Shown here: in pieces, positions 1 to 64,000 of the stretch
Position numbering within the stretch: the stretch's first letter is position 1
Layout: each line of letters opens with the position of its first letter
DNA from: Spirochaetia bacterium
GTDB taxonomy: Bacteria; Spirochaetota; Spirochaetia; SP-2023
Direction: 5' to 3'
Assembly: GCA_965225855.1 (NCBI GenBank)
Contig: CBDDCK010000005.1
Location: 1,440,001-1,504,000 of the forward strand
DNA length: 64,000 nucleotides
Position numbers and translations under genes: made by a program
The notes under the pieces: generated by a model
The model's input: the letters and a program-made list of their open reading frames with translations, nothing else
Databases searched by the model: none
What the model was told of the DNA's origin: nothing

Positions 1-1060
1 AAATACCTACCACTGCACTCTGCAACCCTTCTTCGCCACTACACAATGGTTGGGTTCCGTTGTGCATGGTATCTAGCAATTCTTCCATAATGTAATGGTC
101 GCCATCTCCGTGGCCCCCGCCTATGTTGTCAATATGGCGTGCTTCATCTTCGCCTAATATGCGGTAAATTAGCTGCCCGCTATATAGCTCTACAATTAGA
201 TTCCCGCTAGTACAGTGGAAGTACATGCGCCGTTCGGGTATGCAGTTGCTCATGCTGGCTTGGAATTGTACCCGAATGGAGTTACTGTATTCCATTATGG
301 CAACAACGTTATCTTCAATGCTCTTTGGTGAAACAAAGGCGTTGTCTAGTGCATCGTCAAAGCTAGTTACGTTGGTTTCTCGTTCAAATACTTGTGGGTG
401 CTTCAGGTAAATCGCCTCATTTTCGGGCACAAACATATTGTTGCCCCCGAATGCAGCTATCTTTATTGGGACGGAATCACAGAACCAATTCAGTAAATCT
501 AAATCGTGAACGCACTTTTCTAGGATGTGCGGCCCTGCTAGCTCATACTTTCGTCGCCAATTCTGCATAATATAGTAACCATGATCAGGGGTGATATTCT
601 CGCTGGCATTGATAGAGACTATTTTGCCCAAGCGGCCTGAATTAAGTATTTCTTTGGCTTTGCGGTAAATCGAAGCATAGCGTAGGGTAAAGCCAGTTGC
701 GAGCAACTGGCCACTCTTCTCATGTTCCCGGCGAATTGCCACGCAATCTGCAATGCTGGTAGCTAAAGGCTTTTCGCTAAACACGTGTTTGCCTGCGCGA
801 AATGCCGCTATAATTTGTTCTTTGTGAAATACATTTGGGGAGCCAATAAAGACCCAATCTAGCTGTCCATCGTTGAGTAAATCTTGTAAGGTGGGGTAGA
901 CATGCTTACTGTTTCCCGCTTTGCAAGCTTCCAGCAAAAGTTTGGCATTGGCTTCAATTGGGTCCCATGCACCGAGCACCCGTACTTCTTGGTTGGTATC
1001 AAAGTGAGTAGTTAGGCTAATACTGCGGTTGCCACAGCCAATCACGCCTATATTTATCAT
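1..1060 (-). CDS. Gfo/Idh/MocA family oxidoreductase (3' end runs off the window)
   Basis: Manual minus-strand translation from ATG 1060: MINIGVIGCGNRS... (Rossmann motif), later IGSPNVFH, GKHVFSEKPLA and EKCVHDLD; AGGAG RBS at 1069-1073. Absent from the ORF track because there is no stop inside the window. Confidence 0.9.
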   Translation of the reverse strand, partial: MINIGVIGCGNRSISLTTHFDTNQEVRVLGAWDPIEANAKLLLEACKAGNSKHVYPTLQDLLNDGQLDWVFIGSPNVFHKEQIIAAFRAGKHVFSEKPLATSIADCVAIRREHEKSGQLLATGFTLRYASIYRKAKEILNSGRLGKIVSINASENITPDHGYYIMQNWRRKYELAGPHILEKCVHDLDLLNWFCDSVPIKIAAFGGNNMFVPENEAIYLKHPQVFERETNVTSFDDALDNAFVSPKSIEDNVVAIMEYSNSIRVQFQASMSNCIPERRMYFHCTSGNLIVELYSGQLIYRILGEDEARHIDNIGGGHGDGDHYIMEELLDTMHNGTQPLCSGEEGLQSAVVGI

Positions 1061-1129
1061 TGGTCATTCTCCTATTCTTTGTGGTGATTTGTGGCTGCAA
1101 TTGCTTACATAGCTGGATAGTTCTGGTGT

Positions 1130-1287
1130 TGGGTATAACGCTGTACGGCCTCTATCGTTTCGGTCAGATCAAAACCACTAGTTCCGTCCGGCTGTACCAC
1201 TGCACCACCGTTTTGATAGATAAAATTCCACCAACCTTCTTGCTCGTTATTATTGGCTAGAAAACCATAAACTCCGTTGGCCGGGTC
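1130..1287 (-). pseudogene. Internal fragment of a sugar ABC transporter substrate-binding protein
   Basis: Minus strand reads DPANGVYGFLANNNEQEGWWNFIYQNGGAVVQPDGTSGFDLTETIEAVQRY, typical of the middle of family-1 solute-binding proteins; no N- or C-terminus present. Confidence 0.7.
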
Positions 1288-1370
1288 GGGCTATTATTGG
1301 GAAAATGATAAAGAATGTCAACAATATTATGACAAATCGGATAGATAAACCAAAATTATTTTTAAATAAA

Positions 1371-1406
1371 AAAGTGGAGCAGACAAATATTTGTCTGCTC
1401 CACTTT
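1371..1406. terminator. Perfect 36-bp palindrome, probable intrinsic terminator of the OMP gene
   Basis: AAAGTGGAGCAGACAAAT/ATTTGTCTGCTCCACTTT, about 24 bp downstream of the 1430 stop, followed by a T-run on the minus strand. Confidence 0.8.
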
Positions 1407-1429
1407 CGCTAACTATATAATAATCAAAT

Positions 1430-2119
1430 TTAAAACCAGAAACGCACGCCCAACTCAGCTGGGGTATCCAAGTGGAGCCAGCTTTTTATAGGCTTGTCAA
1501 AGCCAAGGCCAAAGCCAAGCGTTGGTAACGCTTGCAAGAAAATTTCGACAACTTTCGTTTTCTTCCCTATCCAAAAACTCATACCGAGAGGCAAACGCAA
1601 GCCCATAGAAAGCCCAATTAGACTGCCATCATCATAGCTAAAAATAGAAGTAGTCGTCCCCAATGATAAGCGCAGCTCAAACCATTTAGCAGCGAAATGG
1701 CTCAATAACATAAAATTAATGCTTAGATTACCGCCAATATCGTTGCCAAAAACATCATTGAGATTGCGACTATACGATAAAGATTTAGAACCAACGATAC
1801 CGAAATTAAGAAATATAGGAGTTTTCGGAATATGAAAACTAATAGAAGATATTGCATTCGGGAATGAATTTACCTTATTATCAGGGCCTATATCCGTATT
1901 AACATCTTTGTCGAATGTTACAACTGCACCGCTATAGCTAAGGCCTAGGCCCATTCTATCGAACCAAATAGGTTTCGCCTTTTGCTCTGCTCCTTCTGTA
2001 TTATCCATATCTAATGAAGAATCTTTATCTTCCTTAGAGCTAACTTCTTGCTTATCCATTTCTAAAGTAACAAGCATAGACGACATCAAGGAATATTTAT
2101 GGACTTTAAAAAGTAACAA
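1430..2119 (-). CDS. DUF3996/BAPKO_0422-like spirochaete outer-membrane beta-barrel protein; 5' end lies inside the tandem array
   Basis: Alternating hydrophobic strands, GLRLPLGMSFW...EIFLQALPTLG and C-terminal LGVRFWF beta-signal; the start and signal peptide are uncertain. Confidence 0.65.
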   Translation of the reverse strand: MLLFKVHKYSLMSSMLVTLEMDKQEVSSKEDKDSSLDMDNTEGAEQKAKPIWFDRMGLGLSYSGAVVTFDKDVNTDIGPDNKVNSFPNAISSISFHIPKTPIFLNFGIVGSKSLSYSRNLNDVFGNDIGGNLSINFMLLSHFAAKWFELRLSLGTTTSIFSYDDGSLIGLSMGLRLPLGMSFWIGKKTKVVEIFLQALPTLGFGLGFDKPIKSWLHLDTPAELGVRFWF

Positions 2120-3122
2120 GCATAGACGACATCAAGGAATATTTATGGACTTTAAAAAGTAACAAGCATAGACGACATCAAGGAATATTTATGGACTTTA
2201 AAAAGTAACAAGCATAGACGACATCAAGGAATATTTATGGACTTTAAAAAGTAACAAGCATAGACGACATCAAGGAATATTTATGGACTTTAAAAAGTAA
2301 CAAGCATAGACGACATCAAGTAATATTTATGGACTTTAAAAAGTAACAAGCATAGACGACATCAAGGAATATTTATGGACTTTAAAAAGTAACAAGCATA
2401 GACGACATCAAGGAATATTTATGGACTTTAAAAAGTAACAAGCATAGACGACATCAAGGAATATTTATGGACTTTAAAAAGTAATAAGTATGGACGACAT
2501 CAAGGAATATTTATGGACTTTAAAAAGTAATAAGTATGGACGACATCAAGGAATATTTATGGACTTTTGAAAGTAACAAGCATAGACGACATCAAGGAAT
2601 ATTATAGAATTTGAAAAGTAACAAGCATAGACGACATCAAGGAATATTTATGGACTTTAAAAAGTAACAAGCATAGACGACATCAAGGAATATTATAGAA
2701 TTTGAAAAGTAACAAGCATAGACGACATCAAGGAATATTTATGGACTTTAAAAAGTAACAAGCATAGACGACATCAAGGAATATTATAGAATTTGAAAAG
2801 TAACAAGCATAGACGACATCAAGGAATATTTATGGACTTTAAAAAGTAACAAGCATAGACGACATCAAGGAATATTATAGAATTTGAAAAGTAACAAGCA
2901 TAGACGACATCAAGGAATATTTATGGACTTTAAAAAGTAACAAGCATAGACGACATCAAGGAATATTTATGGACTTTGGAAAGTAACAAGCATAGACGAC
3001 ATCAAGGAATATTTATGGACTTTAAAAAGTAACAAGCATAGACGACATCAAGGAATATTTATGGACTTTGGAAAGTAACAAGCATAGACGACATCAAGGA
3101 ATATTTATGGACTTTAAAAAGT
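2065..3122. repeat. Tandem array of 23 units of 46 bp (four 45-bp variant units)
   Basis: Unit AAGTAACAAGCATAGACGACATCAAGGAATATTTATGGACTTTAAA counted 23 times; units 12, 14, 16 and 18 carry ATATTATAGAATTTGAA; no unique spacers. Confidence 0.97.
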
Positions 3123-4464
3123 AGTTGATTATCATGTAACCGGATTTACAAAATTCAGGAACAACATGCCAGACTACACCCGTGTCATAGAAGAATGGAA
3201 CCAAGAAGGAAGATTTATCACTTTTCCCAGCTATGAAATCCATTCATGCTCTGAAGGGGATTATGTTGTTTATTCAGCTCAACCCATAGATACAGTACCT
3301 CAAGTTAAATCTATGAAAGAGCTCCGTGAATTACTCAAAAAAAGAAATCGGCGGGACAAAAAACCTTCCTGATACCTCACCACATAGGTTATAAAACAGG
3401 ATACAGAGGAATCAATTGGGAAACTTTCGATTCCGAATTATCACCTTTTGTGGAAATCATATCAATGCATGGTGCTGCCGAATAATGACAACTATTCGGG
3501 CCTCCCCTATCTGCACACCATGGGGCCCCTATATTACGAAAATACCGTCAGAGGTGAATTAGATCGTGGAGCATTCTTTGGCATCACTGGATCCACCGAT
3601 CATCACAACGCTCATCGTGGAAGTTATGGCTATGGACGTATTGCTGTTCTTGCCGAAACTCTTTCCAGAGATGCCTTGTGGAATGCCATGCAAGACAGAA
3701 AAATCTATGCCGTAACAGGCGACAAGATATGGCTTGAAACCACCTTTGATAGTCATCTCATGGGGTCGATTCTAAGCTCTACCTCATCAAGAGAAATGGA
3801 AATCGATATCAAGGCAGGGTATACCCTTGATACAGTACATATTATAAAGAATGGCCTTACTGCTGAAATATTCAACTTTCCAGAAATTGCCAGAATATGG
3901 GGAGAGCAACAGCGAAAAAAAGGAAAAGTTATTATAGAAGTCGGTTGGGGAGAAAAAGGAGTTGCTCAAAACTGGGATTTCACACTGGAAGTTATTGATG
4001 GAGATTTGATTGATATAGAACCGAGGTTGCATGGCATTGACATCGTTGCTCCACTTGACGATTATGTTTCCGAGTGTCAGTTCACCGATTGGGACAGAAA
4101 TGGAATAAACAGACTCTCATGCAGAACAATCACATGGTGCAATCCAACAACTCCCACATCTTCGGTTCAGGGATTTTGCCTTGAAATATCAGGAACACGT
4201 CAAACCTCAATCAAGATGACCATGGGCACTTGGACACGTTCATATTCCCTTGAACAGCTCATAAGAGGCGATCACACAGATTACCTTGCTGACTTTCTTT
4301 CAGCCGCAGTAAAATTCGGACGATTTATCCCTGAACAGGAATATACTGCTAAATTAAGGTGGAAAGATGAGGGGACGGTTAACGAACGGGATGACTATTA
4401 CATTAGAGTGATTCAGAAAAACAACCAAAGAGCTTGGAGTTCACCCATAAGGATATTACGATAA
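3121..4464 (+). pseudogene. 5'-truncated, doubly frameshifted DUF3604/PHP-like metallohydrolase
   Basis: Coding continuity VVDYHVTGF...FITFPSYEIHS (3121-3360), frameshift to FLIPHHIGYKTGYRGINW...VEIISMHG (3360-3483), second frameshift to the 338-aa ORF with GSTDHH, YAVTGDKI and YYIRVIQKN..AWSSPI. The N-terminus is replaced by the array. Confidence 0.75.
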
Positions 4465-4619
4465 GCAAAAACTATGAGATACCGACGAAAGAAAAAGTGG
4501 GAAAACCAAAGGCAGCAGGAAATAAAATAGAGTCCCTCCTCAAGAATATTCCTACTTGTTATAGACCTCTCTTGACTTTCCCCGTATGCTATGCTATACT
4601 AGACAAAACAATTTAAGGA

Positions 4620-5726
4620 ATGAAGATGCTTACAAGAGAGCAACAAGAGAATCTTCTGGCTTTGGCATGTAAGCTGGTGGACCAGCACACGGCGAAAGTC
4701 ATTATTCGGCCTCAACAAAATGCCAGCGGCTTTTGGTTTGGCGGTGGTAATATGATAGAGCAAAACGGCGTTCTCTATCTGTCGGGTCGCTATCGCAACT
4801 TTGGAGATTCGCGCATGGGTTTGGGCAAAGGTGAACGTGGTCTGGAGCTGGCAATATTTCGTTCCCACAACAGAGGCCAGAGCTGGCATAAAATTATTTC
4901 GTTTAGCAAAAAAGATTTGAGCCTACCCAACAAAGATGTACTCTCCATAGAAGGGACGGCCCTTCACGTATTTGAGGGTGGAGTAGAATTATTTATCTCT
5001 ACGGAAAAAGCTTATAATCCTCTGCCTGATTCCTTAAAAAAATTTCAAAAACAAGGGACAGGAAATTGGTCTGTTGAGCACATCGCGGCCCCTACAGTTG
5101 AAGAATTGAGTACAACAGACATAGAAACAGTTCTAGAGACAAGCGATCCCCGTTATGTTCATGTTAAGGACCCCTTCATTTTTGAGCCACGCAGAGGTAG
5201 TCTAGTAGTACTCTGCTGCACCCATCCTTTTAACTGGAGTTCTAGCAATACAGCCTATTTTGTGCGCTCGCCTGATGGGATTTTTTCCAAATGCTCTTGG
5301 GATTTCTTACCTAGGGGCACAACGTGGGATGTTGCCATACGGCGTGGGACTGCGTTATTGCGAATCCCGCGAGTAGGTTGCTTTAAATCTATTGATGTTT
5401 CCTTGTTTTTCTACGATGGGGGCGAATCTTTACGTAACCTAGATGAACACAGAATGGCCGTCCAGCGTCCAAGAGGCTATTCTTGCGAGGAGTTAGGCGG
5501 TATTGGTTATATTACTAATGACGTATTAGAGTCTTTTGAGAGTCTTTCACCATATTTACCGGAGTTTTGTTCGCCTTGGGGTAGTGGATGTAGTCGTTAT
5601 GTCGATGCTCTTGCTGCCCACGATGGGATTTACGTTACTTGGCAGCAATCCCAGAGCGACTTTTCCCAACCTTTAGTGTTGAATTTCGTTCTTTGGGATG
5701 AAGTAGAATCCGTGTTGATGAGATAG
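4620..5726 (+). CDS. Putative beta-propeller glycoside hydrolase / sialidase-like protein
   Basis: 368-aa ORF with Asp-box-like SHNRGQSW and HVKDP motifs; lies upstream of an ABC importer. Confidence 0.55.
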   Translation: MKMLTREQQENLLALACKLVDQHTAKVIIRPQQNASGFWFGGGNMIEQNGVLYLSGRYRNFGDSRMGLGKGERGLELAIFRSHNRGQSWHKIISFSKKDLSLPNKDVLSIEGTALHVFEGGVELFISTEKAYNPLPDSLKKFQKQGTGNWSVEHIAAPTVEELSTTDIETVLETSDPRYVHVKDPFIFEPRRGSLVVLCCTHPFNWSSSNTAYFVRSPDGIFSKCSWDFLPRGTTWDVAIRRGTALLRIPRVGCFKSIDVSLFFYDGGESLRNLDEHRMAVQRPRGYSCEELGGIGYITNDVLESFESLSPYLPEFCSPWGSGCSRYVDALAAHDGIYVTWQQSQSDFSQPLVLNFVLWDEVESVLMR

Positions 5727-5742
5727 ATCAGGATGGAAAAAG

Positions 5743-6519
5743 ATGCGTAGATTAAAAGATTTTAGCAATGGAAATCTAAGAAACCGGTTCATCTTCGCCG
5801 TAATTTCAATAATTAGTGGTTTTTTTCTTTGGTATTTGCTCACTCGTATACCAACAATCAATACCTTTTTGGCCAGTCCTAGACAAGTGTTAATAGCACT
5901 TATATCTGAATCTGCGGCAAATGGCCGGTATTTTAAAGATGTTGGTATTTCTTTGCAGCGTATTTTAATCGGATTTGGTTTGGCCTTTATTTGTGCCATT
6001 CCCACTGCTTTTCTTATGGGTTGGTATCCTGTAATTCGCAATCTTTTGGAACCTTGGATACAGTTTTTTCGTACAATCCCGCCAATTGCCTTGATTCCAC
6101 TGGTTATCTTAGCTATGGGTCTTGGAGAGGCCCCCAAATATACAGTAATATTCATTGCGTCTTTTTTGACTATGGTTGTAACCATTTACCAAGGTATAAA
6201 AGAGGTTGATCAAACTTTGATTAAGGCAGCCTATACCCTTGGAGCAGGGACAAAGAATTTATTCTTTGACATTATGATACCATCTGCTTTTCCGTTTATT
6301 CTTGTGGGTGCCCGGCTGGGGATGGCGTCTTCGCTTACTACATTGGTTGCCGCAGAACTAACAGGTACAATTTTTGGTTTGGGTGCCCGTATTCAAGGTG
6401 CGCAGCAATTTATGGATACTTCTATTGTGCTATTAGGTATAATTACAATTGGAATTATTGGTTTTATTCTAGATAAAATATTGTTATTGATAGAGAAAAA
6501 ACTCACTAAGTGGAAATAA
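5743..6519 (+). CDS. ABC transporter permease (SsuC/TauC type)
   Basis: Hydrophobic; RTIPPIAL, AAYTLGA and LVAAEL motifs. Confidence 0.9.
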   Translation: MRRLKDFSNGNLRNRFIFAVISIISGFFLWYLLTRIPTINTFLASPRQVLIALISESAANGRYFKDVGISLQRILIGFGLAFICAIPTAFLMGWYPVIRNLLEPWIQFFRTIPPIALIPLVILAMGLGEAPKYTVIFIASFLTMVVTIYQGIKEVDQTLIKAAYTLGAGTKNLFFDIMIPSAFPFILVGARLGMASSLTTLVAAELTGTIFGLGARIQGAQQFMDTSIVLLGIITIGIIGFILDKILLLIEKKLTKWK

Positions 6520-6523
6520 AATT

Positions 6524-7336
6524 ATGGCAGAGGTATTGATACAGATAATAGATATTTGCAAGAGATATTTGGGTAGTAATGGTTCCATTGCAATAAATGC
6601 GCTCGATAATGTGTCCCTAGATATTTTAGAAAATGAATTTGTCTGTGTAGTGGGTCCTTCTGGCTGTGGCAAAACCACACTTTTAAATATTATTGCTGGG
6701 CTAGAACCTTTTGAGTCTGGGAGTATTACTATGCACGGTGAATATATTGTTGGGCCAGGCCCAGATCGCGGTGTGATTTTTCAACAATACGCGCTTTTTC
6801 CATGGATGACGGTAAAAAAGAATATCGAATATGGAATGAAATTCCTTACCAAAACCAACAAATCGGGCAAAAAAGTTCGATTGAGTACGAAAGAAAAAGA
6901 AGAGATGGCACTGCATTATATTGATATGGTTCATTTGACCGGTTTTGCCGATTGTTATCCAAAGGCTCTTTCTGGAGGTATGAAGCAGCGCGTTGCGATT
7001 GCGCGAGCCTATGTCATGAATCCCGATGTGCTATTAATGGACGAGCCATTTGGTGCCCTAGATGCACAGACCCGTGCCCAACTTCAAGAATACTTGCTTG
7101 AAACTTGGCAAACAGAGAGGAAAACCTGCTTTTTCATTACTCACGATGTCGATGAAGCCGTGTTATTGGCCAGTCGCGTAGTAATTATGAGTGCCAGACC
7201 GGGCGAAATTTCTGAAATAATATCGATTGATTTGCCTTACCCAAGAGATCAATCAACAAAAATGGATAGTCAATTTCTGGAATACAGAAATCATATTTGG
7301 AATAGCGTTTATAAAATGTATTTAGAAAGGGACTAA
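6524..7336 (+). CDS. ABC transporter ATP-binding protein (SsuB/TauB type)
   Basis: GPSGCGKTT, LSGGMKQRVAIARA, LLMDEPFGALD. Confidence 0.95.
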   Translation: MAEVLIQIIDICKRYLGSNGSIAINALDNVSLDILENEFVCVVGPSGCGKTTLLNIIAGLEPFESGSITMHGEYIVGPGPDRGVIFQQYALFPWMTVKKNIEYGMKFLTKTNKSGKKVRLSTKEKEEMALHYIDMVHLTGFADCYPKALSGGMKQRVAIARAYVMNPDVLLMDEPFGALDAQTRAQLQEYLLETWQTERKTCFFITHDVDEAVLLASRVVIMSARPGEISEIISIDLPYPRDQSTKMDSQFLEYRNHIWNSVYKMYLERD

Positions 7337-7378
7337 ATATACGTCCCATGCAAAAAATTAAATTTCGGAGGTAAATTT

Positions 7379-8530
7379 ATGAATAATTCAATAAAAAAAC
7401 AATTTGGCTTCATTCTGCTTGGCCTTGTTTTGTTTCCTGTTCTCGGACATGGTAGAGGAGCAGCAAGTTCTGATGAGGGATTGCAGAAGGTGCGGGTTGG
7501 TGTACACGCCAACGAAGGTGGCATACCGCTGGCCGCTGTGGGCAAAGATCAAGGCTTTTTTCGCAAATACGGCATTGAGCCAGTGTTTACTATTGTGGAA
7601 AGCGGCCCTTCAGAGATGGTGGCCATGCGTGCTGACAATCGCACATTAGATATAGGTTTTATCGGTGCAGGTGTAGCATGGAACCCTATTGATGGCGCAG
7701 GAAATTCTCTTTCGTTTGTTTTTCTTGATAATGTCAGCAGCTCTGAAATGCTTTTGGCTCAAAAGGGAATCTTTGTCGATTCAGATGGAAATGGCAAATT
7801 CTCTAATGCAGAAATCTATGCTGGGCTAAAGGGCAAAACAGTTTTTATTGAAGTTGGCACGACTCCCGGCGGCTGGTTTAAGACTCTTCTTGAATTAGTA
7901 AATGAAGGCAAAGACGATAGCAATAAATTATGGCTTTCTAGCGAAACCGCCGCTTATATGGCTGGCTATTCGGCACCCAATGCAAACTCAGCCAATAAAG
8001 TAATGGTTGTCAATACTTTAAACACAAACCTTCCTGCTGGTATGGCTTCAAACGGCAATATGGATATTGTAGCCGGTTTTTCACCCGCCACAACAACCAT
8101 ACTCAGAACAAATAAAAGTGTAGAAATTATTGCAACTACGGTAAATAATTTCCCACCGGAGGCGTCGTTCCCATCAACCTGGGTTGCCAGTGATGTGTGG
8201 TTGGACCAAAACCCTGAGCTAGCACAGAATTTTGTCAATGCCTTGTATGAATCAGCTATATGGAGACACAAAAATATTGATGCCGCTATGCGCAGCGGCG
8301 AAAAGCTGGCACAGAAACCAACGAATTCCTTTGATTCCAACAACATAGTTGACCCATCTAAAGCCAATTACCAATCCTGGTTTCAAGATAGAGATTCTCT
8401 TGGCTACGCATATATGAAATCACTTTATGATTCTCGCGTTCCTAACGTACCCCAAGGTAACCCCGTAAAAACTTTTGAGCAGTCATTTAAAGATGATTAT
8501 ATGCTTAATGCAATCCGTAACTTGCAATGA
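7379..8530 (+). CDS. ABC transporter substrate-binding protein (SsuA/NMT1-like)
   Basis: Signal peptide, GFFRKYGIE...DIGFIG motif, operon context. Confidence 0.8.
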   Translation: MNNSIKKQFGFILLGLVLFPVLGHGRGAASSDEGLQKVRVGVHANEGGIPLAAVGKDQGFFRKYGIEPVFTIVESGPSEMVAMRADNRTLDIGFIGAGVAWNPIDGAGNSLSFVFLDNVSSSEMLLAQKGIFVDSDGNGKFSNAEIYAGLKGKTVFIEVGTTPGGWFKTLLELVNEGKDDSNKLWLSSETAAYMAGYSAPNANSANKVMVVNTLNTNLPAGMASNGNMDIVAGFSPATTTILRTNKSVEIIATTVNNFPPEASFPSTWVASDVWLDQNPELAQNFVNALYESAIWRHKNIDAAMRSGEKLAQKPTNSFDSNNIVDPSKANYQSWFQDRDSLGYAYMKSLYDSRVPNVPQGNPVKTFEQSFKDDYMLNAIRNLQ

Positions 8531-8615
8531 AATATAGAGCCATCTGTAGCAAATTTTTCATACTTCCCTTAGACAGTTTCCCCTAATGGAAGTATTGTAA
8601 TTTGAAGTTTTCCTT

Positions 8616-8975
8616 ATGAAAAAGAAATGGTACCAAAGTGGAAAGGACCCAGATTATCGGTTTTCTTTGGCCAACGAGCGCACCTTTTTGGCTTGGATTC
8701 GTACAGCTTTGTCATTTTTAGCTGGAGGTTTGGCTGTCAATCAGTTTGTGGAAGGCTTGGGAGTGGCAGTATTTCGGGATATTGTTGCTATTTTGCTTAG
8801 CATTAGTGCTGCAATGATTGCTATTTACGCCTACATTCACTGGGCCAACAATGAAAAAGCTATGCGTCAAAATAGAAAATTGTATTGTGCTCCTTTTTTG
8901 ACGGTGCTTAGCATCGTTATTCTTTTACTTGCTTTGCTCTTAGTTCATTTAATTCTCTTTGTCGATCAGAAATGA
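8616..8975 (+). CDS. yidH: YidH family (DUF202) membrane protein
   Basis: GKDPDYRFSLANERTFLAWIRT signature. Confidence 0.9.
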   Translation: MKKKWYQSGKDPDYRFSLANERTFLAWIRTALSFLAGGLAVNQFVEGLGVAVFRDIVAILLSISAAMIAIYAYIHWANNEKAMRQNRKLYCAPFLTVLSIVILLLALLLVHLILFVDQK

Positions 8976-9361
8976 CGGATACAAAGAGGCCATCTCCTCT
9001 CTTAAAAGACAAAAGCAAAGCAGAAATTGATTGCGGCCTACAGCCCGAACGCACATTACTGTCTTGGCAGCGAAGTTTGGGTTCCTACCTGCTTACCGCG
9101 ATGTTGCTATTGCGCAGTGCCATAAAACAAGAATCGTTTTTATTGGTAATTCTTTTTTCTGTTATGCTACTGCTTACAATATTTCTATACAGCTACTTAT
9201 ATTTCTACAAGTTCCAAGCTCTCCAAAATTGGAAACAAGGGCAAACACAAAGTGTACTAAACCCTATAAGCTTGTGGTCTAAGATACTTATAGCTGGAAG
9301 TATTGCGCTCTGTGCTGTTCTCGTGACGGGATTTTGGCTCTACAGAGCTGTCAGAATATAG
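8972..9361 (+). CDS. DUF202 (YidG-like) membrane protein
   Basis: DCGLQPERTLLSWQRS signature; ATGA overlap with yidH. Confidence 0.8.
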   Translation: MTDTKRPSPLLKDKSKAEIDCGLQPERTLLSWQRSLGSYLLTAMLLLRSAIKQESFLLVILFSVMLLLTIFLYSYLYFYKFQALQNWKQGQTQSVLNPISLWSKILIAGSIALCAVLVTGFWLYRAVRI

Positions 9362-9409
9362 GGGTTACCGGCTTAGGGGGATTGATCAAGTTTTCGCCTG
9401 GTCTGATAG

Positions 9410-9556
9410 TGCCACGTAAAAATGCTGGGAAAGGCTAGCAAGTTTTTGATCTGGTTGGAGGTGTAGTCCATGCGCTCTGTCTGTGCCGATGATGGTAGCA
9501 ACGGCAGCCAGAAACTTTTTGGGGCATTATCTTTTCTGGGTTAGGGTTGGCCCAGC
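9410..9556 (-). pseudogene. Degraded fragment of an NAD(P)-dependent malic enzyme
   Basis: Across frameshifts the minus strand gives ANPNPEKIMP / AAVATIIGTDR / DYTSNQIKNLLAFPSIF, in the same order as malic enzyme ANPxPEIxP...[22 protein letters not shown]. Confidence 0.6.
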
Positions 9557-10176
9557 ACAATTGAATGAGTAGTTAGGTGAAAGAGGACATGATAACTGAA
9601 CGGGATAAGAAAGACGCGATAACTCGGGATTTTTTGGGACAAATGGGAAGGTAAAATTGGCTTACTTTCCAAAATAAAAAAGTAAAAAATTTTTCATTGC
9701 ACGAGAAAAAGCCAGAATCCATTTTTAACACCAAACCAGAGCAAAAAACGCTCAAAACTTCAAAAAGCCAAAGCGGTGCTAGGATAACCAAACCATGCAC
9801 CGCTTTTTTTATGCCTTTCGGCTGAATCCACAAATGGAACAAGTAAAAAATTTTTGTTTTTCGGCCTATGGGTCATTGTCGGCAGTAATTGGGCAACAAT
9901 ATGCTTTCAAAATATCATGGTAACGGGCCACGGTCTCAAAAAGCTAGTAAGGTTTCTGAAAAAAGCTAGTAAGGTTTTGACTGAAAACCTTACTAGCTTT
10001 TTTGATTGGCAACCTGGGGATTTTCCAACAAACCCGATCAACACTGTATTGTCAAAATTCTTTGCGTGAAGAGCCCCGACTAAATACCCAGAAGCCCATA
10101 TAGCCCAAGCTAAAGTACCCTAACACAAAAAAAGTACCCTAACACAAAAAAACTTACAAAAAGCCTTATAAAGGCC

Positions 10177-10203
10177 TTGACGCAACACCCCCCCTAGCAA
10201 AAT
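10177..10203 (+). promoter_or_regulatory. Putative sigma70 promoter with poly-C spacer (conserved in all three cassettes)
   Basis: TTGACG-CAACA-C7-TAG-CAAAAT; C6 in copy 2 (36710-36715), C7 in copy 3 (55358-55364); the -10 assignment is uncertain. Confidence 0.45.
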
Positions 10204-10266
10204 AGGGATTTACACACTAGCCCGTATGGGTTGGTTAATCTTTATCCATTGTTGGAGGTATTGCTT

Positions 10267-12345
10267 ATGTATAAGCACAAACTATTTTTATTGCCATTAG
10301 CCTGGCTACTGGTCTTTATGGCCTTGGCCTGCGCACCACCCGATGACGATGATCGATCTTCTGGGCCTGCAATCACCAGTGCAAGCTACGACTTTGCTAC
10401 GGCGCTGTTAACCGTACAAGGTACTGACTTAAGTCCTACAGAAGCGCAAATCCAAACCATCGTAGTAGATGGCGTAGCCTTCAGTTCCTATACTGCAGAT
10501 GACCCAGCCACTGGGCCAGATAGTAGCGATCTTGCAAAAGGTAAGTACCGTATTGCAACCGATGGCACAAAGCTTTGGCTGAAACTTAAAGATCAACATA
10601 AAGCTGCTCTTGAGGCCAAGGTGGGTAGCAATGGTCTAAAAAAAGGGTTGCTTACTAGCTCTGGTGCTTGGGCGGGTTTAGATACAGCCAAAGACTTAAC
10701 CGTTAGCAATATACCCGATAAGCCATCTAAGCAAGCCGAACAAGCCGAACAAACCGAACAGCAGTCGCCTAAGCAAGCTAAAGTCGAACAAGCTGAACAA
10801 GCCAAACAAGCTGAACAAACCGAAGAAGTCGAAGATAAGCAGTCTAAGACCGAAACTGAAGATCAGTCGCTTAAGCTACCCGAAGCTGCAATTACCGGTG
10901 CAAGCTACAATGTTGGCACGGCGCTGCTAACTGTACAAGGTTCTAACTTAAATGCTACCAGTGCGACCCAAGCGCAAATCCAAACTATCACGGTAGCTGG
11001 CATAGCCTTCAGTTCCTATACTGCAGATGACCCAGCCACTGGGCCAGATAGTCGCAGTCTTGCAAAAGGTAAGTACCGCCTACATAGCGCTGGCACAGCG
11101 CTTTGGCTTTACCTTACCGATCAACATAAAACTACTCTGAATGGCAAGACAGGTATGGATAGCAATGGTCTAAAAGATGGGTTGCTTACTACTAGCACTG
11201 GTACTTGGGCGGGTTTAGATACAGCCAAAGGCTTGGCCGTTAGTGGAAACCCCGAAATCACCAGTGCAACCTACAATGTTGTTAAAGGCGTGTTAGTGAT
11301 TACAGGTGTCAATTTACCAAAAGCAGTTACAGGCTGGGACTTCACCCAATTGAGGTTTGTTGCAGGTGATGGTCGTAAGAGTCAACCATTATTACGGCAC
11401 AGACCAACCGGTATAAACAGTGCCAGAGGTTCTGCAGCAAGTGCAACAAGCTTAACGATTACTTTAAAGGGTAGTGAATACGATAAAGCCGAGGCTATAC
11501 TGGTTAAGAATGGTAAAAGTGATAATGATGGTGCATACAACCTGGAAGCAGCAGCAGGATTTGCAGGTGGTAGCGCAGCAGACACAAGCAATAACCCTAT
11601 TACCGTTAGTGGCTATGTAGGTTTTATCAAAGACTTATACTACAATGTTGGTACAGGCGTGTTATTTATTCAGGGTAATAATTTACCGAGAGCAGTTGCA
11701 GACTGGGACTTTAGCAAATTGACGCTTGTATCCGGTGATGGTCGTAAGAGATACACATTACCCCAGCACGCAACCGCAGGTGAAAACAAAGCCACAGGTT
11801 CTTTAGCAAGTAGAGTCGGCTTAAGGATTACTTTAAGCGGTAGTGTAAAAGCGGAAGCCGAGAAGATACTGGTTAAGGATGGTCAAAGTGATGATAATGG
11901 TGCATACAACCTGGAAGCAGCAGCAGGATTTGCAGGTTATAGCGCTGAAGACACAAGCAACCCTATTACCGTTAGTGGCTATGTAATCTATCTCGACTAC
12001 GTATCATACAGAGCTAATAAAGGCCATTTATATATTAGTGGTAACAGGTTACCGACAGCAGTTGCAGACTGGGACTTTAGCAAATTGACGCTTGTATCCG
12101 GTGATGGTAAGAAGAAATATAAATTACCCCAGCACGCAATAGGTGAAAACACAGCCACAGGTTCTAGTGCAGGTGTAATCTACTTATTGATTATTTTAAG
12201 CGGTAGTGTAAAAGCGGAAGCCGAGAAGATACTGGTTAAGAATGGTTATAGTGATAATAATGGTGCATATAACCTGGAAGCAGCAGCAGGATTTGTACCT
12301 GGTAGTCTAGCAGACCCAACAACTAAGATTTTGGTTGGTAAGTAG
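10267..12345 (+). CDS. Modular repeat surface lipoprotein, variant 1 (A-linker-A-B-B-B)
   Basis: GGAGG RBS then ATG 10267; MYKHKLFLLPLAWLLVFMALA-C lipobox; Q/E-rich linker; about 120-aa repeats of two types. Confidence 0.9.
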   Translation: MYKHKLFLLPLAWLLVFMALACAPPDDDDRSSGPAITSASYDFATALLTVQGTDLSPTEAQIQTIVVDGVAFSSYTADDPATGPDSSDLAKGKYRIATDGTKLWLKLKDQHKAALEAKVGSNGLKKGLLTSSGAWAGLDTAKDLTVSNIPDKPSKQAEQAEQTEQQSPKQAKVEQAEQAKQAEQTEEVEDKQSKTETEDQSLKLPEAAITGASYNVGTALLTVQGSNLNATSATQAQIQTITVAGIAFSSYTADDPATGPDSRSLAKGKYRLHSAGTALWLYLTDQHKTTLNGKTGMDSNGLKDGLLTTSTGTWAGLDTAKGLAVSGNPEITSATYNVVKGVLVITGVNLPKAVTGWDFTQLRFVAGDGRKSQPLLRHRPTGINSARGSAASATSLTITLKGSEYDKAEAILVKNGKSDNDGAYNLEAAAGFAGGSAADTSNNPITVSGYVGFIKDLYYNVGTGVLFIQGNNLPRAVADWDFSKLTLVSGDGRKRYTLPQHATAGENKATGSLASRVGLRITLSGSVKAEAEKILVKDGQSDDNGAYNLEAAAGFAGYSAEDTSNPITVSGYVIYLDYVSYRANKGHLYISGNRLPTAVADWDFSKLTLVSGDGKKKYKLPQHAIGENTATGSSAGVIYLLIILSGSVKAEAEKILVKNGYSDNNGAYNLEAAAGFVPGSLADPTTKILVGK

Positions 12346-12496
12346 GGTTTGGTTTAACCTTGCTTGCCCAATAGCTCTTATAGCAGCTAAGTGAAAGCTA
12401 GCGGGCAGGCCAACCAAGTAAATGCTGTAAGCAATGCTTGGTTGGCTTTTTTGTTGGGCTATTAGGCTGTATCTTGTTGTTGCAACGCTTGCATTG

Positions 12497-12688
12497 GCCA
12501 ATTATAGCCTTGGTAAGTTTTTTTATCGTGGTTGCTTTTGCCAATTATAGCCTTGGTATGGAGAAAATACCAAGGCTATAAATTTTTTTATTAAGGCTGT
12601 AAATTTTTTTATTAAGGCTGCTTTTGCCAATTATAGCCTTGGTAAATTTTTTTATCAAGGTTGCTTTTGCCAATTCCAGCCTTGGTAT
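12497..12688 (+). repeat. Degenerate 43-bp-period repeats in the cassette right arm, with a hairpin
   Basis: GCCAATT(AT/CC)AGCCTTGGTA at 12497, 12540, 12626 and 12669; inverted pair TTATAGCCTTGGTAT...ATACCAAGGCTATAA at 12545-12581; related units occur in copies 2 and 3. Confidence 0.8.
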
Positions 12689-12721
12689 GTAGAAAAAATC
12701 GAGTTATCACGTCCTGCATCA

Positions 12722-12786
12722 GTTAGGCTAATACTGCGGTTGCCACAGTCAATCACGCCTATATTTATCATTGGTCATTCTCCTAT
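12722..12786 (-). pseudogene. Duplicate of the RBS and first codons of the Gfo/Idh/MocA gene, interrupted by the cassette
   Basis: 64/65 identical to 1011-1075; continues on the other side of the cassette at 9566-9577. Confidence 0.9.
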
Positions 12787-12940
12787 GCATAGTAAATTAC
12801 TTTATATATTATGTATTTCGGTAATTAACATTTGGATTATTAGTGTAACGGTGCACGAAAAATGAAACGCCCTTCAAAAGTCTAAACAACAAAAAATCCC
12901 CAGTGTGAAAACGGGGCTAAATATAAAATAGCAAGGTTAT

Positions 12941-13864
12941 TTAGTTTATATATTTTATTTTTCTTAAACTATGTTCTAATAATACATACTGAATTATGCC
13001 CATTTGCGTTTTGGCGTCTTGGGACGTTTTATTGTCAATTTTGAGTAGTGTTATTAGTGCCTTCCACAAACACCAACCACGCGCTCGCGCCCATGTATTA
13101 TCATCCAAATTAATATGCTGTTTGAATATTTCCCGGCTTTTCTGATTTAAAAATGTCCAGGCAATAACTAGATCGCAGGCGGGATCGCCAACCCCCATAC
13201 AGCCAAAATCAATTACCGCCACCAAACGACCGTCTCTCACAAGAATATTACCTACACTAAAATCTCCATGTAGCCAGACAGGAGAGTTAGTCCATTTTGA
13301 GCTGATTGCTGCGTTCCAAGTTGCTGTTGCCATGCTTTGGTCAACAACATCTCCTAATTTAGAGATGAGCTGTCTGGTTTCTGCATCGTAGGTATTGAGC
13401 GGACCGCCACGATAAAAATTATGAGGGCCTGCGAGTGGGGCACCAGATGTGCCGATTCTATAAAGCTGTTTTAAAAAATAGGCACAATCTTGAGCAAATT
13501 TAGGGTAATCTTGTTCTCTTAAAGAATCTGCATTTTCGCCTTTTATCCAGTTATATATTGACCAATTCCATGGATATATTTTTGATGGCTCGCCCATCGC
13601 TACAGGTTTTGGGATTGGGTAGGGTAAATGTGGTGCCAGTTGAGGTAGCCATTCTTGTTCTCTTTTAACTTGTGCAGCATAACTCTCTGCGCTGGGCAGT
13701 CTCACCAACATTTCATCTCCCAAGTGAAATGTCCGGTTATCCCAGCCGCTTTTCTTGACAGGCTGGATTGTCAAGTCTGCCCATTTTGGGAATTGCTGTT
13801 GTATGAGGGTTTTAACCAGATTTGTAGTGATTTCAGGCGTTTTATCATTAGCATCTAAAGTCAT
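12941..13864 (-). CDS. Aminoglycoside phosphotransferase (APH) family protein
   Basis: SGWDNRTFHLG, WLHGDFSVGNILV, VIDFG..GVGDPACDL. Confidence 0.9.
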   Translation of the reverse strand: MTLDANDKTPEITTNLVKTLIQQQFPKWADLTIQPVKKSGWDNRTFHLGDEMLVRLPSAESYAAQVKREQEWLPQLAPHLPYPIPKPVAMGEPSKIYPWNWSIYNWIKGENADSLREQDYPKFAQDCAYFLKQLYRIGTSGAPLAGPHNFYRGGPLNTYDAETRQLISKLGDVVDQSMATATWNAAISSKWTNSPVWLHGDFSVGNILVRDGRLVAVIDFGCMGVGDPACDLVIAWTFLNQKSREIFKQHINLDDNTWARARGWCLWKALITLLKIDNKTSQDAKTQMGIIQYVLLEHSLRKIKYIN

Positions 13865-13886
13865 TTTTATTTTATGGGAATAAGCT

Positions 13887-14846
13887 CTATTCCTTAACTC
13901 CTCCGGCGGCTACACCAGATACCAGGTGCCGCTGGAATATCATAAATACCGTAATAATTGGCAAAGAAGAAAGTAAAGATGCTGCCATAATGCGATCCCA
14001 AATGGCATTTTTACTGGTAAAAAGTTCTTTTAATCCTAGGGGGATAGTTTTAATCTCCGGATAAGATTTAAGAAAAACAGAGGCAAATAAATATTCATTC
14101 CAGGCAATCATAAAGCAGTAGATATACACTGTCGTAATGGCGGTAATCGAAAGCGGGATAATAATTTTTATCACAATGGCCAGGCGACTACAGCCGTCCA
14201 TCGCAGCCGATTCTTCAATAGAAAAAGGTATTGTACGAAAGTAATTGCCAAGCATATACAACGCTACCGGTAAAGTTAAAACTACATAAATTAAAATAAG
14301 AGAAAAAGAAGTCCCAACTTCCTTGTTAAGCAAACCGGCTTGAACCGCAAGTGTGTATAAAGGAATAACTAATAAAGTGCCACCAAACATATAGACAAAT
14401 AAAACCCCTCTCTGTACTAGCCCTCGTCCCGGATAGCGCAAGCGAGAGAAAGAATAAGCCCCTAAAACGGCTATGAGCAAAGTAATCAATGCGGCTAAAG
14501 AAGAGTAGATAAATGAATTGCCCAAAAACTTATAAAAAGGGAACACATGCTTAGAAGAGCGAAACTTTTGTAATATAGCTTGCCGTTGCTCTTTGGAAAG
14601 TTTAGGGTTTTCTAAAACCTTTTGAATGCTTTTGGGTAATGCCTTTTGCTTAGAAGTCAAGTTAAGAATGTCTTTATAAGCGGTCCAGTTGATCCTTTGG
14701 GGGATTAAGCTGGGATTCCCCCAGTCTTGAGGGTACTTTAATGAGGTAGAAAGCATCTGTATAAAGGGGAACAAGGAAGAGGCGACAATAAACAAGATAA
14801 AAGTATAAAAGCCAAACGAACGCAGAAGGGATTTCCTTTTTACCAT
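13887..14846 (-). CDS. Carbohydrate ABC permease (YcjP/MalG-like)
   Basis: EESAAMDGCS EAA motif, AWNEYLFA. Confidence 0.92.
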   Translation of the reverse strand: MVKRKSLLRSFGFYTFILFIVASSLFPFIQMLSTSLKYPQDWGNPSLIPQRINWTAYKDILNLTSKQKALPKSIQKVLENPKLSKEQRQAILQKFRSSKHVFPFYKFLGNSFIYSSLAALITLLIAVLGAYSFSRLRYPGRGLVQRGVLFVYMFGGTLLVIPLYTLAVQAGLLNKEVGTSFSLILIYVVLTLPVALYMLGNYFRTIPFSIEESAAMDGCSRLAIVIKIIIPLSITAITTVYIYCFMIAWNEYLFASVFLKSYPEIKTIPLGLKELFTSKNAIWDRIMAASLLSSLPIITVFMIFQRHLVSGVAAGGVKE

Positions 14847-15700
14847 TTGAGAACCTTCTTGACATAAATAAGTATTAAGCCCAAGATCAATAAGAATTGA
14901 ACGATAGCAATTGCTGCCCCTTGGCCGATCTGCGGCAAGCCGGTAAACACCTTGATATAAGAATAGACCGGAATAACTTTCACACTGGGAGTTAGCAGAA
15001 AGACTTCTTCAAACTTGTTAAAGTTCCATATAAAACGCAATAGGATAATAGAGCCAACTAAGAAGAAAATCTCGGGCAGGGTGATGGTAAAGAAGCGGCG
15101 GAAACCGACACAACCATCTATTTCCGCCGCTTCATATAACGTCTGATCGATAGCCTGCAAGCGGGCTAGTACCATTAGGTAGGTAAAGGGAAAGTTTTTC
15201 CAAATACTAAATAGTACAGCCACCCAAAGTGAGTTTTGCGGGTCATTGATTAAATTGATACGAGCGTTGAGAATACCTAGCTTTTCATAGAATAGGTCTA
15301 TAAATGCCCCGTTGACCGGATCAAATAGAAATTGCCAAGCAAACACTACCGATATAACCGGTGCAACATAGGGTAAAAGAATAATGCTGCGTACTATACC
15401 TCTGGCAGGGAAATGCCGATTCATAGCCAAAGCAACGGCTATACCCCATACGGTTGTCCCCAATGTAGTGGCAATAACATAAAAAGTAGAAGTTGCCACC
15501 GATTGCCAGAACGAGGAATCGCCTAATACCCGGGAAATATTGCGCATTCCAATAAAGGTGCTAGTACCGCTTAGCTTTACATCAAATACCGCCAAATATA
15601 AATTATACAGAATGGGATAGAATATTAACAATGCAATTAACAGTACCGAAGGCATAATATAACACAAGCCTTGCCTTGCTTCCTGTTGTAATGCTGTCAT
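14840..15700 (-). CDS. Carbohydrate ABC permease (YcjO/MalF-like)
   Basis: LYEAAEIDG motif; six predicted TM segments. Confidence 0.92.
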   Translation of the reverse strand: MTALQQEARQGLCYIMPSVLLIALLIFYPILYNLYLAVFDVKLSGTSTFIGMRNISRVLGDSSFWQSVATSTFYVIATTLGTTVWGIAVALAMNRHFPARGIVRSIILLPYVAPVISVVFAWQFLFDPVNGAFIDLFYEKLGILNARINLINDPQNSLWVAVLFSIWKNFPFTYLMVLARLQAIDQTLYEAAEIDGCVGFRRFFTITLPEIFFLVGSIILLRFIWNFNKFEEVFLLTPSVKVIPVYSYIKVFTGLPQIGQGAAIAIVQFLLILGLILIYVKKVLKW

Positions 15701-15727
15701 ACTCTAACCCTTAATCGGCAACTACCT

Positions 15728-17176
15728 TTAATTTAATGCGTTAATTTCGTTCTCGGCCCAAACCAAGGCTTCATCAATCGGCATATCCTCGTGTACTACC
15801 TTATAAATCATCTGCGGAATAATCTTTTTGGAATACACGACACTGGCTAGTTCATACCGCTTACCATCGACAATACCAAAAGATTTAATGTTATCGAAAC
15901 CTTGGTTTAGGGCTAGAATCTTATCCTGCCCATAGCGCTGGTAAACCCCTTTAGGGTCATTTAGAAAATCGGCATCTTGTGAGATGGACTTGATGGTAGG
16001 CAACATACCACCCACAGCAATATGTAAGAACGAAATATAATTATCCTTTTCAAATAGGTATTCTACAAACTGCTTGCTGGTATCGACTACCTTACTATCG
16101 CTGTTGTTAAAGATAGAGAGCCCACTGATAGCCCCAAAGGAAGACTCTGCCTTATTAGTTAATAAGGGCTCTGCTTTGGTATTTTGAACCAGTTCCGGGT
16201 CAAAGGAAGCGCCTTCTAAGTTTTCAAAGTTTTCATTGGTCAAAGAACCCTTAGCCACATCTTCCAAAGCTAGGTCATCCATAATATAGGTCGAATAAAA
16301 GAACATGGCCATTTTACCCTGCAGGTAATAGTCGCGTCCGCGCCATGTTTGCGGGCCGGGAGGCGTATACTTGGCCAGTTGAGCATAGTATTCCAGTGCT
16401 TCGCGCATAGCGGGAGAATTAAAGATTACATTCCCATCGCCATCGAGCATAAAGGCGTTATTAGACATGGCAATAGGCGTAAAGCACTGTTCATCATACG
16501 ATTCGGTTTCCATCGTACCAACCAATATACCGTATTGATTCTTTTTCGTATCGGTAAAATACTCGGCTGCTCTTTGGACATTTTCCCAAGTGTTTGGTAC
16601 TTCCAACCCGGCTTCTCTAAACCAATCGGAGCGATACCAAATAGCCTGAATCATACCATGAAAGGGAATACCATCATACTGGTTTTTAGAGTTGCGGAAT
16701 AACCTAAGAGCCCCTTGATAGAAATTTTCTTCTTCAATACTGTTGATAATTTGTTGATGAGCATTGGTATTTAATAAGCCCTCACTGCCTATCGCAATCG
16801 CTGACTCGGCATCCATCTCGGTTACACCGGGCAATGTATCGGTATTTGCTGCGGTTAAAATCTGTAAAGTCATCTCCTGCTCGTCTACGGGCACTACCGA
16901 AATATTCTGTTCGGGGTTTAGCGTATTGTAGGTATCCACCAGCACATTGATAATAGCCATGCGGTCGCTCTGCGTTTGGCGAGTCCAAAACTCTACTTCA
17001 TTGCTAGCCGCTTGTTCCGGTTGAAGAGTAGGTGCTTGCCCATCTCCGCCGGCTTTATTGCTTTTACTGCAAGCCAAGCCAATAACGCTAAGCCCCACTA
17101 AAAACAATATAAATGCTGCCTTTCTATTAAATAAAGGCAAAATAGAAAAACCTTTTTTGGTATACGCTATACTCAT
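15728..17176 (-). CDS. Carbohydrate ABC substrate-binding lipoprotein (YcjN-like)
   Basis: AAGGAG RBS upstream of ATG 17176; IGLA-C lipobox; WYRSDWF and family-1 SBP motifs. Confidence 0.9.
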   Translation of the reverse strand: MSIAYTKKGFSILPLFNRKAAFILFLVGLSVIGLACSKSNKAGGDGQAPTLQPEQAASNEVEFWTRQTQSDRMAIINVLVDTYNTLNPEQNISVVPVDEQEMTLQILTAANTDTLPGVTEMDAESAIAIGSEGLLNTNAHQQIINSIEEENFYQGALRLFRNSKNQYDGIPFHGMIQAIWYRSDWFREAGLEVPNTWENVQRAAEYFTDTKKNQYGILVGTMETESYDEQCFTPIAMSNNAFMLDGDGNVIFNSPAMREALEYYAQLAKYTPPGPQTWRGRDYYLQGKMAMFFYSTYIMDDLALEDVAKGSLTNENFENLEGASFDPELVQNTKAEPLLTNKAESSFGAISGLSIFNNSDSKVVDTSKQFVEYLFEKDNYISFLHIAVGGMLPTIKSISQDADFLNDPKGVYQRYGQDKILALNQGFDNIKSFGIVDGKRYELASVVYSKKIIPQMIYKVVHEDMPIDEALVWAENEINALN

Positions 17177-17360
17177 GGTTTTACTCCTTAATATTATAAT
17201 AACTACCAATAAATTTGGAAGCACAATTTAAAGCCATTAGCTTATACACGGATAACAAACCCAACACCAAAGCACCAGCAGCAACCATAGGCCTTGTGTT
17301 GGGCTTGCAAAGTGCAATTTGGCACATCGGCCCTTTGGCTTGCTTGGCTTGTGTTTAGGC

Positions 17361-17891
17361 TTATCGTGTAAATAAAGCTGAAACCGAGTCTAAGTCTCTA
17401 TAAACCGAGTCTAAGTTTTTTGAAACCGAGTCTAAGTTTTTTGAAGCCGAGTCGAAGGCTTTTGAAACCGAGTCGAAGTCTCTATAAACCCGATCTAAGT
17501 CTCTATAAACCGAGTCTAAGGCTCTATAAACCGAGTATAAGTCTTTTGAAGCCGAGTCTAAGGCTCTATAAATCCGATCTAAGGCTCTATAAACCAATTT
17601 TAAGTCTCCATAAGCCAATTCTAAGTCTGTATAAGCCAACTGTAAGGCTAAAGGAAACGAGTCTAAGTCTTTTGAAGCCGATTTTAAGTCTCTATAAACC
17701 GAGTCTAAGTCTCTATAAACCGAATATAAGTCTTTTGAAGCCGAGTTTAAGTCTCTATAAACCGAGTCTAAGGCTTTTGAAGCCGCCGAGTCTAAACCAT
17801 TTGAAGCCGATAAACCGACTGAAAACGAAAAGCTATCGGTTGGGATTGGTTGCCATAAGTTTAGCAAAAGTAAAAAAATAAAGATTTTCAT
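17361..17891 (-). CDS. Secreted heptad-repeat protein (21-bp / 7-aa tandem repeats)
   Basis: Signal peptide MKIFIFLLLLNLWQP followed by about 20 repeats of LDSVYRD/LDSASKD type. Confidence 0.65.
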   Translation of the reverse strand: MKIFIFLLLLNLWQPIPTDSFSFSVGLSASNGLDSAASKALDSVYRDLNSASKDLYSVYRDLDSVYRDLKSASKDLDSFPLALQLAYTDLELAYGDLKLVYRALDRIYRALDSASKDLYSVYRALDSVYRDLDRVYRDFDSVSKAFDSASKNLDSVSKNLDSVYRDLDSVSALFTR

Positions 17892-18433
17892 TTTATTATC
17901 TTATCGGCCTATAGAATCTAAAACTTTAGAATCAATAGCAGAAATTCATATATTGGGCCATCGGTTGGGCCTTGTGTTGGTTGTGCTTTAAAGTTTAGGC
18001 ATAAAGCCGATAATATAAGCAGCACAAACTTTTTAGCATAGGTACAAAAACATTAGTAGACATAATCATACTTATAAGCAGTGGAATTATTACTATATAC
18101 AAAGTCTCTAATTATATATATATCTAAATACTTTAGCTTGGTAGAATAAATAAAAGTTGATTGTATTGCAAATTTAGAATTTGGTCTAAGCCCGTGTACG
18201 AGTAGGGTTTATTATTGCCATAATATACAGAATTTCTTTTCAGATGGATATACATAATCTTAGTTTGCTATAAGGGCAAATAATAAAAATTTGCAAAGCT
18301 ATACTTAGCTATTCCAAGCCCCCTGCCATAACCTATTAAGATATTCTGGTATCCATAGAAACTTTGGCCAAACTACTTAATAGGATTGAACCAAACTATA
18401 TAATAGAATGGCCTCGTACCTATGAATAGCTTG

Positions 18434-18484
18434 GAGCAAAACTATATAATAGCATTGAGCCCAAGCTATTATATAGTTTTGCTC
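18434..18484. terminator. 20-bp perfect stem-loop downstream of the YidC-fusion gene
   Basis: GAGCAAAACTATATAATAGC-N11-GCTATTATATAGTTTTGCTC. Confidence 0.55.
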
Positions 18485-18592
18485 GATTGTAGTAATACCT
18501 ATGCCCATTAGCTATTTTTAGCAATTTTATTTTGTTGCCTATTAAGGCGTTACCATAATATACAGAATTTCTTTTTAGCTACATATAGAAAC

Positions 18593-21529
18593 TTACTCAA
18601 ATTCTGCCACTTGCCAATTATCCCTATTATAAGGGTCGCCCTGAATGGAAATTATCTTGCCGGCAGGGTATTTTGTTTTTTGCAGGGTATCATCATTGCC
18701 ATGTAACGTAATATGGTACTGCAATATTCGGTCTCTATCCGGTTCTTTGGTGTAATCAATACCAAAATTATTTTCTATATTAAATTGGCCAGTGGGGTCA
18801 ACACCCGTGCCAATTATGGCCGGAATATCGGCATTGGAAATCGGTATATCCGATACCTGAAACTCCCCAGTAGAATCAAAATCTTTGACCATCATCAAAG
18901 CATATAAGGCCCAATCATTCCAATCTTTTTCTGCTCCACCGTGATCGGAAGCCACAATAATTTTGGTTTGGTTGTATATGTTGTTATGCCGCAAGGCCTG
19001 AACTAATTCCACTACTTTTTGCATGGTATATTTTGCCGTCAATTTTTTAGCAGTATCCGAGTATTGGCTAAACCCTTTTCTTAGGTCTTGAGAAGTAATC
19101 CATTGACCATCTTTGTTGATATGGAATGGGTTATGCGTAAAACTTGTCCACAGATATTTAAAAGTGGGGCGGAGACTATCATAGCTCAAGTTGTTTGCCA
19201 TATTTTCAAACATTATATATTGTTTATAATGTCCATACCGATCATCAACTTTGTAATTCGGAATAAACTTACTCCATAGCCCACCGTTATATATTTTTCT
19301 CTTCAAAGCAATAGGGGAAAATTTAAACAAGGAAAGATTAAATAAAAATTGATAGTTTAAAAAAGGTTCGTAAAAATTATAAATATCTGGAAATACAAAT
19401 CTGCTAAATGATTGCTTTAAATACATTTTAAACAGATTCATATCTCCATGAGCAAGCGAACCCGATAGCTCATAGCCGTAAGTTCCAATAATATTATATA
19501 AGTTTGCCCAATTTTGATTAATCAATTCTTTAACTGTAATATCATCGGCATTTTGATTTATTTTAGAAATTCTATAATCTGGCCCCGCGAGCATTGCATT
19601 GATACTGTTCATCGTAGCACTTCCGCTAGAAACGGTATTTTTATACCAAACAAACCCATCTAAATTTTTCTCTATTTCTGGGTTTAGTATATCCTCTAAC
19701 ATATTGGCAGCAAACGCATCAAAAATCAAAACCAAAATATTCTTTTCTTTAGAAAAATTAAATACTTCATAATTGTCTGCAAAATAATTGGCTATCGTTT
19801 TATCTAGTGAATTTTGTTGTTCACTCGCTACAATCTCTTGCGGGGCAAAAGATTTTTTGATTTCGTCAATATTTTGTAGCCATACATTGGCCAGTAATAC
19901 CAAACCAATAGAACCAATAGTCAATGATATATGGCGGGAAAATTTCGCAACAAAACCCCCGAATCGAATGAACAACAAAAAAGCAACACACAATAAAATA
20001 AGCTCCAAAATCAATGTAGATTTTGGCAATTCAGTCAATGCTTTTTCATTGACAAAGCGCAACCCTCGAATAATGCCTAAATCTAGCTGGTAAATATAGC
20101 CATAAAAGAAATTCACCATGGTAATAAATACAATGGCAATCAAACAAAAATTTTTAATATGCTTTTTCATAGATGATGCGCCCAACCACCATTTACTGAT
20201 ATATCTGGATAGCAATATGGTTATGGAAATACAGCTTATAAAATACAATACAACAATATGAAATTCTATTTGGCCAAAATCCAAAGGTGCTTTGAAATAT
20301 ATGATTGCTGGGGTATATAAAAATATTTGTAGCAAAAATACCCCGATAATATAACAACCGCCTTTTATTTCAAATGAAAGCAAAGACTTTATAGTATCTC
20401 TGAATTGATAAAATAACCGGTAGGCAATACTGGGGGGTATTAATATATTTCTTATTAGCAATAAAGCCAATATTTGGCTGAATACTAAGCTAGGTATATC
20501 ATTGGTTAATGTAAATAAAGCCAAGCCAAATAGTTTATGCAAATGAAATGCTACTAAATTGAACAGCAAAATAATGGCTATAGATAATTGAAAAACTTTA
20601 ACCACTTGTATTTGGCCAAAGTTCTGTGTAAGTATTTTCTTTAATTGTGCACGATATTGGTATAAAATTATTACAATTAAAGCATCTAATACCAATAAAT
20701 TGAATTTCATTAGTTTATGGGCATAGAGTCGGTCTTCCATCAGGCCGTATAAAGCCAATAAAATACCAGACAAAACCACTGTTATCGGTAAACAAAATCT
20801 ATGGCTGACGACATTGGCACAAAACTTACCCCAGAATCTAAAACTAAAAATTTGCTTTTCTTTAGTAATGGCTGTAATAATCGCCCTACTCTGCCAATAA
20901 TTCTTTGCCAGTGAAAATAGATTATTACAAGTCCAATACAACAACAGTGCCGAGCTTTTATTATATAGTAACATCAAAAATAACATTGGCAAAAGCAATT
21001 GAGATACCATTGCAGAGCGGTCTACATTGTTTTTGGGGAGTAAATAGAAACCGGCCGATAGCAAATTTACCAAAGTCATGAATAGCGGTAAAAAGTTATA
21101 GCCTTTCAGTAAAGCATCTGGAGTGGCTAAATCTTTAATTATTAGGAAACTTTGGCCCGAAAAATCGCTAAAGCTGCCCAGCATAAAGTAGGCTGCTAAA
21201 AAAAATGGCAATTGAATCAACAGGCCAATTAAACTGCGTAAAGATTTTATCGGATTATAGCCGTATCTACGGTAGATTTCCTTAGTGCAATAAAATTTCT
21301 TTTGGGCATTGGCTAAACGGCTAATTGAATCCAAAGCCCAGCGCATGGCATTTTTTTCGTCTAAATCTTTTTGCTGTAATTTGTCGGCCCATAGTTGCAA
21401 TGGCAGTAATACAATGCTAACCAAAATGGCAAGGAAAATAATAGCTAGCCCATAATTTTGGGTTAGCGTATAAAATGTTTCTAAAACAAACTGGAATGAA
21501 TAGCTTAAAGGGAGAATGAGTAACTGCAT
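18593..21529 (-). CDS. YidC/Oxa1-like domain fused to a membrane region and an alkaline-phosphatase/sulfatase (LTA-synthase-like) domain
   Basis: N-terminal YGLAII...LLIQLPFF...DLATPD...LLLYWTCNN; C-terminal NILVLIFD, THNPF, IIVASDHG and SNADIP. Confidence 0.8.
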   Translation of the reverse strand: MQLLILPLSYSFQFVLETFYTLTQNYGLAIIFLAILVSIVLLPLQLWADKLQQKDLDEKNAMRWALDSISRLANAQKKFYCTKEIYRRYGYNPIKSLRSLIGLLIQLPFFLAAYFMLGSFSDFSGQSFLIIKDLATPDALLKGYNFLPLFMTLVNLLSAGFYLLPKNNVDRSAMVSQLLLPMLFLMLLYNKSSALLLYWTCNNLFSLAKNYWQSRAIITAITKEKQIFSFRFWGKFCANVVSHRFCLPITVVLSGILLALYGLMEDRLYAHKLMKFNLLVLDALIVIILYQYRAQLKKILTQNFGQIQVVKVFQLSIAIILLFNLVAFHLHKLFGLALFTLTNDIPSLVFSQILALLLIRNILIPPSIAYRLFYQFRDTIKSLLSFEIKGGCYIIGVFLLQIFLYTPAIIYFKAPLDFGQIEFHIVVLYFISCISITILLSRYISKWWLGASSMKKHIKNFCLIAIVFITMVNFFYGYIYQLDLGIIRGLRFVNEKALTELPKSTLILELILLCVAFLLFIRFGGFVAKFSRHISLTIGSIGLVLLANVWLQNIDEIKKSFAPQEIVASEQQNSLDKTIANYFADNYEVFNFSKEKNILVLIFDAFAANMLEDILNPEIEKNLDGFVWYKNTVSSGSATMNSINAMLAGPDYRISKINQNADDITVKELINQNWANLYNIIGTYGYELSGSLAHGDMNLFKMYLKQSFSRFVFPDIYNFYEPFLNYQFLFNLSLFKFSPIALKRKIYNGGLWSKFIPNYKVDDRYGHYKQYIMFENMANNLSYDSLRPTFKYLWTSFTHNPFHINKDGQWITSQDLRKGFSQYSDTAKKLTAKYTMQKVVELVQALRHNNIYNQTKIIVASDHGGAEKDWNDWALYALMMVKDFDSTGEFQVSDIPISNADIPAIIGTGVDPTGQFNIENNFGIDYTKEPDRDRILQYHITLHGNDDTLQKTKYPAGKIISIQGDPYNRDNWQVAEFE

Positions 21530-21727
21530 AGAATGAGAATAATATAAAAAGAAACCTTATCTTGTCAAACAGATTCCATATTTATAGTTTATTAAAATAT
21601 TTCTATGAGAATTTTTGATAATGTTTGCAAACCTGGATACAAGTTCATAAACTGAAATTTAGCTTCAAAAATATAAACTTTTTTTATGATATTTGTGTTT
21701 TTTATTACACAACCGCTACCGATCCCA

Positions 21728-22747
21728 CTATTCTGCTCCAATTGCCAAGAAATTATAGATAGACTCTAAAATGGGTACACCCTCTTTCTCGCTTTTCTGC
21801 AGACAGGACCATTCTGGTTCTCCAGGAATCATAACTTGCTTAGATTCCAGAGTAACTTCTACATTTTTAAGCCTGTCGATCATTTCTGAGATATGGCCTT
21901 CAAATTGACCTTCTGGCAAATAAATATCTGATTTCATTAGTAATATATGTAGAGATAAATTGCGAAATTGATCGATTTCCGTATACATTGGCACAACATC
22001 AGGACCAAAAGCCCCTCCCGTTAAAATGGCAGTAAAGGTTTCTACTAAAAAAGCTAAAGCATAGCCTTTATGCCCAGCCATAGGCAGTAAAGAAACCGCA
22101 CTATTGGGATTATTTGTTGGCATTCCCTGTGAGTCTACGGCCCATTCTGAAGGAATGGTATTTTCCTGTTTTTGAGCTATAATAATTTTGCCAAAGGCTC
22201 CTGCAGAAGTTGCCATATCTATAATCACAGGATTCTTTTTATTTGATGTAGGAAAGCAAAAACCAAGAGGGTTAGTACCAAAAAAAGGTTTTTTACCGCC
22301 AGTCGGCACTACAATTGCATCAGTATTAGCCATTACTATACCTATATAACCCTCTAAGGCAATAGCGCGCAAATAATAAGACAGCGCCCCACAATGGCTA
22401 GAATTTTGGACATTGATTGCGGCAATGCCAAATTGATTTGCAAGTTCTACGCTTTTACCAACGGCTTTTTCGGTAGCTACATGTCCCCAACCACCAGCAG
22501 CATCTAGCAACATTGCCCAAGGATATTTTGCCGGGGAAATAGTATAGTCCGAATATAAATTGAGCCCCCCTTGCTCCAATCTCTGTAAATAATGTGGCAA
22601 CCGAATAGTACCATGGGAACTAATTCCCGCAGCATCGGCATAGATGAGTACACGAGCTATAGTTTCGGCCTGGGCCCGCTCAACTCCATGCTCGAATAAC
22701 TTGGCAGTAATTCGTTCAAGTAAAATAGACTCTGATACGCGCTTCAT
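21728..22747 (-). CDS. Ldh_2 family oxidoreductase (malate/lactate/ureidoglycolate dehydrogenase-like)
   Basis: GISSHG, SSHCGALSYY, FGTNPLGF, DMATS, GHKGYAL, IPGEPE. Confidence 0.9.
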   Translation of the reverse strand: MKRVSESILLERITAKLFEHGVERAQAETIARVLIYADAAGISSHGTIRLPHYLQRLEQGGLNLYSDYTISPAKYPWAMLLDAAGGWGHVATEKAVGKSVELANQFGIAAINVQNSSHCGALSYYLRAIALEGYIGIVMANTDAIVVPTGGKKPFFGTNPLGFCFPTSNKKNPVIIDMATSAGAFGKIIIAQKQENTIPSEWAVDSQGMPTNNPNSAVSLLPMAGHKGYALAFLVETFTAILTGGAFGPDVVPMYTEIDQFRNLSLHILLMKSDIYLPEGQFEGHISEMIDRLKNVEVTLESKQVMIPGEPEWSCLQKSEKEGVPILESIYNFLAIGAE

Positions 22748-22787
22748 TTTTCAGCTGTATTCCTTAAAAAATAAATTTAGAAGAAGG

Positions 22788-23816
22788 CTATGAAGATGAA
22801 CCTAATTCAATGACAACTTTTCTAATACCTTCTGTTTGAGATTCAACCAATGCTATCGCTTGTGAAAATTCATCAATGGGAAATTTATGACTGATCAGTT
22901 TTTGGGGGTGAAGACGTCTTTGCTGTAGTAAATTCAGTACATTATTAAACTTTTGATTGTTGAGCCGAGAACCACAGATAGTTAATTCTTTTTTGACAAT
23001 ATTGAGCTCCGCTATGGGAATGGTTTCCGTTAAAAAACCTAATAGGCCAATGTTACCACCAAAACTAGCCGATTCCAAAATAGTTGGCAACAAAGACGGA
23101 GCACAAGCTGCATCAACAATAAAAGGAAAACCAGCACCACCGGTAATCTTCTCAACTTTAGTGCTTACATCTTCATGTTCGCTATTGATAATATTTTTAG
23201 CACCTATAGATTGAGCAAAATGTAATTTATGATCGACAATATCCACAACAGTTACTTTCGCATCTAAGGCTAATGCATAGTCCAGTAAAAACAACCCAAT
23301 AACCCCACCACTAAAGATTAGCAAAGGCTCTCCCGCGATAAAGCCAATCCGTGAAAGTACGTTAGCAGCAATGGAATAAGGCTCGACTGCCGATACCATC
23401 GAAAAATCTAATTCCTTGGGAAAATGCAAAGCATTCTTGGATTCTACCTCCACATACTCGCTAAGACCACCGTCCAAATGAACACCTAGAACTTTTAAGT
23501 TTAGACAAATATTATATCTCCCAGCCTGACACAATTGACACTCTCCACAGCTTACAGCCGGGTTAATGCATACACGATCACCTTCGCTAAATTCATTAAC
23601 CAAACGACCAACCTGAACAACAATACCTCCAAATTCATGCCCAATAATTCTAGGATAACTGGCAAAAGGATTTAAACCATGGATTATATGTAAATCAGAA
23701 CCACAAATACCAACTCTATTCGTTTGAATTAATAGGGAATGAGCACCGATTTTCTGCGGCTTAGGGACTTCTTTTATTACAAATTCGTTTTTAGCCAAAA
23801 CTTGTACTTGCTTCAT
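22788..23816 (-). CDS. Zinc-binding alcohol/sugar-acid dehydrogenase
   Basis: GICGSDLH, GHEFGG, CxxCxxC...C zinc cluster, GSRLN; likely start ATG 23816. Confidence 0.92.
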   Translation of the reverse strand: MKQVQVLAKNEFVIKEVPKPQKIGAHSLLIQTNRVGICGSDLHIIHGLNPFASYPRIIGHEFGGIVVQVGRLVNEFSEGDRVCINPAVSCGECQLCQAGRYNICLNLKVLGVHLDGGLSEYVEVESKNALHFPKELDFSMVSAVEPYSIAANVLSRIGFIAGEPLLIFSGGVIGLFLLDYALALDAKVTVVDIVDHKLHFAQSIGAKNIINSEHEDVSTKVEKITGGAGFPFIVDAACAPSLLPTILESASFGGNIGLLGFLTETIPIAELNIVKKELTICGSRLNNQKFNNVLNLLQQRRLHPQKLISHKFPIDEFSQAIALVESQTEGIRKVVIELGSSS

Positions 23817-23821
23817 AATTT

Positions 23822-25102
23822 TTATTCCTTGCCAATAAAACTCGGTAACCACAACGAAAGCTGCGGTATATAAGTTATCAAAAACAGAACCAAAATATTA
23901 CACAATAGAAAAGGCAGAATTGCTTTAGTAATTTGCCAAACCTTCAGCTGACCGATATTACAGGCGATAAATAAGCAAACACCAACCGGTGGAGTTGTAA
24001 GACCAATAACCAGATTAAGAACCACAATAATACCAAAATGAACAGGCTCAACCCCCAAGGGGACGACTACAGATAGTAAGGTCGGAAACAAAATAACTAA
24101 AGCAGCGATAGTTTCCATAAAAGTCCCCACAAACAGCAGTAGCAGATTAATGAAAAGCAACATGAGATATGGGTTGGTAGTTAAAGAAAGCATCCAAGCT
24201 GCAATAGCTTGGGGGATTTTTTCGCTCGTCAGCACCCAACCAAAAACGTTAGCCATACCAACTAAGCCCATTAACGCAGCGGTAGCTTTTATAGTATCGA
24301 GTAAAACTGGAGAAATATTCCGAATTTTTAAACCCTTATAAAAAAAGGCCGCAATAAAAAAAGCATAAATGCTAGCTACAATGGAAGCTTCGGTAGGAGT
24401 AAACAAACTACCTAAAATACCAAACAAAATTAATAATGTAAGTAGCAGAGCTGGAATAGCATAAAAGAATGATTGCTTTAGTTTTTTAAATCCTTGCCAG
24501 GGCTCTCTAGGGTGTTTCTTTACCACTGCGAGCATAGAAGCAGTAAGCATCATTGCCAACCCCAATAAGATTCCGGGCACTGCCCCTGCAACAAATAATT
24601 TACCAACGGAAACCCCGGTTAAGGTTCCTACAATAATCATGGGCAGACTAGGCGGAATGATAGGCCCTACAGTCGAAGAAGCCGCAGTAACGGCCGCAGC
24701 AAAGGGTTTATCGTAACCTTTCGCATACATTCCGGGAATCATTACCGCACCTATACTAGCGGTATCTGCAGCAGCAGTACCGGATATACCACCAAACAGC
24801 ATAGAACCAGCGATATTGGCCAACGATAGTCCCCCGCGAATGCGACCAAATAGCAAGCTGCTAAAATGAACAACAGCATGGGTTACATTACCTTGATTCA
24901 TAAGATTGCCAGCCAAAAGAAACCCAGGAATACATAGTAAAGTAAATTTATCGATTCCGGCATAAAAATTCTGTGCCAGGGCTGCCAATGGTATTCCTTC
25001 CAATACTGCATAAAACAGACTCGCAATACCTAGAGCAAAAGCAATAGGTATACCAGCAAACAAAGCAATAAAAAAGATACCAAAAAGCAGGGCTATTCCC
25101 AT
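23822..25102 (-). CDS. dctM: TRAP transporter large permease
   Basis: FGGISGTAAAD, GPIIPPS, IGLTTPPVG. Confidence 0.95.
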   Translation of the reverse strand: MGIALLFGIFFIALFAGIPIAFALGIASLFYAVLEGIPLAALAQNFYAGIDKFTLLCIPGFLLAGNLMNQGNVTHAVVHFSSLLFGRIRGGLSLANIAGSMLFGGISGTAAADTASIGAVMIPGMYAKGYDKPFAAAVTAASSTVGPIIPPSLPMIIVGTLTGVSVGKLFVAGAVPGILLGLAMMLTASMLAVVKKHPREPWQGFKKLKQSFFYAIPALLLTLLILFGILGSLFTPTEASIVASIYAFFIAAFFYKGLKIRNISPVLLDTIKATAALMGLVGMANVFGWVLTSEKIPQAIAAWMLSLTTNPYLMLLFINLLLLFVGTFMETIAALVILFPTLLSVVVPLGVEPVHFGIIVVLNLVIGLTTPPVGVCLFIACNIGQLKVWQITKAILPFLLCNILVLFLITYIPQLSLWLPSFIGKE

Positions 25103-25137
25103 AAATTTCTCGCAGTTCTTAACTTATGTGGCTTACA

Positions 25138-25641
25138 TCAACTGTTTGTTTTCCGGCTTGTGGATACAATAGAAGTAATAATTTCCAAACTACAAAATAA
25201 AGACATGGCCAAAACAAAAGCAAAAATAATACCAAAAGGTATCCTCAATGAAGGGGAAGTGCTACGAAAGCCAATCATTACAAAGTAATATGCCCCAATA
25301 CCGAATAAAATAAAGAAGAAAAGAAGAATACACCGTAATATCAAAAAATAATAAGAGAATTTTTTTGATGTATGTTTGTTATTGCTTTTACTCAGGGCTT
25401 CAGAAACAAATTCTACCCGAACAAAGCCATCTTCTGCCATAACCAGAACCATGCCCAAATTAACCATAGCTATAAATAAAAAACGCGACATCTCTTCAGT
25501 CCATGGTAATAAAGGGACCCAATAAAATAGGGTAAATTGAGACAGATAGCGAGTAACGACCTGTAACAATACCACTAGAATCAAAGCATATAGCTGCGCA
25601 ATACAAATATTTTGCCACAACTTACGCAGCCTCACCATCAT
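25138..25641 (-). CDS. dctQ: TRAP transporter small permease
   Basis: QVVTRY...PWTEEMSRFLF; four TM segments; located between dctP and dctM. Confidence 0.88.
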   Translation of the reverse strand: MMVRLRKLWQNICIAQLYALILVVLLQVVTRYLSQFTLFYWVPLLPWTEEMSRFLFIAMVNLGMVLVMAEDGFVRVEFVSEALSKSNNKHTSKKFSYYFLILRCILLFFFILFGIGAYYFVMIGFRSTSPSLRIPFGIIFAFVLAMSLFCSLEIITSIVSTSRKTNS

Positions 25642-25645
25642 AATA

Positions 25646-26641
25646 CTAGCGCATATTCCTTATTGTCTCAAATAAGGCTTTCTGTTCGGGAGTAAGACTT
25701 GCTGTAATAGCAGGCCCTGCCAAATCCTGAAATGCTTTTTGATCTACCGAAATAAATTCCATACCCTTGGTCTGTAGCTCTGCTTTTAAAGAATTGACTG
25801 ATTTGTCAAAAAGTGGACGATAAAAATCTTGAGCCTCTTTTCCAGCCTCGATAATAGCTTGCTGATATTCAGGAGACAAACTCTTGTACTGTTTTTCACC
25901 AAGCCATAAGGACATCCAACCACGAACATGTTCCGTCTCGTTGACATATTTTTGCACTTCGTAAAAAGAAGCACTTTTAATCAAATCAAGTGGATTTTCC
26001 TGGGCCTCAATAGTTCCCTGTTGTAACGAAGTAAAAACTTCACTAAAAGCCATTGTAGTAGGCTTAGCACCCATGGCCTTCCAAGCCGTTACAAACAGGG
26101 GAACATTAGGAACTCTCATTACAAGATTGTTTAAATCCTGTGGCGAGCGAATAGGTCGATTGCTCGTTAAATTGCGAGGCGCCCTTTCAAACCAAGCAAT
26201 ATGGACTAAGCCAACTTTCTCCCGTACTTGGCTCATAATCGCCTCGCCAACTTTGCCTTCCACAATGGCCTTCATGTCCTGTGATGAAGAAATAGCGTAA
26301 GGCGTGGCAATCAAAGCGGCCAACGGAGCCCAATTTTGTAAAGATTCTCCAGACAAAACCATATCTGCCGACCCTAAGCCAATGGCATTAATATTATCCA
26401 ATTCATTACCCAGCTCTTCATTGGGATAAATAGTGATCTGAACTTTTCCTTGTGTCTTTTGTTGCACACGCTCTGCAAAGTACACCAATGATTTGTGCCA
26501 ATCATGCTCAGTATTGGCTAAATGCCCGAGTTTCAATTCAACCGGCTTTTCAGTTCCGGAACTACTTCCTCTTGCAAATAAACTTACTACGCTAAAAAAC
26601 AGCAAAGTTATGCTCAAGACTATATTAAAGATTTTTTTCAT
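25646..26641 (-). CDS. dctP: TRAP transporter substrate-binding protein
   Basis: IYPNEELG, MRVP, AFSEVFTSLQQGTIEAQENP. Confidence 0.95.
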   Translation of the reverse strand: MKKIFNIVLSITLLFFSVVSLFARGSSSGTEKPVELKLGHLANTEHDWHKSLVYFAERVQQKTQGKVQITIYPNEELGNELDNINAIGLGSADMVLSGESLQNWAPLAALIATPYAISSSQDMKAIVEGKVGEAIMSQVREKVGLVHIAWFERAPRNLTSNRPIRSPQDLNNLVMRVPNVPLFVTAWKAMGAKPTTMAFSEVFTSLQQGTIEAQENPLDLIKSASFYEVQKYVNETEHVRGWMSLWLGEKQYKSLSPEYQQAIIEAGKEAQDFYRPLFDKSVNSLKAELQTKGMEFISVDQKAFQDLAGPAITASLTPEQKALFETIRNMR

Positions 26642-26738
26642 TTTAGATTCCTCCTAAAATTTTGTTATTGTGAGTAGTATAATATATTGACTAGAGCTAA
26701 GTTGAAATTTTTATCATTTTTTACTAATTTAATTCTGA

Positions 26739-27851
26739 CTAATCCAAACGAACAGAAGTCCCTTCACTAAATCCAGAAAGTCTCACAGCCTTTTGTTCTG
26801 CCTCAATCGCCAAGCGACTCACTTCAAAAACATGCTCTTGCGGTAAAGCTTTATCTGTACCTTCCATACAATCTTTTATCAATTGACCAAAATAGGGAAA
26901 ACCAACTTTATGCCGACAATCGATTACTTTCTGTACTTGATTATTAACCAGATATAAAGAATCCGGATTTTGGCTGATACCAACATTGATATATTTGCGT
27001 GCTTCAATATAACCTTCCGTACCCAATATAAACAATCGGCCATCTCCCCAAGTTCTCAAAGCCTCTGGGGTAAACCAATCAAGACGACAATAACCAACAG
27101 AGCCGCTATTCAATTGCAAAGTAAAATCACCAAAATCTTCTAATTCAGGATGCTGCGGATTTGCAAAATTACCGACCTGACTGTAGACAACTTGACCTTT
27201 ATCCGATCCGGTATAAAAAAGCATTTGATCAATTTGATGAGAGCCAATATCACAAAGAATCCCGCCATACTGCTTTTTATTAAAAAACCATGCGGGGCGA
27301 GTTTTTACAGCTAAACGATGAGGCGCAATATTCACGACCTGAATTATCCGACCAATTGCCCCTTGCTGCAACAAATATCCGGCATAAATGGCACTTTCCA
27401 CCTGCAATCGTTCACTAAAACAAATCGACCATTTATATCCTGTTTCTAATGTCAATTTGCGGGCTACATCTAACTGCTTTAACTCGGTAAATCCGGTTTT
27501 GTCGCTCATATAGTGTTTACCATGACGCAAGGCTTGCTCTCCTATTTGCCAGCGTTCATTGGCAATAATAGAAGATAATATCATTTTAGTTTTACTACAT
27601 CCATAGATTTTCTGGGCACAATCAGCAACCTTCACTGTCGGAAAAGCCTTTTGAAATTCTATAATCTTTTCTGGATTCCGGTCCCACACCCAAAGCAAAT
27701 TGGCCCCAGCTTCTAGCATATTACCCACTATGCCATAAATATGGCCGTGATCTAAACCTATTACAGAAATAGGAAAATCCCCTTCTGCGCAAACTTTACC
27801 CAAAACTTTGCAAACAGGAGCAAAATCGCCGCCATCTTGGTTATTTACCAT
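26739..27851 (-). CDS. Gfo/Idh/MocA family oxidoreductase
   Basis: GLDHGHIYG, GKHYMSDK, GGILCDIGSHQID; likely start ATG 27851 after AGGAG. Confidence 0.9.
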   Translation of the reverse strand: MVNNQDGGDFAPVCKVLGKVCAEGDFPISVIGLDHGHIYGIVGNMLEAGANLLWVWDRNPEKIIEFQKAFPTVKVADCAQKIYGCSKTKMILSSIIANERWQIGEQALRHGKHYMSDKTGFTELKQLDVARKLTLETGYKWSICFSERLQVESAIYAGYLLQQGAIGRIIQVVNIAPHRLAVKTRPAWFFNKKQYGGILCDIGSHQIDQMLFYTGSDKGQVVYSQVGNFANPQHPELEDFGDFTLQLNSGSVGYCRLDWFTPEALRTWGDGRLFILGTEGYIEARKYINVGISQNPDSLYLVNNQVQKVIDCRHKVGFPYFGQLIKDCMEGTDKALPQEHVFEVSRLAIEAEQKAVRLSGFSEGTSVRLD

Positions 27852-29031
27852 TATTCTCTCCTTTAAAAGATGATTGTGATTCTCTGCTGCCACCAACAAC
27901 AATGCTACCCTCTAGCGATTCCACGCTACTTGTTTTTTCATAAAAGCGAGGGGCATTATCCAAAATCCCCTGATATGTATACCAAGGATTCTGTTTATCT
28001 AACACATATGGTACGGGTTTTCTATCTACCGATATTTGGTAAGTCGCAGTAATAAATTCTATGGTTTGTTTACCTTCAAGCCCTGTTACCAAGATTGGTT
28101 CTTTACCTAAAATACCATTGAGAAAGTTCGCAATAATACCTGTATGGTGCTCCCATTTTAGCTTTGCAGCGCACTTCTTCAATGCCAAAACTTTACTCTC
28201 TAAATCTTGATCCTGTCCATAGGGAAAACCATTTGGCTGCCCAAGGGAACAGTATAAATCCCAAGGTACTGCTACTTTCCCCCTTTCACATTGGAAATAT
28301 AATTGTTGATCTTCCCCATGGCAGATAATCGAACCGGTAAGCTGAGCAATAGTATTGTTTTCAAATTGAATCAAGGCACTTACAAAGTCTTCCACTTCGG
28401 CATTATCATGTACTTGATTTGTACAAATGGCTTGTATCGTCTGAGGTCTTCCGAGAAACCATAACATCAAGTCCACATGATGCACCGCATGATTGAGCAG
28501 ACAACCACCGCCTTCCTTTTGCCATAAACCGCGCCACCAGAGATCATAATAACTATGTGCTCTCCACCAGAAAGAATCTATCCGTGCAAACAAAATTTTG
28601 CCGAGAATTTTGGTTTCTAAAACATGTTTTACTTCTTGAATATCATTGCGAAAACGATTCTGATGGCATATTCCTAAAAATCTACCACTTTCCTTTTGCG
28701 CAACAATCATTTCTTCACAGTCAGCAACACTAGGAGCCATAGGCTTTTCACAGAATACATGCACCCCGGCTTTCAGTGCAGCAATACAAATCTCTTTATG
28801 TGTAAATGGCGGGGTACAAACAGATACAACATCCAGGGAAATTTTTTCTAATAACTCTTGATACTGCAAATAAGCCGGTACAGATAATTGATTACAAGAT
28901 TGGAATTTATCTAATGCATCTTGGCGGCTATCACACACAGCAACAATTTGCGCAATATCTCTAAGCTCTTGATAAGCTTTCAAGTGACTTAAAGCAATAT
29001 TACCCATACCAATAATCGCAACTCTAAGCAT
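27841..29031 (-). CDS. Gfo/Idh/MocA family oxidoreductase
   Basis: IIGMGNIA, HVFCEKPMA, GGGCLLNHAVHHVD. Confidence 0.93.
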   Translation of the reverse strand: MLRVAIIGMGNIALSHLKAYQELRDIAQIVAVCDSRQDALDKFQSCNQLSVPAYLQYQELLEKISLDVVSVCTPPFTHKEICIAALKAGVHVFCEKPMAPSVADCEEMIVAQKESGRFLGICHQNRFRNDIQEVKHVLETKILGKILFARIDSFWWRAHSYYDLWWRGLWQKEGGGCLLNHAVHHVDLMLWFLGRPQTIQAICTNQVHDNAEVEDFVSALIQFENNTIAQLTGSIICHGEDQQLYFQCERGKVAVPWDLYCSLGQPNGFPYGQDQDLESKVLALKKCAAKLKWEHHTGIIANFLNGILGKEPILVTGLEGKQTIEFITATYQISVDRKPVPYVLDKQNPWYTYQGILDNAPRFYEKTSSVESLEGSIVVGGSRESQSSFKGENNGK

Positions 29032-29062
29032 ACTACTCTCCTTAATTACTAAAAAATAAAAA

Positions 29063-29929
29063 CTAGCCTTTAATACCAGAAAATGTTATGCCGGTAACAA
29101 AATATTTCTGAAAAGAAAGAAACACAATAATAATCGGTAAAATAGCGACTATAGTTCCGGCCATAGCTAATTGCAGGCCATCTCCGCCTTGCCCCCCTTG
29201 CAGTAAAGCCAGCCCCATTGTTAGCGTTCGCTTGTCATCAGAATTAATAAAAACTAAAGGCCGAATATAATCATTCCAAATAGTTACAGTAGAAATTATT
29301 ACTAAGCTGGCTATCGCAGGCTTAATTTGCGGTAAAACCACTTTTACAAACCTGGTATAATAGCTCGCTCCGTCAATAATAGCCGACTCTTCTAATTCAT
29401 TGGGAATAGCTTTTAAGAATTGCCTTAACAGGAAGACTCCATAAACGTCAAAAATAACCGGGTATATTAGGGATTGCAAGTTATCCAATAACCCAATACC
29501 GCGCATGAGTAGAAACATGGGTATAAGTCGCGTCTGTATTGGAACCATAAGGGTAGCTAAATACACCCAAAAAAGAATTTCTCTGCCGCGGAATCGCAAT
29601 TTTGCAAATGCATAAGCCGCCATACAGGAACTAATTAAAGTTCCGATTAAGGCCGTAGTGGTAACAAATAATGAGTTGATAATATACATCGCAAAATTAA
29701 ACGCCGGTAGGAAAAAAAGATCCGAATAATTTTGGAAACGCCAACTAATTTTCAAGCTCAGTGGCCGAAAGGCTTCCTCATAAGTTTTTAACGAAGTTAA
29801 AATCGTCCATAAAAATGGTATTATCATGATTAGTAGGACAATAAACAGCACAATATAAATGATACCTAAATGAAAAAGCTTTGCCGATTTTCTTTCTATT
29901 GGCTTTTTAGTTTCAATCATAGAGTACAA
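29063..29929 (-). CDS. Carbohydrate ABC permease
   Basis: LEESAIIDGAS, WNDYIRPL. Confidence 0.92.
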   Translation of the reverse strand: MYSMIETKKPIERKSAKLFHLGIIYIVLFIVLLIMIIPFLWTILTSLKTYEEAFRPLSLKISWRFQNYSDLFFLPAFNFAMYIINSLFVTTTALIGTLISSCMAAYAFAKLRFRGREILFWVYLATLMVPIQTRLIPMFLLMRGIGLLDNLQSLIYPVIFDVYGVFLLRQFLKAIPNELEESAIIDGASYYTRFVKVVLPQIKPAIASLVIISTVTIWNDYIRPLVFINSDDKRTLTMGLALLQGGQGGDGLQLAMAGTIVAILPIIIVFLSFQKYFVTGITFSGIKG

Positions 29930-29973
29930 CTTAAATTATAACGAATAAATACTCAAAAGAACCTTATAGCAGA

Positions 29974-30879
29974 CTATGCTTCAAACATCCATTTTTTGGA
30001 CAGGCGATCTTGAATATAAGTTACTAAAAACACTATAAAAAATAAAATAACAGATTGAGAGGATGCATATCCCATTTCAAAGTTTTTAAAAGCCGTAAGG
30101 TAAATTTGCATGGCGATTGTTGTTGTCGCAAAAGCGGGGCCACCATTGGTCAAAACAGAAGTCAAATCAAATATCTGAAAAGAACCAATAATTGCAGTGG
30201 TAAATAAAAAGAAGGTCGCGGACGAAACTAAAGGCAATTTAATCCGAAAAAAAACTTGAATAGGATTTGCCCCATCTATGGCCGCAGCTTCATAGTAGCT
30301 GGTAGGAATGCCATTTAATGCAGCTAAAAAGATTACCATAAAATAGCCAATCTGTTTCCAAATACCAACGATAATAATACTGGGCATAGCAAGTTGGCTA
30401 GTAGAAAGCCAACCTAAAGGCTTATCAATGATACCCAAGCTCATTAAAAACGTATTTAATAGCCCATTATCCGTTTTCAAAAATGCAGCCCAAATTACCG
30501 CAACCGCAACAGAAGAAGTAATATGAGGCAAAAAGAGAATAGTTCTCAAAGCGGTTTTACCTTGTAATTTTTCAGAGCCATCAATAATAGATGCAATAAT
30601 TAATGAAAGAAAAATCGCAATAGGTATCGCTATAAAAGTATAATATGCAGTATTAAGCAAACTTTTGATAAAATAGGCATCACTAAATAAGTGCCGAAAA
30701 TGGTCAAAAAATACAAAGGAGGGCGGACTTAACAAATCCCATTTTATCAGCCCCATCAAAAAAGAGCTGATGGTAGGAAACAGAGTAAATACTGTAAACC
30801 CTATAAAACTTGGTAAAATAAAAACAATTGCAGCTTTAAGGTCTTGATTTTTTTGTCCCATAACAATCTCATCAGCCAA
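29974..30879 (-). CDS. Carbohydrate ABC permease
   Basis: YYEAAAIDGA, TNGGP, MGYAS; start may be a few codons downstream. Confidence 0.92.
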   Translation of the reverse strand: MADEIVMGQKNQDLKAAIVFILPSFIGFTVFTLFPTISSFLMGLIKWDLLSPPSFVFFDHFRHLFSDAYFIKSLLNTAYYTFIAIPIAIFLSLIIASIIDGSEKLQGKTALRTILFLPHITSSVAVAVIWAAFLKTDNGLLNTFLMSLGIIDKPLGWLSTSQLAMPSIIIVGIWKQIGYFMVIFLAALNGIPTSYYEAAAIDGANPIQVFFRIKLPLVSSATFFLFTTAIIGSFQIFDLTSVLTNGGPAFATTTIAMQIYLTAFKNFEMGYASSQSVILFFIVFLVTYIQDRLSKKWMFEA

Positions 30880-30960
30880 ATTTCACCTAAAAACTTTCTC
30901 TCTCTTTTCGAGATTACCTAGCAGATTCTGCTAACTTTCAAGAACAAAAAAGGAAAAGTA

Positions 30961-32247
30961 TCATTTTAAATTTTTGCTCAAAATAGCATTGGACTCTATA
31001 ACAGCTTGATCCATTGCATCTTGGACAGACAATTCCCCCAATAAACTTTTTTGCCAATAGGTCTGTTGTAATGTATTGAGCTTACCATAATTTTGTGGTA
31101 GCTGCAGCGGATGCGCATGGCCTTGATTGTTAATAACATCATAAATTTCGATAAACCTTTGTGGATATTTACCCGGTTGCACATCGGCATAAAGCTCTAC
31201 CAATTTATCATCGTTGATAGCAGGAGGAACCCTCTTGGCAATCGCATTAAACTTTTCACCTTCCGGCCCACGATGATAAGTAAGAAACTCCCAGGCCGGG
31301 TACAACTTTGCCGTCTCTTTATAAAGACTGTAAATATTAGATTTCGTCATAGTCGTATTCCGTCTACCATCATCAGCGATGGGGTAAGGCCAAGCCTCAA
31401 AGCGCATATTTGCTTGCTTAAAAATAAATAACTGCGCTGAAGAGCCCTGAATATAAAACAAACTCTTTCCACCTACAAATTCATCTGGGGCTTTATATTG
31501 GGAATTCGCCATATCCTTAGGAAATATACCCTTATTGTACAATTCTATAAACCGAGATAGCTCACCGGTAGCTTGAGAATTATTAAAAATGGCTTCTGAA
31601 TAATCTTCAGAATACATATCCGTACCACTCGCATAAATAAGAGTCAAAGGAAAGGAAGATTCAGCTACGGCACCATATAAACTGCCACCTGATTTTTCAT
31701 AGATTTCTTCACACATACGGTAAAATTCACTTATAGTCCAGTCTTTGGAAGGCATTTCCATATCATACTCATCTAAAATATCTAAATTTATAAAGTAATA
31801 AAATGGGGCATAACCCCAAGGAAGACCAAATAATTCGCCATTTTTACCTCGGGCATCTTCAATTGCTTCTGGATAAAAAATGCTTAGATCGTAATTTTTA
31901 TCTTGAACAACCGGATTAAGGTCCTTTAAAACCCCTAAGAAGTTAGAACGGAAATTGCTATCAATACGCATTACATCAGGAGCCTGCCCTCCTCCAATCA
32001 GAGTTAATAACTTTGTCTGGTATTGCGAATAAGGTGCTACCAAAGTTTTCACTGTAATATCTGGCTTGCTTTTTGTAAAACCATCAATAATAGTTTGTTC
32101 TACACCAATAGCTTCCGGGTCCCCCCAGAACGCATATATAATATTGTTATCCGAGCCCTTATTCTCTTTACAAGAAAGCAATAACACCAATATAAAAGCA
32201 GATGTTAAAAAACTTTTCATTTTTAATTCCTTGTTAAAATTTCTCAT
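30961..32247 (-). CDS. Carbohydrate ABC substrate-binding lipoprotein
   Basis: LLLS-C lipobox, GGQAPDV, LFGLPWG. Confidence 0.88.
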   Translation of the reverse strand: MRNFNKELKMKSFLTSAFILVLLLSCKENKGSDNNIIYAFWGDPEAIGVEQTIIDGFTKSKPDITVKTLVAPYSQYQTKLLTLIGGGQAPDVMRIDSNFRSNFLGVLKDLNPVVQDKNYDLSIFYPEAIEDARGKNGELFGLPWGYAPFYYFINLDILDEYDMEMPSKDWTISEFYRMCEEIYEKSGGSLYGAVAESSFPLTLIYASGTDMYSEDYSEAIFNNSQATGELSRFIELYNKGIFPKDMANSQYKAPDEFVGGKSLFYIQGSSAQLFIFKQANMRFEAWPYPIADDGRRNTTMTKSNIYSLYKETAKLYPAWEFLTYHRGPEGEKFNAIAKRVPPAINDDKLVELYADVQPGKYPQRFIEIYDVINNQGHAHPLQLPQNYGKLNTLQQTYWQKSLLGELSVQDAMDQAVIESNAILSKNLK

Positions 32248-32362
32248 TAGATTTTTACCGAGATAATTACTTTACTTCGGTTTTACAGAACTATTCAATA
32301 TATTGTAAAGCATAAATTTGTATATGTCCAGAACAAAAAATATTTTTTGTACCCACCACGGA

Positions 32363-33481
32363 TCAAGTTTTCATTAAAGTGGGATCAAACAATTTTGGCG
32401 AAGCACTAAGCGGAAGTTGCACTTTGCTACCGCCATTCAAAGCCGATTGATAAATTGCTAGAATAATCTCTACAGATTTACGTCCCTCGTGGCCATTTAC
32501 CAATGGTTTATCTCCCAAATTAATGGCTCTTAGGGCATCTTCAAAAACTCGTTTATGTCCTGTAAAATCGATCTCCCGAGGATCTGCTGCACCTAGACCT
32601 ATATTCGCATCCAAGACTTGTTGACCATATTTCTTAATAATATCATGATCTTTGGCTAGCTTATGTTTGAAATCCCAAACTTTCAGCTTGTCATCTTGCA
32701 TAAAAACAGAGCCGTCTGAGCCGCAAATATGAACTTCAGCCCCATGTCCGGTTGTCGAATAACAATTTGTTGAACCTTCTATCACACCAATTGCCCCATT
32801 TTCAAATTCTAGGATAGCGACCGCGATATCTTCTACTTCTATTCTTTCGTGAATTTGTCGCTTGGCAAAAGCACAAAGAGAACGTATATCACCCGCAAGG
32901 TAATACAACAGATCAATGGTATGGATAGACTGATTCATCAAAGCCCCTCCTCCATCTAATTGCCATGTTCCGCGCCAGGCTCCACTGTCATAGTATTCCT
33001 GGCTACGATGCCACTTTATATAGGCATCTACCATAGCTATCTGCCCTAAACGCCCAGCCTCAACTGCTTTTTTAAACTCGGTAACCGAAGCTAAAAAGCG
33101 ACGAGGATGGATTCCAGCCAAAATAACTCCATTCTTCTTACAAGCTGTAATCATGGCATCAATTCGTTCTAGGGTAACTTCTAAAGGCTTTTCACAAATA
33201 ACATGCTTACCAGCATCAGCAGCAGCAATTGCAGGCTCTAGATGGGCTCCGCTAGGGGTTGCAATCGTTATAATATCTAAATCAGAATGTTGTAAAAAAC
33301 TCTCGTAATCAGAATAAGCCTTACATTGATATTTTGCCGCTAGTCTATTTGCGTTTTCTTGATGCCGAGAAAAAACACATGAAAGATGAGCATACCTGAT
33401 AGCATTTATCGCCTGCGCATGAAATTCAGCAATCATGCCACAACCGACAATCCCAATACCCATATTTCTTTCTATTTGCAT
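32363..33481 (-). CDS. Gfo/Idh/MocA family oxidoreductase
   Basis: GIVGCGMIA, TPSGAH, GKHVICEKP, GGGALMNQSIHTID. Confidence 0.95.
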   Translation of the reverse strand: MQIERNMGIGIVGCGMIAEFHAQAINAIRYAHLSCVFSRHQENANRLAAKYQCKAYSDYESFLQHSDLDIITIATPSGAHLEPAIAAADAGKHVICEKPLEVTLERIDAMITACKKNGVILAGIHPRRFLASVTEFKKAVEAGRLGQIAMVDAYIKWHRSQEYYDSGAWRGTWQLDGGGALMNQSIHTIDLLYYLAGDIRSLCAFAKRQIHERIEVEDIAVAILEFENGAIGVIEGSTNCYSTTGHGAEVHICGSDGSVFMQDDKLKVWDFKHKLAKDHDIIKKYGQQVLDANIGLGAADPREIDFTGHKRVFEDALRAINLGDKPLVNGHEGRKSVEIILAIYQSALNGGSKVQLPLSASPKLFDPTLMKT

Positions 33482-33597
33482 ATTTGTTTACTTTAAAAAC
33501 ATGTTATATGAGCAATATTACATCATAACTACTGCAACACAAAGTTGATAACATTAATCTCTTTCATAACAATACAGCAGAGGCACCGTAAAAGTTA

Positions 33598-33982
33598 TTA
33601 TCTTTTATTTTCTCTCTCACTAATTTTGTTCATCATAGCAATAAACCAACGACTACGACTAACAAGAGCAAACAAAATTAAGAGAATTAGAACAATACAG
33701 ATAGGCCTAGAAATAAAAGGTAGTATAGCCCCATCGGAAATAACTAAGGCTCTCCTGAGATTTTTATCCAGTATACTGCCTAAAATAATACCAAGAATCA
33801 TGGGGCTAAAGGATATTCTAATTCACGCATGATATATCCCAAAATCCCCAAAAAAATCATAATTTTTATATCAAAATCCCGGCTTGCCAGAGCATAAGAA
33901 CCAATGACGCAAAGCGTGAAAATGATAGGTACTAATTTTGTTCTCGATATTTGCAAAATTTTCACTAAAGATTTCACCATAG
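33598..33982 (-). pseudogene. tctA: C-terminal fragment of tripartite tricarboxylate transporter TctA, frameshifted and truncated by cassette copy 2
   Basis: LCVIGSYA...GILGYIMRELEYPLAP / MILGIILG...NLRRALVISDG...FISRPI; frameshift at about 33800; the 5' part is absent, with the cassette terminus at 33983. Confidence 0.85.
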
Positions 33983-36900
33983 TGATGCAGGACGTGATAA
34001 CTTTGTGCCATCGGACGTGATAACTCGACTCTTCTACTTTCCAGAATGGCTATAATTGATAAAAGCAGCCTTGATAAAAAAACTTACCAAGGCTATAATT
34101 GGCCAATGCAAGCGTTGCAACAACAAGATACAGCCTAATAGCCCAACAAAAAAGCCAACCAAGCATTGCTTACCGCATTTACTTGGTTGGCCTGCCAGCC
34201 AGCTTTCATTTAGCTGCTCTAAGAGCTATTGGGCAAGCGCAGTCAAACTAAATTAATTACCAACCAAAATATTAGTTCTTCGGTCTGCTGGACTACCCAT
34301 TACAAATCCTGCTGCTGCTTCCAGGTTGTATTCACCAGTATCATCACTAATACCATTCTTAACCAGTATCTTCTCGGCTTCCGCTTTTACACTACCGCTT
34401 AAAGTAATATATAAGTTTGTTGCACTTGCACGAGAACCTGTGGCTGTGTTTTCACCTGCGGTTGCGTGCTTAGGTAATGTGTATCTCTTACTACTATCAC
34501 CGGATACAAGCGTCAATTTGCTAAAGTCCCACTCTGCAACTGTTGTCGGTAAATTAGTACCCTGAATCACTAACTCGCCTCTATTAGCATAGTAGATTGA
34601 GGCGATGATGCTGGCTACATACCCACTAACGGTAATAGGGTTACTTGTGTCTTCAGCGCTACCACCTGCAAATCCTGCTGCTGCTTCCAGGTTGTATGCA
34701 CCATTATCATCACTATCACCATTCTTAACCAGTATACTATTGGCTTTATCGTATTCAGTACCCTTTAAAGTAATCGTTAAGCTTGTTGCACTGGCTGCAG
34801 AACCTGTGGCTCTGTTTATACCGGTTGGTCTGTGCCATAATAATGGTTGACTCTTACGACCATTACCTGCGACAAGCCTCAATTTGGTGAAGTCCCAGCC
34901 TGTAACTGCTTTTGGTAAATTAGTGCCTGTAATCACTAACATGCCTGTAACAATATTGTAGGTTGCACTGGTAATTGCGGGTGCGGGGTTTCCACTAACG
35001 GTTAAGTCTTTGGCTGTATTTAAACCCGCCCAAGCACCAGTGCCAACGCTAAGTAACCCATCTTTTAGACCATTGCTATCCATACCTGTTTTGCCATTCA
35101 GAGTAGCTTTATGTTGATCGGTAAGTTTCAGCCAAAGCGCTGTACCATCGTTTTTCATGCGGTACTTACCTTTTGCAAGACCGCGACTATCTGGCCCAGT
35201 GGCATCGTCATCTGCAGTATAGGAACTTAAGGCTAGGCCATCTACCACGATGGTTTGGATTTGGGCTTGGGTCGCACTAGCTAAGTCAGTACCTTGTACA
35301 GTTAACAGCGCCGTGCCAACATTGTAGCTTGCACGGGTAATTGCGGGGTTACCACTAACGGCCAAGGCTTTGGCTGTATTTAAACCCGCCCAAGCACCAG
35401 TGCCAACGCTAAGCAACCCATCTTTTAGACCATTGCTATCCATACCTGTCTTGCCATTCAGAGTAGTTTTATGTCGATCGGTAAGTTTCAGCCAAAGCGC
35501 TGTGCCAGCGCTATGCAGGCGGTACTTACCTTTTGCAAGACTGCGACTATCTGGCCCAGTGGCTGTGCCATCTGCAGTATAGGAACTTAAGGCTAAGCCA
35601 TCTACCGTGATGGTTTGGATTTGGGCTTGGGTCGCACTACCTAAGTGAGTACCTTGCAAGGTTAACAGCGCCGTGCCAACATGGTAGCTTGCACCGGTAA
35701 TTGCGGGGTTTCCACTAACGGTTAAGGCTTTGGCTGTATCTAAACCCGCCCAACTACCAGTGCTAGTAAGCAACCCATCTTTTAGACCATTGCTATCCAT
35801 ACCGTCCTTGCCATTCAGAGTAGTTTTATGTTGATCGGTAAGGTAAAGCCAAAGCGCTGTGCCATCGCTTTTAATACGGTACTTACCTTTTGCAAGACTG
35901 CTACTATCTGCCCCAGTGGCTGTGCCATCTGCAGTATAAGAATTTAAGACTAGGTCATATACTTTGATGGTTTGGATTTGGGCTTGGGTCGCAGTTGTAG
36001 GACTTAAGTTAGAACCTTGTACAGTTAGCAGCGCCGTGCCAACATGGTAGCTTGCACGGGTAATTGCAGCTTCAGGCGACTGCTCTTCAGCTTGTTCGAC
36101 TTGTTCAGCTTGTTCGTCTTCAGTTTGCTTAGATGGCTGATTGTCATCGGATACTTTAGACTGCTTATCGGGTACATTCCTAACGGTTAAGTCTTTGGCT
36201 GTATTTAAACCCGCCCAAGCACCAGAGCTAGTAAGCAACCCTTTTTTTAGACCATTGGTATTCATACCCACCTTGGTCTGAAGAGCAGCTTTATGTGGAT
36301 CGGTAAGTCTAAGCCAAAGCTCTGTGCCATCGTTTGCAATACGGTACTTACCTTTTGCAAGACCGTTACTATCTGGCCCAGTGGCTGGGTCATCTGCAGT
36401 ATAGGAATCTAAAGCTATGCCATCTACTACGATGGTTTGGATTTGGGCTTCTGTAGGACTTAAGTCAGTACCTTGTACGGTTAACAGAGCCGTAGCAAAG
36501 TCGTAGATGGCATTATTGATAGACGGCCCAGAAGATGGCCCAGAAGATCGATCATCGTCATCGGGTGGGGCGCAGGCCAAGGCCATAAAGGCCAGTAGCA
36601 ATGCTACAGGCAATAAAAGTAGTTTGAGCTTATACATAAGCAATACCTCCAACAATGGATAAAGATTGGCCAACCCATACGGGCTAGTCTGTAAATCCCC
36701 ATTTTGCTAGGGGGGTGTTGCGTCAAGGCCTTTATAAGGCTTTTTGTAAGTTTTTTTGTGTTAGGGCACTTTTTTTGTGTCTTAGTGTTGTAAGGTGGTT
36801 CAAAATCCATGCCAATCAAAAGGCTTGAGATTATTTGAGATACCTTGGGTAAAAATTTGTAATACGCTAGACGCAGTCCGGGCGTTGCGTTGCGTATGAT

Positions 36901-37305
36901 CGTACGAAACATCATGGCACAAAGTATAAGAATAAGAATTTGAGTTTTTTGTATCGCAGTACAGCCCAGTTTTTAGCAAAATAATACAATACAATTTTTT
37001 GCGATTTTTTTAGAGACTGCCACAGCCTCGTTGGAAAATCCCCAGGTTGCCAATCAAGAAAGCTAGTAAGGTTTTCAGTCAAAACCTTACTAGCTTTCTT
37101 CAGAAACCTTACTAGCTTTTTGAGACCGTGGCCCGTTACCATGATATTTTAAAAGCATATTGTTGCCGACAACCCATATGCCGAAAAACAAAAATTTTTT
37201 TACCTTTTTATTTTGGAAAGTAAGCCAATTTTTACCTTCCATTTGTCCCCAAAAAAATCCCGAGTTATCGCGTCTTATCCCGTTCAGTTATCATGTTCCG
37301 GATCA
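33983..37305 (-). mobile_element. Non-autonomous cassette copy 2 (3323 bp, both ends present, no matching TSD)
   Basis: Right end TGATGCAGGACGTGATAACT...GGACGTGATAACT at 33983; left end (minus) TGATCCGGAACATGATAACT...GACGCGATAACT at 37305; arms homologous to copy 1. Confidence 0.85.
34253..36637 (-). CDS. Modular repeat surface lipoprotein, variant 2 (A-linker-A-A-A-B-B)
   Basis: Paralog of 10267-12345 with the same RBS and lipobox (FMALA-C); four A and two B repeats. Confidence 0.9.
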   Translation of the reverse strand: MYKLKLLLLPVALLLAFMALACAPPDDDDRSSGPSSGPSINNAIYDFATALLTVQGTDLSPTEAQIQTIVVDGIALDSYTADDPATGPDSNGLAKGKYRIANDGTELWLRLTDPHKAALQTKVGMNTNGLKKGLLTSSGAWAGLNTAKDLTVRNVPDKQSKVSDDNQPSKQTEDEQAEQVEQAEEQSPEAAITRASYHVGTALLTVQGSNLSPTTATQAQIQTIKVYDLVLNSYTADGTATGADSSSLAKGKYRIKSDGTALWLYLTDQHKTTLNGKDGMDSNGLKDGLLTSTGSWAGLDTAKALTVSGNPAITGASYHVGTALLTLQGTHLGSATQAQIQTITVDGLALSSYTADGTATGPDSRSLAKGKYRLHSAGTALWLKLTDRHKTTLNGKTGMDSNGLKDGLLSVGTGAWAGLNTAKALAVSGNPAITRASYNVGTALLTVQGTDLASATQAQIQTIVVDGLALSSYTADDDATGPDSRGLAKGKYRMKNDGTALWLKLTDQHKATLNGKTGMDSNGLKDGLLSVGTGAWAGLNTAKDLTVSGNPAPAITSATYNIVTGMLVITGTNLPKAVTGWDFTKLRLVAGNGRKSQPLLWHRPTGINRATGSAASATSLTITLKGTEYDKANSILVKNGDSDDNGAYNLEAAAGFAGGSAEDTSNPITVSGYVASIIASIYYANRGELVIQGTNLPTTVAEWDFSKLTLVSGDSSKRYTLPKHATAGENTATGSRASATNLYITLSGSVKAEAEKILVKNGISDDTGEYNLEAAAGFVMGSPADRRTNILVGN

Positions 37306-37871
37306 ACTATTTAGTCGGGGCTCTTCACGCAAACAATTTTGGCAATACAATGTTGATCGGGTTTGTTGCCTTGGGGTGTTGGTTGGGGGTGGGGCAGCTA
37401 TTGGTTTGGTGTTGGGGTGGGGCTATTGTGGCTTTTCATTATTGATCTGCTGTGGAGACCATATAAAAAGGTGTTGGGCAAGACTCAATAATTCTAATTT
37501 CTATAGAAATTAGATAAAACCAAAAAAGACGCAACAATTTATATCCCATATTGTTAAAAAATTCTGCGTCAAAATCCTTTTTGGTTGGCCTTCCCTTTTT
37601 AAAATAGTGTTAAATAACTTTTTCAACCAAACCAGCTTTTAAACAACGGGTGCAAATCTTCATACGCTAATCTTTGCTTTATATATGCCTTTAATGTTTA
37701 ACAAATTGGGCTTAAAATTCCGAGGAACACGCTTGACAACATGCTGACCTGCCCTTCTCTATTAGGGCTATTAGAATTCAAAAATTTGTAATACACTTGT
37801 AATACACAATAAATAATAAATTTTTGAAAATATCATATTATCTGGGAAATGAAAAATAAATTATGTAAACA

Positions 37872-38663
37872 TTGAAGTTACAAAACATGAATAAAATTTT
37901 ATTTCACCAAAGCGAATTCAAGCATTCTGCTCATTTATCGCTAAATGCGAATGACTATAGAGCTCAACATTTACAAAAAATACTGAAAGCAAAAAACGGT
38001 AACTCTTTTGAAGCAGGTATTATCAATACAGAAATAACCGGTAAATTTCATATTGAAAACATAGCCTATGATAACTCTATCACTGGTTACTTTGTCGGAG
38101 GACATGACCCATTACAAAAACTACGTTGGCAAAATCTACGTATTGGCATTGGATTAACCCGCCCCCCCGTATTAAAACGCCTATTACAAGATTTTGCTTC
38201 TGCTGGAATCGAAGAAATCGCCTTACTGCAAACCAAACTATGTGAGGGTGAATATTCCAAAAGCCATATTTGGAATAAACTACAGCATTATCTAATTTTA
38301 GGCGCTGAACAAGGCCGAATCAATCGTTTACCCCGCTTAATTGTTGGCAATAATCAAGGCATCGGCTTAAACGAATATCTTGAAAAAATTAAGGAACTCC
38401 AACAAAAGCAAATTGTACTACCAAAAAATTGCATTATTCTCAATGAACATGGAACTCGCCGATACACATTACCAGAGATTCCAAATGCCACCAAACCAAT
38501 GTATATAATCTGCTTGGGCCCAGAAAGAGGTTGGACAGCAAATGAATTACAAACATTTCAGGATAAAAATTTTACAAGCTGTAGTTTCGGAACAATTACT
38601 TTAAGAACAGAAGTTGCTGCACATTTGGCATTAGGTTTATATTTACTGGAAACACAAAGATAA
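37872..38663 (+). CDS. rsmE: 16S rRNA m3U1498 methyltransferase
   Basis: AQHLQKIL, GAEQG, LGPERGWT..E, LRTEVAA SPOUT motifs; start may be ATG 37887. Confidence 0.88.
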   Translation: MKLQNMNKILFHQSEFKHSAHLSLNANDYRAQHLQKILKAKNGNSFEAGIINTEITGKFHIENIAYDNSITGYFVGGHDPLQKLRWQNLRIGIGLTRPPVLKRLLQDFASAGIEEIALLQTKLCEGEYSKSHIWNKLQHYLILGAEQGRINRLPRLIVGNNQGIGLNEYLEKIKELQQKQIVLPKNCIILNEHGTRRYTLPEIPNATKPMYIICLGPERGWTANELQTFQDKNFTSCSFGTITLRTEVAAHLALGLYLLETQR

Positions 38664-38952
38664 CAAAACACTCTCCATCAAATATTACTGTATATACACA
38701 GCCCCTGAAAACTTCTAAAATGTTTCCTAAATTTTTAAAAAATCTAAATTAGGAATACCACCCCAACCAAATAGATATTTTTCGGCCTAATAAAGCTTGT
38801 CCTTTCGTGCTTTCCGAATTATCTTTATCATAGCCTTAAGCCTTTAATTTTAAATACAAATAGGCTAATGGAAAAAAGCCAAATTTAGCGATAGTGCTTT
38901 GCAAAAAGCAATCTTACAATAGCTAAGTCAAGCTCAATATTAAGGATGGAAC

Positions 38953-39531
38953 ATGCCCTATTTACCCAATATTTTTGAACGACAAGGCGGAGTTGAACGT
39001 GGTTACGATATATACTCACGCCTATTGATAGACCGTATTGTTTTTTTGCAGGGGCAGATACACGATGAATCTGCAGATGCTGTAGTCGCGCAATTATTAT
39101 TTCTCGATTCCCAAAATCCAGAAAAAGAGATCAGCTTGTATATCAATTCTCCGGGCGGCTCAGTAACGTCTGGCTTAGCTATCTACGACACAATTCAATA
39201 CATTCGCCCCAAGGTACAAACTTTTTGTTTAGGGCAGGCAGCATCTATGGCAGCTGTAATCCTTTCTGCAGGAGAAAAAGGTTCCCGTTTCATTTTACCT
39301 TCTAGCCGTGTTATATTGCATCAACCTTGGGGTGGCGCAGAAGGCCAGTCCAGAGACTTGGCCATTACAGCTAAGGAAATTGTTCGGCTAAAAGAATTAT
39401 TGATAGGATATGTTGCCAAAAATACAGGGCAAACTTATGAAGTAATTGCCAAAGATATCGATCGCGATTTTTATTTGCCTGCCAAAGAATCAGTTGAATA
39501 CGGTATTGTAGACCAAGTAATGCAACGTTGA
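38953..39531 (+). CDS. clpP: ATP-dependent Clp protease proteolytic subunit
   Basis: YDIYSRLL, YINSPGGSV, GQAASM, LHQP. Confidence 0.97.
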   Translation: MPYLPNIFERQGGVERGYDIYSRLLIDRIVFLQGQIHDESADAVVAQLLFLDSQNPEKEISLYINSPGGSVTSGLAIYDTIQYIRPKVQTFCLGQAASMAAVILSAGEKGSRFILPSSRVILHQPWGGAEGQSRDLAITAKEIVRLKELLIGYVAKNTGQTYEVIAKDIDRDFYLPAKESVEYGIVDQVMQR

Positions 39532-39568
39532 ACAACGAAAAACTGAGTGTTAAAAGAAGGTGTAATAT

Positions 39569-40906
39569 ATGGCTAGAAAAAAAGATAAAGGAAATTTAAG
39601 CTGTTCTTTTTGTGGGCGCAGTAAAACAGAAAGCAAACAGCTTATTTCCGGTAAGAACGGCTACATTTGTGATGCATGCGTGGCAGCATGTGCGGTGCTA
39701 CTAAGTGAAGATGCCAATAACGATGAAGAGCTTATTCTCGATGAAAAGGCAGAAGGGATGGAAGAAAATCTACCCAGCCCAATCGAAATCAAAGAATTTC
39801 TCGACCAATACGTAATTGGTCAAAATCACGCAAAAAAAGTGTTATCTGTTGCTGTTTACAGCCATTACAAACGCATTAATAACATGGCTAGTAAAACTGA
39901 AATTGGTGATGGTATTGAGCTAGAAAAATCAAATATTTTGCTGATTGGCCCTACTGGTTCAGGGAAAACTCTTTTAGCCAAAACTCTAGCCAAGAAACTA
40001 AAAGTTCCTTTTGCTATTGCCGATGCAACAACTCTTACCGAAGCCGGCTACGTTGGTGAAGATGTAGAAAACATCCTGCTCAAATTAATCCAAGCTGCAG
40101 ATGGTAATATTACAGCGGCTGAACACGGTATTATTTACATTGATGAAATTGATAAAGTAACCAAAAAAGGGGAAAATATTTCTATTACCCGCGATGTTTC
40201 TGGTGAAGGTGTTCAACAAGCTTTACTCAAAATTATTGAAGGGACAGTTGCCTCTGTACCACCACAAGGAGGGCGTAAGCACCCTAATCAAGAAATGTTG
40301 CGCCTCGATACCTCAAATATTTTGGTGATTTGTGGAGGGGCATTTGTTGGTTTAGACAAAATCATTGAACGGCGTGTTGCCCGTAACCCCATTGGTTTTG
40401 GGGCTTTGGAAAGCCGTGACCACAAAATTCACGACAATTTAATGTATCAAGTTTTGCCCGAAGATTTAGTCAAGTTTGGCCTAATTCCTGAATTTATCGG
40501 TCGCTTACCTGTAATTTCAACGCTCAATGACCTAGGCGAAGCCGACATGATTCGCATTCTCACCGAGCCAAAAAATGCTGTGTTGCGTCAATTTTCAACA
40601 TTAATGAACATGGATGATATAAATTTACAAGTAGAAGATGCGGCTATTCAAGCTATGGCTAAGCAAGCTTTAGATCGAGGCACAGGTGCTAGAGGCTTGC
40701 GTTCCATTTTGGAAAATAAGTTGTTACCGGCTATGTACGAATTACCCTCGGTCGAAGATAAAAAGTGCGCAGTTTTAACTGAAGAATCGATCAACAATGG
40801 TGATATTCAGCCTCCTGTATTACTTGGCGATGCGATTGAATCGGAAATAGCTGCATGGCCCAAAAAATTGTATGAAGCTAAAACTCAACAAAAATTCGCC
40901 TCCTAA
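39569..40906 (+). CDS. clpX: ATP-dependent Clp protease ATP-binding subunit
   Basis: CSFCG zinc finger, [20 protein letters not shown] loop. Confidence 0.97.
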
Positions 40907-43457
40907 TCAAACCAAGCTTAGTTCATCGGGTAAGTTACCTTATTTACCAATCTATGGGCCAGTACTTTATCCCTATACCAAAAATGATTTAGTTGTTGGA
41001 AAACCAGAATCCCGTTTTGCCATTGAGCGGGCTTTGGCAGAAGACCATAATATTTTACTTTGCTATAAAAGGGAAAAAGAAGATAGCGGGCATGTGCTGA
41101 AAGAATTAGCTCCCGTTGCAACTTTATGCCATATTAATAATTTTTTGCGTTATCCAGATAATTCAGTGCGCATATCGGTTGAAGGTGTTGCAACTGCAGA
41201 ATTGCTGGGCATACAGAATCATAATTCTAAAGTTCAAATGGCAAACTTTAAAATTAATAGTTCAGAGCATAGTCAAAAAATTAAGGACAAAAAGGCTTTT
41301 GCAACGATTTCTTTAGTTATTAAAGAAGCTTTTTCGGAATACGTGCGAGACAACAGCCAGCTGCCCCATAAACTGCTAAAATTAGTCAGCGATGCCCAAA
41401 CACCTTTAATGCTGATGTCGCTCATTTGCAGCAATGTAGAAATGCCTCGCAGTCAAAAGCTCTACTTTCTGGAACATCTAGGCTCTCTTCCGCATTTGGA
41501 AGAACTAGGCGTAACTTTAGGTATCGAAAAAGAAATTTCCCAAATTAAAGAAGGGCTCGGCAGGCGAGTCCGCCAACGTTTAGATCAACATCAAAGAGAA
41601 TTTATTCTGCAAGAGCAGATGAAAGAAATCCAGCGCGAGTTGGGCAATGAAGAAGATGACCCTACGGGTAGCCGAGAGCTGGATCGGCGCCTCCATAGCA
41701 AACATCTACCCCAAGGAGTTCAAGAAAAAGTACGCCGCGAATTAAAGCGTCTACAAAGTTTACAACCAGCTTCTCCTGAATCTGGTATTTTGCGTGCCTA
41801 TTTAGAATTGATAGATGAATTGCCATGGCATCAGCTTACTGAAGATCGCATTGACATAATGGGAGCTCAAGCTATTCTTGATAGTGAGCATTACGGCCTT
41901 GAAGATGCCAAGGAGCGAATTCTAGACTACCTTGCTGTTCGAGGTTTACAAGTAGGGCAGGAAAAACTAGATAAAACAGAACAAATCGAATATAGCGAAA
42001 CTTCCTTATATGGCAATGTCCAATCCAAAAATCGCTTGCGTGGGCCAATCTTGTGTTTAGTTGGGCCTCCTGGAACGGGTAAAACTTCGCTTGGCGCATC
42101 TATAGCCAAAACTTTAAACCGTAAATTTGTAAGGATCGCATTGGGGGGGCTGCATGACGAAGCGGAAATTCGGGGCCATCGGCGCACTTATGTTGGAGCT
42201 CTGCCGGGGAAAATAATCCAAGCTTTTCGCCGAGCCCAAACCTGTAATCCGGTAATTCTACTCGATGAAATTGACAAAGTTAGTGATAATTATATTCGTG
42301 GTAACCCTGCTTCTGCTTTGCTCGAAGTATTAGACCCCGAACAAAATCATTTGTTTACCGATCACTATTTGGAATTGCCTTATGATCTTTCTAGGGCTTT
42401 ATTCATTATGACCGCTAATAGTCTTGAAGAAATTAATTTACCTTTGCTCGACCGAATGGAAGTAATCGAAATCCCAGGCTATACGGTTTATGACAAATTA
42501 AATATTGCACATAAACATCTAATACCAAAGCAGTTAAAAGAGAATGGAATCACCGATAGCAGCCTAATCATACCAGATGCTATTCTCTGGCAGTTAATTA
42601 GTGAATACACTGTGGAATCTGGTGTGCGTACATTAGAGCGCGTAATAGCCAAATTGATTCGCAAATTGGTAAGAGCCTTTTTACGCGAACAAGAAACCCT
42701 TCCGGGATCTTATGCAAAGAATAGTGCTTTTTTACACTTAGGCCAAGAATTGAGCCGGATCGATGCCAATAGTCCAGACTCATGGCCCAACTTGTTAATA
42801 GGACACAAATGGGAAGTTACAGCCAACATGCTCAACGAATATCTGGGTATTCCGTTGGATGATCCTTGGGAACAATTACAAGAAAATCCCATCAAGGGTT
42901 TTGCTTTGGGGTTAGCTTGGACTGTAGCAGGGGGGCGTTTGCTTCCTGTGGAAGTGCTTCAAATACGGGGCTCTGGTTCTTTGACGCTCACCGGTAAATT
43001 GGGCGATGTAATGAAAGAAAGTGCCCAAATAGCGTATAGCTTAATCCAGCAATTATTTGAAACCTACAATATCCAGCATGAAAGTTTAAATAGCCAAGAT
43101 TTGCATATACACGTTCCGGGAGGAGCAATATCTAAAGACGGCCCTTCTGCAGGGATTACAATTGCCACGGCAATGTTGTCTGCACTTTCTGGTCGGCCCG
43201 TGCGTAAAGATGTCGCCATGACTGGGGAAGTTACATTGACCGATCAATTATTGTCTGTAGGCGGTATACGGGAAAAGGTTTTAGCCGCTCATCGTCAAGG
43301 TATTCGACAAGTGTTGTTGCCTAGAAAAAATAAACGGGATACAGAAAAACTACCACAACAAATTTTAGAAGTAATGGAATTTCATTACTTTCAATCTGTA
43401 ATTAAAGCCCTGCAATTTTTGTTACCGGAGCCAACCAATAATCCAGAATCTCAATAG
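40872..43457 (+). CDS. lon: Endopeptidase La
   Basis: LON N-domain, [23 protein letters not shown] catalytic motif. Confidence 0.96.
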
Positions 43458-43933
43458 TCGTCTATAATTCGGCTAGACTAGATCATCTAAATATATTATT
43501 TGGTAATGAAAGGTCTCATCTCTTGAAGGATTGTAAGGGGGCATGAAGAATTAAATGTGGGGTATTTGAGGAAATTGTTGAGTTATAGCCTGTTTATGTG
43601 GCTCTCAGAGGGTGCTTGACGGGGTTTTGAATTTGAAATTAATGGCAACTTTTTGCTATTTTCTAGTATAATTTACAATAAAAGTTGCAGGTTTTCAAAG
43701 TGATTTTTTGTTGTTTTTTGAAGGTGCGCCGGTTTTTACCTGCGTTTTTTTGTGTCTTTTTGGGTTGGTTATTTATTGGTGATGATAAAATGTTCTAGTG
43801 ATGCTAGTTAGTATGGCTTGGCCTTGGTGGCGTTCGTGGACGGTTCAAATTTTTTGTTGTGAGCCAAGCACTTGCCTTTATTTTTAATTACCATTATATT
43901 GACCCAATACAAATCAACTAAGGAGATAATCCA

Positions 43934-44047
43934 ATGGATAATTTAGGCGAAGTAAAAGAGATTCTAAAACAGTTGAGCTTATCTCAAGCCCGATCGCAAT
44001 CAAAATCCGAGAAAGAAACCAATATTGAGAAACAGCCTAGTCCATAA
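43934..44047 (+). CDS. Small 37-aa ORF, possibly the N-terminal relic of a coiled-coil protein
   Basis: AAGGAG RBS then MDNLGEVKEILKQLSLSQARSQSKSEKETNIEKQPSP; the stop is supplied by the palindromic repeat at 44041. Confidence 0.35.
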   Translation: MDNLGEVKEILKQLSLSQARSQSKSEKETNIEKQPSP

Positions 44048-44100
44048 CTATGGACCGACCTAATCCATAGTTATGGACTTGCTCAATTCATAACTATGAA
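44039..44100. repeat. Three 14-bp palindromic boxes at 23-bp period
   Basis: TCCATAACTATGGA (44041), TCCATAGTTATGGA (44064), TTCATAACTATGAA (44087). Confidence 0.8.
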
Positions 44101-44432
44101 ACTACAGCAGAACAAAGATAAAATAATTTAGAGCAAATCTTGTAAATCTCTGTTCCTACATTATCTCTAAGCTGGTCCAGAATAACCTTTGCTGTTTGGC
44201 TGTATCTACAATTTATTTCGGTTTGTACAAAGTCAAGCGAAAATATAAAATAGCTGGTACATTAGCAGGAAAATTCTGTATTATCTAACCCTTAGTGCTT
44301 ATTGACGTGTTTGCCTTGAAGTAATGCCGCGGGAAGCTTAAAAATACCACTTTGTGGCTTATTGAGCTTGGCACAATCAACTCCTATTGCCAAAATGGTG
44401 TAATTAATTATCCCTTTAGTTAAAGAAAGATT

Positions 44433-45446
44433 ATGAAAGTATCTATAGTTGGAATCAGCGGTGCTGTTGGCACTACCTTGCTACAACTTTTTGAGAGCCA
44501 TAGTACAGAAACAGAACTACAGCTTTATGGTTCGGCCAAATCTGCGGGCCAAACACTCAACTATAAAGGTCAGCAGCTACCAATCCTTGAATTTCAATTT
44601 GAAGCCGTGGCCAACACAGATATAGCTTTTTTATGCGTGTCGGATGAATTTTCCAAACAATATGCCCGCAAGCTGGCACAACACTGCATTGTAATAGACA
44701 GCTCTTCGGCTCTGCGTTATGAAGCCGATGTACCGTTAATAATCCCCGCTATCAATGACCACCACTACCAAAAACAAAAGCTCATTGCCAACCCTAACTG
44801 CTCCAGTACTATAGCACTCATGGCACTAGCTCCCCTAGAAGCGCATATTGGTTTGCAGCACGTGCAACTAACAACATACCAAGCATCCAGTGGTGCCGGC
44901 GCCCCTGCCATAGAGGAACTAAAGCAGAAGGTACAGAAGTTTACAACCTATGGTGATGATAAGCATAGTGTATTTTTCCATCACAACTTAGCCTACAATG
45001 TAATCCCCCAGATTGACAATTTTTTAGATAACGGCTACACTAGAGAAGAAATGAAAGCCACTTGGGAATTGCGCAAGATTCTAGGACAATCAGAGCTTCC
45101 GGTGGCGGCAACTTGCGTTCGTGTCCCCACCCTGCGCTCGCATTCACTGGCTGTTAGCGTCAAACTGCAGCGTGAAGTAGAGCTAGCCCAGGTACGAACA
45201 TTGTGGCAACAAATGCCCGGCTTAAAAATCGTAGATCAACCAAACAGTAAATGCTACCCTATGCCTCTATCCAGTACTATGTGCTATGATGTGGAAGTAG
45301 GCCGCTTACGTTATAGTCTTATCTACGGCAAAAGCGGTTTAGATTTCTTTGTTTCTGGTGACCAATTGTTGCGTGGGGCAGCCCTTAACGCCTATGAAAT
45401 ATTCTGTTTAACCCAAAATAAAGCATTCCCTAAATCACTTACTTAA
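44433..45446 (+). CDS. asd: Aspartate-semialdehyde dehydrogenase
   Basis: GISGAVG, ANPNCS, TYQASSGAG, TCVRVPTLRSHS, DQLLRGAALNA. Confidence 0.95.
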   Translation: MKVSIVGISGAVGTTLLQLFESHSTETELQLYGSAKSAGQTLNYKGQQLPILEFQFEAVANTDIAFLCVSDEFSKQYARKLAQHCIVIDSSSALRYEADVPLIIPAINDHHYQKQKLIANPNCSSTIALMALAPLEAHIGLQHVQLTTYQASSGAGAPAIEELKQKVQKFTTYGDDKHSVFFHHNLAYNVIPQIDNFLDNGYTREEMKATWELRKILGQSELPVAATCVRVPTLRSHSLAVSVKLQREVELAQVRTLWQQMPGLKIVDQPNSKCYPMPLSSTMCYDVEVGRLRYSLIYGKSGLDFFVSGDQLLRGAALNAYEIFCLTQNKAFPKSLT

Positions 45447-45591
45447 ATAATAGCCACAACCGTGACTAGAATCAAATATCGGCGAGGTTTGATTTGTGGC
45501 TAGTGAAGTATCGCAAGCGCGATTTGCGCGATTGCAATAACAAATCGCTAACTTACCCTCTTTAGAACTACGGCGGGACAATGCTTGCCCA

Positions 45592-46041
45592 TTGGCCCAA
45601 ACCTACAAAGCCCAGCAGCCCCAAGCTCAATTATTTAATGCAATCTTGCTCGATGCCCCTTGTTCCTCGGAACGGTATCTACTACAACAATCCCAAATCA
45701 AGCCGAAAGTTCGTCAACAATGCAGCGTCTCTCGCAGCAAACACCACGCGCAAACACCGCTCGCTTGTTTGTGTAGTGCCTTGGATTGCATTGCTTCAGG
45801 GGGCTATTTACTTTATGATACCTGTGCTTTATCGCCGATGAAAAATGCTATAGTAGTGGCAAAAGCACTCAAAAAACGGCGACATTTAAACATTGTTGCC
45901 GTTGCAATTGCCCTCGAAAACTACCGCAATTGGGTTTTAGAACCACAATATAGCCAGCAAATCCCCTTGGGTTACAGCCCGTTGCCAAACTACAACAACG
46001 GCAGTAGCCACCTATATTTTTGCCTATTGCAAAAAAATTAG
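45592..46041 (+). pseudogene. C-terminal fragment of an RsmB/NOP family RNA m5C methyltransferase
   Basis: ILLDAPCSSER and LLYDTCALSPMKN (cf. YSTCxxxPxEN); the SAM-binding N-terminal half is missing. Confidence 0.7.
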
Positions 46042-46217
46042 CCACTAAATATATACGATTCTATAGACATTGATAGAAATATTTGCTATTATCTATCACT
46101 ATAATATTGGCTCTACTATTATGAATGTTTCCTGAATCGTCTATGGTATTGAATCTGGCTATCGCTGATAATTTGATTATTTTTCTATTGTTTTTGAATC
46201 GGAGAATACCAATACTT

Positions 46218-47204
46218 ATGCGTCATTACGTAAAGAAATGCTTACCACCTGCCTTATTACAAGCCCTACAACAATATAAAGGCCAGCAGAGAACCATAGA
46301 ACAAGGACAAGAACAACCCGTATTAGTGCAGCATTTATTTAGGGAAAATATTGGGCAAACCCCACATACCTTGGCCTTTGCTCGCTACAATATTGCTTAC
46401 TATTACCGTATATTTGCCGGACATTTCATCAAAGCACAACACTTATACCGCTATTTTAGTGCAGAAACTTTGTCGGCAATCGCCACGCAAAGCACAGAGA
46501 TAGTACATGCAAAGCTGCGAGCAAAATCTTTTGGAGCGCAACATTTTTATTTGCGAATCAGCAATATCGCGGTTATGCCTTTGCCAGATAAAGATGCTAT
46601 CGTGGAGAAATTCACCGGTATACACGGCAACACAATCCGCAAAGCCCGTAAAAATGGTTACCACGTATCGGCGATAGCCTACGATGATCACTTAGATGAT
46701 ATTTACGATATAAACCGATCGAAGAGCCAACGCCAAGGGAGACCGATGAGCCAAGACTATTTGGAATATCCCGAAAAGCGCACAGAGCCACTGGCCAAAG
46801 CGGGGATAGTCTACCATTCATTTGGTTGTTTTGATGGCGACAATGTGCTGCGTGCCTACCTAAGCTACTTTAGATTGGGCAACATTCTGCGCATTGATCG
46901 GGTGCTAGGCCATGGCGATCATCTGTGCTATGGCATTATGAATTTGTTGTTTGCCCAGTCTTCCGTACTATTAGCTGCACAATACCCTAGCCATTATTTA
47001 AGCTATTTAACCATGAATAACATAGGGGATTTTAAAGCACGTCTGGGCTTTATACCTTACAATGTTCTGCTATTGATACCATCATTCAGCGATAGGCCAG
47101 AACTTATGCGCTTATTCAAAGAAGTAAAGAAAGCGAAAACTAAAGACTTACGCGGTGATTGGCTTTCCCGTTATTTACGAAAGGAGAATTTACTATCAAA
47201 GTGA
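46218..47204 (+). CDS. GNAT/FemAB-like fold hypothetical protein
   Basis: IRKARKNGY, INRSK..RQGRPM, LGHGDHL.YGIM, FKARLGF; likely start ATG 46218. Confidence 0.55.
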   Translation: MRHYVKKCLPPALLQALQQYKGQQRTIEQGQEQPVLVQHLFRENIGQTPHTLAFARYNIAYYYRIFAGHFIKAQHLYRYFSAETLSAIATQSTEIVHAKLRAKSFGAQHFYLRISNIAVMPLPDKDAIVEKFTGIHGNTIRKARKNGYHVSAIAYDDHLDDIYDINRSKSQRQGRPMSQDYLEYPEKRTEPLAKAGIVYHSFGCFDGDNVLRAYLSYFRLGNILRIDRVLGHGDHLCYGIMNLLFAQSSVLLAAQYPSHYLSYLTMNNIGDFKARLGFIPYNVLLLIPSFSDRPELMRLFKEVKKAKTKDLRGDWLSRYLRKENLLSK

Positions 47205-48019
47205 TCAAATTTATTTTAAAGTGCCTTGGTGCTAAATTATTGAAGAAAGGTATAGAGATAATCTACCATCGCTTTATGCAAGGCTACAACTACCGCTTGC
47301 GTTTAACGCATGATCGAGAATACTTTGCTGCCGAGAGTTTTCACCATTGGAATCAATCTACCGATGTCCAAAGGACGGGCAAAAAGTTTGATGCAACCGA
47401 AGATAGGGAATTAAACCGGCGTTCTTTGGAATTGATCACAGAGATTTTGGCACCATTCCTCACTAACAAAGGGGGTGAAGAATATAAGATACTAGATTAT
47501 GGCTGTGGCTTAGGCAATGCCGTAGCCCACTATCAACAACAAGGCTTTGATATAATCGGGGCAGAAATGAGCCAGGCTCTGCGCCAGCATGCAATGGAAC
47601 ATTATCAAATACATACTATACCACCCAAACAATTATTTAGCGAACATCGGGGGCAGTTTCATTTAATTTTCACCCAAAGTTTGCTGCAGTACATACACCC
47701 TGCCAGCATATTGCAGTTTCACAATCAGCTATATTGTTGTTTGGCACCGGATGGCAAGATTGTGCATATCAGTTGCCCTTCCTTTAATAAACGCCATTTG
47801 TGGATTGGTCATGGCCAGCACAAATTGGCCCAAACCGCCGCCTTACCGTTGTACAGTACCAATCCTCCAAGCTTTTTTATCCGCGAAAGCCAGTTGCAAG
47901 ACGTGGCTTTACAGCTTGGGTTACAGTTTGAAACGCTAGTCCAGCCGGCTTGGTACCAACGCTACCACCCAGACAAACAAGAATGGTATCGTTCAAATTT
48001 CTTGCTATATAAACCCTAG
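47201..48019 (+). CDS. Class I SAM-dependent methyltransferase
   Basis: ILDYGCGLG, GAEMS, LAPDG; GTG 47201 overlapping the upstream stop is the likely start. Confidence 0.85.
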   Translation: MIKFILKCLGAKLLKKGIEIIYHRFMQGYNYRLRLTHDREYFAAESFHHWNQSTDVQRTGKKFDATEDRELNRRSLELITEILAPFLTNKGGEEYKILDYGCGLGNAVAHYQQQGFDIIGAEMSQALRQHAMEHYQIHTIPPKQLFSEHRGQFHLIFTQSLLQYIHPASILQFHNQLYCCLAPDGKIVHISCPSFNKRHLWIGHGQHKLAQTAALPLYSTNPPSFFIRESQLQDVALQLGLQFETLVQPAWYQRYHPDKQEWYRSNFLLYKP

Positions 48020-48053
48020 CAAGCAATAGACCCCATTTACATTTTTAGCTATA

Positions 48054-49499
48054 TTGCCCCAGGTGAACTTTAAAGATCGAATATGTGCCCCTTGGCACGA
48101 ACGCATTCACGAACAAACTATCCTATGGCGTGGAGGTCTTCACGGCTTTGAACGAGAGCTTTTCCGCCTAGAAGCCGCAACGGGTCTACCAAGCAAAACC
48201 ACCCATGATCAACTATTTTCAGAATCAAAGCAAAGCAAACAAATTGAACATTTTCGGGGTAGCAACGCTGAAAAATCTCGCTTGCGGGAGTTACTACCCC
48301 GCGCTTTAACTTTGGATTTCAGCGATCAACAGATTGAATTAATTGGCCAACCCCATGCACAAATTGCCAATGCCGAGGCGGATATTGCTTTATTACTGCG
48401 TTTTGTCGCAGGAGAATTAGAACGCCAACAAACGAAAGAGCTGCTATGGGCTTTTTCTCAACCGCCGCTATTTAGTGCAGAAGCACTTGCAGCCGTGCGG
48501 CTGGCTAGCTTTGGTATGGCAGAAGATGCCGAGCATAAAGAACAATATCGTAAGGAGCTACTTTTTCGCTACGGCCGTGCTAAGCAAAGCTGGACGGGCG
48601 TACATTATAATTTTTCCCTAGAGCCGTATTTATTTAAGGATTTAGAGATTTCCCCTTGTAAGACTTACGTCCATTTAGCACGCAACTTATGGCGCAACCT
48701 TTGGCTATTAGAGTTGCTATATGGTTGTACCCCTAGCCTACCAGCTTTTTATGTAGAACAAATCCAAAAGCATTTTGCCAAGGGCGGGAAATCTTTAGCA
48801 GCACCGTCGCCCAATGCCTTTTCTCTGCGTTCAGACGTAAACTATGGCTACCGCTCACCAGAACAACAGCAGCAATACTTAGACTACTCACACCCGTGTG
48901 CTTATTGGCAGAGCATTGAGTATATTGCTACCGTACCTAGCCCATTCTTTGGCAAACTGGGTTTATCGAATACCAATATCATTCAAGACTCTCGTGAGCT
49001 TTATGTCCCGTTTCGCTTAAAGCAACTTCACTGCCACGGCGATGAATGCTGGGATAAAGAAACTGGCTTAGCCGATTATATTGAGCTTCGCATCCTCGAT
49101 ATTGACCCATTCTATAGTGAAGCCAACTATAGTGGTATTTACCTACCAAGTATTTATTTAAGCCACTTGCTATTACTTCATTCGGCCCTTTTGGAAGCCC
49201 CAGCCCTAGGTAGGGAAGAATTGTTACGCTGTACCAAACGCGAGCAATACGTAGCTAGCCAAGGGAAGATACTTTCTAAGCAGCTAGAAATAGAGGCTCA
49301 TATATTGCTAGATGAATTGGGCGAAATTTGTAATTTATTAGGTTTTCCACCAATATATAGTGAGGCCGTGCAAAATGCAGAAAAAATACTTAAAGAACGC
49401 TGCTTTCGGGCGGTAGAGTTTAGCAATAAGTTCACTATGGAAGCTAAGGTCTTACAAGCACATAGCCAAGATTGGACAGATTTTTTATTGCGAAGGTGA
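48054..49499 (+). CDS. gshA: Glutamate--cysteine ligase (GshA / N-terminal half of GshF)
   Basis: GFERELFR, TLDFSDQQIEL, YG..KQ..TGVHYNFS, SLRS..YGY, YIELRILDIDPF. Confidence 0.85.
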   Translation: MPQVNFKDRICAPWHERIHEQTILWRGGLHGFERELFRLEAATGLPSKTTHDQLFSESKQSKQIEHFRGSNAEKSRLRELLPRALTLDFSDQQIELIGQPHAQIANAEADIALLLRFVAGELERQQTKELLWAFSQPPLFSAEALAAVRLASFGMAEDAEHKEQYRKELLFRYGRAKQSWTGVHYNFSLEPYLFKDLEISPCKTYVHLARNLWRNLWLLELLYGCTPSLPAFYVEQIQKHFAKGGKSLAAPSPNAFSLRSDVNYGYRSPEQQQQYLDYSHPCAYWQSIEYIATVPSPFFGKLGLSNTNIIQDSRELYVPFRLKQLHCHGDECWDKETGLADYIELRILDIDPFYSEANYSGIYLPSIYLSHLLLLHSALLEAPALGREELLRCTKREQYVASQGKILSKQLEIEAHILLDELGEICNLLGFPPIYSEAVQNAEKILKERCFRAVEFSNKFTMEAKVLQAHSQDWTDFLLRR

Positions 49500-49504
49500 T
49501 TGAT

Positions 49505-50575
49505 ATGGAAACAAGATTCCCTTTTGGTTTGGAAGGCCATCGAGACTTAGAATTATCTACACAAGTACTATTAAAAGCGGCAATAGAGCATGGTTTACAA
49601 TTTGAAGTACTCGATCGAAGCAGTAATACTGTACGTTTAGACGATAATAAAGGCCGTAACGAAATAGTAATACAGGCCACAAAAACCAGCAAAGATAGTT
49701 ACCTTTGTGCAGAAATTATGAGCTTAAAGAATGTAACAAAAGTTCTATTAAGTGAGGCAGGTTTGCCCATAGCCCAAGGCCAAAACTACCAAGGCCAACA
49801 GGGGCAGAAGCAAGCTTTACAAGATTTGGCTAATTCTATTACTGGCTTAGATGGGCCTTTTGCAAATTGCTTTAAAGGGTCTTTAGGTTGTATCGTTAAG
49901 CCTAATTCAACCAACTATGGCTTGGGTATCAGTCGGCTAGATAGCCAATGTACTAAGCAGGATTGTCAGCATGCTTTGGAGCAGGCTTTTAACTATGATA
50001 CTAACGTGTTAGTGGAAGAATTTATCCCTGGTAAGGAGTACCGTTTTTTGGTAATTGGCGGCAAACTACAGGCAGTGGCCCACCGAATGCCTGCTAATAT
50101 TACGGGAGATGGCCATAGCCATATTGCCGAGTTAGTCCAACAAAAAAACCAAGACCCTTGGCGCATAGGTGCGCAAGGTGGGCATATTAGTCCACTGGAA
50201 ACTATTGAGATAAACTCTACTGAGCTAGCCGTCCTTAAGGAACAAGGCCTAACGCCGAATAGTGTATTATCGGCAGGGCAACAGGTCTTTTTACGCCACA
50301 ATTCCAACATTAGCACTGGTGGAGATAGCTTGGATATAACGGACAAAGTACATACTAGCTATAGCCAATTAGCCGAGGCTTGCGCCCATACATTAGGGGC
50401 CAAAATCTGTGGCATAGACGTTATTAGCAAAGACATCACAGCCAACCCAATAAATACAATTCATGCGGTTATTGAAGCAAACTTTAACCCGGTATTATAT
50501 ATCCATGAGTATCCTGCTATAGGGCAGCCACGCCCTGTAGCTAAGGCAGTTACGGCCCTACTATTTGACAGATAG
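49505..50575 (+). CDS. ATP-grasp protein homologous to the C-terminal glutathione-synthetase domain of GshF/GshAB
   Basis: LELSTQVLL, IVKPNSTNYGLGI, EEFIPGKEYRFLVIG, PANITGDG, NSNISTGGDS, IEANFNP. Confidence 0.85.
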   Translation: METRFPFGLEGHRDLELSTQVLLKAAIEHGLQFEVLDRSSNTVRLDDNKGRNEIVIQATKTSKDSYLCAEIMSLKNVTKVLLSEAGLPIAQGQNYQGQQGQKQALQDLANSITGLDGPFANCFKGSLGCIVKPNSTNYGLGISRLDSQCTKQDCQHALEQAFNYDTNVLVEEFIPGKEYRFLVIGGKLQAVAHRMPANITGDGHSHIAELVQQKNQDPWRIGAQGGHISPLETIEINSTELAVLKEQGLTPNSVLSAGQQVFLRHNSNISTGGDSLDITDKVHTSYSQLAEACAHTLGAKICGIDVISKDITANPINTIHAVIEANFNPVLYIHEYPAIGQPRPVAKAVTALLFDR

Positions 50576-50614
50576 GCCCTATCTATAAATCAATCAACAT
50601 AAAAACCTAATTCT

Positions 50615-51481
50615 CTAAAGGTCTTTTCTATTGGAATAATGGGAATCTACTGGTACTGTCCCCATCGGGTTTAAACGCAAAGGATTATTTCCAATGTGCA
50701 TAATGCTTTTATAGTAATGCTCTTTATAGATAGCAATATCTACCGTACTGCTAAGAGCTGGAATAGATAGCATTTGCTTTAGATACTTAGATAAAGCAGG
50801 ATAGTCTCTTATTAAACGATAACTACATTTAAAGAGCGGAAAATAGATTTCATCAAAACGCACTAAAGTGGCAAATAGATACAAATCACTCTCGGTCAAT
50901 GAATCTCCAAACAAGTACATCTGCTGGCTCAAGCGGGCTTCCATCTCATCTAAAGACAAGAAGAGCTTTTTTACTTTAGCTTTGTAATCTGCTTGCTCTG
51001 TGGCAAAACCAACCAAATAAACCGCCCGATTGATATGATTGTGGAGCCATTCATTTAGTTTATCTATCTCCATAGCGAAAGCTTCTGGATACAAATTCAT
51101 AGGCACATCATAAGTGCCATTCATACCCCGAACAAAAAAATGCGTTATATCCGTAGAGCTAGTAGACAATATTTGCGGTGCCGACAAATCAATCAAAAGC
51201 GGCACAGAAGGGCGATATTCGGTTGCAGAGTCTAAGCGTTTATAAACCGCAGATAAGTACGTTTCATTAAAAGCAGGTTCATCACTCGGCTCTATCGCCC
51301 AACCCTCTATATTCTTGATATTGTTCATCCGCGTGTAGCTTAGCTTATCCTCTAGGCCAAGCAATGAAAGCGTTGCCAACACGCGATGACAAAAAGGGCA
51401 AGCAGATGCAATATAAAGGTGCAAATTAGAATCCTTGCTAAATGTGGGGAACACAGTTCCTCGATTGCTATTATTATTCAT
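50615..51481 (-). CDS. Glutathione S-transferase omega-like / glutathionyl-hydroquinone reductase (YqjG/ECM4-like)
   Basis: LYIASACPFCHR, SVPLL, VYLVGFATEQ..Y, TESDLYLFATLVRFD, HYYKS. Confidence 0.85.
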   Translation of the reverse strand: MNNNSNRGTVFPTFSKDSNLHLYIASACPFCHRVLATLSLLGLEDKLSYTRMNNIKNIEGWAIEPSDEPAFNETYLSAVYKRLDSATEYRPSVPLLIDLSAPQILSTSSTDITHFFVRGMNGTYDVPMNLYPEAFAMEIDKLNEWLHNHINRAVYLVGFATEQADYKAKVKKLFLSLDEMEARLSQQMYLFGDSLTESDLYLFATLVRFDEIYFPLFKCSYRLIRDYPALSKYLKQMLSIPALSSTVDIAIYKEHYYKSIMHIGNNPLRLNPMGTVPVDSHYSNRKDL

Positions 51482-51551
51482 TGTTACCTTCCTTACCTTT
51501 TTGGTTAGGCTTAGTAGCCTTGGTTATTGGTTACCCTTTTATTACCTTTGA

Positions 51552-52286
51552 TTACTCTTGCTTGAGTTCTCTTTGTTGGCGCACAAACTTATCACCATTC
51601 CATTCAAACCAAAACTCTCGGATAAGTTTGCGATTTTCCCACCTAGATTCTGCCCAAGTCCAAGGCTCGGCACGAATACCATTGTCAACTGCCCATAACT
51701 GTACTGGCCGATTTTGCTCTGTAGAGAAATGCTGTTCAGGTGCTAGGAAATCATTATCCAGAGGTATAACCAAACCAAGCTCGGAAAAACCGTTGCCATC
51801 TCCTTCAATCTTAGTCAATTGGTAATCTGCAGAAAGGTCATAAAACGAAAAGGAATGAGAATGGCCATTAAACCCAGTAACAGAGGCATTTTCAATTAGA
51901 TAGCCTTCACTCTTTTTATATGCTTTTAACCGAACCCTATCGGTTTCATTGGCGCATAGCTGAATCCAAATATAATCGGCACCAGCTTGCTCAACAAACC
52001 AAAGGCCCGATTGCTCTGCAATCGTCAGCCCTGCGCACCTTGACTGGCGCGAATATACTGCTAAGTCGGAATCAATAAGCTTTTGCTTTCCATTTCGATA
52101 CATTTCATCAGAAGTTACTATTTCCGAAGCATCGACTGCTTTTAAGAATTGCAAAAGAATATCTTTTGTTGTTTCTTCTTTGGTTTCTAATGCCATAGAT
52201 TTAGAAACACAGGAAGTCGCTAAAGTAAGCCCTAAAACAATACTCCCCAAAATACCCAAAACACCAACCGTATTTCTCGTAAACAT
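51552..52286 (-). CDS. Hypothetical lipoprotein
   Basis: Signal peptide ending LATS-C; 244-aa ORF ending FEWNGDKF. Confidence 0.6.
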   Translation of the reverse strand: MFTRNTVGVLGILGSIVLGLTLATSCVSKSMALETKEETTKDILLQFLKAVDASEIVTSDEMYRNGKQKLIDSDLAVYSRQSRCAGLTIAEQSGLWFVEQAGADYIWIQLCANETDRVRLKAYKKSEGYLIENASVTGFNGHSHSFSFYDLSADYQLTKIEGDGNGFSELGLVIPLDNDFLAPEQHFSTEQNRPVQLWAVDNGIRAEPWTWAESRWENRKLIREFWFEWNGDKFVRQQRELKQE

Positions 52287-52319
52287 AAAATCAATCGAAA
52301 CCCATACAATAATACTAGC

Positions 52320-54248
52320 CTAAAAGCTCTCAATAACCAACATAGAATAGGGCGCAAATATAGTTTGAATTGAGCTGCCTGTCAACAAATTGGTTTGGCC
52401 GTGATAGCTGGCTGGCAGCACAATACTTTGCTCTCCTCGGTTGAATAAGAACAAACAACTTTCCTTTGCCCTATCTTGGCTATCATCATCTTCTGGGTGG
52501 AAACGCTCAAAAGCCAGAATATCCCGATGTTCTAATTCCAGCCAGCGCAAACTGCCATATCGCAGCACAGAATGGCTTTTGCGCAGTGCAATCAATGTTT
52601 GGACATGCTGCAGAATATCAAAGTTCCATTGATTGCGTTGCCAAGGCATACAACGGCGGCAGTCCGGGTCGCCCGCACCATCTAGGCCCAGCTCCGTACC
52701 GTAGTAAATAACGGGCACACCGACATAGCTTAGCATCATACCGAGGAGCAATTTCACCATTGCCACATCGCCGTAACAACGGTGGAACAAACGGGCGGTA
52801 TCGTGGGAATCCAGCATATTCCATTGCACTTGATTGACTTGCGGACTATAGCGCAACAACAGTTTATTAAACAATCCACGCGCCTGCTGCGAAGTAATAC
52901 TCTGATTGAGGAAGAAGTCAAAGCTAATATTCTGAAAGGGATAGTTCATCACACAGTCAAATTGATCGCCTTGTAACCAAGGGCGTGAATCATGAAATAT
53001 TTCGCCAACTATTAAAGCATCATTTTTTACCGCACGAACGCGCTGGCGAAACTCACGCCAAAAATGGTGATCGACTTCATTGGCTACATCTAGCCGCCAA
53101 CCATCAATATCATACTCTCGGACCCAATATTCTGCTACGTCCAAAAGATACTCCCTAAGCTTTGGATTTTCCGTATTGAGTTTGGGCATCATCGGGGTAA
53201 AAGCAAAAGTCTCGTAAGGCAGAGTCGTCCAACCATCGGCATCGATTCCCATAGCCCAAACCTCCACTTCTTCATTACAGGTTAAAGCAGCCAGAGAGTT
53301 TGTGTTTTTTTGCTTGAGAGCTTCCCGTTGTTCCGAGGCTTTCGTTTCTAAACTAGCCCATAGTTGATCGGCACTAGCCACGGGATAACGCAAAATATGA
53401 AACCAATCTTTATAGCGGGAGTTCTCACCATTTTTCTGTACATCTATAAAGGGCTCAAACCCAGGCCCACAATGGTTGAATACCGCATCGAGTATTACTC
53501 GGATTCCCAAACTATGGCACTGCGCTACCAACTGACGAAAGTCTTCATTGCTGCCAAAGTCTGGGTCAATTTGTTTGTAGTCTATAGTATCGTATTTGTG
53601 ATTGCTATGCGCTTGGAAAATGGGAGTCATATATAACAGGTTTATACCTAGTTCCTGTAAATAAGGTAATTTTTCAATGATACCTTGCAAGTTACCGCCA
53701 ATACGTATTTTACCGGTTGGTTTGCTGCCCCAAAGCGGTAGAGTTTGTTCCAGTTCAGCACTTGAATAGCTGCGGCCAAAACGGTCGGGAAATATCTCAT
53801 AAACGACTGCCCCTTTGGCCCATTCAGGCACTTCGTGAATATCTATGGCATTAAAATAAGGAAACTGAAAGGCATAATTCCATATTGTGCCATTGGCTTG
53901 TAGGGTGGCTAATTCACTTAGGCCAATTTCGGTATAACTATAGACTGTAGAGTTTTCCTGCGGGCTTGCCATGGCTTGTAGTTTAAAATAATAGGCAAAG
54001 CGTTTGACTGGTATATCGCAGAGTGTGATTTGATAATAATCAAATTCCTTGTCGCGAAGTATTGGTTGCATTATTCGTTCTGGATATTGAATTTTACTAG
54101 CCCCATATCGAGGGAACGAAACCAAGATAACTTCTTTTAAGTTATTGGCCTTACAGCGCAGCGTAAGCTGCAATGTATTTTGGTTTAACAGGGCACACCA
54201 AGCACTCTTTGGCTGATGGAATAAAGCAGCTTCATCAATGTGTTTCAT
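52320..54248 (-). CDS. GH13 neopullulanase/cyclomaltodextrinase
   Basis: YEIFPDRF, SNHKYDT, LDAVFNH, DGWRLDVANEV, GEIFH, LDSHDT, DPDCRRCM. Confidence 0.95.
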   Translation of the reverse strand: MKHIDEAALFHQPKSAWCALLNQNTLQLTLRCKANNLKEVILVSFPRYGASKIQYPERIMQPILRDKEFDYYQITLCDIPVKRFAYYFKLQAMASPQENSTVYSYTEIGLSELATLQANGTIWNYAFQFPYFNAIDIHEVPEWAKGAVVYEIFPDRFGRSYSSAELEQTLPLWGSKPTGKIRIGGNLQGIIEKLPYLQELGINLLYMTPIFQAHSNHKYDTIDYKQIDPDFGSNEDFRQLVAQCHSLGIRVILDAVFNHCGPGFEPFIDVQKNGENSRYKDWFHILRYPVASADQLWASLETKASEQREALKQKNTNSLAALTCNEEVEVWAMGIDADGWTTLPYETFAFTPMMPKLNTENPKLREYLLDVAEYWVREYDIDGWRLDVANEVDHHFWREFRQRVRAVKNDALIVGEIFHDSRPWLQGDQFDCVMNYPFQNISFDFFLNQSITSQQARGLFNKLLLRYSPQVNQVQWNMLDSHDTARLFHRCYGDVAMVKLLLGMMLSYVGVPVIYYGTELGLDGAGDPDCRRCMPWQRNQWNFDILQHVQTLIALRKSHSVLRYGSLRWLELEHRDILAFERFHPEDDDSQDRAKESCLFLFNRGEQSIVLPASYHGQTNLLTGSSIQTIFAPYSMLVIESF

Positions 54249-54380
54249 AGTATTCTATCTCCTATTTAAACCAATGGCCATAATAATAGCAATATTGTTT
54301 GCACAATTCAATAGCCATACCCTTTACCCCATAAATAACCATGATAGTTGCTAAAATCAACAAAGCAATCTTTCGATAGC

Positions 54381-54529
54381 ACTTGTTGCAACCGATAACA
54401 AATGCTTGTTCCAACCGATAACAAGAACTTGTTCCAACCGATAACAAGAACTTGTTCCAACCGATAACAAGAACTTGTTCCAACCGATAACAAGAACTTG
54501 TTCCAACCGATAACAAGAACTTGTTCCAA
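54381..54529. repeat. Tandem array of about 6.5 units of 23 bp
   Basis: Unit ACTTGTTCCAACCGATAACAAGA starting at 54381, 54404, 54427, 54450, 54473, 54496 and 54519; unit junctions form the palindrome AACAAG-AA-CTTGTT. Confidence 0.95.
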
Positions 54530-54705
54530 TAAATTTTTATAGAGAAACAATATATATATTTTATTATCCATAAAATTATAAAATATAATCTATCCCATTT
54601 TCTATCTATGCTCTTTTTAGTTACAATGCGCACAATATAGCTTAGCCATTGCCTAGCTATGGCCTTAGCTATGGCTAAGCTATACCCAATAAATGTGAGT
54701 GCACT

Positions 54706-55260
54706 ATGATTCAAGATATACTAATTATTCATCATTCCCATACAGATATAGGCTACACCGAGCTGCAAGAGAAGATTATCCAAAAGCATGTTTACTACAT
54801 ACGCCATTTGCTGCAAGAGTTTCAAAACACAATATCAGAACAAGGTAGTTCTACTTTTAAGTGGAATAGTGAGACTTACTTCTGCGTGGAACAGTTTCTA
54901 CAACAAGCCAGCCCAACAGAACAACAACTGTTCTATGACTTAATCAAAAACAACAATATTGGCATTTCTGCCAACTACCTAAACTTTACCGACCTAGTCG
55001 ATTCCCTTGTATTGCACGAACGAATATGCGCAAGATGAAATAGCCCAAGAACTATGCCAAAAGTGGCAACGAGAAAGTGAAAATAATCTATTACTTTTTG
55101 CCGAATATACCTGTGGGCATTCTGCCAGTATAACAGACCCTTACGATGATATGGTCAACACCTTAGATATAAGGAACATTTCCTACGCTTCTAAGGCCTA
55201 TGAAGCTGCGGCCTGCTGGTTGCAACAGCCACAGGAAATTATTCCCGTGGCTGTTTTGCC
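54706..55260 (+). pseudogene. GH38-like glycoside hydrolase relic (internal deletion/frameshift, 3' end replaced by cassette copy 3)
   Basis: HHSHTDIGYT...FKWNSET...YLNFTDL, then a jump to LLLFAEYTCGHSASITDP...SYASKA in another frame, then cassette-type sequence. Confidence 0.7.
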
Positions 55261-55436
55261 TACAACACTAAACAACACTAACACACAAAAAAAGTGCCAA
55301 CACACACAAAAACATAAAAAAACTTGTAAAAAAGCTTATATGGGCCTTGACGCAACACCCCCCCTAGCAAAATGGGGATTTACAGACTAGCCCGTATGGG
55401 TTGGCTAATCTCAATCCCTTTTTGGAGGTATTGCTT

Positions 55437-57509
55437 ATGTATAAGCTCAAACTATTTTTATTGCCTGTAGCCTGGCTACTGGCCTTTATGGCCTTGGCCT
55501 GCGCCCCACCCGATGACGATGATGCATCTTCTGGGCCGACTTCTGGGCCTGCAATCACCAGTGCAAGCTACGATGTTGACACGGCTCTGCTAACTGTACA
55601 AGGTACTGACTTAGGTAGTGCGCAACAAGCGCAAATCCAAACTATCAGGGTAGCTGGCCTAGCCTTAAATTCTTATACTGCCACAGCCACTGGGGTAAAT
55701 AGTAACGGTCTTAAACAAGGTCAGTACCGTATTGCAAACGATGGCACTGCGATTTGGCTTAGACTTAAAGATGAACATAAAGATACTCTTAAAGCTACTC
55801 TGAATGGCAAACCCGATATGGCTAACGATGGTCTAAAAAAAGGCTTGCTTAGCGTTAGCTCTGGTAGTTGGGCGGGTTTAGATACAGCCAAAGACTTAAC
55901 CGTTAGGAATATACCCGGTAAGCAGTCTAAGACCGAAACTGAAGATAAGCAGTCTAAGACCGAAGTCGAAGAAGCTGAACAAGTCAAAGAAACTGAAGAA
56001 GCCGAACAAACCGAACAAGACCAACAAGCTGAAGAGGAGTCGCCTAAAGCTGCAATTACCCGTGCCATCTACGATGTTGGCACGGCTATCTTAACTGTAC
56101 AAGGTACTCACTTAAGTAGTGCGACCCAAGCGCAAATCCAAACCATCAAAGTATATGACCTAGTCTTAAGTTCCTATATTGCAGATGGCACAGCCACTGG
56201 GCCAGATAGTCGCAGTCTTACAAAAGGTAAGTACCGTATGAAAAGCGATGGCACAGCGCTTTGGCTGAAACTTACCGATCGACATAAAGCTGCTCTTGAG
56301 GCCAAGACAGGTATGAATAAGGATGGTCTAAAAAAAGGGTTGCTTAGCGTTAGCTCTGGTGCTTGGGCGGGTTTAAATACAGCCAAAGACTTGGAAGTTA
56401 GTGGAAACCCCGAAGCTGCAATTACCAGTGCAACCTACCATGTTGGCACGGCTCTGCTAACTTTACAAGGTTCTAACTTAAGTCCTACAACTGCGACCCA
56501 AGCGCAAATCCAAACTATCACGGTAGATGGCTTAGCCTTAAGTTCCTATATTGCAGATGACACAGCCACTGGGTCAGATAGTCGTGGTCTTGCAAAAGGT
56601 AAGTACCGTATTAAAAGAGATGGCACAGCGCTTTGGCTTTACCTTACCGATCAACATAAAACTACTCTTCAGGGCAAGCCCGGTATGAATAAGGATGGTA
56701 GAAAAGTCGGGTTGCTTAGCGTTGGCACTGGTATTTGGGCGGGTTTAAATACAGCCAAAGCCTTGGCTGTTAGTGGAAACCCTGCAATTACCAGTGCAAC
56801 CTACCATGTTGTTACAGACTTGTTAGTGATTACAGGTACTAATTTACCGTCAACAGTGGATGGCTGGGACTTTAGCAAATTGAGGTTTGTATCCGGTGGT
56901 GGTCTTGAGAGTCAACCATTAAAAAAGCACTCAACTACAGGTGCACACAGAGCCACAGGTTCTGCAGCAAGTGGCACATTCTTAGCGATTATTTTAAAGG
57001 GTTATGAAATACTGAAAGTCCGTAATACATTGCTTCTGAATGGTCTTGGTGATGATGATGGTGCATACAATCTGGAAGCAGCAGCAGGATTTGTAATTGG
57101 TAGTAGCGCAGCAGACACAAGTAACCCTATTACCGTTAGTGGCTACATAAGCTCTATCAGCTCCGTACGCTACTATCCTAATAAAAGCGAGCTAAGGATT
57201 TACGGTAGCAAGTTACCGAAAACAGTTGCAGACTGGGACTTTAGCAAATTGACGCTTGTATCCGGTGATGGTAATAAGAGATACTCATTACCTAAGCACG
57301 CAACAGGTGCTGCAAACACAGCCACAGGTTCTAAGGCAAGTAGAAGCGGCTTAAAGATTACTTTAAGCGGTAGTGTAAAAGCGGAAGTCGAGAAGATACT
57401 GGTTAAGGTTGGTCTTCGTGATAATAATGGTGAATACAACCTGGAAGCAGCAGCAGGATTTGTAACGGATAATCCAGAAGACCCAATCACTAGTGTATTC
57501 AAGCACTAG
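55437..57509 (+). CDS. Modular repeat surface lipoprotein, variant 3 (A-linker-A-A-B-B)
   Basis: Paralog with the same RBS and lipobox; three A and two B repeats; the stop lies in a 16-bp tandem duplication (57488-57519). Confidence 0.9.
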   Translation: MYKLKLFLLPVAWLLAFMALACAPPDDDDASSGPTSGPAITSASYDVDTALLTVQGTDLGSAQQAQIQTIRVAGLALNSYTATATGVNSNGLKQGQYRIANDGTAIWLRLKDEHKDTLKATLNGKPDMANDGLKKGLLSVSSGSWAGLDTAKDLTVRNIPGKQSKTETEDKQSKTEVEEAEQVKETEEAEQTEQDQQAEEESPKAAITRAIYDVGTAILTVQGTHLSSATQAQIQTIKVYDLVLSSYIADGTATGPDSRSLTKGKYRMKSDGTALWLKLTDRHKAALEAKTGMNKDGLKKGLLSVSSGAWAGLNTAKDLEVSGNPEAAITSATYHVGTALLTLQGSNLSPTTATQAQIQTITVDGLALSSYIADDTATGSDSRGLAKGKYRIKRDGTALWLYLTDQHKTTLQGKPGMNKDGRKVGLLSVGTGIWAGLNTAKALAVSGNPAITSATYHVVTDLLVITGTNLPSTVDGWDFSKLRFVSGGGLESQPLKKHSTTGAHRATGSAASGTFLAIILKGYEILKVRNTLLLNGLGDDDGAYNLEAAAGFVIGSSAADTSNPITVSGYISSISSVRYYPNKSELRIYGSKLPKTVADWDFSKLTLVSGDGNKRYSLPKHATGAANTATGSKASRSGLKITLSGSVKAEVEKILVKVGLRDNNGEYNLEAAAGFVTDNPEDPITSVFKH

Positions 57510-57660
57510 TGTATTCAAGTTTTAAATTAAAGTAGGATTTGGTTGTTGTAAGCAATGCTTGCATTGGCCAATTGCAGCCTTGGTAAGTTTTTTTATCAAG
57601 GCTGCTTTTACCAAGTTATAGCCTTGGTATAAAGTATTGTTCCGCATTGGTGCAATACAT

Positions 57661-57700
57661 CTTTCCGCCTTGGATCAAGGCCTTGATCCAAGGCGGAAAG
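57661..57700. repeat. Perfect 40-bp palindrome in the cassette right arm
   Basis: CTTTCCGCCTTGGATCAAGG/CCTTGATCCAAGGCGGAAAG. Confidence 0.9.
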
Positions 57701-57820
57701 CTATATCATAGCAAGGCTAGAAAAATTTATTAAGGCTGCTTTTGCCAATTATAGCCTTGGTAAGTAGAAAAAAATCGAGTTATCACGTCCGATGGCACAA
57801 AGTTATCACGTCCTGCATCA

Positions 57821-58013
57821 TATAGGATATGGTGGCCAAGCTAGAATATTAAGTGTGTTAAGCAAAATTAGTAAATACTGTTTTATTGATCTGCCCGATG
57901 TTCTCCGACTAGCAGAGAAGTATTTGTCTCATTTTCATATGGATATGGACTGTTGTTATAAAACCCTAAACTATGTAAAAGATATCTCTCAGTTCCAGGC
58001 AGTATTTATATAA
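57821..58013 (+). pseudogene. Fragment of a putative sugar O-methyltransferase truncated by the cassette end
   Basis: IGYGGQARILSVL...YCFIDLPDVLRLAEKYL resembles the GxGYGGQ...IDLP.V motifs of that family; it begins exactly at the cassette terminus. Confidence 0.55.
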
Positions 58014-58032
58014 TTATTTTTACATCTAAATA

Positions 58033-59934
58033 TTATCTAACCCCCTGATTATTACAACCCGTACGCACATAGGCTTTTATTACAGCTAGTTGCTGCCCAC
58101 TATGTACTTCATTAGCTGGCTCCAGAATATAGCCTCCCACGGCTGCAGGAACAATAAACGTCTCAGCGTAATGGACTTCAAAAGGCTCAAAGGCATCATA
58201 TGGGCTTTTCACCCAAGCCGCTTCGCCTTCTACCAGATTTAAAACGTGCACACTGCCTCGTTCTGCGCCACCAGTATCATGCTGCGTAGGGCAATCAAAC
58301 CAATAACGCCGAGTCTCAATAAACTCCAGTGCATGTAGGCCTGTGCGCTCCGCTTGCTTGGCTCCACAAAGGTCTGCGCCTGAAAGTTGTTCAAAACAAT
58401 TCACAAGATTTTTTTCTACCCACTTAGCCTTCCTGCACCAATCAATATTCTTGCTGCCATGCTCTAAGTGAATAGGGCGTGGGCTACCGTCTAAGTCCAT
58501 GCGATTCCAGTCCCAAAGCTTAAACGTAAAAATATACGGAGTCGCACTAATTTCTAAAACTATAGAATCTGCACCCGAACAATGCGGGGTTCCTGCGGGA
58601 ATTAAAAAGTGATCGTGCTTCCTAGCTGGCAATGTATTTATATATTTTTCTGCTGGAAACAGCTTAATCGCATCCGCTTGTGCCTGACGCAAATCCTTTA
58701 GCATGGCTTCTGGTATAACACCTTCTTGCAAACCCAGATACACGTGAGTTGCTTTATCGGCTTCTGTATCTAAAATATAATAGCTCTCATCTTGCGTGTA
58801 ATGCATACCAAACTGTTGCTGAATATATTCGGTTTTTGGATGCACCTGAAGGCTCAAATTCTGTCCGCCCATAGTATCAAGAAAATCAAAACGTATCGGA
58901 AACTCTCTACCAAACCGAGCATAAACAGGGCCTCCCAAAAAGATTTCTGCCTGACAAAATACCAAGTCCGTAGCTGGGAACTCCAGTATTGTTTGTCCGT
59001 ATTGCATTTGCAAACTATTCTCTTCGGGCACACAGTCAAAACCCCAAGCATAATTAGTAGGCTCTTCACGCTGAGCTGTATTGCGGCGATAGTTTTGCAG
59101 TCCGCAAACCTCACGCATCCATTGCCCTCCCCACACCCCTGGGTCAAAAAACGGCACCAAACGAACAGGTTGCTGGGCAGCTTGCTGTAAACCAACAAAG
59201 AAGCTGGCTGCATCTATCATCTTAGGTTCTTGTTCGGTAGCTAAAGGCGCACGCGCGCTGCAATCAATTACCCAATTCCAACGTTGATACGCCGCCTGTT
59301 TATGCCTGTCCAAAACCCGCCAATCGACAAAATAACTATGTTTATATTGCTCTCTGGGTGAAGTATCTAAACTTTCTCCCACATTTTTTACACCCAAATT
59401 ACACAGCAAACCTTGGTGCTGGCGTTGCTGGATTTCCCAGCGAGGTACACTCAAGTGAGCCACAGTATCTTTAGATTCCGCAAAGCAAGCAGCCCCTGCC
59501 CCTAAAAGCACAGCCTCTTGCTTGGAATCACGCAGTTTTTGTAGCTGTTTTTTTAGTTGATCACTGCGCTCAGGGCAAAAATAATCTTGTATTTGCAAAC
59601 GCGTTATATAACCAAAAACAGCATCATCGCCTAGATATGGCTCTACGAGTTGGCCAATATAAGCCGCATCGCGAAACGCTTGCTCGGTGTGTAGTACGGC
59701 AACTTGGGGGGCGTAACTTTGTAAACTTGCGAGCACATTATCTTCTAAGACCCCCTGATAGCAGTCAAGAAATAATAGGCCCGAGGCTGGCTCTGTTTTC
59801 GCAAAGTCCTCATCTCGCAGCGTACCCCAAAGCCTCTTCCAAATCTCTAGCCAACCGTTGTATACCGTAAAATCCCCAGAAAGAACAACTTTGGGTTCTA
59901 AATCATAATTTCTATAACCTTTATAACGTGACAT
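58033..59934 (-). CDS. Class I mannose-6-phosphate isomerase-like cupin protein with N-terminal extension
   Basis: PFFDPGVWGGQWM, FDFLDTMGGQNLSLQVHP, QDESYY, IPAGTPHCSG, VLEISAT; likely start ATG 59934. Confidence 0.85.
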   Translation of the reverse strand: MSRYKGYRNYDLEPKVVLSGDFTVYNGWLEIWKRLWGTLRDEDFAKTEPASGLLFLDCYQGVLEDNVLASLQSYAPQVAVLHTEQAFRDAAYIGQLVEPYLGDDAVFGYITRLQIQDYFCPERSDQLKKQLQKLRDSKQEAVLLGAGAACFAESKDTVAHLSVPRWEIQQRQHQGLLCNLGVKNVGESLDTSPREQYKHSYFVDWRVLDRHKQAAYQRWNWVIDCSARAPLATEQEPKMIDAASFFVGLQQAAQQPVRLVPFFDPGVWGGQWMREVCGLQNYRRNTAQREEPTNYAWGFDCVPEENSLQMQYGQTILEFPATDLVFCQAEIFLGGPVYARFGREFPIRFDFLDTMGGQNLSLQVHPKTEYIQQQFGMHYTQDESYYILDTEADKATHVYLGLQEGVIPEAMLKDLRQAQADAIKLFPAEKYINTLPARKHDHFLIPAGTPHCSGADSIVLEISATPYIFTFKLWDWNRMDLDGSPRPIHLEHGSKNIDWCRKAKWVEKNLVNCFEQLSGADLCGAKQAERTGLHALEFIETRRYWFDCPTQHDTGGAERGSVHVLNLVEGEAAWVKSPYDAFEPFEVHYAETFIVPAAVGGYILEPANEVHSGQQLAVIKAYVRTGCNNQGVR

Positions 59935-60946
59935 TTTCTTCACCGTGCATGAGTAAATATAATCCCCCATAGAGTCCTGCTTCGTTGGCAAATCCTTGTT
60001 TCAAGAGGACTTTTGTACTAGCAGGCCAACTCTGTTGCCAAGTAGATTTTCTGGCATATAAATCGCAGTATTCTTGTAACCTATCCAAAATATGCAAACC
60101 ATTATCCTGCATAACTCCCCCACTGAGAACAATACATTCTGGATCATAAGCAAAAATATAATTCACTAAAGCCGCCCCCCAAATGTGAAACAAATGTTCT
60201 TCCACAACTTTAAATTCTTTGTTACCTGCTTGTGATTTCGCAAAGATTTCTGAAAATGTGCCTACCTTTTGGAGCTTCTCCAATTTTAAAGAATTCAAAG
60301 AATCTAAAGAGGCTAAAGGATTTAAAGAAGACTGCCCAATCAATTTTTCCTGTATTGCAGCAAGTGCTGAAGTGCTAGCCAAAGACTCTGTACAACCAAT
60401 ATTGCCACAGCTGCAACGCCCTGCTGTGACATCAACCGTAAAATGCCCACCAAGGCAACCCGCTAAATCATGAGCTCCTCGCAGCACTTTATCGCCTATG
60501 ACTACCGATGTGCCAATGCCCGTACCAAGTGTCACACAAACCAGATTTTGATAACCACGCCCTGCCCCATACTGCCATTCTCCTATACATGCCAGCCGGG
60601 CATCATTATCTACAATAAAATTATCTGTCCACTGCGCAGACCAACGATAGCAATCCCAGTTTGCAATATTCTCATATTTGCCATTAGAAGGAAATAAAAG
60701 TTTCTGCTTGCAGTCCACCGGCCCGGCGTAAGCTAACGCTAAACCCGCCAATTTTCCACCGCCCTCGCAATGCTCTTGTAGCAAAAAACAAATTTCGTTC
60801 TCCAATGCCGCAAGCCAAATTTCTGTATCGTTACTATCTACAACATTAAAAACCCTTTGGTCTACCAGAGAGTCCTCCAAGAAAAGTCCCACTTTTATAC
60901 TTGATCCACCGAGATCCACTGAAATATAAGACTGGAGTTTTTTCAT
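59921..60946 (-). CDS. ROK family sugar kinase
   Basis: VDLGGSSIK, DNDARLA, TLGTGIG, CSCGNIGCTE. Confidence 0.93.
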   Translation of the reverse strand: MKKLQSYISVDLGGSSIKVGLFLEDSLVDQRVFNVVDSNDTEIWLAALENEICFLLQEHCEGGGKLAGLALAYAGPVDCKQKLLFPSNGKYENIANWDCYRWSAQWTDNFIVDNDARLACIGEWQYGAGRGYQNLVCVTLGTGIGTSVVIGDKVLRGAHDLAGCLGGHFTVDVTAGRCSCGNIGCTESLASTSALAAIQEKLIGQSSLNPLASLDSLNSLKLEKLQKVGTFSEIFAKSQAGNKEFKVVEEHLFHIWGAALVNYIFAYDPECIVLSGGVMQDNGLHILDRLQEYCDLYARKSTWQQSWPASTKVLLKQGFANEAGLYGGLYLLMHGEENVTL

Positions 60947-61108
60947 TTTTCTAAGTTTTACGTGGCTTCGCGTGATTTTGTGCTATACAACCTATATACA
61001 GGACTTAGGGCCCCTTTACAGTTGGCACATCACAGGCTCTCTCGCGTGGCATTCCAAGTGAGCAGCATACTAGGTTCACAGGGGAATTTGATTCTTTATT
61101 ATGACCTG

Positions 61109-61939
61109 CTACTTGCTAGTATAGACAATGCTTTGTTCAAGGTTTTTTTGTAAGTATAAGAATAAAATCACTGAGGGTATACTCACTAAAACACATGAAA
61201 TTAAAACACCCGGAACGCTTTGGGAAATATTTGTTAAGGCTGCAATAGTTGTCATTACCGGTCTTATATCATTTGATTTCGTAAAAGTCATTCCAAAAAG
61301 TAAGTCATTCCAAATCCATGAACACTGAAATAATAATGCCACAGATATTGGCGAAGTCGCCATCGGCATAAACAGTTTATAAAATATACACCAGTTGCTC
61401 GCTCCGTCTATTTTAGCAGACTCTACAATCTCTCTCGAAATTCCGCGAAAATAATTTCTAAACACAAATGTAGCAAATGGAATCACAATGGCAATATATA
61501 CTATCAACATGCCAAGCCGGGTATCGTAAAGTTTTACGGCTGTATACAGTTTGTAAATAGGAATTAAATACATTTGGAACGGCACGATTGTTCCGCTGTA
61601 TATCAATAAAAACCAAAACATTTTGTGCTTAATGCTCAAGTGCGTTAGGCCATAGCCAGCAAGAAGTGAGAAAAAAATGCCAATGCCACCACCAAATGCA
61701 GAGTACAAAATACTACTGGTAAATGGCACAAGAATATCTAATTTTTCTATGGCATAATAGATATTTTCAATGAAATTCATCTTTTGGGGAATCGAGAAAA
61801 AACCATCTAGGGCAAATTCTTCTGGTGCTTTGAATAAATTTAAAACCGCGAAAAGCAAAGGAAATATCCAAAGTATAGATAGACACAATAATATTAGGTT
61901 GATAATTAATTTGCCTATATTCGGTTTACGCCAGTTCAA
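61109..61939 (-). CDS. Carbohydrate ABC permease
   Basis: IVESAKIDGAS, WIWNDLL. Confidence 0.92.
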   Translation of the reverse strand: MNWRKPNIGKLIINLILLCLSILWIFPLLFAVLNLFKAPEEFALDGFFSIPQKMNFIENIYYAIEKLDILVPFTSSILYSAFGGGIGIFFSLLAGYGLTHLSIKHKMFWFLLIYSGTIVPFQMYLIPIYKLYTAVKLYDTRLGMLIVYIAIVIPFATFVFRNYFRGISREIVESAKIDGASNWCIFYKLFMPMATSPISVALLFQCSWIWNDLLFGMTFTKSNDIRPVMTTIAALTNISQSVPGVLISCVLVSIPSVILFLYLQKNLEQSIVYTSK

Positions 61940-62811
61940 GTCTGCGATCCTCCCGCACTAAATGATTTTTGTAAATAAAAGTAAGACACAAGCAACATCA
62001 CGACAGAAAGCAGCACCGCAATTGCAGAACCATATCCCAGATAACCATTTTTGAAAGATTCGTAATACATTGTCAGAGCCAGTGTCTCTGAACTGCGGAA
62101 AGGGCCTCCTTTCGTCATAACCCAAACATTTTCAAAAATTTTGAAGCTATTAATAATTCCCATCAATATAACAATTTGTATTGTGTTAGAAATCATTGGC
62201 AAAATAATTTTCACATACAACGTAAAACCCTTCGCCCCATCGATTCTAGCAGCTTCAATCAATGAGTTATCAACACCTAAAATTCCAGTAATAAATAGAA
62301 TTAAATATAAACCAACCCCTTGATATAAACCAACACTTATCATAACAAATGTATTTAGGTAGGGTATTGCTAGCCAGTTTCTCACGAATGAATCAAACCC
62401 AAGAAATTTAAATATCTGTGGCAGCCCCGAGATAGAAAGCAATATACTCATTACAAGAGCAACAACTGTGCCAGCTAATGCATTTGGGAAGTATAAAATA
62501 TTTTTAAACAAAGTTAAGTTCCAAGAGTTTACCACTAAAATTGCCAATAACAAAGGTATTAAAAAGGCTGTTATAAAAGATGATAAAACCCAGATTAACG
62601 TATTGGTAGCTGAGACAATAAAATTAGCATTATTAAACAGCTCTGTATAATTATTTAGCCCTATAAATTTCATGGAGCCTAAACCATTCCACTCAAAGAA
62701 ACTAATATATACGGTAAATACAATAGACCAAATAAACAGTATAGAGATTAAAATCACTGCGGGAGCTATATATAAATAATCGATATAATTCACAGATTTC
62801 TTTTTATGCAT
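61936..62811 (-). CDS. Carbohydrate ABC permease
   Basis: LIEAARIDGA, MTKGGP, GYGSAIA. Confidence 0.92.
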   Translation of the reverse strand: MHKKKSVNYIDYLYIAPAVILISILFIWSIVFTVYISFFEWNGLGSMKFIGLNNYTELFNNANFIVSATNTLIWVLSSFITAFLIPLLLAILVVNSWNLTLFKNILYFPNALAGTVVALVMSILLSISGLPQIFKFLGFDSFVRNWLAIPYLNTFVMISVGLYQGVGLYLILFITGILGVDNSLIEAARIDGAKGFTLYVKIILPMISNTIQIVILMGIINSFKIFENVWVMTKGGPFRSSETLALTMYYESFKNGYLGYGSAIAVLLSVVMLLVSYFYLQKSFSAGGSQT

Positions 62812-62932
62812 ATGAATACACTCGCATTTAGAGCTATTTAGCTCACTGCAGTAAATTTTATACTGTATAACAATAACATGAATTACAATTTACAAGCAGT
62901 GGCTATTAGGTGTCTGAGCTATTATAAAAAAA

Positions 62933-64000
62933 TTAGTTCCAATACTTCTCTGCTGCTTGTTGCAGAGTAGAAGTGGTATCTTGCGCTGTACTACCTCTAT
63001 AAACAAATCTGGACAATTCTGTTAGAACAATATCGCGTAAAGCTACAGGCGTATTTTCATAGTAGCGCAGCACTAACTGATATTTTGCTGTATCTGCGCC
63101 AAGCTCTACATATTTGGCAAGCACTTTATCCTTAATGTCAACAGCAGAACTTGTTATAAGCCCTCGCTCGTCAGTTAAATATTGTGCAATTTCTTTCTTA
63201 TAATAGTTTCTTAATACCGCTTTGGCCGTTTCTTTTTGTGCGCTATTTTTAGGAACTAAAATAGGAGCTACTTCATAAAATACGGTCATTTTGTCTGTAT
63301 TTGAACTTACATTAGGCAGAACAAAAATATCATACTGTTTACCGGGGACTAATTTAAACTCCTCCGAGAGCCCTGTTACAATATAGCTTTCCTCCATCAT
63401 CATAGCAACTTCTTTTCTTGCGAATGAAGGATTTAAATCATTTTGTAAATGCATTGGCTCAGAAAAATAGCCTTTATTTAGCATATCTTCCCATGTTTCA
63501 AATACTTGCAATACTTTAGGATCTTCAAACGATATTGAGCCATTAGAAACCCCGTGATATAAATTTACATCAAATGATGCCAGAAGCTGCTGAAACCAGT
63601 AAAACCCTGCCCAGCTATCATCTTTCTGACCAATAGGAATGATGCCTGCTGATTTAAATATTCGACATATCTCTAAAAATTCCTCAAAGGTCGCAGGAAC
63701 ATTAACACCATATTCTTCAAATAATTCCCTATTATAGACGATGGCAAAGTTCAAAGAATTTTGTGGAGCCCCATATATTTTCCCCTCAAATGTCATAGCA
63801 TCTGCTAAATCTCTATTTACCCCATCTTTTACATAATACTCCCACTCACTGCTCAAATCTTCTAGCAAACCTTCCTTAGCAAGGTCCGCTAGCGAAGAAC
63901 CTGTCCACCAGGTAAACATTCCTGGGGCAGCATCTGTTACAATCGTTTGTTTTACAGCGCTGGTATAAGCCGCAGTGTCGGTATAATTGACATAATCAAA
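62933..64000 (-). CDS. Carbohydrate ABC substrate-binding protein (5' end beyond the window)
   Basis: Frame is open to position 64000; GKIYGAP...YNRELFEEYG..VPATFEEF. Confidence 0.9.
   Translation of the reverse strand, partial: FDYVNYTDTAAYTSAVKQTIVTDAAPGMFTWWTGSSLADLAKEGLLEDLSSEWEYYVKDGVNRDLADAMTFEGKIYGAPQNSLNFAIVYNRELFEEYGVNVPATFEEFLEICRIFKSAGIIPIGQKDDSWAGFYWFQQLLASFDVNLYHGVSNGSISFEDPKVLQVFETWEDMLNKGYFSEPMHLQNDLNPSFARKEVAMMMEESYIVTGLSEEFKLVPGKQYDIFVLPNVSSNTDKMTVFYEVAPILVPKNSAQKETAKAVLRNYYKKEIAQYLTDERGLITSSAVDIKDKVLAKYVELGADTAKYQLVLRYYENTPVALRDIVLTELSRFVYRGSTAQDTTSTLQQAAEKYWN

Follow-up and report, generated by a model that had tools for sequence, protein, structure and literature searches.

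Mini-Mu is familiar mainly as a laboratory construct, and natural passenger cassettes have been described for IS and Tn families. Phytoplasma potential mobile units and sequence-variable mosaics are repeated mobile or phage-derived regions that carry genes for membrane or secreted proteins and are reshaped by recombination. Paralogous surface lipoproteins that are tied to prophages and diversified by conversion, some of them switched by homopolymers, are encoded by the Borrelia cp32 erp/mlp, Treponema tpr and Mycoplasma vlp genes; we know of none of these that is dispersed in the form of phage-ended mini-transposons.

In the engineered mini-Mu and mini-D3112 elements, the phage ends are kept, the interior is removed and a passenger is moved by the phage transposase (PMC8705779, available portion). 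The same portion of that article describes B3/BcepMu-type phages and Leptospira TG-CA prophages, which resemble the proposed 36-kb helper presented below in their TG...CA-type ends with a doublet of sites, and states that B3/Tn552-type transposases make 6-bp duplications; it describes no non-autonomous derivatives of B3/BcepMu-type phages. The mobile insertion cassettes MIC231 and mic-qnrD have inverted repeats, no transposase, a target duplication and a passenger gene, which is expressed and mobilized in trans (PMC3913671, available portion). A natural phage-ended cargo cassette was found neither in the literature searched, which lay largely outside subscription journals, nor in the available portions of PMC13626063 and PMC8987985. 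Here we describe a cassette found in a window (the whole stretch of DNA analyzed, 64,000 nucleotides) of a spirochaete genome of 2.71 Mb that is assembled in five contigs and is 94% complete.

Results

The initial annotation of the window singled out a mobile cassette at positions 9578-12721, bounded by an imperfect TG...CA inverted repeat, with a doubled ACRYGATAACT motif at its ends, GTTAGG on both sides and no transposase inside. Direct reading of the sequence agreed with these points. The cassette is 3,144 bp long, 16 of its 20 terminal bases are complementary, and the hexamer is present at both borders (Table 1). In the left end the sites lie at positions 10 and 37, with a 27-bp spacing, while the right end has a single site, a variant found in 9 of 33 right ends; the right end of the prophage described below has two. 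The interior includes a single long ORF of 704 codons, which has no Pfam match, and inspection of ORFs and Pfam matches found no transposase in the cassette. The cargo protein consists of a signal peptide with Cys22, Ig-like repeats, a Q/E/K-rich linker and a variable C-terminal domain.

Table 1. Features of the focal cassette, its target and its paralogs in the window (positions are those of the window).
Feature	Position	Strand	Remarks
Left copy of the 6-bp target-site duplication	9572..9577	+	GTTAGG
Phage-derived left end	9578..9834	+	TG terminus; two ACRYGATAACT sites (9587, 9614)
Mosaic non-coding DNA	9835..10176	+	Pieces common to other paralog loci (exact-match tiling)
Putative promoter	10177..10203	+	TTGACG, 15-bp spacer with C7 run, CAAAAT
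Cargo lipoprotein gene	10267..12345	+	692 aa
43-bp-type repeats and hairpin	12490..12703	+	3' of the cargo gene; common to most paralogs
Phage-derived right end	12683..12721	-	Single-site variant
Right copy of the target-site duplication	12722..12727	+	GTTAGG
Flank scrap	12728..12786	+	With 9566-9577 duplicates 1005-1075
Second, Mu-R-like end motif	12844..12870	+	Stand-alone, outside the cassette
Uninterrupted paralogous copy of the target	1005..1075	+	In the start of an oxidoreductase gene on the minus strand
Second cassette	33983..37305	-	Both ends, no duplication
Third paralog	55437..57820	+	Right end only (57820)

It had also been proposed that an empty site is visible in the window, since removal of the cassette and one hexamer regenerates a sequence found elsewhere. 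The rejoined target indeed matches positions 1005-1075 with 98.6% identity, over 71 bp only (12 bp from the left and the remainder from the right), and this match confirms the 6-bp duplication. However, the matching DNA belongs to an intact Gfo/Idh/MocA gene, of which it forms the 5' end, and is therefore a paralogous target copy rather than an empty allele. The seven other rejoined sites tested had no spanning match, which leaves this scrap as the sole match among eight; no allelic empty site was found, and no joint that skips the cassette appeared among the joints listed from four sequencing runs. The two other copies in the window had been described as bounded by the same ends, and this holds in part. 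The second cassette has both ends and no duplication, and its left flank, which is common to four other left ends, sits in the upstream DNA of another paralog. The third copy has the right end, and a left end looked for upstream was not found.

The ends are not of an IS or Tn7-like type; they continue into the sequence of a B3-type transposable prophage. The focal left end has about 255 bp in common with the prophage left end (86.8% identity over 266 columns with C5:1257688-1257947), and the focal right end has 33 bp in common with the prophage. This prophage, 36.1 kb long and located on contig C5 (C5:1257677-1293766), is bounded by cassette-type left and right ends and is the autonomous partner, with the same ends around a DDE transposase, that had been anticipated. 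Prophage and cassette ends share 77-98% identity and stop at the same TG boundary. Recurrent junctions between phage and host DNA, with about ten or more copies each, lie where the left part ends at 1257782 or 1257947 and where the right part starts at 1293694 or 1293704; of the prophage ends, the cassettes retain about 60-270 bp on the left and, in most cases, 40-70 bp on the right.

The only rve/phrog_310 match in the genome (C5:1273165-1274925) is within the prophage. The transposase frame is open and has an AAA ATPase partner, the repressor frame is open as well, and the best phage matches of the transposase include B3 and BcepMu (29-30% identity), whose ends have the same layout of TG plus a 23-bp-spaced doublet. 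No solved structure matched the transposase by sequence. Of 35 prophage ORFs scanned, 27 match PHROGs, and the genes include terminase, portal, repressor, transposition ATPase, late activator, protease, head, sheath, tape measure and baseplate. The rve transposase with its AAA ATPase, DUF3164, a Mor-like activator, a Mu-like head and contractile tail genes identify the element, as far as sequence comparison goes, as a B3/BcepMu-type transposable prophage. It differs from phages of this type in its rearranged gene order, its broken virion genes (portal, tape measure and baseplate J) and its altered left terminus, which is off consensus in the first 11 bases; the right end is intact and there is no duplication. 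A prophage arm on contig C4 has a whole baseplate J and a broken tape measure, and some of the breaks in virion genes may be assembly errors. Contigs C3 and C4 break off within further prophage right arms, and near the end of C5 there is a longer left end, so that an intact prophage copy may lie in a gap. Of 26 metagenome matches, 8 are marked by the end motif as similar ends, and the same transposase pair is in the locus for 4.

A motif scan of the genome produced 33 left and 33 right end candidates. After those without a TG-type terminus were dropped and one missed copy was added, 31 left ends (27 distinct flanks) and 32 right ends (31 distinct flanks) were kept. The ends thus recur at discrete TG boundaries as had been expected, and the scale had been understated, given these numbers and 108 lipoprotein genes. 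The ends form 18 paired cassettes of 2,351-3,704 bp, of which 5 have an exact 6-bp duplication, in agreement with the prediction of further duplicated copies, and 13 have none. The chance of an exact 6-bp duplication is 0.0014 per pair (binomial P about 6e-11 for the five, calculated with n=19, the pairs tabulated being 18). When flanks were compared in all 32x33 end pairs, there were 8 matches at k=6, 2 at k=5 and none at k=7 or k=8. Matches between flanks of distant ends were considered as proof of reciprocal inversion and dropped (3 against 1.2 expected, P about 0.12-0.14). The dinucleotide TA is found at the target center in 24 of the 58 unique flanks and in 4 of 58 shifted controls; this bias indicates that the majority of ends are true junctions, including ends whose partner flank has been lost. 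A long ORF is found within 10 bp of only three ends, a scarcity that purging of insertions in genes would produce.

One cassette has a copy of a 232-bp direct repeat on either side, an arrangement for which replicative transposition or unequal recombination must have joined two junctions. A deletion, the reciprocal event, would account for the unmatched pairs. Some ends have moved without making a junction of their own: five left ends have one common outer flank and two right ends have 52 bp of flank in common, which points to spread by recombination. The most similar paralogs are 95% identical and the median best match is 86%; with no near-identical pair among the genes, there is no sign of fresh transposition.

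A BLASTP search found 114 ORFs related to the cargo, 108 of which have a signal peptide and together represent 8.2% of the genome; five further loci are short or partial. A lipobox-like Cys is present at position 22 or 23 in all 108. Both ends accompany 18 genes, 12 have the left end only, 10 the right end only and 68 neither. The proposal that transposons disperse the family is therefore borne out for part of it only, 40 genes having at least one end and five of them an intact duplication, and falls short for the other 68. The three C-terminal repeats of the cargo are predicted with a pLDDT of 93.7 to fold as beta-sandwich domains, their best structural matches are tandem Ig arrays with low TM-scores, and repeats with 30-40% identity to them occur in giant proteins, several of which have DUF4347, cadherin-like, Big_9 or RTX domains. 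The family genes are recombination mosaics, and 20 different paralogs contribute the exact matches that tile the focal locus. In 100 genes compared pairwise, pN/pS is 0.85 for the first domain, then 1.16, and 1.54 for the last (95% range, 1.25-1.91), the values being uncorrected and open to bias by recombination. The cargo is thus best described as a predicted surface lipoprotein with a distal Ig-like domain that appears to be diversifying, and fold, homology and variability suggest that the family acts as adhesins or antigens.

A run of C separates putative -35 and -10 boxes in 102 promoters of the family. The spacer has 15 bp in 84 of them, 14 in 16, and 16 and 17 in one each; the run is C7 in 84, C6 in 16, and C8 and C9 in one each. 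The promoter with the 17-bp spacer has the only run of nine C in the genome and belongs to the gene at C5:803129. It is possible that the poly-C tract is a slippage switch of the promoter, a reading in which the -10 box is our own assignment and the homopolymers are prone to sequencing error. The putative promoter of the focal gene was missed by a consensus promoter scan, and promoter scanning showed no excess over shuffled sequences (7 versus 5.6).

A second sharp, TG-bounded module terminates 14 loci, in four of them opposite a B3-type left end. Of 20 bases compared with the Mu right end, 16 coincide, and no site in the genome scores higher; a copy in genome G001 agrees at 35 of 50. A search for a MuA-type transposase gave no match, the controls also being silent; since this transposase was not found, earlier capture by an element of Mu type can serve only as a lead. 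No reverse transcriptase was found in the genome. The genome has two tyrosine recombinases.

Neither the ends nor the cargo were found in three congeners. The focal-type left end was absent from 30 relatives and the site doublet from five; the cargo was found in none of five relatives with one protein query and in none of three with a profile, these genomes being 79-92% complete. Related prophages are present in two of the three congeners. The ends of the Ca. Haliotispira prima prophage are single-copy, the G001 prophage end has two copies, both at phage segments, and no mini-elements were found in the congeners. Sequencing runs of a second study include both ends and the cargo in diverged strains, and for five database proteins the nearest paralog in the genome is 76-86% identical. 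Viral contigs had no match to the ends. One viral contig match to the cargo was weak and covered 47 residues.

Discussion

The cassettes are interpreted, with a probability of about 0.8, as natural mini-phage (mini-Mu-like) transposons derived from a B3/BcepMu-type prophage and moved in trans by its transposase. The 18 genes with both ends and the cognate rve prophage support the earlier proposal of a non-autonomous DDE-type element family with lipoprotein cargo, and the common ends, which link the cassettes to the helper, make the phage transposase the most likely agent acting in trans. In this pathway, a host surface-lipoprotein gene and its promoter have taken the place of the interior of a prophage, as the sequence shows. 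The transposase and ATPase of the resident prophage would recognize the two-site ends, move the 2.4-3.7-kb cassette in trans and insert it at TA-centered sites with formation of 6-bp duplications; the ends, the duplications and the target bias are observed. Replicative transposition and recombination between copies would then join the ends of different insertions, with loss of most matching duplications, a step modeled on the one 232-bp flanking duplication observed and on postulated deletions. Segmental gene conversion among the 108 paralogs, compatible with the observed mosaicism, would shuffle promoters, ends and Ig-like domains, while selection would keep the genes open and, as the pN/pS values suggest, diversify the distal domain, perhaps for adhesion or immune evasion.

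Transposition alone does not explain the family, in view of the end-less loci, the pairs without duplication and the mosaic genes. The phage ends could be one module of a family that spreads mainly by ectopic copying of fragments through illegitimate recombination or conversion, with few loci having transposed. This account, a serious one against which we nevertheless place the odds, addresses the size of the family and is compatible with the focal cassette as a true insertion. It is favored by the 68 end-less loci, at whose boundaries short direct repeats of at least 6 bases are not in excess (19 of 69 against 18.8 in shuffled sequences), by the 52-156-bp scraps of former flank that cassettes hold, including 65 bp at the focal locus, and by the end-bearing genes whose closest relatives are often end-less. 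However, 58 distinct flanks with a common target bias imply dozens of transposition junctions, and the failure to find the family in any of the three congeners indicates that its expansion took place in the lineage with these ends. Moreover, prophage DNA lies near 22 of the 68 end-less loci (two of them via a neighbor's end only) and in 1 of 300 control windows, and its presence by these 20-22 loci suggests descent from cassettes; the other 46 have no phage DNA. The commonest scrap comes from a baseplate gene, has 79% identity with the H. prima prophage and is genuine phage coding DNA. Transposition probably founded many of the loci and not all, the remainder being eroded cassettes or copies made by a route other than the transposase.

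It is improbable that whole prophages inserted and made the duplications, their interiors being later overwritten by a lipoprotein gene so that no cassette ever moved. The extensive conversion among paralogs, intermediate-like loci with 320-350 bp of the phage right end and internal phage scraps, and the additional right arms that run off contigs could be accommodated by such a history, but the recurrent junctions fit the copying of a ready-made cassette better than repeated 36-kb replacement, and the congeners have one or two copies of each tested prophage end. A mobile insertion cassette derived from an IS or Tn and served by a non-phage transposase is largely refuted. The incompleteness of the genome (94% complete) and the presence of one intact IS1595-family transposase gene and two fragments might be invoked, yet no cassette-type ends bracket this gene and the ends run on into prophage sequence, an observation that also rules out MIC231 and the IS231 family proper. 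Least probable of all is misassembly of repeats. Contigs do break at paralogs and prophage arms and no short-read contig spans the cassette; on the other side, exact 6-bp duplications at five loci and a target bias are not expected from collapse, and a contig of run X1, which may be the source sample, covers 7300-9602 without a difference, its 25-base overlap with the element being below the 31-base bar.

The mini-phage interpretation can be extended to a fuller scenario, in which domesticated phage transposition machinery is the force behind an entire antigenic repertoire; we offer it tentatively and regard it as less likely than not. The virion-defective prophage would supply the transposase, cassettes (earlier ones with older, Mu-type ends) would have seeded most of the 108 loci, conversion would diversify them, and the poly-C tracts would keep nearly all of them off and the single C9 promoter on.

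If the main interpretation is correct, transposable phages can serve as helpers that amplify host genes, and a host-associated bacterium would have had a route by which a family of variable surface proteins came to occupy 8% of its genome. The presence in one genome of the cassette, the cognate phage transposase and dozens of junctions makes the claim directly testable, and a simple screen is suggested, namely a search for short elements that have the ends of a resident transposable prophage at their borders.

Phytoplasma potential mobile units are multi-gene and have their own transposase, whereas the cassettes described here are single-gene and transposase-less. Judged by its sequence, the focal cassette has the attributes of a mobile insertion cassette, i.e., inverted repeats, no transposase and a duplication. 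MIC231, however, has the ends of IS231A and uses its transposase (PMC3913671, available portion), while in our case the ends and the helper are those of a phage; in contrast to MIC231 and mic-qnrD, the copies form a large recombining surface-protein family. Compared to the engineered mini-Mu and mini-D3112, the cassettes are natural and of the B3/Tn552 type (6-bp duplication), have no transposase inside, and carry one host gene family as cargo in dozens of chromosomal copies. What is new with respect to these systems is a cargo cassette whose ends and helper belong to a transposable phage.

Variable Surface Lipoprotein Genes and Host Repeats

The spacer of 102 promoters of the variable surface lipoprotein paralogs (108 genes in the focal genome) includes a run of C residues that is 6 to 9 nucleotides long and, in the focal case, occupies window positions 10188-10194. 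The only C9 run in the genome is located in the promoter of one gene (C5:803129; C3 and C5 are contigs of this genome). Three divergent long paralogs, at C5:353763, 571748, and 209202 (978-1279 aa), lack phage ends and have promoters unlike the rest; they are possibly ancestral forms.

Tandem arrays with units of 46, 21, and 23 bp were found at window positions 1921-3250, 17347-17850, and 54355-54538. A host tandem repeat of the 46-bp type, present at many loci, breaks up the portal and baseplate genes of the 36-kb B3/BcepMu-type transposable prophage (C5:1264372-1264520 and 1292605-1292855). Next to a CRISPR-like array (C5:896067-902542; repeat of about 37 bp, period of 66 bp) lie a transposase of the IS1595 family and a gene that resembles a methylase.

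A Second Family of Ends

Genome-wide, 14 lipoprotein loci, such as that at C5:1319633, are closed by a TG-bounded, Mu-R-like module distinct from the B3-type cassette ends, and a related module opens three lipoprotein loci. The search for a cognate transposase, in which the controls were also silent, found none.

Locations of modules of the second, Mu-R-like end family
Genome	Position
Focal genome	window 12844
Focal genome	window 43532
G001 (related genome)	G001:C4:30410

Other Arrangements of Phage Ends

A 28-kb element of H. prima (G002:C1:229792-257556) includes both prophage-type ends and transposition and tail genes; no match to terminase, portal, or head was found in its examined stretch. 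The cassette at C5:402010-405934 has a 232-bp direct repeat (99% identity) on both sides. A right end and a left end located 26.5 kb apart (C5:1590138-1616622) share the flank ATTAGG, a match within chance, and this region is possibly a composite with host genes aboard. At C3:774, the 156 bp beyond a prophage right end come from the repressor region of that prophage itself, as though it had inserted into another prophage copy.
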